Shown here one piece after another: positions 1-35,920 of a DNA stretch of 35,920 bases. The stretch is from Bacilli bacterium (lineage in GTDB: Bacteria; Bacillota_I; Bacilli_A; RF39; UBA660), in assembly GCA_036660495.1 (NCBI GenBank), contig JAVXAN010000003.1, positions 1 to 35,920 of the forward strand, given 5' to 3'. The position numbers and the translations under genes were made by a program. How positions within the stretch are numbered: position 1 is the stretch's first letter; the number at the start of each line of letters is the position of its first letter. The notes beneath the pieces are model-generated. The model did no database searches. It was not told the DNA's origin and saw only the letters and a list, made by a program, of their open reading frames with translations.

Positions 1-320
<320 letters not shown>

Positions 321-371
321 ATATTTTTGAAATTCAATTTTGTCCTAGCTACTCAAAAAACATGACGTTTT

Positions 372-390
372 GCTCAGTTTTCAAAGATCA
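372..390 (-). promoter_or_regulatory. rRNA leader boxA antitermination element
   Basis: The minus strand reads TGATCTTTGAAAACTGAGC, matching the Firmicutes rrn boxA (TCTTTGAAAAC). Confidence 0.8.
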
Positions 391-444
391 TTTTTTCCTT
401 TATTAATAAAGGATTTTTACACTTACTTTTGCAAGTGCGTATTA

Positions 445-530
445 AATATACCATATACAATTCGACCTGTCAACACCTTTTTTCGTTTTTTTTACTTTTT
501 TTTTACTTTTTTGTGTAAATAGCTTTTTTT
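445..530 (-). promoter_or_regulatory. sigma-A rRNA promoter with A-tract UP element
   Basis: TTGACA (473-468), a 17-bp spacer, then TGG-TATATT (450-445, extended -10). Repeated A-tracts lie immediately upstream. Confidence 0.9.
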
Positions 531-545
531 GTATATTTTATATCT

Positions 546-577
546 AAAAAGAGAAGGCTTTTTAGGTTCTTCTCTCT
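546..577 (-). terminator. intrinsic terminator after the DUF402 gene
   Basis: The minus strand has a GAGAAG...CTTCTC hairpin followed by TTTTT. Confidence 0.65.
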
Positions 578-595
578 ATTATATGTAACTTTAAA

Positions 596-1132
596 TTATT
601 TATTTCCTATAATGAGCATATATTTATCATAATACTTCTTGTCTTCATCTTTATTAAACGGGCCGTCTTTTTTTTCGTAAGCAGCAATAAGATTTTTTAG
701 TTCCTTTTTAACAATAAAATCAACTTCATCTGGATAGTTCATCTTTTTACGATGATACTCATACTCTGATTCATCCAGTATTTTATAACTATCGTCTGGG
801 AAAACTCTTAAATCTAGATCATAATCAATATATTTAATATATTTGCCTTCTAATATTGTAGGAGTTGCTATATTACAATAATAGTAAATCCCTTTTTCTT
901 TAAATTGTGTTATGACATTGTACCACTTATCTTTATAATAATAAATTATTGCAGGTTCTTTCGTATACCAAATTCTGCCATCACAGTTGTTTACTTTTGC
1001 TTTACTGTTTCCAAAAACTAAATAGTCCTTATTTACGTCTAATAAGATTGCTTCATCCCAGCTGCGGTGAATAGTACCATCATGCTTGTAACAATGAATG
1101 GTATAGTTATCACCTATTTTCATGTTTTTCAT
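596..1132 (-). CDS. DUF402 family nucleoside tri/diphosphate phosphatase (YgaC/Ntdp-like)
   Basis: Motifs YKHDGTIHRSW, YYCNIATP, YIDYDLDLRVFPD and LDESEY. The start is moved to ATG 1132 because of a GGAG RBS; 1147 is the alternative. Confidence 0.88.
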   Translation of the reverse strand: MKNMKIGDNYTIHCYKHDGTIHRSWDEAILLDVNKDYLVFGNSKAKVNNCDGRIWYTKEPAIIYYYKDKWYNVITQFKEKGIYYYCNIATPTILEGKYIKYIDYDLDLRVFPDDSYKILDESEYEYHRKKMNYPDEVDFIVKKELKNLIAAYEKKDGPFNKDEDKKYYDKYMLIIGNK

Positions 1133-1199
1133 TTTAATTATCTCCATTACTAATTACTATTATACTTTATTTAGAGTAAAACTCAATAAAAAAACTATT

Positions 1200-1372
1200 T
1201 ATTGCAACAGTAAAGTAAAAGTAGACGTTTTATAAAAAAGGCCAGAACCCTAACTTGATTTTATATTAAATTATGGTTTTATATTTTATATGTATGCAAA
1301 TCTCTTATTATAATAAAAAAGCAGATGTTTCTCTTTTTTAGAGAATGTCTACTTTTACAATATCACTTCATT
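1200..1372. mobile_element. putative MITE / non-autonomous inverted-repeat element
   Basis: A 26-bp inverted repeat (1215-1240 vs 1333-1358) has 3 mismatches and a perfect GTAAAAGTAGAC core. AACTATT direct repeats flank it (1193-1199, 1373-1379). A related sequence occurs at 35744-35806. Confidence 0.55.
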
Positions 1373-1383
1373 AACTATTGTTT

Positions 1384-2655
1384 TTATTCGGTTAATTTTT
1401 TTATTGCTGCTTGAAGTTGATTATCATTTTCGGGTGTTGGGTTAGTTTGATAATCCTCATTTAATTTAACTTCAATTGTTGGCTCAACGCCAACGTCGTT
1501 TATCCATTTTCCTTTTGGTGATAGCCATTTTTGAATAGTATATTTAATCATACCACCAGTTTCTAAATCTTTAGTTATTTGAACCGTACCTTTTCCATAA
1601 GTCTTTTCCCCAATTATTGTAGCACCATATTCTTCCTTTAAAGCAATTGCCATAATTTCTGAAGCTGAAGCACTACCACCGTTTGTTAAAACCACTACCG
1701 GATAATTTCTGCTTTCGTTAGTAGTAGAAGAATGTTTGCTTGTTGTTTTTTGATCAACTATTTGGTAACAAACGGTCCCTTTTTTTAAAAACATATCTAA
1801 CATTTGGGTTACCGAATGTAAATATCCACCAGAGTTTCCCCTTACATCAATTATTAGCGAATCAATATTAGATCCTTCTAATTCTTTAAGCTTATCTCTA
1901 AACTGTAGATAGGTGTTATTTGCAAATGTATTAATTGAAATATATCCAATTTTTTTATTTGAAATATTATACGTGCTTGTTTCTACTGATTCAATAGTTA
2001 TTAATCTTTTAGAGATTTCAAATTTTTTTGTTTCCTCTCCTCTTTTAATTGTTAACTTTGTCACAGGAATTTTTGGATCTTTTATCATTGTTACAATTTC
2101 AGTAGTTGTTTTATCTTTTGACGAAACTCCATTCACGTTTAATATAACATCATTAAATTTCAATCCACTTTCTGCAGCTGGAGAATTTTTAAATACTGAG
2201 AACACAAATATTTCATTATTCTTATTTAAAGCTATTTCCGCCCCAATGCCCTCGTATGCACCGCTCATTACTGCATTAAAGTTTTCTTTTTCCGATTTTT
2301 CAAAATAACTAGTATGTGGATCCTTTAATGATGTTATCATTCCATTTATAGCACCATTTACAAGTTCTTTTTTATTAACTTCTTTATAATACGAATTATT
2401 AATTAAATCATATATCTCTTTAATTACATCTAATTCTTCATTAGATGTAACTTCTTTATTTGTAATGAAATCACCGTTTCTCACTTTATCATTAACAACA
2501 ACAGTACTAAATATTGCTATTGAAACTAAAAACACGCCAATTATAATTAACTGGTACAATTTAAAATTACTTCTTTTGTTGATTTTAATATTTATTGATT
2601 TTATATGATTTTCCATTACTTCATTTATTGATTTTTTATTTTTGCTTTTTTTCAT
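1384..2655 (-). CDS. S41 family C-terminal processing peptidase (CtpA/CtpB-like), N-terminal TM plus PDZ domain
   Basis: LKDPHTSY, YEGIGA (PDZ), IIDVRGNSGG, SASASE (catalytic Ser), GKGTVQ (catalytic Lys), GVEP. Confidence 0.93.
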   Translation of the reverse strand: MKKSKNKKSINEVMENHIKSINIKINKRSNFKLYQLIIIGVFLVSIAIFSTVVVNDKVRNGDFITNKEVTSNEELDVIKEIYDLINNSYYKEVNKKELVNGAINGMITSLKDPHTSYFEKSEKENFNAVMSGAYEGIGAEIALNKNNEIFVFSVFKNSPAAESGLKFNDVILNVNGVSSKDKTTTEIVTMIKDPKIPVTKLTIKRGEETKKFEISKRLITIESVETSTYNISNKKIGYISINTFANNTYLQFRDKLKELEGSNIDSLIIDVRGNSGGYLHSVTQMLDMFLKKGTVCYQIVDQKTTSKHSSTTNESRNYPVVVLTNGGSASASEIMAIALKEEYGATIIGEKTYGKGTVQITKDLETGGMIKYTIQKWLSPKGKWINDVGVEPTIEVKLNEDYQTNPTPENDNQLQAAIKKLTE

Positions 2656-2695
2656 TATCCTGACCTCCGCATATTAAAAGTATAACATAAATACC

Positions 2696-2722
2696 AAAAA
2701 AAAAGTAACAAAAAGTTACTTT
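2696..2722 (-). terminator. intrinsic terminator
   Basis: AAAGTAAC-N5-GTTACTTT hairpin with a long T run on the minus strand. Confidence 0.65.
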
Positions 2723-2728
2723 AATACG

Positions 2729-3733
2729 TTATTTCCCTACTGGTAATGTTGCAACAGATTGTGCTACTTGAATTAATTCGCTAGTAGATAAAGTGCTAGA
2801 AACCAAATAGTATTCAATGTTATCGCTTATCCAGTTAACTGACGAATCGCCTATTATTGCAACTGTATCAGTTATCATATCTAAATCACCAGACGTTGGA
2901 ATAATTGTTATATCTTCACTTTTACTAGCGCTTTCCTCAACCAACATAAAGGATTGTTCTCCTGCAAAAGTCAAAATTATTCTTGATCCCTTATCTAAAT
3001 CAATTGTTTTTTCAGTTTCTAAATAAGTTCCTTCAGGCATGTACATTGGGTATATTGCTTCTTCTAATATGGTCGTTTTATCTTCTGCTGGTTTTGCATC
3101 TGAAGCTGTTTTCATGTTCTCTTCTAATACAAAATAATCATTTTTAAATTTTGCTTTTAAATCAACACTTTTAAATGATACTCTTATTTGAGCAACATCT
3201 GAAGAATTATATACTACGACTTCTTTAAAGTTTAAATTTTTATCTAGAAACACCTCTTGTTTTACTAAAGTAGGGTTGTTTTTATAATTAACGGTACTAG
3301 AAAAAACATAACCTTTTTTTACTTCTTTCATAATCATTTTAGTATCAGCTTTTATATCATTTATTATAGATTGTAATAGATATGCTTGTGAATTGTTATA
3401 AGGCCACTTACTTTGAAATTTGAAACTCTTGTTTAAGGAAGGCGTTAATACGTACACACCCTCATTATTTTTAAGAATAATTTGCTCGTGATTATTAGTT
3501 TTATTTTTTAAAGATACTCTGTAATTATCTGATTTTTTGTAAGATACTAATACGTCATATTTGTATGAATCATCATTATTTATTAATTCCATCATTGCTT
3601 CTAATTGATATCCTTTTAAATTAGATACTTTTTTATCCAATTTATTAATTACCGTAGTTTTATCATCTTTACCACATCCTGTTAATGAAATGGTACAAAA
3701 CAAAACCAATAAAAGTCCAAAAAACTTTTTCAT
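2729..3733 (-). CDS. LolA-fold lipoprotein, YdcC/SsdC-like sporulation protein
   Basis: Lipobox LTGC. The segment EQIILKNNEGVYVLTPSLNKSFKFQSKWPYNNSQAYL is characteristic of the Bacillus YdcC family, as is the C-terminal PMYMPEG...LSTSELIQVAQS. Confidence 0.82.
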   Translation of the reverse strand: MKKFFGLLLVLFCTISLTGCGKDDKTTVINKLDKKVSNLKGYQLEAMMELINNDDSYKYDVLVSYKKSDNYRVSLKNKTNNHEQIILKNNEGVYVLTPSLNKSFKFQSKWPYNNSQAYLLQSIINDIKADTKMIMKEVKKGYVFSSTVNYKNNPTLVKQEVFLDKNLNFKEVVVYNSSDVAQIRVSFKSVDLKAKFKNDYFVLEENMKTASDAKPAEDKTTILEEAIYPMYMPEGTYLETEKTIDLDKGSRIILTFAGEQSFMLVEESASKSEDITIIPTSGDLDMITDTVAIIGDSSVNWISDNIEYYLVSSTLSTSELIQVAQSVATLPVGK

Positions 3734-3760
3734 TCATTCACCTCTTTTTATTTTCATTTA

Positions 3761-3788
3761 ATTATATGGCTTAATTTTTCCATTATTC
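3761..3788 (-). promoter_or_regulatory. possible sigma-E-type promoter for the ydcC-like gene
   Basis: The minus strand reads GAATAAT-13 bp-CATATAAT, which resembles the sigma-E consensus. The AT-rich background weakens the call. Confidence 0.4.
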
Positions 3789-3841
3789 ATGTATAAAAGA
3801 ACTTTTTTTGATTATTATATTAATAGAAAAAGGAGGTAATC

Positions 3842-4048
3842 ATGAAAATTTTACAAATCATTGCTTTAACCGTAGTTATTGTTGGGGCTTTAAATTGGGG
3901 CTTGATTGGGATTTTTGATTTCGACTTAGTTGCTGCAATATTTGGTGGTGCAAGTGCGCTAGGCTCAAAAATTGTATATGCTGTTGTTGGTATATGTGGG
4001 ATTGTTAGTATAAAAACGCTAGCAGAATTGATAAATGATGTTGATTAA
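3842..4048 (+). CDS. DUF378 small membrane protein (YuzA-like)
   Basis: IVGALNWGLIGIFDFDLVAAIFG signature and a strong AAGGAGGT RBS. Confidence 0.92.
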   Translation: MKILQIIALTVVIVGALNWGLIGIFDFDLVAAIFGGASALGSKIVYAVVGICGIVSIKTLAELINDVD

Positions 4049-4078
4049 AAAAACAGTTTAAATAAAACTGTTTTTTTT
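4047..4078. terminator. bidirectional terminator between convergent DUF378 and truA
   Basis: AAAAAAACAGTTT-loop-AAACTGTTTTTTT. Confidence 0.75.
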
Positions 4079-4804
4079 ATAATTTATCTTTACAAGGGTT
4101 AGTCCCTCTGGCGGAGCAGTAACTCCTATTAATCTTCGATCTTTTTTATCAATATATTCTGGAATACAAGTTGCATTTGATTTACCTTCACCAATTTTTA
4201 TAAATAATCCAATCATATTTCTTACTTGATATTTTAAAAAACCTGATCCTAAAAAAGTAATGCTTAATACGTTTTTAGAAACAGAAACTTTTATTTTATC
4301 AATTGTTCTCACCATGTTTTTTCTTAAATCCTGGCTCGATGCAAAAGTAGTAAAATCATGGGTTCCTTCAAGATACTTTGCCGCTTGTTTAATTTTGTTT
4401 ACATTTAACTCTTTTCCATATTGAAATACATATTTTCTTTCAAGTGGATTATACAATCCCATGTTTATTCTATATTCATATAATTTTGATTTTACCATGT
4501 ACCTAGCGTGAAAATCATCTTTAACGATAACTACATCGTTTATTCTAATGTCGCTTGGTAGATAGCTGTTTAAGGCACCTTTAAGCTTAACTGGTGATAT
4601 GTTAGTATCAAAATCAAAATGAGCCATTTGATGAAGAGCATTAACCTTAGCATCAGTTCTTCCAGCCGGAAATATAATTACTTGCCTATTATTAATAGAA
4701 GTAAGAACTTTTTCTATTTCATTTTGAACAGTCCTTAAACCTGGCTGTTTTTGAATGCCATAAAACTCTGAACCATCATATGAAAAGTCTATTAAATATC
4801 TCAT
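4058..4804 (-). CDS. truA: tRNA pseudouridine(38-40) synthase
   Basis: SYDGSEFYG, AGRTD (catalytic Asp), FHARY, GFLKYQVR, APPEGL. It sits in the conserved position after ecfT. Confidence 0.96.
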   Translation of the reverse strand: MRYLIDFSYDGSEFYGIQKQPGLRTVQNEIEKVLTSINNRQVIIFPAGRTDAKVNALHQMAHFDFDTNISPVKLKGALNSYLPSDIRINDVVIVKDDFHARYMVKSKLYEYRINMGLYNPLERKYVFQYGKELNVNKIKQAAKYLEGTHDFTTFASSQDLRKNMVRTIDKIKVSVSKNVLSITFLGSGFLKYQVRNMIGLFIKIGEGKSNATCIPEYIDKKDRRLIGVTAPPEGLTLVKINYKKNSFI

Positions 4805-5548
4805 TTATATTATCCACCCCAAACTTATTACTAAATATAAAAGTATTACTTCAGCCAATAAAAATATTTTACCTTCTTTTGTTTCTTTATATCCATGATA
4901 ATTTGTTCTATTTGTAACGCACCCATAAAATCTTAGTTTCATGGCTTTTTTTACCTTAACAGCCCGTTTATAAGATAGTACTGTAACTGGTATAACCATT
5001 TTATTAACAATTAAAATTGGATTACTATTATATGGCAACCCTCTATATGCCATTGATTTTCTAATTGTTTTAAACTGTTCAAATAATGTTGCAGTAAACT
5101 TAACAGTAGCAGCACAACTTAAAGCTATCTTAGCAACAGGAACTTTTAGCTTTTTTAACTTTGAAAATAGCCCTTCTATTCCCCAAGCAATTTCACTAAT
5201 AGAAGTAGTAAAAGTAATAATTAACAAATTCATTACTATTAAAATAAATTTTACTGAAATAATCATTGAAATTAATAAATCAAACGTAATAAAGAAAGTA
5301 ATAACATAAATTATAACAATAAACCATACTACTTCTAGCAAATTTAATCCGTACTGCTTTAAAGAAATTTGTGATCCTATCATAATAATACCCAAAAGAA
5401 TAACATATAACATGAAGCATAAAGGGTCCTTAATTAAAACAATAATTAATAACGATAGCAGCAGACACATAATTTTCAGCTTTGAACTCATTTTATGTAC
5501 TTTTGAATCTCCAGGAACATACTTAAAAAACGGATATTTATTTTGCAT
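4805..5548 (-). CDS. ecfT: ECF transporter transmembrane component T
   Basis: YVPGDSKVH N-terminus, hydrophobic helices, TFTTS, and two Arg motifs (AYRG, MKLRFY). It follows two ECF ATPases. Confidence 0.88.
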   Translation of the reverse strand: MQNKYPFFKYVPGDSKVHKMSSKLKIMCLLLSLLIIVLIKDPLCFMLYVILLGIIMIGSQISLKQYGLNLLEVVWFIVIIYVITFFITFDLLISMIISVKFILIVMNLLIITFTTSISEIAWGIEGLFSKLKKLKVPVAKIALSCAATVKFTATLFEQFKTIRKSMAYRGLPYNSNPILIVNKMVIPVTVLSYKRAVKVKKAMKLRFYGCVTNRTNYHGYKETKEGKIFLLAEVILLYLVISLGWII

Positions 5549-6383
5549 TTTCGACCACCGCCCTTACCAGCTCATTTATATTATTAGGATTTTTCAACGT
5601 AATTCCTACTTCTTCTTGTAATACTTTTTCAAACCTAATAATGTTTGGAATTGGTGCATTATTTTTATAAAGTAAATCATAATTATCAAGAAATTTATTC
5701 TTATTAAACTCACCAATTAAATTCCCTTTATTTAACACAATAACGTTATCAACAATTGGATAAAGCATATCAATATCATGAGTTACTATAATAATTGTTT
5801 TAAAATATCTTACTTTTAGTGCTTTTAATAACTTCATTAAACTTTTTTTACCATTAGCATCAAGACCAATAGTTGGTTCATCTAGTATTAAAACCTTTGG
5901 ATTCGATATTAAAACCGAAGCAATTGCAACAAGCCTTTTTTCACCACCATTTAAATTAAACGGGTTTCGGTAAAGATAGCTTTCATCTAATCCAACAATT
6001 TTTAACGCTTTAATAGTTCTTTGTTTGATTGATCCAGCATTCTGCTTAAATATCTTTGCCGAAAAAGACACTTCTTCTCCTACCGTACTACAAAAAAATT
6101 GTTTTTCTGGAAATTGGTATACTAATCCAACATCGTACCTAAAAACATTAAAGTTGTTTTTAATTTTTGACAAATTATATTTTCCTATAATCACTTCGCC
6201 ATTACTTGGCATAGTAATACCATTCATTAGTTCTAATAAAGTTGATTTACCACTTCCAATTGGACCAATAATGCCATGAATTTTATTGCTATCTAAACAC
6301 AAATTAATGTTCTTTAAAGCCTCCCTTTCACCTTTCATACCTTTGTTATACGTAAAACTTACGTTTCTAAAAATTATTTCCAT
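5538..6383 (-). CDS. ecfA2: ECF transporter ATPase A2 (A')
   Basis: Walker A GPIGSGKST, VYQFPEKQ, NPFNLNGGEKR, Walker B LILDEPT, VTHD. Confidence 0.92.
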   Translation of the reverse strand: MEIIFRNVSFTYNKGMKGEREALKNINLCLDSNKIHGIIGPIGSGKSTLLELMNGITMPSNGEVIIGKYNLSKIKNNFNVFRYDVGLVYQFPEKQFFCSTVGEEVSFSAKIFKQNAGSIKQRTIKALKIVGLDESYLYRNPFNLNGGEKRLVAIASVLISNPKVLILDEPTIGLDANGKKSLMKLLKALKVRYFKTIIIVTHDIDMLYPIVDNVIVLNKGNLIGEFNKNKFLDNYDLLYKNNAPIPNIIRFEKVLQEEVGITLKNPNNINELVRAVVENAK

Positions 6384-7180
6384 AAGTTCACCACTAAACT
6401 TCTCATATCTAAATTAAAGTTATTATTAGGCTTATATAATTTTAATTTGCGATTTAACTCAATCATAAAAGGTACTTCTAAGCCTATTTTTCTCATTATT
6501 CTTTCTTCTTCAAATATTTCAGGAAAACTACCATCAATTATTATTTTCCCATCGTTTAAAATTATTAATCGGTCTGAATACAAAGTTTCATCTAAGTTAT
6601 TAGTTAAAGATATTATGGTAATCCTTTTTTCCTTGTTTATTTTTTTTAAAATTTCTAGCATTTCAACTTGTTCATTTGAATCTAGCATTGAAAGTAATTC
6701 ATCTAAAATCAGAATTCTAGGTTCTAACATTAGAGCTGAAGCTAAAGCAACCTTTTGCTTTTCACCACCGCTTAAATTTAAAGGTGAACATTTGAGTAAA
6801 CTTTTTATGTTTAGTAGCGTAGATATTTCTTCTAATTTCTTTTTTATCATTGATTTTCTTACCGCAATGTTTTCTAACGAAAAAGCCAATTCATCTTCTA
6901 CCGTTTCTGCGACAAAATAGTTTTCTGGGTTTTCAAAAACAAATCCGATTTCTTTTCTTATTTCAAGTGAATTTAACTTGTTGTATTTTTTTCCAAATAT
7001 TTTTATATCAGCGTGAGTTTTAATAATTCCTGATAAAACTTTTATTAAAGTTGTTTTCCCTGCCCCATTAGGGCCTGCAATAGTAATCCATGAACCTTTT
7101 TCAACTTTTAAATTGAATTTATCATATACAAATTTCTTTTTATATCGTACCATTAAATTATCAATGCTTAAAATTTCCAT
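6374..7180 (-). CDS. ecfA1: ECF transporter ATPase A1
   Basis: Walker A GPNGAGKTT, VFENPEN, AFSLEN, LSGGEKQKV, LILDE, GLEVPF. Confidence 0.92.
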   Translation of the reverse strand: MEILSIDNLMVRYKKKFVYDKFNLKVEKGSWITIAGPNGAGKTTLIKVLSGIIKTHADIKIFGKKYNKLNSLEIRKEIGFVFENPENYFVAETVEDELAFSLENIAVRKSMIKKKLEEISTLLNIKSLLKCSPLNLSGGEKQKVALASALMLEPRILILDELLSMLDSNEQVEMLEILKKINKEKRITIISLTNNLDETLYSDRLIILNDGKIIIDGSFPEIFEEERIMRKIGLEVPFMIELNRKLKLYKPNNNFNLDMRSLVVNLWK

Positions 7181-7223
7181 AAGATCACCTCCAAATATAA
7201 TGGTTTATTATACTAGAAAAAAG

Positions 7224-7248
7224 AAAAAAAAGCTATAGTTAGCTTTTA
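7224..7248 (-). terminator. probable terminator after the prepilin gene
   Basis: AAAAGCTA-N4-TAGCTTTT with a T run on the minus strand. Confidence 0.55.
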
Positions 7249-7319
7249 ATAAGCAAGTCATGTTTTAAAGGTTGTTACCACTGATATACTATTATTTACT
7301 AAACTGTACCATTTGTTTT

Positions 7320-7781
7320 TTAAAAATCTCTAACGCCACTATATCCATCCGTTTCATACGATTTACAGCTTATAAATCCTTTAAAGTCATATTTTTTGTT
7401 ATTATACCTTATCCCAACATACCCATTACAATATGAATTTGCCTTAGGATCAGAAATTTTTGCTTTACCATCAATAAGTTTTATACCTTTAAGGTATTCA
7501 TTATTATATAAAAATTCTAAATTAGCATCAGTTAGCCAAACCCCTGAAGATGTTTTTGCCCTTCCTAACATTTTACCTTCATCTGACTCAGGGAAAATTG
7601 TTCCATGGCTATATATTGCTGTTCCCATATCAAATAATTGCTTTTCTAAAATTTTATATTCTTCTTTTCTTGCTGATTTAAGACTACTATTTATAGAAAT
7701 AGTTGAAATTATCATTATAATTGATAAAACAACAATAACTGCAATAAGTTCAATTAGTGTGAAACCATTGTTTTTTTTCAT
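7320..7781 (-). CDS. type IV prepilin / pseudopilin-like protein
   Basis: Class III signal peptide MKKNNG|FTLIE with Glu5, a hydrophobic helix, and two C-terminal Cys (C118, C139). Confidence 0.9.
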   Translation of the reverse strand: MKKNNGFTLIELIAVIVVLSIIMIISTISINSSLKSARKEEYKILEKQLFDMGTAIYSHGTIFPESDEGKMLGRAKTSSGVWLTDANLEFLYNNEYLKGIKLIDGKAKISDPKANSYCNGYVGIRYNNKKYDFKGFISCKSYETDGYSGVRDF

Positions 7782-7782
7782 T

Positions 7783-8529
7783 TTATTTCTCCTTTTTCTT
7801 TTGAATTAAATAATTTATTTTTAATAGGAATTTAAGAGGTATAAATTTACTAAAAAAAACACCAATTTTAACAGTTATCCCTGGGATTATTATCAGTTTA
7901 TTTTTAAACATTTTCTTAACAGCGTAATCTGCTACATATTTACTCGTTAAGCTTTTAACTGAAAAACTAACATTAGCAACATTATTAAAATTAGTGTCAA
8001 CCGGTCCAGGGCATAAAACCGACACTGTAACGTTTGATTTTTCTTTTCTAAGTTCTTCATATATTGCCGTTGTTATTCTAAATACATATGATTTTGTTGC
8101 ATAGTATGTGCTCATAAGTGGCCCTGGTAAAAAAGCGGCAGAAGATGCTACGTTCAATATATAACCATTATCTGCTTTTTTCATGCTTTTTAAATATAAC
8201 TTTGTTAATACATGAACCGCTTTTATATTTAAATCAATCATATTTAACTCTTTTTCTAAATTTACCATATCAAAAGCCCCAAACAAACCAAAACCAGCAT
8301 TATTAATTAAAATATCTACTTTATTATAAGCTTTATATAAATCATAACAATTTTGTTCTATTGATAAATCCATTGCTACAATTTCTACTTCTGTTTTACA
8401 TAACTTTTGAACTTCCTTAAGACCTTTCAAATCTCTTGCCACTAATACTAAATCGTAACCTTTATTACTTAAGTTAATAGCAAAATCTTTTCCAATACCA
8501 CTGCTTGCACCCGTAATTAGCGCTTTCAT
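7783..8529 (-). CDS. short-chain dehydrogenase/reductase (classical SDR)
   Basis: TGASSGIG, NNAG, NVAS, catalytic YYATK, CPGP. Confidence 0.93.
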   Translation of the reverse strand: MKALITGASSGIGKDFAINLSNKGYDLVLVARDLKGLKEVQKLCKTEVEIVAMDLSIEQNCYDLYKAYNKVDILINNAGFGLFGAFDMVNLEKELNMIDLNIKAVHVLTKLYLKSMKKADNGYILNVASSAAFLPGPLMSTYYATKSYVFRITTAIYEELRKEKSNVTVSVLCPGPVDTNFNNVANVSFSVKSLTSKYVADYAVKKMFKNKLIIIPGITVKIGVFFSKFIPLKFLLKINYLIQKKKEK

Positions 8530-8751
8530 ATTATCACCTATTTTGATTATACAATATTATTAATAAATAATCAAAAAAAATTGTTGTTTAAAGTGTATTT
8601 TTATTTTAACATTGATATTTATTCTTAACTTGTACTTTAAATATACGTAAGAGTCAATGCTTTTTCTAGTGCATTATCCATGATTCAACAGTAATTATGC
8701 ATAATATATTAAAAATTTTTGATATTAATGTTGCCTTTTTACTAATAAATT

Positions 8752-8774
8752 AAAAAAAGGAACTAGTGCTCCTT
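8752..8774 (-). terminator. terminator of the alpha operon
   Basis: The minus strand reads AAGGAGC-ACTA-GTTCCTT-TTTTT just after the rplQ stop. Confidence 0.7.
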
Positions 8775-8780
8775 AATTTA

Positions 8781-9125
8781 TTATTCAACTATTTCTAATA
8801 TAACAATTAAGGCATCGTCGCCTTTTCTTTCTGTTAATTTTAAAATTCTAGTATATCCACCATTTCTTGTTTCATAACGTTTTGCTAAGTCATTAAATAT
8901 TTTTGTTACTGCTTCATTATCGTTATGTAAAAAAGCAAGTGCACTACGTCTAGCAACTAGGCTACCTTTTTTACCATATGTAACCATCTTATCAAACATC
9001 TTACGCACTTCTTTTGCACGTGGTTCAGTTGTTTCAATACGTTCGTTTTTAATTAGGTCTTTTGTTAAATTCGCAAGCATTGCCCTACGATGCTTATTAT
9101 CACGTCCTAATTTTCTATAAGCCAT
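8781..9125 (-). CDS. rplQ: 50S ribosomal protein L17
   Basis: YRKLGR...[10 protein letters not shown]. Confidence 0.98.
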
Positions 9126-9145
9126 TGTTATTCCTCCTTACTTTT

Positions 9146-10096
9146 TTAGTCATCATTTCTAAATGAAAATCCCATTTCTTTTACTTTTTCAAGAACTTCT
9201 TTTAAAGATTTCTTACCTAAATTACGTATTTTCATCATTTCGTTTTCTGATTTACCAATTAAATCTTGTAATGAATTAATATTAGCTCTCTTTAAACAGT
9301 TATATGCTCTTACTGAGAATTCTAATTCATCAATTGACATTTCCAAGGCTTTACTTTTTGTATCATCTACGTTTTGTTTCATTAATCCAGAAACATCTGC
9401 AATTTCATCTAATTTAGTTAAAATATCAAAATGTTCTATTATGATTCTTGAAGCTAAAGCAATTGCTTCCTCTGGTTTCATTGCGCCTGATGTCCAAACT
9501 TCCATTACTAATTTATCATATGTAGCATCTTGACCAACACGAGCGTCTTCAACTTCATAATTAACTCTCTCAATTGGAGAAAAGTTTGAGTCCATAGCAA
9601 TAGTATTAATTTTTTGTTCTCCTAATAGCTTTTTATTTTGTTCTGCTCTAACATATCCACGACCATTACCAACTGTCATTTCAATGTTTAGCTTACCGCC
9701 TTTTACTAGCGTCGCTATTTCTTGATCTGGATTTACTATTTCAATATCTGCATCTTTTTGAATATCAGCTGCTGTTACAATACCCTCTTTATTAATATTT
9801 AATTTAATTGTTTTAATATCATTTGTATAATTCTTAATAACTACGTTTTTTAAATTTAATATAATTTGAGTAACGTCTTCAACAACGCCTTCAATTGTTT
9901 GAAATTCGTGTAAAACTCCTTCAATATTAACACTAGTTATAGCGTTACCTGGTAATGATGATAACATTACCCTTCTTAAAGCATTACCTAATGTTGTACC
10001 AAACCCTCTTTCAAGTGGTTCGATTTCAAATTTGCCATAGTTTCTGCCTTCAACATATTCAGAAACCTTGAATTGTGGTTTTTCAAATTTAATCAT
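9146..10096 (-). CDS. rpoA: RNA polymerase alpha subunit
   Basis: EPLERGFGTTLGNALRR, SVRAYNCLKRA, RNLGKKS. Confidence 0.99.
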   Translation of the reverse strand: MIKFEKPQFKVSEYVEGRNYGKFEIEPLERGFGTTLGNALRRVMLSSLPGNAITSVNIEGVLHEFQTIEGVVEDVTQIILNLKNVVIKNYTNDIKTIKLNINKEGIVTAADIQKDADIEIVNPDQEIATLVKGGKLNIEMTVGNGRGYVRAEQNKKLLGEQKINTIAMDSNFSPIERVNYEVEDARVGQDATYDKLVMEVWTSGAMKPEEAIALASRIIIEHFDILTKLDEIADVSGLMKQNVDDTKSKALEMSIDELEFSVRAYNCLKRANINSLQDLIGKSENEMMKIRNLGKKSLKEVLEKVKEMGFSFRNDD

Positions 10097-10119
10097 TGAA
10101 ATTCACTCCCTTTTCTAAA

Positions 10120-10503
10120 TTATCCGCGTGGACGTTTTGGTGGACGACAACCATTATGTGGAACTGGTGTTACATCTGTTATGGCAGTTATTTCTAATCC
10201 TGCTGTTTGTAATGAGCGAATCGCCGTTTCACGACCTGATCCTAATCCTCTAACGAAAACTTCAACTCTTCTCATTCCAGAATCAAATGCTGCTTTTCCT
10301 GCTGCTTCTGCTGACATTCCTGCTGCAAATGGAGTTTTCTTTTTGCTTCCCTTAAATCCTGAAGTTCCTGCAGATGCCCAACTAACTGCACCACCGTCCT
10401 TATCTGTAATAGTTACGATAGTGTTGTTAAAAGTTGAATGAATGTGTGCTTGTCCTTCAGGTATGTTCTTTTTAATCTTACGTTTTCTTGCTTTGTAAGC
10501 CAT
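10120..10503 (-). CDS. rpsK: 30S ribosomal protein S11
   Basis: [23 protein letters not shown]. Confidence 0.99.
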
Positions 10504-10524
10504 TTAAATTACCCTCCTTTTTTC

Positions 10525-10890
10525 CTACTTTTTCTTATTCGCTACAGTTTTACCTTTACCCTTACGAGTTCTAGCATTACTTCTAGTGGATTGACCTCTA
10601 ACTGGTAATCCTTTACGGTGACGAATACCTTGGTAAGAACCTATTTCCATCTTTGTTTTAATACCCATTGAAACTTCTCTTCTTAAGTCTCCTTCAAGTA
10701 AATAATTATCTAATTCCTTACGAATTTTAGAAATTTCTTCTTCAGTTAAGTCTTTTGCTTTAGTGTCTAAATTAATTTCTAATTTAGTTAAAATTTCTCT
10801 TGATAGTTTTCTACCAATTCCATGAATATAAGTTAATGCAACCTCTATCCTTTTGTCATTTGGTAAATCGATGTTTTTTATACGTGCCAT
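10525..10890 (-). CDS. rpsM: 30S ribosomal protein S13
   Basis: [27 protein letters not shown]. Confidence 0.99.
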
Positions 10891-10908
10891 CTAACAATGC
10901 ACCTCCTA

Positions 10909-11022
10909 TTATCCTTGTCTTTGCTTATGCTTTGGGTTTTCACAAATAACCATTACTTTCCCGTTACGTTTAATTATTTTGCACTTATCGCAAATCTTCT
11001 TTACTGATGGTCTAACTTTCAT
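10909..11022 (-). CDS. rpmJ: 50S ribosomal protein L36 (Zn-binding form), not in the ORF track
   Basis: Translated by hand as [37 protein letters not shown], with an AGGAGG RBS. Confidence 0.97.
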
Positions 11023-11036
11023 CTTATTTCCTCCTA

Positions 11037-11252
11037 TTATTTTCTATAGGTTATACGCCCACGTGTTAAATCATATGGTGATATTTCTATAACAACTGTA
11101 TCACCTGGTAAGATACGAATCTTATTCATTCGCATTTTACCAGAAACGCGAGCATATACAGTATGTCCGTTGGTAAGTTCAACTTTAAAGTCGCCGCCTT
11201 TTACTTCATCTACAACTTTTCCGTCTACTTCTATCACATCTTCTTTAGCCAT
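11037..11252 (-). CDS. infA: translation initiation factor IF-1
   Basis: [33 protein letters not shown]. Confidence 0.98.
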
Positions 11253-11256
11253 TTAA

Positions 11257-12003
11257 TCACTCTCCCGTCAATATCTGATAACCATCATTAGTAACTAAAA
11301 CCGTATGCTCGAAATGAGCTGAAGGCTTGTTATCTAAAGTTGTTATTGTCCAACCATTATCTTCTATTACTATTTCTTCAGTTCCTAAATTTAACATTGG
11401 TTCAATTGCAATAACCATTCCAGCTCTTAATACTGGTCCAGTATCTTTTGAACCATAATTTGGAACATCAGGATCTTCATGAAGGTGATTTCCAACCCCA
11501 TGACCAACTAGTTCTTTAACAACACCCAAATTATGTGCTGTTGCATAAATTTCTACTGCATTACCAATATCACCTATTCGGTTACCTGGCTTTACCATAT
11601 TTATACCCTCAAACAAAGCTTTTTTTGTATGCTCAAGTAAAAACTCTTTTTCATCATTAACTTCGCCTACTGGGTATGTCCACGCAGAGTCTCCGTGATA
11701 TCCTTTATACTCTGCACCAATATCTATTGATATTATATCACCTTTTTTTAATTTTCGTTCTGTTGGAAATCCATGAACAACTTCATCATTAATTGAAATG
11801 CAAGTTGCATAAGGAAATCCATCATATCCTTTAAAGGATGGTTTTGCGCCTTTGCTTAAAATAAATTTTTCTGCCTCAGCATCAATTGATAGTGAACTCA
11901 CCCCTGGTTTTATCATGCTTTTAACATGTTGATGAGTTTGATAAACAATTTTACCAGCTTCAACCATTAAACTTATTTCTCGTTCTGATTTAATGCTAAT
12001 CAT
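11257..12003 (-). CDS. map: type I methionyl aminopeptidase
   Basis: SINDEVVHG, GHGVG, IEPM, SAHFEHT. The start is set at ATG 12003 (MISIKS). Confidence 0.97.
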   Translation of the reverse strand: MISIKSEREISLMVEAGKIVYQTHQHVKSMIKPGVSSLSIDAEAEKFILSKGAKPSFKGYDGFPYATCISINDEVVHGFPTERKLKKGDIISIDIGAEYKGYHGDSAWTYPVGEVNDEKEFLLEHTKKALFEGINMVKPGNRIGDIGNAVEIYATAHNLGVVKELVGHGVGNHLHEDPDVPNYGSKDTGPVLRAGMVIAIEPMLNLGTEEIVIEDNGWTITTLDNKPSAHFEHTVLVTNDGYQILTGE

Positions 12004-12658
12004 AGTTATCACCATTAATAGCGTTCTCTAGCTTTTCAAAAACAATTTCAATGTTTTCGGAGGCTTTTATGGTCTTAAGAACTCCACTTTCCTTATAATA
12101 ATCATATAAAGGCATGGTTTTCTCTAAAAACCCATTAAAACGTTTATAAAAGGTTTCTTCATTATCATCAATTCTTGATGTTAACTCTAAAGCACAATCA
12201 TCACAAATACCCTCTTTTTTTGGTTTCGTTTGTAAATATTTATTATATATCCTGTTACACTTAGGACAAGTCATTCTTCCAGTTACCCTTTTTAATAACT
12301 CTTTCTTATCAACGTCAAGATATATAACAACACCAATATCTCTTCCAATATTACTTAATAACTCGTCATATTTTAGAGCTTGAGTTACCGTTCTTGGAAA
12401 ACCATCTAAAATATATCCTGTATCATAGCCGGGCTTGTTTATCTTATTCAAAATTAAATCAATAATTATGTCATCCGAAACAAACTTTCCCACTTTCATT
12501 AAATTTTCAGCTGCTTTTCCTATTTCTGTATTATTTTGAATTTGTTCTCTTAACAAATCGCCTGTTGATATATGCTTATAATCATACTTCTTCATTAATA
12601 ATTCAGATAAAGTACCCTTGCCTGCGGCAGGTGGTGCTAAAAATATTATGTTTTTCAT
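11996..12658 (-). CDS. adk: adenylate kinase with Zn-lid
   Basis: PPAAGKGT, HISTGDLLR, LDGFPR, CPKC...CDDC lid. Confidence 0.97.
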   Translation of the reverse strand: MKNIIFLAPPAAGKGTLSELLMKKYDYKHISTGDLLREQIQNNTEIGKAAENLMKVGKFVSDDIIIDLILNKINKPGYDTGYILDGFPRTVTQALKYDELLSNIGRDIGVVIYLDVDKKELLKRVTGRMTCPKCNRIYNKYLQTKPKKEGICDDCALELTSRIDDNEETFYKRFNGFLEKTMPLYDYYKESGVLKTIKASENIEIVFEKLENAINGDNYD

Positions 12659-13923
12659 TACCTACGATATCCCTTTCCATACTGTTTAGCAGATAAACTA
12701 CTTTCAATTTGATTATATGTTTCAAGAGCAACTCCAACAACTATTAATAACCCCGTACCACCAATTGTTACACTGGTAGGTAAACTACTTAAATTAGATA
12801 CTAATATTGGTAATCCCGCTATTACTACAAGAAATAGTGATCCAAGTAAAGTAATTCTAGATAAGACAGTATTAACGTACGTTTTAGTTTCTTTACCTGG
12901 TCTAATTCCAGGAATATAACCACCTTGTTTATTTAGGTTTTCCGTTAATTCTTTAGGATTTAATTGCATAAATGTTTGAACATATGCAAATAAAACGATT
13001 AATAATATATAAAGTATAAATCCCGTTGGAGAATTATAAGTAATATATTTATTAATAAATAACGAAAATGAATCGTTTTTAATAAAACTTGCTATGAATG
13101 TTGGTATTGATACTAAACTTGATGCAAATATTACTGGTATAACTCCAGCTGAATTTAATCTAAATGGAATATACGTTTGCTTTGCACCATATGCTGTTGA
13201 AGTCCTATTTGAATACTGAATTGGGATTCTTCTTTCAGATTTTTCTATAAATACTACTCCAATAATTATTGAAATATAAAGTATTAAGAACAATATAAAC
13301 TTTGCTATTCCAAGGGCAATTACTTGCACCGTTCCAGTTACTACAAAAGATCCAAAAGCATCAACTAACATATTAGGAATCGTAACTAAAATACCAGCCA
13401 TAATTATTAACGATATTCCGTTTCCTACTCCCTTTTGAGTAATTTGGTCTCCTAACCATAGTAAGAATGCTGTCCCTGCTGTTAAAATAAGTGCTACGCC
13501 TAAGTACTGAGTTATACCTGCTTTTGATCCTAAAAACGCAAAAGCAAATGAGAACCCTTGTAAAAACGCAAAAGCAATTCCACAATACCTAGTTATTTTA
13601 TTTAACTTAATTCGTCCAGTATGTCCTTCTTTTGCAAGGTTAGAAAAATATGGAATAATATCCATTTGTAATATCTGGATAATAAGTGACGCACTTATAT
13701 ATGGTGTGACTCCAAGGGCAAATATTGAAAACTGCTTTAGAGCTCCTCCACCCATTACGTTTAACAGCTCCAAAAATCCTAAGTCTTTTGTTATGCTTTC
13801 TGTTCCTGGAACGCTAATTGATGTTCCAAGCTTAAATACAAATAATATTAATAAAGTAAACAAAATTCTATGTCTTAAATCTTTATTCTTATCAGAAAAG
13901 ATTTCCTTAAGATTTTTAAACAT
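12658..13923 (-). CDS. secY: preprotein translocase SecY
   Basis: SIFALGVTPYISAS, GNGISLII, AGVIPVIFA, IPGIRPG, GGTGLLIVVGV. Confidence 0.99.
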   Translation of the reverse strand: MFKNLKEIFSDKNKDLRHRILFTLLILFVFKLGTSISVPGTESITKDLGFLELLNVMGGGALKQFSIFALGVTPYISASLIIQILQMDIIPYFSNLAKEGHTGRIKLNKITRYCGIAFAFLQGFSFAFAFLGSKAGITQYLGVALILTAGTAFLLWLGDQITQKGVGNGISLIIMAGILVTIPNMLVDAFGSFVVTGTVQVIALGIAKFILFLILYISIIIGVVFIEKSERRIPIQYSNRTSTAYGAKQTYIPFRLNSAGVIPVIFASSLVSIPTFIASFIKNDSFSLFINKYITYNSPTGFILYILLIVLFAYVQTFMQLNPKELTENLNKQGGYIPGIRPGKETKTYVNTVLSRITLLGSLFLVVIAGLPILVSNLSSLPTSVTIGGTGLLIVVGVALETYNQIESSLSAKQYGKGYRR

Positions 13924-13924
13924 C

Positions 13925-14368
13925 TTACATCACCTCGGCTTTTCCACCAGCTGCTTCTATTTTTTGCTTTGCAATATCAGAAAATTTATGAGCTCTAACA
14001 GTTATTTTCTTTTCAATTTCACCATTACCCAAAACCTTTATTCCTGATAATTGATTTTTAGCAAATCCCATTTCTTTTAATAATTCTGGAGTTACTATTG
14101 AACCTTCTTCAAACATATTTAAATCAGATACATTAATAACTGCATACTCTTTTTTGAACATTGCGTTAGAAAATCCACGTTTTGGAAGACGACGGTATAA
14201 AGGTAATTGTCCACCTTCAAATCCAGGTCTAACTCCACCACCACTCCTAGCGTTTTGTCCTTTATGTCCTTTACCACTTGTTTTTCCAGTACCGCTACTA
14301 GAACCACGACCTAATCTTTTAATATCTTTTTTAGAACCATCATTATACTTTAATTCATGTAACTTCAT
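13925..14368 (-). CDS. rplO: 50S ribosomal protein L15
   Basis: [22 protein letters not shown]. Confidence 0.99.
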
Positions 14369-14877
14369 TATCCTAAAATCTCCTCTACAGATTTGCCTCT
14401 TAATTCAGCAATATGTTCAGCAGTTCTTTGTGACTTTAAAGCCTCAATTGTAGCTCTTGCGGTATTTAATTTTGTGTTTGATCCAAGTGATTTTGAAATA
14501 ATATCTTTTACTCCAGCCAATTCAAGAACTGAACGAACTGATCCACCAGCAATAATACCAGTACCTTCTCTAGCTGGCTTAATTAAAACTTTTGCAGCTC
14601 CACTTGATCCAATTACTTCATGAGAAACCGTTCTATCCTCAACTAATATTAACTTTATAATATTATTAGTTGCATCTTGAATAGCTTTTTTGATAGCATC
14701 TTGCACTTCGTTTGCTTTTCCAGTTCCAACACCAACTTTTCCTTTATGATCCCCAACGGCTACTGTTGCCGCGAAACGTAAAGTACGTCCACCTTTTGTA
14801 ACTTTTGTAACACGATTAACAGAAATAACTGTTTCATCATATTCTTTTTTACGTGGCTCGCTATATTTTCTTTCCAT
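14368..14877 (-). CDS. rpsE: 30S ribosomal protein S5
   Basis: [23 protein letters not shown]. Confidence 0.99.
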
Positions 14878-14890
14878 GCGTTACCCTCCT

Positions 14891-15253
14891 TTAGAATTCT
14901 AAGCCATTTTCACGAGCAGCATCTGCTAATGCTTGTACGCGTCCATGGTATAAGTATCCTCCTCTGTCGAATACTACCTTGTTTATTTTTGCTTTTTTAG
15001 CTTTTTTTGCAATTGAAGCTCCTACAAGCTTACCTGCTTCTGTATTACCACCATTTTTTATATTTAAATCTTTATCTAATGAAGATGCACTAACTAGTGT
15101 TACTCCCTTAGAATCATCAATTATTTGAACACTAATGTTTTTTAATGATCTAAATATACATAACCTTGGTAACTCGCTAGTTCCACTTAGTTTTTGTCTA
15201 AGGCGTACGTGTCTAGCTACACGAGCTTCATTACGTGATGTTTTATTTATCAT
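14891..15253 (-). CDS. rplR: 50S ribosomal protein L18
   Basis: [14 protein letters not shown]. Confidence 0.99.
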
Positions 15254-15274
15254 AGTAAGACTCTCCCTTTCATA

Positions 15275-15814
15275 TTATTTAGAAGCCTTTTTTCCTTCTT
15301 TACGACGGATAACTTCACCTTTATAACGAATACCTTTACCCTTATATGGTTCTGGTTTTCTTATTTTACGAACTGTAGCAGCAAACTCTCCTACTAATTC
15401 TTTGTCAATTCCTTTTATTGTGATTTCCGTATTACTTACAGATTCTACAGTTAATCCAGATGGAATTACTAATTCAACTGGGTGTGAAAATCCAGCGTTA
15501 ATACCTACAGCGTTTCCCTTTAAATTGAAACGGTAGCCAACACCAACAATTTCCAATCCTTTTTGATATCCTTCAGATACTCCAATAATCATGTTTTCAA
15601 TTATTGAATTTGTTGTACCATGCATTTGTTTAACTTTCTTTATTTCACTATTTCTAGCAACTGTTATCTCATTACCATTAATTTTAACTTCCAAGTTTTT
15701 ATCGATATTAAATGATAATTCTCCTTTAGGTCCTTTAACAGTAATTTGTCCATTTTCTAATGCTACATTAACGTTTTCTGGTATAGTTAACGTTCTATTT
15801 CCAATACGACTCAT
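15275..15814 (-). CDS. rplF: 50S ribosomal protein L6
   Basis: MSRIG, KGPKG, PEPYKGKGIRY. Confidence 0.99.
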   Translation of the reverse strand: MSRIGNRTLTIPENVNVALENGQITVKGPKGELSFNIDKNLEVKINGNEITVARNSEIKKVKQMHGTTNSIIENMIIGVSEGYQKGLEIVGVGYRFNLKGNAVGINAGFSHPVELVIPSGLTVESVSNTEITIKGIDKELVGEFAATVRKIRKPEPYKGKGIRYKGEVIRRKEGKKASK

Positions 15815-15835
15815 ATTTCGGCACCTCCTCTTAAA

Positions 15836-16231
15836 TTACCATATATATGCTAGAACTTCTCCACCTAGGTTTTCACAACGAGCTTTTTTACCTGTCATAA
15901 TTCCTTTTGATGTTGAAACAATTGATATTCCTAAACCGTTTAATACCGTAGGAACTTCCTCTGCCTTAGCATATACACGTAAACCTGGTTTTGAAATTCT
16001 TTTCAATCCAGATATTACTCTTTCCTTATTTTGACCATATTTTAAAGTCATAATAATATTATCTTGTACTTCTTGTTTTTCAATTTTATAATTTGTAATA
16101 TATCCTTCTTCTTTTAAAATCTTAGCGATTTCTAACTTAACTGTCGAAGACGGTACACTTACTTCTGTGTATCGCATTTGATTTGCATTACGTATTCTCG
16201 TAAGTAAATCTGCGATTGGATCTGTTACCAT
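15836..16231 (-). CDS. rpsH: 30S ribosomal protein S8
   Basis: [26 protein letters not shown]. Confidence 0.99.
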
Positions 16232-16258
16232 ATAAATCCTCCCTTCGTATCTATTATC

Positions 16259-16444
16259 TTACCAGCTTGACTTTTGAACGCCAGGAATTTCTCCCTTGTA
16301 TGCTAATTCTCTAAAGCAAATACGGCAGATACCAAACTTACTCATTACAGCATGTGGACGACCACATCTATTGCAACGAGTATACTCTTGTACTTTAAAT
16401 TTTTTAGGTCTATTGTTTTTAACAATCATACTTTTTTTTGCCAT
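16259..16444 (-). CDS. rpsN: 30S ribosomal protein S14 type Z
   Basis: 61 aa with CNRCGR and CRIC zinc motifs. Confidence 0.98.
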
Positions 16445-16462
16445 TAAATTCCTCCATTTAAC

Positions 16463-17002
16463 TTACTTTTTAAAAGGTAAACCAAATCCTTTCAATAAGT
16501 CTAATGCTTCTTCGTTAGTTTTTGCTGTTGTTACAAAAACTATGTCCATTCCACGTAGTTTTACAACTTCATCATAAACGATTTCCGGAAATATAATTTG
16601 TTCTTTTATTCCTAGTGTATAATTCCCTCTTCCGTCAAATGCTTTTGGTGAAACACCTCTAAAGTCACGTACACGTGGTAACGTAATTTTAATAAGCTTT
16701 TCTAGGAAAGTATACATCTGTTCACCACGAAGTGTAACCTTGCATCCAATTGCTTGACCTTCTCTTAATTTAAATCCTGCAATAGATTTTTTAGCTTTTG
16801 TAATAACTGGTTTAGCACCTGTTATTTTTTCTAATTCAGTTACTGCTATATCAAGTAACTTGCTGTTAGTAGTTGCATCCCCAACTCCTATATTAACTAC
16901 GATTTTTTCAACCTTAGGTACAGCCATGACAGTAGTATAATTATACTTTTTTGTTAATGCAGGAACTATTTCCTTAGTATACTGTTCTTTTAAACTGTTC
17001 AT
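16463..17002 (-). CDS. rplE: 50S ribosomal protein L5
   Basis: [22 protein letters not shown]. Confidence 0.99.
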
Positions 17003-17020
17003 AGATACCCTCCTTTCTGA

Positions 17021-17326
17021 TTAGTCTATCTTAGTTTTTGACTTGCTAGAAATTCTAACTTTTTTTCCATCTTTATCAATTTCATGTGCTATTCTAGTAC
17101 GAGTTTTAGTCTTAGGGTCGATTGCCATAACGTTTGACATATGAATAAGAGCCTCTTTTTCAATAATGCCACCTACTTGATCTTGTCCTGAAGGTTTAAC
17201 GTGTTTTTTAACAATGTTAATTCCTTCAACTAATACTCTATCGCCTTTTTTACCAATGATTTTTCCTTCTTTACCACGATCTTTACCAGCAATAACAATT
17301 ACTTTATCTCCAATTTTTAAATTCAT
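17021..17326 (-). CDS. rplX: 50S ribosomal protein L24
   Basis: [26 protein letters not shown]. Confidence 0.98.
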
Positions 17327-17348
17327 GATTTTCCTTTCTTTAAAAGGT

Positions 17349-17717
17349 CTATAGCACTTCTTTTGCTAACGATACAATTTTCATGAAATCTCTATCACGT
17401 AATTCTCGTGCTACTGGACCTAAAACTCGTGTACCAACTGGCGTCTTATCATCTTTAATAATAATGCAAGCATTATCATCAAACTTAATATAAGAACCAT
17501 CATCTCTACGCATTCCAAACTTACTTCTAACGATAACCGCTTTTACAACTTTACCGCTTTTAATATTACCATTTGGAGTTGCTTTTTTTACTGTTCCAAC
17601 TACGATATCGCCAATGTTTCCAGTCTTAACTTTACTTCCACCAAGTACTCTTATAACCATTAGCTCACGAGCACCAGAGTTATCAGCAACTTTTAAAAGA
17701 CTTTGTTGTTGAATCAT
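17349..17717 (-). CDS. rplN: 50S ribosomal protein L14
   Basis: [24 protein letters not shown]. Confidence 0.99.
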
Positions 17718-17745
17718 AATAAATCCTCCTTCTTCCTTAAAGCGC

Positions 17746-18006
17746 CTATAAAATTACGGCTTCTTTAACTATTTCTACTAAGCTAAATCTCTTTGTTTTT
17801 GAAATTGGTTTTGTTTCAACAACTTTTACAACATCTCCAACCTTAGCTTGGTTATTTTCATCATGTGCTGTATATTTTTTAGAATACTTAACACGTTTTT
17901 TATACTTTGGATCTGTTTTATAAGTTTCTACAGCAAATATAATTGTTTTATCGCCCTTATCACTTACAACTTTACCTATTAACTCACGTTTATTATTTTC
18001 TTTCAC
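17746..18006 (-). CDS. rpsQ: 30S ribosomal protein S17
   Basis: [22 protein letters not shown]. The start is reassigned to GTG 18006 behind an AGGAGG RBS. Confidence 0.96.
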
Positions 18007-18208
18007 AAGCAACCTCCTTACCGTTTTTACGTTCAACAAGAATTGTTTTCATCCTTGCTACGCTCTTACGTAATTCATTAATTCTTGAAGGTTTTTCCAA
18101 GTTACCGGTAGCTTGACCCATACGTAAATTAAAAATTTCTTCTTTGAATTCTTCGATTTTTGTCTCGATTTGTTCAGTGGTTAATTCTCTGATTTCTTTA
18201 ACCTTCAT
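17993..18208 (-). CDS. rpmC: 50S ribosomal protein L29
   Basis: [25 protein letters not shown]. Start set at ATG 18208. Confidence 0.96.
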
Positions 18209-18629
18209 TTTCTTCACCACCATTTTCTTTCATTACAAATTTACATTTTATTGGTAATTTATGCATTGCAAGTCTTAAAGCTTCACGAGCTACCTCTTCA
18301 GGTACACCTGCTATTTCAAACATAATTTTTCCTTCTTTTACAACAGCAACCCATGCTTCTGGATTACCTTTACCTTTACCTTGACGAGTTTCTAAAGGTT
18401 TTTTAGTTAGTGATAAGTGTGGGAATATATTTACCCATACCTTACCACCACGTTTCATATAACGAGTCATTGCAACACGAGCTGCTTCAATTTGCCTTGC
18501 ACTAATCCAAGCGCCTTCCTTTGCTACAAGACCATAATCACCAAAATGTAATTCAGTGTTTCCCCTTGCTTTTCCGTCATAATAAAGTCTGTGAGGTTTA
18601 CGATATTTAGTTCTTTTTGGTATCAACAT
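18198..18629 (-). CDS. rplP: 50S ribosomal protein L16
   Basis: [24 protein letters not shown]. Confidence 0.99.
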
Positions 18630-19281
18630 CTTTATTACCCCCCTTGTTTTTTGAAGGAAGTATTTCGCCCTTATAAACCCATACTTTTACGCCGATTTTA
18701 CCATACGTCGTATTAGCTTCTGCCGTTGCATAGTCAATGTCAGCTCTTAAAGTATGTAAAGGGGTATTACCTTCGTTATATCCTTCACTACGAGCAATTT
18801 CAGCGCCATTTAAACGTCCAGATACTAAGGTTTTAATTCCTTTAGCGCCAGAACGCATCGTGTTTCTAATTGCTCTTTTTTGTGCCATACGATATGAACC
18901 TCTGTTTTCAATTTGTAATGCTATGTTATTAGCTACTAATTGTGCGTTCATATCTGGATTTCTGATTTCAATTATTGAAACTTGAATATCTTCACCAACT
19001 AATTTGTTGATTTCTTTTTTTAACTTTTCGATTTCTTCTCCGCCATGTCCTATAACAACACCCGGCTTTGCAGTACTAATCTTAATTTCAGTCTTCTTAT
19101 TATTTCTCTCAATAATTACTGATGCAACTGCTGCATTCTTTAATTTTTCAGATAAATATTTACGAATCTTTATATCATTTTCTAATAATGCAGAGAAATC
19201 TTTACTTGGTGCATACCATTTAGCAGTCCAATCCTTGTTTATCCCAAGTCTTAGTCCTGCAGGATTAACTTTCTGTCCCAT
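18607..19281 (-). CDS. rpsC: 30S ribosomal protein S3
   Basis: [23 protein letters not shown]. Confidence 0.99.
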
Positions 19282-19298
19282 AGTTTTTCCTCCTTCAA

Positions 19299-19631
19299 TT
19301 ATCTTTCTGCTACGATCACAGTAATATGACTTGTACGATGATCATTCTTAGCAATTCTACCTCTTGAATCAGGTACTGATCTTTTTAATACAGGACCATC
19401 ATTAACATAAGCTTCTTTAATATATAGCTTAGTTTTATCAAGGCTATGATTATTTTCAGCATTTGCTACTGCTGATATTAAAACTTTTTTGATAACACGA
19501 GCTGCTTTATTATTTAAATTATTTATAATATTTAAAGCATCCCCAACGCTTTTTCCGTTTATTAACCTCATAACTAAACGAGATTTTAAAGCGGAAATAC
19601 GAACTGTTTTTGCAATTGCTTTCGCTTCCAT
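19299..19631 (-). CDS. rplV: 50S ribosomal protein L22
   Basis: [22 protein letters not shown], and operon position. Confidence 0.97.
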
Positions 19632-19652
19632 ATTAGTTCTCCCTTCTAGTTA

Positions 19653-19925
19653 CTACTTTTTCTTCTTGCTATCGCCGTGACCACCAAATTTACGAGTAAT
19701 GGAAAATTCTCCAAGCTTATGACCAACCATATCCTCAGTTACATAAACAGGAATAAATTCTTTTCCATTGTGAACTGCAAAAGTGTGACCTATAAAATCA
19801 GGAAAAATTGTTGAACGGCGTGACCAAGTTTTAATTACTTCTTTTTTTTCTATTTCATTTAACTTTTGAACCTTATTCAATAATCTTTCAAATACGTAAG
19901 GTCCTTTTTTTATACTTCTTGCCAT
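19653..19925 (-). CDS. rpsS: 30S ribosomal protein S19
   Basis: [18 protein letters not shown]. Confidence 0.99.
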
Positions 19926-19941
19926 TTAATATCATCCTTTC

Positions 19942-20775
19942 CTATTTTTTATTACGACGACTAACAATAAACTTCGTTGAAGCTTTCTTATTATCGCGTG
20001 TCTTTTTACCAAGTGCTGGTTTACCCCAAGGAGTCATTGGTTGTTTACGTCCAATTGGAGTTCTACCTTCACCACCACCATGTGGGTGATCGTTAGGGTT
20101 CATAACAGAACCACGAACCGTTGGTCTAATACCCATGTGACGAGTACGTCCAGCTTTACCTAAGTTAACAAGGCTATAATCACCATTACCAACTTCACCA
20201 ATTGTAGCCATACACGTGCCAAGAATTTTTCTTGTTTCACCACTTCTTAGTCTAATTAATACATATTTTTCTTCTCTTCCAAGAATTTGAGCACTAGCTC
20301 CAGCACTACGTGCTATTTGAGCTCCTTTTCCTGGCCTCATTTCAATATTATGAATAATGGTACCTACTGGAATATTCATAATTGGCATTGCGTTTCCAAC
20401 TTTAACGTCCACGTTTTCTCCACTTACAATAATAGTTCCTACCTTTATTCCTTCTGGTGCAATAATATACCTTTTTTCACCATCTAAATAGGTAATTAAA
20501 GCTATGTTTGCGCTTCTATTTGGGTCGTATTCAATCGCTGCTACTTTTCCAGTAACATCAAATTTATCTCTTTTAAAATCTATTACACGGTATTTACGCT
20601 TTTCTCCACCACCACGGTGTCTTACGGTAATACGGCCTAGATTATTACGACCATTAGTTTTGCTTTTCTTAACCACTAAGCTTTTTTCTGGAGTGTTTTT
20701 AGTTATTTCTTCGTTAACCAAAGTACTCATTTGTCTTCTAGCATTTGTAGTTGGTTTAAACTTTTTAATTGCCAT
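19942..20775 (-). CDS. rplB: 50S ribosomal protein L2
   Basis: [21 protein letters not shown]. Confidence 0.99.
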
Positions 20776-20790
20776 ACTTTTTCCTCCTTA

Positions 20791-21072
20791 TTAGCTTAAG
20801 TCTAATTTACTACCTTCAGCAAGAGTAACAATTGCTTTTTTATAAGCTTTAGTTGCTCCCTCGTAGCGACCCACTCTTTTTTTCTTTGCTCTAACGTTAA
20901 TAGTGTTAACGTTTGTAACTTTAACGTTGAAAATCTTTTCAACTGCTTGTTTTATTTGAACTTTATTGGCATCATTGGCAACTTTAAGTACCACTTTCTT
21001 ACCGTCAGCAGAAATTGATGCTGATTTTTCAGTAACAATCGGTGCCTTAATTACATCAATATATGAATTCAT
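20791..21072 (-). CDS. rplW: 50S ribosomal protein L23
   Basis: PIVTEK, ANKVQIKQAVE, KKAIVTL. Confidence 0.98.
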   Translation of the reverse strand: MNSYIDVIKAPIVTEKSASISADGKKVVLKVANDANKVQIKQAVEKIFNVKVTNVNTINVRAKKKRVGRYEGATKAYKKAIVTLAEGSKLDLS

Positions 21073-21695
21073 TATTTTAGCACCTCCTCAACGTATTTTA
21101 CGGCATCTTCGGTCATAACCAAATTGTTATAGCATAAAACGTCATAAGTATTTAATTCGTTTGCTAAAACTAATTTAAGGTAAGAAATGTTTCTACTTGC
21201 TAAAATTAAGTTATCCGTTAACTCTGTAGTTACAAGTAACGTTTTTCCAGTAAGCTTTAAAGTTTCTATTAGTTTTAACATATCTTTAGTTTTGTTAGAA
21301 TCTAAGTTTAGATTCTCAACAACCATTACTTCTTTATCGTTAATTTTATGAGTTAACGCTGATTTTAAAGCTAAACGGCGTTCCTTCCTATTCATCTTCT
21401 TATCGTAGCTTCTTGGTGTTGGACCAAATGATATTCCACCGCCAACCCAGTGAGGAGCACGAATTGAACCTTGACGGGCATTACCTGTACCCTTTTGTCT
21501 CCAAGGCTTTCTTCCTCCACCTGATACTTCACTACGGTTTTTAGTACTATGTGTTCCTTGTCTTGCTGCTGCGGTAGCTAAAACTACTGCTTCATATATA
21601 GTTTGATCGTTTGGTTCAATAGCCCAAATGCTATCGTCTAATTTAATGTCTTTAATTTTTTCACCTTTTATATCTAAAAGTGCTGTTTTTGGCAT
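21072..21695 (-). CDS. rplD: 50S ribosomal protein L4
   Basis: RQGTH, KPWRQKGTG, FGPTPR. The start is set at ATG 21695 behind AAAGGAGG. Confidence 0.98.
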   Translation of the reverse strand: MPKTALLDIKGEKIKDIKLDDSIWAIEPNDQTIYEAVVLATAAARQGTHSTKNRSEVSGGGRKPWRQKGTGNARQGSIRAPHWVGGGISFGPTPRSYDKKMNRKERRLALKSALTHKINDKEVMVVENLNLDSNKTKDMLKLIETLKLTGKTLLVTTELTDNLILASRNISYLKLVLANELNTYDVLCYNNLVMTEDAVKYVEEVLK

Positions 21696-21748
21696 TTTAG
21701 TTCCTCCTTTCATCACAAGTAAAATTTTTATTTTTCATAGTTAAGTTC

Positions 21749-22486
21749 CTATTCAGTAACTTCTTGTGACGTTTTGTTTTCAACAATCTTTTGTTCTTCA
21801 GCCACCGTCTCTTTAGCAGCATAACTTATTAAGTCGTGCTTTTCCTTTTTAACGTCTGGCTTTTTAACAGCTGATTTGATGATAACTAAAGACTTTTTAG
21901 GACCTGGAACGTTTCCTTTGACTAAAATTACGTTTTCCTCAGGTATAACACTAACAATTTCTAAGTTTTGCATAGTTATTGCTTCGTTACCCATATGACC
22001 TGGTAATTTCTTTCCTTTGAATACACGCATTGGTCTCATTGTTCCTAGTGAACCAACACCTCGATGATATTGTGAACCGTGTCCCATAGGACCTCTTGAT
22101 TGATGGTAACGTTTAATTACTCCTTGGAAACCTTTACCTTTTGAGATTCCACTGACATCAACCATTTCTCCTTCAGCAAAAATTTCTACGTTAATTTCTT
22201 GCCCAAGTTGATACTTGCTAACATCTACACCGCGAATCTCTTTTAAGAAGCGCTTAGGGGCAGTATTAGCTTTACTGATATGACCTTGTTCTGCCTTATT
22301 ACTTAGTTTTTCTCTTTTAGTTTCAAAACCAAGTTGAATAGCATCATAACCATCGGTTTGTGTTGTCTTGATTTGTATAACAACATTTGGTTCAACTTCA
22401 ACTACAGTAACAGGAATAAGTTTTCCGTTTTTTTCGAAAACTTGTGTCATACCTAGTTTACGACCTAAGATTCCTTTTTTTTCCAT
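21749..22486 (-). CDS. rplC: 50S ribosomal protein L3 with a C-terminal extension
   Basis: [22 protein letters not shown]. Confidence 0.99.
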
Positions 22487-22499
22487 AATTTCCTCCTAA

Positions 22500-22802
22500 T
22501 TATTTTATTTCGATTTCAACACCGCTTGGTAAATCTAAATGCTGTAAAGCATCAATTGTTTCTTTACTTGGTGATGTGATATCAATTAACCTTTTATGTG
22601 TACGCATTTCGAATTGTTCGCGTGAATCTTTGTATTTATGAACCGCTCTTAGAATTGTATACTTTTGGATTTCTGTTGGTAATGGTACTGGACCACTAAC
22701 ATCTCCTCCAGTTCTCTTAACTGTTTCAACAATTTTACTTGCTGCTAAATCTAAAGAACGATGATCATATGCTTTTAATCTAATTCGAATTTTATTTGAC
22801 AT
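22500..22802 (-). CDS. rpsJ: 30S ribosomal protein S10
   Basis: [29 protein letters not shown]. Confidence 0.99.
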
Positions 22803-22935
22803 ACTTTTGTATCCTCCCTTCGTCTATATCTGGTATAGACTAGCTCCATGCAAATTACCTGATTTCTCGTTTAAGTATAAAAACAACTTAACCGGGTGTA
22901 TCAGCAACCTCGCACATCTATGCATCTACACGCAG
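22803..22935 (-). promoter_or_regulatory. structured rpsJ (S10 operon) 5' leader
   Basis: The minus strand contains GAGGTTGCTGATACACCCGG and CATGGAG, resembling Bacilli rpsJ leaders. A GTCTATA-CCAGA-TATAGAC hairpin lies before the RBS. Confidence 0.7.
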
Positions 22936-22940
22936 TTACC

Positions 22941-22969
22941 ATTATATCAGAAGTTTACGTATAAAACAA
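22941..22969 (-). promoter_or_regulatory. sigma-A promoter of the S10 operon
   Basis: TTGTTT, a 17-bp spacer ending TGA, then TATAAT (extended -10). Confidence 0.8.
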
Positions 22970-23002
22970 GGGAAAAATGACTACTTTTTCGTTTTTTTAA
23001 GC

Positions 23003-23030
23003 AAAAAGAAAGAAACAAATATTTGTTTCC
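23003..23030 (-). terminator. terminator after gpmI
   Basis: The minus strand reads GAAACAAATATTTGTTTC followed by TTTCTTTTT. Confidence 0.6.
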
Positions 23031-23054
23031 GATATTTACATGTTTTTTAATATA

Positions 23055-24590
23055 TTAGTCAATAAGTGCTCTACCTGTCATTTCGTTTGGAATTTCTAAG
23101 CCAGATGCTTTCAATATAGTAGGAGTAATATCCGACAATTTACCAGTAGATAAACTATACTTAGTATTACAAAAGATAAACGGCACTAAATTAGTTGTAT
23201 GCTTTTTATTTGGTTCTCCAGTTTTTAAATTAATCATTTCTTCAGCGTTACCATGATCAGCCGTTATAAATAGATTAACGTTTTCTAAGTTAACGTTACT
23301 GATTATCTTTCCAATAGCTTTATCAACAGCCTCTACCGCTTTAATGGTTTCACTAAGTTTGCCTGAATGACCTACCGCATCACAATTTGGATAGTTAACT
23401 AGAATAAAGTCATATTTATTAGTTGCGCTTGCGGCTAAAACCGCATTTGTTATTTTTTCTGATTGCATTTCTGGTATTTCATCATAAGTAAACACCTCAG
23501 GCCTTGGAAAAATAACAATTTCTTCTCCCGCCTTTACCACATCTTCACATCCGTCAAAAAAATATGTTACATGTTGTGATTTTTCAAATTCTGAAATTCT
23601 TATTTGCGTTTTACCACATTTAGATAAGTATTCACCAATAGTGTTTTCTATTTTACTATCTTGTGGAAAAGCTATCAAAACATTTTCATACGGGTTTTCT
23701 TCTAAATATGGCGTCATACATACAAAACAAGTTTTTATTTGACCCGTGCTTCTATTAAAATCATTAAATTCTTCATCATTAAACGCATGTAATAATTGAA
23801 TCATTCGATCACTTCTAAAATTAAAAGATATAATGGAATCCTTAGCTGCTATGGTTGATATCGGCTTACCATTTTCTAATATAACCGTTGGTTTCATAAA
23901 TTCATCAGTTAAATTTTCATAGTATTCTTTTTCAAAAGCTTCATTGATAGAATTAACTTTAATATCACTTATTCCTAAAACCATAGCATCATATGCCATC
24001 TTAGTTAATTCCCAATTACGGTCTCTATTCATTGCATAATACCTACCACCTATTGTAGCTATTTTCCCAATTCCTATGTTATTCATTTTATTTTGTATTT
24101 GATCTACGTACTTTTTAGCAACAAGAGGTTCAGTATCTCTGCCATCTAAAAATGCGTGCAAATAAACTCGAGTGAAGTTTCTTGCTTTGCATAAATCAAG
24201 AACCGCCATTAAATGATTAAGGTGACTATGTACCCCTCCATCTGAAATAAGTCCATATATATGGAGGTTTGAAGTATTCTTTTCGCAATTATCAATTGCA
24301 CTATTTAGCGCCTTATTACTAAAAAAATTTCGGTTTTCAATTGAATTAGTTATTTTTAGTAAATCTTGATATATTAAACGCCCGGCTCCAATGTTCAAAT
24401 GGCCAACCTCCGAATTTCCCATTTGTCCCTCCGGAAGTCCTACTAATAAGCCACTAGCTTCTAGCCTAGTATTAGGGTAAGTATTGAAAAGCATGTCTAA
24501 AGTGGGCGTATTTGCCGCCATTATTGCGTTACCTTCTTTATTATTACTAAGTCCATATCCATCCATTATTACTAAAATACTCTTTTTCAT
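23055..24590 (-). CDS. gpmI: 2,3-bisphosphoglycerate-independent phosphoglycerate mutase
   Basis: MDGYG, GQMGNSEVGH, SDGGVHSH, DGRD, NFRSDR, TADHGNAE. Confidence 0.98.
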   Translation of the reverse strand: MKKSILVIMDGYGLSNNKEGNAIMAANTPTLDMLFNTYPNTRLEASGLLVGLPEGQMGNSEVGHLNIGAGRLIYQDLLKITNSIENRNFFSNKALNSAIDNCEKNTSNLHIYGLISDGGVHSHLNHLMAVLDLCKARNFTRVYLHAFLDGRDTEPLVAKKYVDQIQNKMNNIGIGKIATIGGRYYAMNRDRNWELTKMAYDAMVLGISDIKVNSINEAFEKEYYENLTDEFMKPTVILENGKPISTIAAKDSIISFNFRSDRMIQLLHAFNDEEFNDFNRSTGQIKTCFVCMTPYLEENPYENVLIAFPQDSKIENTIGEYLSKCGKTQIRISEFEKSQHVTYFFDGCEDVVKAGEEIVIFPRPEVFTYDEIPEMQSEKITNAVLAASATNKYDFILVNYPNCDAVGHSGKLSETIKAVEAVDKAIGKIISNVNLENVNLFITADHGNAEEMINLKTGEPNKKHTTNLVPFIFCNTKYSLSTGKLSDITPTILKASGLEIPNEMTGRALID

Positions 24591-24627
24591 AAAACACCTA
24601 CCTTAATAATATTTTACCACTTAAAAT

Positions 24628-24666
24628 AAAAAAGCCAACAATTTATTTAAAACTGTTGACTTTTTA
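24628..24666. terminator. terminator after the BI-1 gene
   Basis: AAAAGCCAACA...TGTTGACTTTT inverted repeat. Confidence 0.65.
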
Positions 24667-24668
24667 TG

Positions 24669-25337
24669 TTAATCATTATCTTGTCCAAAAAACCTCAATA
24701 AGTTTAAAAACAAGTTAATAAAATCTAAGTATAGTTCTAATGCACCAAATATTGCTATCTTATTAATATCTTCCTTCGATGAACAAGAATTATATATTTT
24801 TTTTAATTTTTGCATATCCCAAGCCGTTAATCCAAGAAAAACCATAATTGACACAATTCCTACAACATAATTAATTGCTGTACTATTTAAGAACAAATTA
24901 ACAAGTGATGTTATAATTATTGCTATTAATCCAAAAAACATCATTTTACCTAATGAAGTTAAATCTTGTTTTGTTATATAACCATATGCTGCTAAAGATC
25001 CAAACAATATCGCCGTTGCACCAAATACCAAAACAATACTTCCTAATTTATATACAATAAATATTGATGATAACGTCAACCCGTTTATTATTGCATATAT
25101 AATAAACAAAGCTTTAGCGCCACTTGAATTTATTTTTTTTAAAAAAGCACTGAAAGCAATAACAGTAATAAGCTCAGCGATAATTATAAAATAAAAATTG
25201 CGAGAAACAAACGTTAACATTGATGGCGTTACTGAAGTATAATATGCCATTAATCCCGATACTATCATTCCAATAAACATCCACAAATAAACCTTTGAAA
25301 AAAACTTAATCATTTCATCTTTTTTTTGAACTATCAT
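24669..25337 (-). CDS. Bax inhibitor-1 / YccA family membrane protein
   Basis: About seven hydrophobic segments, KVYLWM, LTAWDMQKLK, and GALELYLDFINLF. Confidence 0.95.
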   Translation of the reverse strand: MIVQKKDEMIKFFSKVYLWMFIGMIVSGLMAYYTSVTPSMLTFVSRNFYFIIIAELITVIAFSAFLKKINSSGAKALFIIYAIINGLTLSSIFIVYKLGSIVLVFGATAILFGSLAAYGYITKQDLTSLGKMMFFGLIAIIITSLVNLFLNSTAINYVVGIVSIMVFLGLTAWDMQKLKKIYNSCSSKEDINKIAIFGALELYLDFINLFLNLLRFFGQDND

Positions 25338-25386
25338 TTTATTCCTCCTAAAATAATTATATCATAATTGTTAAAAAAGAAACCTA

Positions 25387-26169
25387 TTATCGGCTTCTTT
25401 GATGATTAAATTCTAATCTTAATTTATCTGAGACAGTTACTATAAATTCACTATTTGTTGGTTTTGCCCTATCATAATCAACACTATGCCCAAATATTTC
25501 TTCCATTAAATCTATATCGCCTCTATTCCAACTAACCTCAATTGCGTGTCTAATTGCTCTTTCTACTCTAGAAACTGTCGTATCATACCTAGTTGCAATT
25601 TCCGGATAAAGCTCTTTTGTTATAGCTCCTACTATATCAGGGTTTTCATACATCAATAAAACTCCTTCTCTTATATACTGATAACCTTTTATATGTGATG
25701 GCACGCCTAACCCGTGCAATAGTTTAGTAACCGAAATTTCCAAATTATTATGATATAAGTTTACTTTAGATCCTGACTCTTCAACATAATTAACAGCATC
25801 CATTATTTTAGCTTCTAAATCAAGCATATCAAAAGGTTTTAAAATAAAATGTTTTGGGTTATACTTTGACACTCTTTGAATCGTTTCATCAGCATTAAAA
25901 GAAGTCCCAATTACTACCGGTTTATTTATTGACCTTTTTTTCATTTGCTCAAGAACATATATCCCATCTTTTTTTGGCATTATCAAATCAAGTAATATAG
26001 CATCATAAGTTTCTGGCTCTTTTTCAATAATATCAAATGCTTCTTCTCCATTATATGCAACCTTTGTTACTCTAACTTTCTCATGATCTGAAAAATATTC
26101 TTTTAACATCTCAACTAAATTTTCATTGTCATCTACTACTAATAGCTTAATCATATCTTTATTGTTCAT
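25387..26169 (-). CDS. spo0A: sporulation master regulator Spo0A
   Basis: Receiver domain (VVDD, LLDLIMP, LKPF) plus the Spo0A C-domain (GVPSHIKGYQYIREG, ITKELYP, SRVERAIRHAIE, KPTNSEFI). The start is ATG 26169 behind GGGAGG. Confidence 0.97.
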   Translation of the reverse strand: MNNKDMIKLLVVDDNENLVEMLKEYFSDHEKVRVTKVAYNGEEAFDIIEKEPETYDAILLDLIMPKKDGIYVLEQMKKRSINKPVVIGTSFNADETIQRVSKYNPKHFILKPFDMLDLEAKIMDAVNYVEESGSKVNLYHNNLEISVTKLLHGLGVPSHIKGYQYIREGVLLMYENPDIVGAITKELYPEIATRYDTTVSRVERAIRHAIEVSWNRGDIDLMEEIFGHSVDYDRAKPTNSEFIVTVSDKLRLEFNHQRSR

Positions 26170-26242
26170 ACTTTTTCCTCCCATTTCAACAACGTTGATA
26201 AACCAATTATATTCTCTTGTTTTTGATAAATTTATCAAAGAT

Positions 26243-26249
26243 TGTCGAA
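26243..26249 (+). promoter_or_regulatory. Spo0A binding site (0A box) upstream of spo0A
   Basis: Perfect TGTCGAA about 75 bp upstream of the spo0A start. Confidence 0.65.
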
Positions 26250-26297
26250 TAAAAAAAGAATGTATTTACTACACTCTTAATCTCAACAATTTCATAC

Positions 26298-26669
26298 TTA
26301 TTTATCACTTTCATCGTTTTGTTTAAATCCCGCTTTTGCTTTAACAAGCCTAGATCCACCAAGACCTTCGCCTTTACTTTGTAGCTCTATATTTACGCTA
26401 GTTAAATCTTTTTTATCATCTAATAAAAGTTCACTTTCTTTTTCAATAAATAAATCTTGAAACAAATCATCAATCGCATTATTAATAACAATATCCTTGT
26501 TTTTGCTTTTTTCTTTATCTAAAACAGTTTTAAAATTACTCTTAATTATTAAGATTTCACCTTTTATTCTTAATGTCATTAACGTTATTTTAATATTTGT
26601 TAAAGATCCAATTAAATTTTTTCGATTAATTTGTGATAAATCACTTCTAAGCTGAATAACGGTTTCCAT
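26298..26669 (-). CDS. hypothetical protein, 123 aa
   Basis: The ORF fills the tpiA-spo0A gap and has an AAGGGG RBS before ATG 26669. No recognisable motif. Confidence 0.6.
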   Translation of the reverse strand: METVIQLRSDLSQINRKNLIGSLTNIKITLMTLRIKGEILIIKSNFKTVLDKEKSKNKDIVINNAIDDLFQDLFIEKESELLLDDKKDLTSVNIELQSKGEGLGGSRLVKAKAGFKQNDESDK

Positions 26670-26765
26670 ACAACCCCTTCTTTCGTGCACTACACCATTA
26701 GAATAACATAAGTATACTCGTAAACAAAAGAATAAAATGTAAAATTTTATTCTCTTTACGCTAAA

Positions 26766-27476
26766 TTATACACTTTTAACGCTTTCAATAATACTTTTAA
26801 ACTCATCATAATTAGTCGATGATTTTCCAAGCATTAATCCGTCACAGCCTTTAATTATTTCTAAAGCATTATAGCAATTAACACTTCCACCATAAATAAC
26901 CTTATAATTACTTATGTTAAGTTGTTGCATAACTTTTTTTATATAAATAGTAGCATCTTCTATTTCTTTAGCACTTAATACTTCTCCACTTCCAACTGAC
27001 CACTCTGGTTCATATGCAATAATTATCTGCTGTGAGTTGCTTAATATCACGTCTTTTAAATAAGTGATTAACTGCTTTTTTAAAACCACGCTAGTTCGAT
27101 GCATCTGATTATCACATTTTGTTTCCCCAATGCATACTATCGGGGTCATACAGTTTCTTAACACTTGTTTTATCTTCATATTAACAAAGGAAGCCTGTTC
27201 ATATCCTTCTCTTTCCATATGCACACATATAACATACCTTATTCCAATTAAGCTAAGGTGATATGCTGATACTTCACCAGTATGATTTCCTTCTGTTTCT
27301 GTTGAACAGTCTTGTGCACCTAAAGAATAATTCTCAAAATTTCTTAAGTTAAGAAAATTAGGGCAAACAATTAAATCAATATTATTAAAATTTATATTCT
27401 TAATTTGTCTTTCAAAAGCAACAGATTCATCTTGTGATAAAAACATCTTATGATTTGCTATTATTATTTTCTTCAT
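26766..27476 (-). CDS. tpiA: triose-phosphate isomerase (divergent)
   Basis: ANHKM, GAQD, HTGEVS, CIGE, IAYEPEW, YGGSV. Confidence 0.9.
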   Translation of the reverse strand: MKKIIIANHKMFLSQDESVAFERQIKNINFNNIDLIVCPNFLNLRNFENYSLGAQDCSTETEGNHTGEVSAYHLSLIGIRYVICVHMEREGYEQASFVNMKIKQVLRNCMTPIVCIGETKCDNQMHRTSVVLKKQLITYLKDVILSNSQQIIIAYEPEWSVGSGEVLSAKEIEDATIYIKKVMQQLNISNYKVIYGGSVNCYNALEIIKGCDGLMLGKSSTNYDEFKSIIESVKSV

Positions 27477-28704
27477 CTTCTATCTCCCTTTTTCCTAACA
27501 CTCTTTTTATATTATGAGCAAAAGAATGAAAGACGTTAGTATCTTTGTTTAAAACTTTTTTATAAACTTCTAAAACCCGCTCAGCATATATTTGTGAACT
27601 ATAGCAATTAGCTGTAATTCTAGCTTGTTTTGCAATTTTTTTTCTAAATTCTGCATCTTTAGATAGTTTAATCAATAACGTTTGGTACTCCTCCTCTGTT
27701 TCAAAAAACAATCCGTCTTGCTCATTTGTTATTACAAGTTCAAAACTTTCATCTTTTATCGCAACAACCGGTTTAGTTGCCGCCATAGCTTCAATTACCG
27801 TTAAACCTTGCGTTTCAGTAGTAGATGAGGTTACAAAAACATCTGCTAATTGATAATACTTTGGTACATCATCCCAGGCTACTTTGCCTGTAAAAACAAC
27901 ACTTTTATTTAGCTTTTTAATATTTACTAATTCAATTAAATCTTTCATCCCTGGCCCGTCTCCTACAATTATCATTTTAGCTTTAGGAACCTTTTTTATT
28001 ATTTCAGATAAATTATTAATTAAAAACTCAATATTTTTTTCTTTAGCAATTCTTCCAACATATAAAATGGTAAAATCATTTTTTTGAATATTTAACTCTG
28101 TTTTTAATTCTATCATTTCTTTTTTATCAATATTTTCCTTATAAAACCTAGTAACATCTATTCCAGTTGGAATAATATGAACATCTCTTTTAACTTTGTA
28201 TTTTTCTTTAAATAAATCATAAGTTTTCTTGGTTGGAACAATCAATTCTTGTACGGTTTTATCACATAAAAACAAAGTTAAATATTCAACTAGTTTTTTA
28301 GATGCACCAGAAAAATACCCCTTAGTTATATAATATACATATTCTTCATACATTGTGTGATAAGTATGAACTAAAGGGATGTTATATTGCTTTGCTATTA
28401 GCCTTGCAAACGTACCAATACTAAATTCTGTATGAGTATGAATAACATCTAAATTCCAACTTTTAATAATTGACGTAGCCTTTATTGGATATAAACCTGA
28501 TAGTCTAAAATCCATTATTCCAATTGGTACTCCCGGTATTCGTAAAATGTTTTCCTCTTCTTTATACGAGAATTCTTCACTGTTTACTGTTACAACATAA
28601 ACTTTATGACCTAGCTTTTCCAAGCCTTGTTTTAACATTAAAACACTAGTTGAAACTCCATTTATATATGGTGGATATGTATCTGTAAATAATCCTATTC
28701 TCAT
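27448..28704 (-). CDS. GT4 glycosyltransferase, probable monoglycosyl-diacylglycerol synthase
   Basis: MRIGLFTDTYPPYINGVSTS, HTHTEF, HTYHTMY, YVGRIAKEKN, ETQGLTVIEA. These match the alMGS/LafA/BgsB-type subfamily. Confidence 0.85.
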   Translation of the reverse strand: MRIGLFTDTYPPYINGVSTSVLMLKQGLEKLGHKVYVVTVNSEEFSYKEEENILRIPGVPIGIMDFRLSGLYPIKATSIIKSWNLDVIHTHTEFSIGTFARLIAKQYNIPLVHTYHTMYEEYVYYITKGYFSGASKKLVEYLTLFLCDKTVQELIVPTKKTYDLFKEKYKVKRDVHIIPTGIDVTRFYKENIDKKEMIELKTELNIQKNDFTILYVGRIAKEKNIEFLINNLSEIIKKVPKAKMIIVGDGPGMKDLIELVNIKKLNKSVVFTGKVAWDDVPKYYQLADVFVTSSTTETQGLTVIEAMAATKPVVAIKDESFELVITNEQDGLFFETEEEYQTLLIKLSKDAEFRKKIAKQARITANCYSSQIYAERVLEVYKKVLNKDTNVFHSFAHNIKRVLGKREIEDEENNNSKS

Positions 28705-28705
28705 G

Positions 28706-29707
28706 TTATTCCTTCTTTCCTTTATAAAATATTAAAAGTAATCCACCAATTATTAATCCTAATAAATACGTTACAAATCTCCATAACAACATTCCACTAG
28801 ATAATAATGCTCCTGAAACAAAACATCCAAAGAATTGTAAAAAGCCGTATTCTATTCCACCAGTTGCTCCAGGAATTGGAATAAAATTCCCTATTAGCAT
28901 AACAAACGATGTTGCTACTAACGTTTCTACTAAATTAACCGATGAAGTTCCTAAACTTATAAATATAATCATTGGGATACTATATAATAACGTTAAAGAA
29001 ATAAGTTGATACATAGTCCCCTTAATAAGCTTGTTTTTATTGCTTTGCAATTGCTTTCCTGTTTTATAAAAACCTTCAATACTATCTTTAATTGATTCTT
29101 TAGTTGTTTTTAATTTTTTTATTATTATAAATTTATATGCAAAATCAATTATTTTATTAAAAATCGTTATTCCTGTTTTTTTCGAAGTCATAAAAATGAT
29201 TAAAATTAATAGAACAATTATGTTTATAACAAAACCTATAAATATTAAACTTCCAACAAGACCGCTTGATGATATTAAATTATATTTTACATTAATTATA
29301 ATTGAAATTATTCCCATTATTATAAGAGCGAACTGAAAAGCAATAAAATCCTTTATCATAGCATTAGTTGAATCAACAATTCTTAGTCCATCCTTTTTTA
29401 ATAAATATATTTGGAATGGTTGTCCGCCTGTTTGAAAAGGGGTAATTCCATTTAAAAATTGAGCTATAATGGTTAAATTAAAAGCTTTTTTTATTGAATA
29501 GTCATTATTATACTCTCTAATAAAAGTGTTTAACGACATTGATTTAAATAATAATGATAATATTAAGGCAACTATCGATATTAAAAATATTAGTGGGTTC
29601 GTACTCAAAATTTTATCGCAGATAATTTGAAAGTTATCTTTAAGCGTTAAATATAGTACTAAAGCAATTGTTATTGCTAAAACAATGATATTCCTTTTAT
29701 TTTTCAT
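28706..29707 (-). CDS. lysylphosphatidylglycerol-synthase TM / flippase-like (YbhN, UPF0104) membrane protein
   Basis: NGITPFQTGGQP, PIPGATGGIE and LLWRFVTY; polytopic. Confidence 0.88.
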   Translation of the reverse strand: MKNKRNIIVLAITIALVLYLTLKDNFQIICDKILSTNPLIFLISIVALILSLLFKSMSLNTFIREYNNDYSIKKAFNLTIIAQFLNGITPFQTGGQPFQIYLLKKDGLRIVDSTNAMIKDFIAFQFALIIMGIISIIINVKYNLISSSGLVGSLIFIGFVINIIVLLILIIFMTSKKTGITIFNKIIDFAYKFIIIKKLKTTKESIKDSIEGFYKTGKQLQSNKNKLIKGTMYQLISLTLLYSIPMIIFISLGTSSVNLVETLVATSFVMLIGNFIPIPGATGGIEYGFLQFFGCFVSGALLSSGMLLWRFVTYLLGLIIGGLLLIFYKGKKE

Positions 29708-29715
29708 ACAACACC

Positions 29716-30900
29716 CTATTTATTATTTATTACCGCTATTGCTGGTAACGTTCTACCTTCTATATATTCTAAAGATGCTCCACCACCAGTTGATATGTGA
29801 AAAAACTTATCTTTATAGCCAAACTTTATTACTGCTCCTGCTAAGTCTCCTCCACCAATTATTACTTTAGCTTTGCTTTTATATAACATACTGCATAATT
29901 CTTTAGTTCCACGTTCAAAATTTTTAAATTCGCATACTCCTACTGGTCCGTTCCAAAAAACTAGTTTTGAATTTTTAATATATGATTCAAATAATTTAAT
30001 CGTGTTATTACCAATATCTAAAATCATTGAATTATTTGGTACTTCCTCAACTAAACAGTACTTAGCTTCTTCCTTATTATTAAAACTTGATGAAACTAAA
30101 GCATCTACTGGTAACACTATCTTCTTTGGATATTTTTTTAGCAAGTTTTGACAATATGAGATACTTGATATATCACACACAGAATTTTTAATATCATAGT
30201 CTTTAGCAGCTAAAAACGTGTTAGCAATTCCTCCTGCTACTAATAAATAATCAACTTTATTTATTAAATTATCAATAACCTTTATTTTATCAGAAACTTT
30301 TGAACCACCCATTATTACTACGTATGGATGCATCTTAACCTTTAAAACCTCATTAAGAGCTTCCATTTCTTTTTCAACAAGAAATCCAATTCCAGATGGA
30401 ATGTTGCTAGCAATGCCTACGTTCGACGCATGGCTACGGTGTGCCGTGCCAAAAGCATCATTAATAAAAACGTCTCCTAAACTAGCCCAATATTTACCCA
30501 ACTGTTGATCATTACCACTTTCTTTATTTCCATCAACATCCTCAAATCTAGTGTTTTCAATTAAAATAATTTCACCCGGTTCTAATAAACGAATGTTTTC
30601 TTCGAGAACCGTTCCACGTGTATCATTAATAAACTTAACTGGTTTTTCTAATAACTTGCTTAGTCTATCAGCAACAACTAATAATGAACCGTTTTTTTTA
30701 TCATCATTACATTTTATCTTACCTAAGTGTGATAATAAAATTATCTTTGCTTTTTTACTAACAGCATATCTAATTGTTGGCAAACTTTCTATTATACGGT
30801 TATCATCAGTTATTTTACCATTAGACATTGGTAAGTTAAAATCACATCTAATAATAATAACTTTATTTTTTATATCAAAATCTCTAATTGTCTTTTTCAT
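29716..30900 (-). CDS. pgk: phosphoglycerate kinase
   Basis: RCDFNLP, LSHLG, ENTRF, NDAFGTAHR, GGSKVSDK, WNGP, STGGGAS. The start is ATG 30900 or 30903 behind AGGAGG. Confidence 0.98.
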   Translation of the reverse strand: MKKTIRDFDIKNKVIIIRCDFNLPMSNGKITDDNRIIESLPTIRYAVSKKAKIILLSHLGKIKCNDDKKNGSLLVVADRLSKLLEKPVKFINDTRGTVLEENIRLLEPGEIILIENTRFEDVDGNKESGNDQQLGKYWASLGDVFINDAFGTAHRSHASNVGIASNIPSGIGFLVEKEMEALNEVLKVKMHPYVVIMGGSKVSDKIKVIDNLINKVDYLLVAGGIANTFLAAKDYDIKNSVCDISSISYCQNLLKKYPKKIVLPVDALVSSSFNNKEEAKYCLVEEVPNNSMILDIGNNTIKLFESYIKNSKLVFWNGPVGVCEFKNFERGTKELCSMLYKSKAKVIIGGGDLAGAVIKFGYKDKFFHISTGGGASLEYIEGRTLPAIAVINNK

Positions 30901-30956
30901 CATTAGCCTCCTTTTATTATTATAACATGATATCAAAAATAGGAAAACATAATTTC

Positions 30957-32240
30957 CTATTTTACATTAACAACTATCGTTGCCGTTTTACCGTCCGCAG
31001 CTGAAGCGGTAATCACCGCTTTACCCCTTGCCCTTGCTGTAATAGTACCATTTGATACTGATGCCACTGCTTCGTTTGAACTACCCCATGATATTGATTT
31101 GTTAGTGGCATTTGATGGGGTTATCGATGCAAATATAACTTTTGTATTACCAACTTCAAGCTCAACTGAATTAGGGGTTAAAGTGAATCCAGTTACTGGT
31201 ATATAGGTTGATTTTACTATTACCGTTCTTCTAGCACTAGTTTGATTTTGCCATGCATCTTTGACAGTATAAGTAACATAATAAGTTCCAGCTACTGCAG
31301 TGTTTACTGAACTATTAACTGACACACTTGAATTTATATTTTTACCCGTTACGTCAGTAGCTGAAAATCCTCCATCAAAATAAGATTGACCAACATTTAA
31401 AATCGTAGGATTATCTCCTAAAATTGTTATCCTTGGTGGGGTTGTTACTTTAGTTGTTGTAGTTACCGTTATTTTTCTTGTTGTAGTTCTAGTTGGTTGA
31501 TTAGTCCTTGTTGTTATTGGTCTATTAGTTATACCAGTTGTTGTAACAATAACTGGTATAGTAGTTACACCAGGAAGAACTATTACCTTTCTTTTTACCC
31601 TGGCTTTATTACCTGCTTTATCAGAAACTCGATATACGATTTCATACATTCCAGAAGTTAAAGTGTCAACTTTTCCTTCCGTAATTATTTTTGACGTTAT
31701 ATTTCCATCCTTGTTATCAATTGCAACAGCACCCTGATCTTTATATTCTGAGGCAAAAGCTACGTTCATTTCTGTTAACCCGTTAATAGTAATAACTGGG
31801 GCAACCTTATCTTTTGCCGACGTAACTTTATGAGTAGTTACTTTATTATCATTACTAATATAACCTGGGGTTTTATAATTTTTTCCACAATTTAAATATG
31901 CAGTATAATTTTCCTTTTCTAACTTTTGGGCAATAACGTATCCAGCGCAAATTTTGGTTACTTTACTTTCAACAATACCTCCACCATTTTTTTCTAATAA
32001 TGACGATAACTTAATGGTAACTTGTTCTGTAGTTAAAGTTATGTTGTTTTGAGATAAATATATATAACTTTCTTCAACCATTCTGTTTTCAAGATTTTTA
32101 AAATCAGCTGCCGTGTATTTTGGCTTGCTATTTTGTACGCTTTTAATAATAATCATTATAATAACAATTAATATTAAAACAACTAAAATGGTAAGGATAA
32201 GCATACCTCTAGTTATTTGAAACTTTTTCTTTTCTTCCAT
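30957..32240 (-). CDS. membrane-anchored modular surface protein: pilin-like head, two DUF5011-type Ig-like domains, Thr-rich linker, Big_2-like domain
   Basis: N-terminal hydrophobic helix. Two repeats: DKVAPVITING...YRVSDKAGN and PPRITILG...YTVKDAWQN. The C-terminal PSNATNKSISWGSSNEAVASV pattern is Big_2-like. Confidence 0.82.
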   Translation of the reverse strand: MEEKKKFQITRGMLILTILVVLILIVIIMIIIKSVQNSKPKYTAADFKNLENRMVEESYIYLSQNNITLTTEQVTIKLSSLLEKNGGGIVESKVTKICAGYVIAQKLEKENYTAYLNCGKNYKTPGYISNDNKVTTHKVTSAKDKVAPVITINGLTEMNVAFASEYKDQGAVAIDNKDGNITSKIITEGKVDTLTSGMYEIVYRVSDKAGNKARVKRKVIVLPGVTTIPVIVTTTGITNRPITTRTNQPTRTTTRKITVTTTTKVTTPPRITILGDNPTILNVGQSYFDGGFSATDVTGKNINSSVSVNSSVNTAVAGTYYVTYTVKDAWQNQTSARRTVIVKSTYIPVTGFTLTPNSVELEVGNTKVIFASITPSNATNKSISWGSSNEAVASVSNGTITARARGKAVITASAADGKTATIVVNVK

Positions 32241-32300
32241 TTTTATCACCCCAAATTTTACATTTATATTATAACATATTTTAATAATATTTTAAAATAT

Positions 32301-32325
32301 AAAAACAGCGCTAATTTTAGCGCTG
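32301..32325 (-). terminator. terminator after gap
   Basis: CAGCGCTA-N4-TAGCGCTG followed by TTTTT on the minus strand. Confidence 0.8.
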
Positions 32326-32332
32326 AAATATT

Positions 32333-33343
32333 CTACTTCAAATTTGAAAAATATTTAGCTGTTCTTACCATTTGAGCACTATACCCCATTTCGTTATCGT
32401 ACCATGCTATTATTTTAACAAGCTGCTTACCATTAACTTCTATAACATTAGTAGAAAGTCCGTCTACTAGTGCACCAAGGGTTGATCCGATTATATCACT
32501 TGAAACAATCGGATCTTCAGTATACGCAATTGTCTCTGAAACATTTTCCTTAAACATATTATTAATATCTGACTTTGATACTTTTTTCTTTAGTTCAATA
32601 ACTAGGTCAATTACAGATCCCGTAGTAACTGGAACCCTCATTGCATTACCCTCTAACTTTCCTTTTAACTCAGGAATAACCAGCCCAATAGCACTTGCTG
32701 CTCCTGTTGTAGCTGGAACAATGTTTGCTGATGCTGCTCTTCCTCTTCTTGAAAGATAACCCTTTTTATGCGCTACATCTAAAGTTGACTGATCATTTGT
32801 ATAAGCATGGATAGTTGTCATGTAACCTTTTTCAACGCCAAAGTTTTTACATAGTAAATCCATAACTGGAGCCAAACAATTAGTTGTACAACTTGCAGCA
32901 CTAATTACTTTTTCTTCACCGGTTAAAACGTTATTATTAACATTATACACAATTGTTTTTAAGTCTCCTTGTGCTGGAGCTGAAATTATTACTTTTTTAG
33001 CACCAGCTTTGACATGTGCTTCTGCTTTTTCTAAAGAAGTAAAAAAACCAGTACATTCAAAAACAATATCTATTTTTTCGCTTTTCCAAGGTAAGTTTAT
33101 TGGGTCTAATTCCGAGTAAATTCTTATTTTTCGGCCACCAATAATAATATTTTCATCATCACTTGATATTTCATCTTTTCTATACACACGATGACTTGTA
33201 TCATACTTTAACAAATAAGCTAATTGATCAGCATTAGTTAAATCATTTATTGCAATAACTTCAAAATTTGGATCTTCCTCCATAATTCTAAAAACCAATC
33301 TTCCTATTCTCCCAAAGCCATTAATTGCTACTCTTATTGCCAT
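32333..33343 (-). CDS. gap: type I glyceraldehyde-3-phosphate dehydrogenase
   Basis: INGFGRIGR, ASCTTNCL, HAYT, WYDNE. The start is set at ATG 33343 (MAIRVAING). Confidence 0.98.
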   Translation of the reverse strand: MAIRVAINGFGRIGRLVFRIMEEDPNFEVIAINDLTNADQLAYLLKYDTSHRVYRKDEISSDDENIIIGGRKIRIYSELDPINLPWKSEKIDIVFECTGFFTSLEKAEAHVKAGAKKVIISAPAQGDLKTIVYNVNNNVLTGEEKVISAASCTTNCLAPVMDLLCKNFGVEKGYMTTIHAYTNDQSTLDVAHKKGYLSRRGRAASANIVPATTGAASAIGLVIPELKGKLEGNAMRVPVTTGSVIDLVIELKKKVSKSDINNMFKENVSETIAYTEDPIVSSDIIGSTLGALVDGLSTNVIEVNGKQLVKIIAWYDNEMGYSAQMVRTAKYFSNLK

Positions 33344-33391
33344 GTTATCATCTCCTATTTTTATTTTATCATTTATGTGTTTTATAAACAA

Positions 33392-35044
33392 CTAACTATT
33401 AAAACAGCTACCACCAATAAACTCTCTAATAATCGAATCACTTGGGACACTGTCACTTGGAATTGCTAAGATACTTCTAAATAAATTTATTAATCTTATC
33501 GCTTCATCATAATTAGGATTATCTTCACTTACTGAAAACAAAAGTGGTTCAGCGTACGTTTTTAAAACTCCAAGTTCATATGCTAAAGATGTATTTAAAA
33601 TTTCATTAGCATCATTCTCATATGGTAAAACGTATTTTTCCTCAGCTTCCCTAACATCCTTCCATACTCCAAGAGTTCTAGTAGCTGAAGATCCTCTTAC
33701 CATGTTATCCCTAACCATTCTTCTTATAAGCCTATTATCAGTAGATCTTATTCGGTTATGGTTATCGATATTTAAAGCTGTTAACGGACATAAGTATAAT
33801 TTAAATTTAGCACTTTCATTAATTGAACTTGTTAATTCTTTATTAAAAGCATGAATTCCCTCAATTATTAACACATCATTTTCCCCAAGCTTTGTTTTCT
33901 CACCACTATATTTTTTTTCACCCTTAACAAAATCATACTTTGGTAATTCTACTTCTTTTCCATCTAATAAGTCTTTTATATTTTCATTAAATAACTTTGT
34001 ATCAATGGCTTCTATTTTTTCATATTCAGGGTTCCCATTTTTATCTAGTACTCGATCTTTTATATTAACATAAAAATCATCAACTGAAATTACAAAAGGA
34101 TTAATTCCCTTGCTTTTCAAAAATAAGTTAAGTTTTTTAGACGTTGTAGTTTTTCCGGATGAAGAAGGACCAGTAACTAAAATCATTCTTATGTTTTTAT
34201 TTTTACTAATATTATCTGCTATTTGAAAAATCCGATTATCTTGAATTGATTCACTAATTCGAATTATATCACCATAGTTTCCATTAGAAATAAGTTTGTT
34301 TAAGTCCGTTGAATTATTTAAGTTTAAATCATTTTGATATTTACAACTTCTTAATATTTCATGAATTAACTTATCTGATTTTTCATATTTTAATTCCATT
34401 TCAATATCGTATAAATATGGATAAAGTAGCACTACATAGTTGTCTTTTAGATATTTAACATTATACTTATCAATAACTTTAGTATTATTTGGTAATGGTC
34501 CATAATAATAATCTAAAACGTTATCTAATTTATTTAAACTAATACTAGAATTACTAATATACCTAAGCGCTGATGCTTTATCAAACTGATTTATTTTTTC
34601 ATAATAATCAATGGCATCAAGTCTTGACACGTTTATCTTATCAATTGGCATAGCATTAGATACCAAATCTCGCATTCGCATTTTTATTTTTTCAACTGTT
34701 ACTTCTGAAATCGGATTATTTGATAGTATTTCACAAAAAATTCCTTTTCCTAAAGTATAGGATATTTTAACGTCACAATTTAAAAGATCTCGTACTGATT
34801 TTGAAAATAAAAAACTTAATCCTCTTTCATAAGCCATATTTCCTGCCGGTGAAGATACGTCAAAAAAATCAACTTGGCAGTCTTTTGTTACTTTAGCTGA
34901 TAAATCTAACAAATGATTATTTATACTGCCTACAATAATATCCCTTTTATAATCATCCTTTACTTTAAGAGATAACTGTTCTAATGTAACTGCTTGTTCA
35001 AAAAGAAACTCCTTATTATTACACCTAACTTTTATACTAGCCAT
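33392..35044 (-). CDS. nucleoside (uridine) kinase-like protein fused to ThrRS N-terminal-like (TGS) domains
   Basis: The N-terminus resembles ThrRS N1/N2 (DYYYGPLPNNT). C-terminal P-loop GPSSSGKTT, IEGIHA, RRMVRD, IREFIGGS. Confidence 0.88.
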   Translation of the reverse strand: MASIKVRCNNKEFLFEQAVTLEQLSLKVKDDYKRDIIVGSINNHLLDLSAKVTKDCQVDFFDVSSPAGNMAYERGLSFLFSKSVRDLLNCDVKISYTLGKGIFCEILSNNPISEVTVEKIKMRMRDLVSNAMPIDKINVSRLDAIDYYEKINQFDKASALRYISNSSISLNKLDNVLDYYYGPLPNNTKVIDKYNVKYLKDNYVVLLYPYLYDIEMELKYEKSDKLIHEILRSCKYQNDLNLNNSTDLNKLISNGNYGDIIRISESIQDNRIFQIADNISKNKNIRMILVTGPSSSGKTTTSKKLNLFLKSKGINPFVISVDDFYVNIKDRVLDKNGNPEYEKIEAIDTKLFNENIKDLLDGKEVELPKYDFVKGEKKYSGEKTKLGENDVLIIEGIHAFNKELTSSINESAKFKLYLCPLTALNIDNHNRIRSTDNRLIRRMVRDNMVRGSSATRTLGVWKDVREAEEKYVLPYENDANEILNTSLAYELGVLKTYAEPLLFSVSEDNPNYDEAIRLINLFRSILAIPSDSVPSDSIIREFIGGSCFNS

Positions 35045-35155
35045 ATTATCACCCTTTATTCTAATATTATAATACCAAAATACGCAAAAAAAGTCACATG
35101 ATTTTAATGATATTTACAAACGTACTATACATAATATTATTAGGGTGATAAATTT

Positions 35156-35725
35156 ATGAATCTTATTCCAACAATTATTGAAAAAACTAACAGGGGAGAA
35201 AGAGCATATGACATATACTCAAGACTTTTAAAAGACCGAATTGTTTTTTTAAGCGGCGAAATTAATGATGAGACCGCTAATTGCATTATAAGTCAACTAC
35301 TGTTTTTAGATTCAACTGGTAAAGATGATATTAGCCTATATATTAACAGTCCTGGTGGAAGCATAACTGACGGTATGGCTATATATGATACAATTAACTT
35401 TATTAAAAGTGACGTATCAACCATATGTGTTGGCATGGCAGCATCTATGGCATCAGTACTACTTGCAAGTGGTAAAATAGGAAAAAGATATGCTCTACCA
35501 AATAGTGAAGTTATGATTCATCAGCCATTGGGTGGTGTTACTGGTCAAGCAACAGAAATAAAAATTGTTGCTGATAGAATTTTATATTTAAGAAATAAAT
35601 TAAATACCATATTATCTGAAAAAACCGGAAAAGATATTAATCTTATTGAAAAAGACACTGAAAGAGATCATTATTTAACTGCTGAAGAATCTTTATCATA
35701 TGGACTAATTGATAAAATACTATAA
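35156..35725 (+). CDS. clpP: ATP-dependent Clp protease proteolytic subunit
   Basis: [18 protein letters not shown], and the catalytic triad in AASM, IHQP and ERD. Confidence 0.98.
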
Positions 35726-35743
35726 AAAAGCAAAAACCACATA

Positions 35744-35806
35744 AAGTGATATTATGAAAGTAGACAAATTTAAAAAAGAAATGTCTGCTTTTTTAATGCA
35801 ATAAAA
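35744..35806 (+). repeat. partial copy of the 1200-1372 element, forming a terminator-like hairpin after clpP
   Basis: AAGTGATATTATGAAAGTAGACA...TAAAAAAG...TCTGCTTTTTTA aligns with the reverse complement of about 1303-1368 (AAGTGATATTGTAAAAGTAGACA...TAAAAAAG...TCTGCTTTTTTA). Confidence 0.7.
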
Positions 35807-35920
35807 TAAAAGCGCTAGTAAATTCTTTTTATTCTTCACATCATATTTTCTTTACAATCTAGCTAATTAGATTATATAAAGTTTATTATTAAATGTTTTT
35901 TAACATTTGCTCATTTCTTT

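Follow-up and report, generated by a model that had tools for sequence, protein, structure and literature searches.

Modular type IV pilins are exemplified by those of Streptococcus sanguinis, in which PilB carries a vWA module and PilC a lectin module; both have a class III signal (IPR012902, with Gly-1 and Glu5), are cut by PilD and are encoded in the pilus locus, and modular pilins in general are thought to be located at the pilus tip (PMC8179133). The class III leader, as described in PMC4471445, is hydrophilic, 6–26 residues long and ends in an invariant Gly, which is termed “absolutely critical” for processing. According to the same source, Glu5 is dispensable for processing, and pilins devoid of it can join filaments beside normal ones (PMC4471445).

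The window analyzed here is a 35,920-nucleotide stretch of a Bacilli genome, in which the gene at 30957–32240 encodes a surface protein that invites comparison with these systems. The Glu5-less minor pilins GspK and ComGG, which have no Glu at +5, retain Gly-1 for cleavage, and their genes belong to pilus or pseudopilus operons. The protein described here shares with them the lack of Glu at +5; unlike them, it has a replaceable Gly and an unrelated locus. It resembles S. sanguinis PilB and PilC in having a small N-terminal pilin module, grafted adhesin-type domains, short linkers and a monoderm host (PMC8179133), but differs from these pilins by the absence of an N_methyl match and of Glu5, by an unconserved Gly and by its position between gap and pgk. 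Set against the definition of modular type IV pilins given in PMC8179133, the extra domains are present and the N-terminal motif is absent. In our opinion, this surface protein most likely descends from a modular pilin that has decayed and serves today as a signal-anchored, membrane-tethered adhesin; we assign this reading a probability of about 0.6.

Gene, locus and domain architecture

The gene product begins with a charged tail of 12 residues and a hydrophobic helix of 21, followed by a two-cysteine domain of approximately 90 residues (hereafter, the head), two PF16403 domains and one Big_2 domain (Table 1). The three Ig-like domains announced by an earlier note on this DNA are the two PF16403 domains and Big_2, and these bacterial Ig-like families score well above the curated Pfam cut-offs (132.3 bits for PF16403, where the cut-off is 27, and 53.3 bits for Big_2, PF02368, where it is 22.8). 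Residues 1–140 have no Pfam match. The C-terminus has no LPXTG motif, though the genome encodes two sortase genes. It should be noted that residue numbers count from GTG 32249 (430 aa), so that subtracting 3 gives the numbering from ATG 32240. The ORF finder lists this GTG as the start, but it is part of the ribosome-binding site; the real start is ATG 32240, which is preceded by GGGGTGA and a 6-nt spacer.

Table 1 Positions of the features discussed in the text
Feature	Position	Strand	Basis or remark
Whole gene	30957..32240	minus	427 aa counted from ATG at 32240 (ORF list, translation)
Putative cytoplasmic tail MEEKKKFQITRG	32205..32240	minus	Translation, ortholog alignment
21-residue hydrophobic helix (MLILT...IIII), Thr at +5, no Glu	32142..32204	minus	AlphaFold helix 14-38
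Polar Pro-containing linker KSVQNSKPKY, anchor to head	32112..32141	minus	Predicted helix break, aa 39-46
Pilin-type head, aa 47-131: helix (DFKNLENRMVEESYIY...), small sheet, beta-hairpin	31857..32111	minus	HMM, hhalign, structure
First PF16403 (Bact_surface_Ig-like, formerly DUF5011), aa 153-224	31578..31793	minus	Pfam
Thr-rich spacer, aa 225-273	31431..31577	minus	From translation
Second PF16403, aa 274-345	31215..31430	minus	Pfam, E 2.5e-20
Big_2 Ig-like domain, aa 351-425	30975..31199	minus	Pfam, E 2.8e-14
Promoter-like site TTTAAA-17-TATAAT with TG extension	32268..32296	minus	Directly upstream of gene; consensus match only
Terminator-like hairpin, then T run	32306..32325	minus	Directly after gap
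Canonical prepilin P0002, 153 aa, G/FTLIELIAV	7320..7781	minus	N_methyl E 4.1e-8, TIGR02532 E 9.4e-7

The gene is flanked by the glycolysis genes gap and pgk, away from pilus genes, and this gap-X-pgk order is conserved in six related genomes (G145, G327, G073, G273, G071 and G168). Transcription would start at the gene's own promoter-like site, behind the terminator-like hairpin of gap. Since the gene has this site and runs straight into pgk, it is probably expressed constitutively together with the glycolytic genes, presumably by co-transcription with pgk.

Relationship of the head to pilin heads

The AlphaFold model of the head has a pLDDT of about 95, and its beta-hairpin is closed by C101 and C121 (CAGYV...YLNCGKNYKTPGY), which presumably form a disulfide. 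The head family has no match in Pfam, NCBIfam or PDB sequences; the best E value of the head profile against PDB sequences was 0.73, for a histone, and an ESM Atlas search returned just unnamed Bacillota clusters of ~130 aa.

Several lines of evidence bear out the claim of the earlier note that the N-terminal part of the protein parallels P0002, a canonical prepilin encoded in the same window. The C-terminal hairpin of P0002 (residues 102–148, with C118 and C139) is a member of the same head family, and the two cysteine pairs are, as had been claimed, the sole cysteines of their proteins. A strict motif of the two heads occurs in 2 of the 2269 ORFs of the genome, exactly these two. An HMM built from 40 heads, P0002 excluded, matches P0002 at E 2.6e-9 among the same 2269 ORFs and the head of the 30957–32240 product at E 5e-30. 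Profile–profile comparison (hhalign) of 23 ortholog heads with the heads of five canonical prepilins covered 88 columns with a probability of 98.7 and E 4.3e-16, and comparison of the ortholog heads with those of 16 small prepilin-like proteins of the G/[WF][GS]xxE type gave E 1.2e-19.

The contribution of individual segments to this similarity is uneven. Within P0002, only the hairpin at residues 102–148 is significant against the head HMM, and direct BLASTP of the two proteins, a single comparison, aligns the Cys–Cys hairpin only (14 of 40 residues identical, E 7e-4). The helix match between the two proteins claimed in the earlier note fits the family consensus; taken alone, it scores 2.4 bits (i-E 19). 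The one ground on which it is credible is that the consensus Y..LE....A..Y recurs in other canonical prepilins.

Structural comparison points in the same direction. Foldseek of the model of residues 1–150 against PDB returned nothing at E up to 0.001 (best 0.31, unrelated chains), so that pilin rows emerged only with an exhaustive VIA-align comparison against 48,161 chains, in which pilins or pseudopilins occupy 8 of the best 11 rows. The top fold matches of the head are GspI (Z 5.3), EpsI (5.2), PilJ (5.0) and XcpV (4.8), and the same four chains form the top four rows for the AlphaFold model of P0002 (Z 4.4–3.9); the pilin module of S. sanguinis PilB (7b7p_A) is among the matches of the two models, at Z 3.8 and 3.5. 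All of these Z scores are below 8, a range in which, according to the tool's own note, a score may indicate no more than a shared arrangement. Both heads resemble the minor pseudopilins of type II secretion (GspI, EpsI and XcpV) and PilJ of Clostridioides difficile in having one helix that packs against a small antiparallel sheet. These proteins differ from the 30957–32240 product in having canonical signals, and they have no detectable sequence similarity to the head.

The head family is further populated by relatives that connect the protein to canonical pilins. Its members include canonical GFTLxE prepilins in which the same head is followed by GLUG repeats (L012, genome G005), by Laminin_G_3 (L058, genome G069, and P0036) or by PF16403 (L051), and PF16403-like modules are found on further canonical prepilins in G183 (L092 and L093) and G188 (L094). 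The same bacterial family thus has modular pilins that share this head, and some of these also bear DUF5011 modules. The PF16403-bearing L051, whose head lacks the cysteines, matches residues 13–223 at 32% identity (E 1.8e-18). Two differences separate these proteins from the one studied here: L051, L012 and their kin have a GFTLxE start and an N_methyl match, whereas the 30957–32240 product has a decayed N-terminus, and L051 adjoins PilD and PilC, whereas the present gene lies between gap and pgk. Overall, one family combines the head with four kinds of N-terminus (canonical prepilin; G/WG-type, with or without Glu5; short plain anchors; and long-tailed anchors), and the outer modules fused to it comprise DUF5011, GLUG, Laminin_G_3 and DUF6273.

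Word-based searches were less productive: with the head region, only the protein itself was recovered (1 of 199 candidates); with P0002, eight other prepilins, matching via the N-terminal motif only; and with an alignment of 29 heads, only 3 of 7998 scored candidates among longer proteins, results from which the range of the head family can hardly be judged. P0018 (2162 aa) and P0028 (4165 aa) were not counted as members, their matches being 31-residue stretches only, and nine loci from a single-protein locus search were set aside as Ig-like domain matches in unrelated phyla. A literature search combining DUF5011 with pilin found no paper.

One might argue that short Cys-flanked hairpins arose by chance or convergence in heads of separate origin. 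The 40-residue length of the direct BLASTP match, the insignificance of the P0002 helix taken alone, the Foldseek result and the low VIA-align scores would all be expected on that account. It is hardly credible, in our view, given the profile match among all ORFs of the genome, a profile–profile alignment that includes the helix, the head-family intermediates of every kind found among relatives and the identity of the four top fold matches for both models. At the sequence level, the profile comparisons establish that the head is homologous to those of pilins; homology and fold together support its assignment as a genuine pilin-type head.

The N-terminus and the pilus machinery

A different matter is whether the protein is still a pilin. 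The earlier note regarded it as a tip or adhesin subunit; on this reading it would be a genuine but non-canonical minor or tip pilin, which PilD would cut after TRG and which, as a Glu5-less subunit, would prime or cap a filament of the scattered canonical pilins, so that the pilus shows the Ig-like domains. The N-terminus does have the charged leader, Gly and hydrophobic helix that it described, MEEKKKFQITRG being followed by MLILT... on the minus strand: a charged leader of 11 residues precedes Gly12, and the hydrophobic tract after it is exactly 21 residues long (MLILTILVVLILIVIIMIIII). The aromatic residue of the head helix likewise lies where it was reported, 35 residues after Gly here and 36 in P0002. 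TRG is retained in 16 of 19 database orthologs, as well as in the orthologs from G145, G327, G073 and G273. These features all speak for a cleaved pilin, as do the canonical relatives that combine the same head with DUF5011 and the head itself, which is homologous to pilin heads and GspI-like in fold, GspI being a tip pseudopilin. The lack of Glu5 is in itself compatible with processing and co-assembly (PMC4471445), and the pilus tip is the location considered for modular pilins (PMC8179133).

Several pilin hallmarks have nevertheless been lost. Neither N_methyl (PF07963) nor TIGR02532 matches the protein at E up to 1. The residue at +5 is Thr, and Glu occupies this position in 0 of 19 database orthologs; the residue aligned to the proposed Gly-1 is Trp in the three database orthologs that lack Gly, and that at +1 is Lys or Asn in 4 of 19 (Lys in three, Asn in one). 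Moreover, Arg or Lys replaces Gly in the orthologs of three further genomes (KFWTKTR/IIII in G071, KGK/II in G168 and G418).

The pattern of conservation among orthologs is also unlike that of pilins. The most conserved stretch is the juxtamembrane motif KKFxITRG, with a mean pairwise identity of 0.61, compared with 0.36 for the anchor helix, 0.23 for the linker and 0.37–0.49 for the head; among seven canonical prepilins of this genome, alpha1-N has an identity of 0.59. In most orthologs the tail is long and acidic and has, in addition to KKFxITR, a conserved [ST]DVEYE motif, which one would not expect of a leader destined for removal. The linker varies in length and sequence and often contains Pro, with 31–40 residues between Gly and the head. 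AlphaFold predicts helix 14–38 to be separated by a break at residues 39–46 from helix 47–67, whereas P0002 is modeled with a single continuous helix at residues 9–58; the model thus does not have a continuous alpha1 of ~50 residues running into the head. The break is a prediction, with linker pLDDT of 74–79, a circumstance that counts against the membrane-tethered reading.

The same 21-residue stretch bears on a further possibility, namely a Sec signal peptide cut by signal peptidase I, after which the head-plus-Ig protein would either be set free or be retained by the wall in some other way. A positive N-terminus followed by a hydrophobic stretch is what such a signal requires, and a C-terminus without LPXTG in a genome with two sortase genes would agree with it. 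We find this quite improbable: the stretch is long for a cleaved signal, inspection of the ortholog alignment revealed no conserved small-x-small site after it, and AlphaFold models one membrane-length helix.

The assembly machinery itself is encoded in the genome. The search for pilB, pilC and pilD called for by the earlier note found all three on one contig, C17 (PilD at 11436–12215, PF01478, 7.2e-17; PilB, PF00437, 8e-129; PilC, PF00482, 5.2e-26), with a second ATPase on contig C14, and nine prepilin ORFs are spread over seven contigs, as expected of the proposed type IV filament system with dispersed subunits. None of the three outcomes that the note would have taken as a refutation (no pilin fold or superposition, no significant profile alignment, no machinery) was observed. 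The pilin head, the machinery and the modular pilins of the family are supported; the cleaved, assembled tip subunit is not, in view of the missing N_methyl match, the Glu5 count, the replacements at Gly-1 and +1 and the unconserved helix with its variable linker. With the gene located between gap and pgk rather than among pilus genes, we consider a tip pilin doubtful.

The distribution of the machinery among relatives cuts both ways. G071 (94% complete) and G168 (90% complete) both keep an ortholog, yet a search for the T2SSE ATPase found none in the former and only a sub-threshold match in the latter, and this argues against a pilus subunit. On the other hand, both are among the three genomes in which Gly has been lost (G418 lay outside the ATPase search), and an assembly ATPase is present in all three TRG genera searched (the organism's own, g145 and g73). 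Therefore, Gly could be kept by selection where a pilus exists, as judged from very few, related lineages in the five genera examined.

The protein might even be a functional subunit of a pilus, its class III signal (KKFxITRG/M, no Glu5) being cryptic and missed here by the N_methyl models, which we think unlikely. If it were true, censuses of modular pilins based on IPR012902 would miss a class of tip adhesins, and a small-genome, gut-type Bacillota lineage would toggle a few N-terminal residues to place Ig adhesins on pili or on the membrane. Two g145 orthologs, KKGFKLTRG and KNGFRLTRG, look like intermediates of that switch. The Gly of TRG may mark the ancestral cleavage site; comparison of P0017, P0024 and the same two g145 orthologs suggests an alternative register, in which KKGF-x-L-T-R corresponds to KKGF-T-L-I-E.

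Proposed model and significance

Because the pilin hallmarks for cutting and filament building are lost, the protein is most likely a membrane-tethered adhesin. Its ancestor would have been a modular type IV pilin in which a class III signal preceded a small head with two cysteines and Ig-like modules had been grafted on; the class III signature would have decayed in this lineage, while relatives keep such modular pilins. In the present-day protein, the short basic N-terminus presumably remains cytoplasmic, and the 21-residue hydrophobic helix would act as an uncleaved signal anchor (N-in, C-out), followed by a flexible polar linker. The head would thus be placed at the outer face of the membrane, with its beta-hairpin presumably stapled by the disulfide, and Thr-rich spacers would extend the two DUF5011 domains and the Big_2 domain through the wall, where they may bind a ligand.

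Modular pilins are already known and are defined by their canonical N-terminal motif; the case presented here appears to be the other side of such tinkering. For annotation, this means that “DUF5011 protein” conceals the pilin ancestry and that “pilin” overstates it, and the uncharacterized head domain deserves a family model of its own. Finally, the family offers a natural series in which to study how the N-terminus decides between polymerization of an adhesin into a pilus and its retention on the membrane.

The query gene and its place in the glycolytic cluster

The sequence GGGGTGA stands six bases before an ATG at position 32240. This spacing indicates that the GTG chosen by the ORF finder belongs to the ribosome-binding site and is not the start codon of the query, a surface-protein gene. 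Read from the ATG, the protein has 427 residues and begins with MEEKKKFQITRG, the N-terminus that the earlier note had given; residue numbers used here are counted from the GTG, and ATG-based numbers are lower by 3. Pfam assigns two copies of PF16403 (Bact_surface_Ig-like, formerly DUF5011; residues 153–224 and 274–345) and a Big_2 domain (351–425), with no significant match on residues 1–140, for which NCBIfam likewise gives none. No paper coupling DUF5011 with pilins was found in the library searched; Dataset S1 of PMC8179133, on modular pilin architectures, may list IPR012902 with DUF5011.

The gene lies between gap and pgk, and a hairpin and a promoter-like site (32268–32325, minus strand) divide the glycolytic cluster there. 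Because the query gene is separated from pgk by about 20 nt without a terminator-like site, pgk and the genes downstream may depend on the promoter of the inserted surface-protein gene. Six further genomes, belonging to four genera, keep this order with an insert between gap and pgk; in genome G018, gap adjoins pgk with no insert. An additional small head-only gene occupies the slot in genomes G071 and G168, and apparently likewise in G418.

Coordinates of the features discussed (cleavage sites marked by a slash)
Feature	Location	Strand	Remarks
Query ORF, as given by the ORF finder	30957–32249	minus	GTG start
gap	32333–33391		neighbour of query gene
Terminator-like hairpin	32325–32306	minus	after gap
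Promoter-like site	32296–32268	minus	extended -10; before query gene
pgk	29716–30936		neighbour of query gene; then tpi and gpmI
Prepilin P0002	7320–7781	minus	153 aa; MKKNNG/FTLIELIAV
PilB	contig C17		PF00437, 8e-129
PilD	contig C17		PF01478, 7e-17
PilC (L079)	C17:12224–14152	minus	642 aa
Two prepilin-like genes	contig C17		G/ITIIE and G/FFLAE
Second ATPase and platform gene	contig C14
Long canonical prepilin	C15:868–2403	plus	GFTLIE or GFTLVE type
Long canonical prepilin	C32:5165–6850	plus	GFTLIE or GFTLVE type
Head-family protein L081	C35:425–1516	plus	363 aa
rpsJ cassette, L077	G023:C1, 8025–9149
rpsJ cassette, L078	G018:C7, 7661–8800

A two-cysteine head in common with a canonical prepilin

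The head of the query, a domain of about 90 residues (47–131) that includes a β-hairpin, had been likened in the earlier note to that of P0002, a textbook prepilin (N_methyl E 4.1e-8, TIGR02532 E 9.4e-7). The likeness is confirmed, as is the statement that each protein has no cysteines other than this pair. BLASTP aligned query residues 92–130 with P0002 residues 109–147 at 14 of 40 identical positions (E 7e-4 as a single comparison), and a strict motif pattern, written as a regular expression, matched these two proteins only among the 2269 ORFs of the 768-kb genome. A hidden Markov model of 40 heads, built without P0002, matched three of those ORFs, namely the query (E 5e-30), L081 (E 1.2e-19) and P0002 (E 2.6e-9); the score of P0002 comes solely from its hairpin (residues 102–148), the helix piece contributing 2.4 bits. 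Profile–profile comparison of 23 ortholog heads with five canonical-prepilin heads covered 88 columns, helix included (probability 98.7, E 4.3e-16), and comparison with 16 heads of small G/[WF][GS]xxE prepilin-like proteins gave E 1.2e-19. A resemblance by chance is scarcely credible, and homology of the query head to canonical prepilin heads is solid.

An exhaustive phmmer search with query residues 36–140 against 1.84 billion representative proteins gave 27 matches at E ≤0.001. Of these, 24 were retrieved, leaving out P0003 (the query's own cluster) and the very long proteins P0018 and P0028, which match over 31 residues only; further members came from searching related genomes. The head has no Pfam, NCBIfam or PDB sequence match and is a domain family without an existing model. 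In the database ortholog P0023, Val replaces the first cysteine (..DTVKGYVNVY..), so the presumed disulfide is not universal. P0002 itself has no close ortholog among 200 genomes of the family; its 27 matches there, in 25 genomes, all cover the C-terminal hairpin only (best E 3.1e-7). Its isolated gene is flanked by ECF-transporter genes on one side and a gene for a short-chain dehydrogenase on the other.

Another line of evidence is the predicted fold. The AlphaFold2 model of query residues 1–150 (18 orthologs in the alignment; mean pLDDT 83, head about 95) has helices at 14–38 and 47–67 separated by a break at 39–46, then a short strand (77–80), short helices, and hairpin strands 102–109 and 113–120 with C101 and C121 at the ends. 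Foldseek gave no PDB match at E ≤0.001. An exhaustive VIA-align comparison of residues 42–132 with 48,161 chains placed GspI (3ci0_I; Z 5.3, rmsd 3.2 over 65 aligned), EpsI (2ret_A; 5.2), PilJ (4ixj_B; 5.0), XcpV (5bw0_B; 4.8), PilA4 (6xxd_A; 4.5) and a Thermus competence pilin (6qvf_A; 4.4) at the top, with PilE (4noa_A; 3.9) and PilB of S. sanguinis (7b7p_A; 3.8) lower down. The P0002 model (pLDDT 73.5), in which residues 9–58 form a single continuous helix, has the same four best chains (Z 4.4–3.9). Every Z is below 8, a range in which, VIA-align warns, a match can stem from a common arrangement; the pilin-type fold is argued from the enrichment of pilins, the agreement of the two models in their four best chains and the sequence homology.

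The filament system and the N-terminus of the query

The filament system with dispersed subunits proposed in the earlier note is borne out, with PilB, PilD and PilC on one contig and nine prepilin ORFs across seven. PilC proteins typically have about 400 residues; L079 is longer, with two T2SSF repeats and a long N-terminal extension. One of the two long canonical prepilins (511 aa) carries leucine-rich-type repeats and the other (561 aa) has 16 cysteines; both look like true modular pilins. The genome also encodes penicillin-binding proteins and two sortases, indicating that the organism has a wall.

The further claim, that the query is a Glu5-less tip subunit, is not backed by its defining N-terminal features. 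The comparison covered 19 database orthologs built like the query (tail, helix, head, two PF16403, Big_2), of which some are truncated. At the proposed cleavage position, next to an invariant Arg14, 16 have Gly and three Trp; position +1 is Met (14), Lys (3), Ile (1) or Asn (1), and none has Glu at +5. PMC4471445 calls the final Gly of the leader absolutely critical for processing and describes Glu5 as dispensable for processing and required for homopolymers. Genome-borne orthologs in G145, G327, G073 and G273, at least one of which duplicates a database entry, have Thr-Arg-Gly; that of G071 reads KFWTKTR/IIII, without Gly, and those of G168 and G418 read KFWTKGK/II. Among the orthologs, the Gly lies 31 to 40 residues from the head helix.

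The orthologs are most alike in the cytoplasmic KKFxITRG motif (mean pairwise identity 0.61), followed by the head (0.37–0.49), the hydrophobic helix (0.36) and the linker (0.23). In real pilins α1-N is the conserved assembly interface, and in seven canonical prepilins of this genome, with unrelated heads, its identity is 0.59. The helix of the query orthologs, unlike α1-N, is simply hydrophobic. In most orthologs the cytoplasmic tail is long and acidic and bears a conserved motif, [ST]DVEYE (Y.G[ST]DVEYE in P0012, P0014–P0017, P0019–P0021, L041 and L096); the query tail has 12 residues only and lacks it.

In our opinion, the query is probably (roughly 60%) a pilin-derived, membrane-anchored adhesin. 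That it is a non-canonical pilin is unlikely but deserves some credence, considering the machinery and the predominant Gly on one side and the missing Glu5 and unconserved helix on the other. A cleaved Sec signal is improbable, and a small share of the odds is assigned to no reading.

The distribution of the machinery bears on the same choice. A 201-genome family sample contains four genomes with an ortholog (G145, G073, G071 and G168), and a 401-genome sample confirms these and adds G327, G273 and G418. The machinery search covered the former four. A PilD-family gene is present in each; only G145 and G073 gave a T2SSE ATPase match above cut-off, none being found in G071 (94% complete) and the match in G168 (90% complete) reaching 17.6 bits, below cut-off. 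The ortholog persists in two genomes in which no assembly ATPase was found. The aligned Gly is lost in these two and in G418. G071 and G168, where no ATPase was found above cut-off, retain a prepilin-peptidase-family gene, with head-family genes between gap and pgk. This pattern cuts both ways and is given little weight, since the lineages are few and related.

The head across the bacterial family

Four kinds of N-terminus precede the head within the family. Some proteins have canonical [GA]/F[TS]LxE signals; others, about 150 residues long, have G/[WF][GS]xx signals, either with Glu5 or lacking it. The third kind, in proteins of some 120 residues, is a plain short anchor (MKK..IIWG...), and the fourth is a long-tailed anchor in proteins that continue with a DUF6273-type domain or, as in the query, Ig-like domains. 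The 63 distinct head-bearing frames in related-genome loci, a sample biased by the queries used, comprise three with a canonical signal, 12 and 13 of the G/[WF][GS]xx kind with and without Glu5, 24 with a short and 11 with a long plain anchor. In L081, the third head-family protein of the genome, a short tail and a plain anchor lead into the head, which is followed by a C-terminal domain bearing the motif NYVMFNKQLWRIIKVD. Pfam matches nothing in L081; its relatives P0038 and P0039 match DUF6273 (PF19789). Directly upstream of rpsJ in the S10 ribosomal operon, relatives conserve a three-gene cassette that encodes an 86–90-aa membrane protein and two head proteins, one prepilin-like and of G/WG type (~145 aa), the other plain-anchored (~120 aa). 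The head-gene pair recurs in many related-genome loci; the rpsJ-upstream cassette was not found in the query's genome.

Canonical head-bearing proteins carry GLUG repeats (L012), Laminin_G_3 (L058 and P0036, the latter with two tandem heads) or PF16403 (L051, whose gene lies beside PilD and PilC). PF16403-like modules are borne by further canonical prepilins in G183 and G188 and by plain-anchored counterparts in G017 and G015. The KKGFKLTRG and KNGFRLTRG of orthologs in genus g145 look like a decayed KKGFTLIEL, in an ambiguous register. In the simplest history, the query would descend from a modular pilin ancestor in which decay of the class III signal left a signal anchor.
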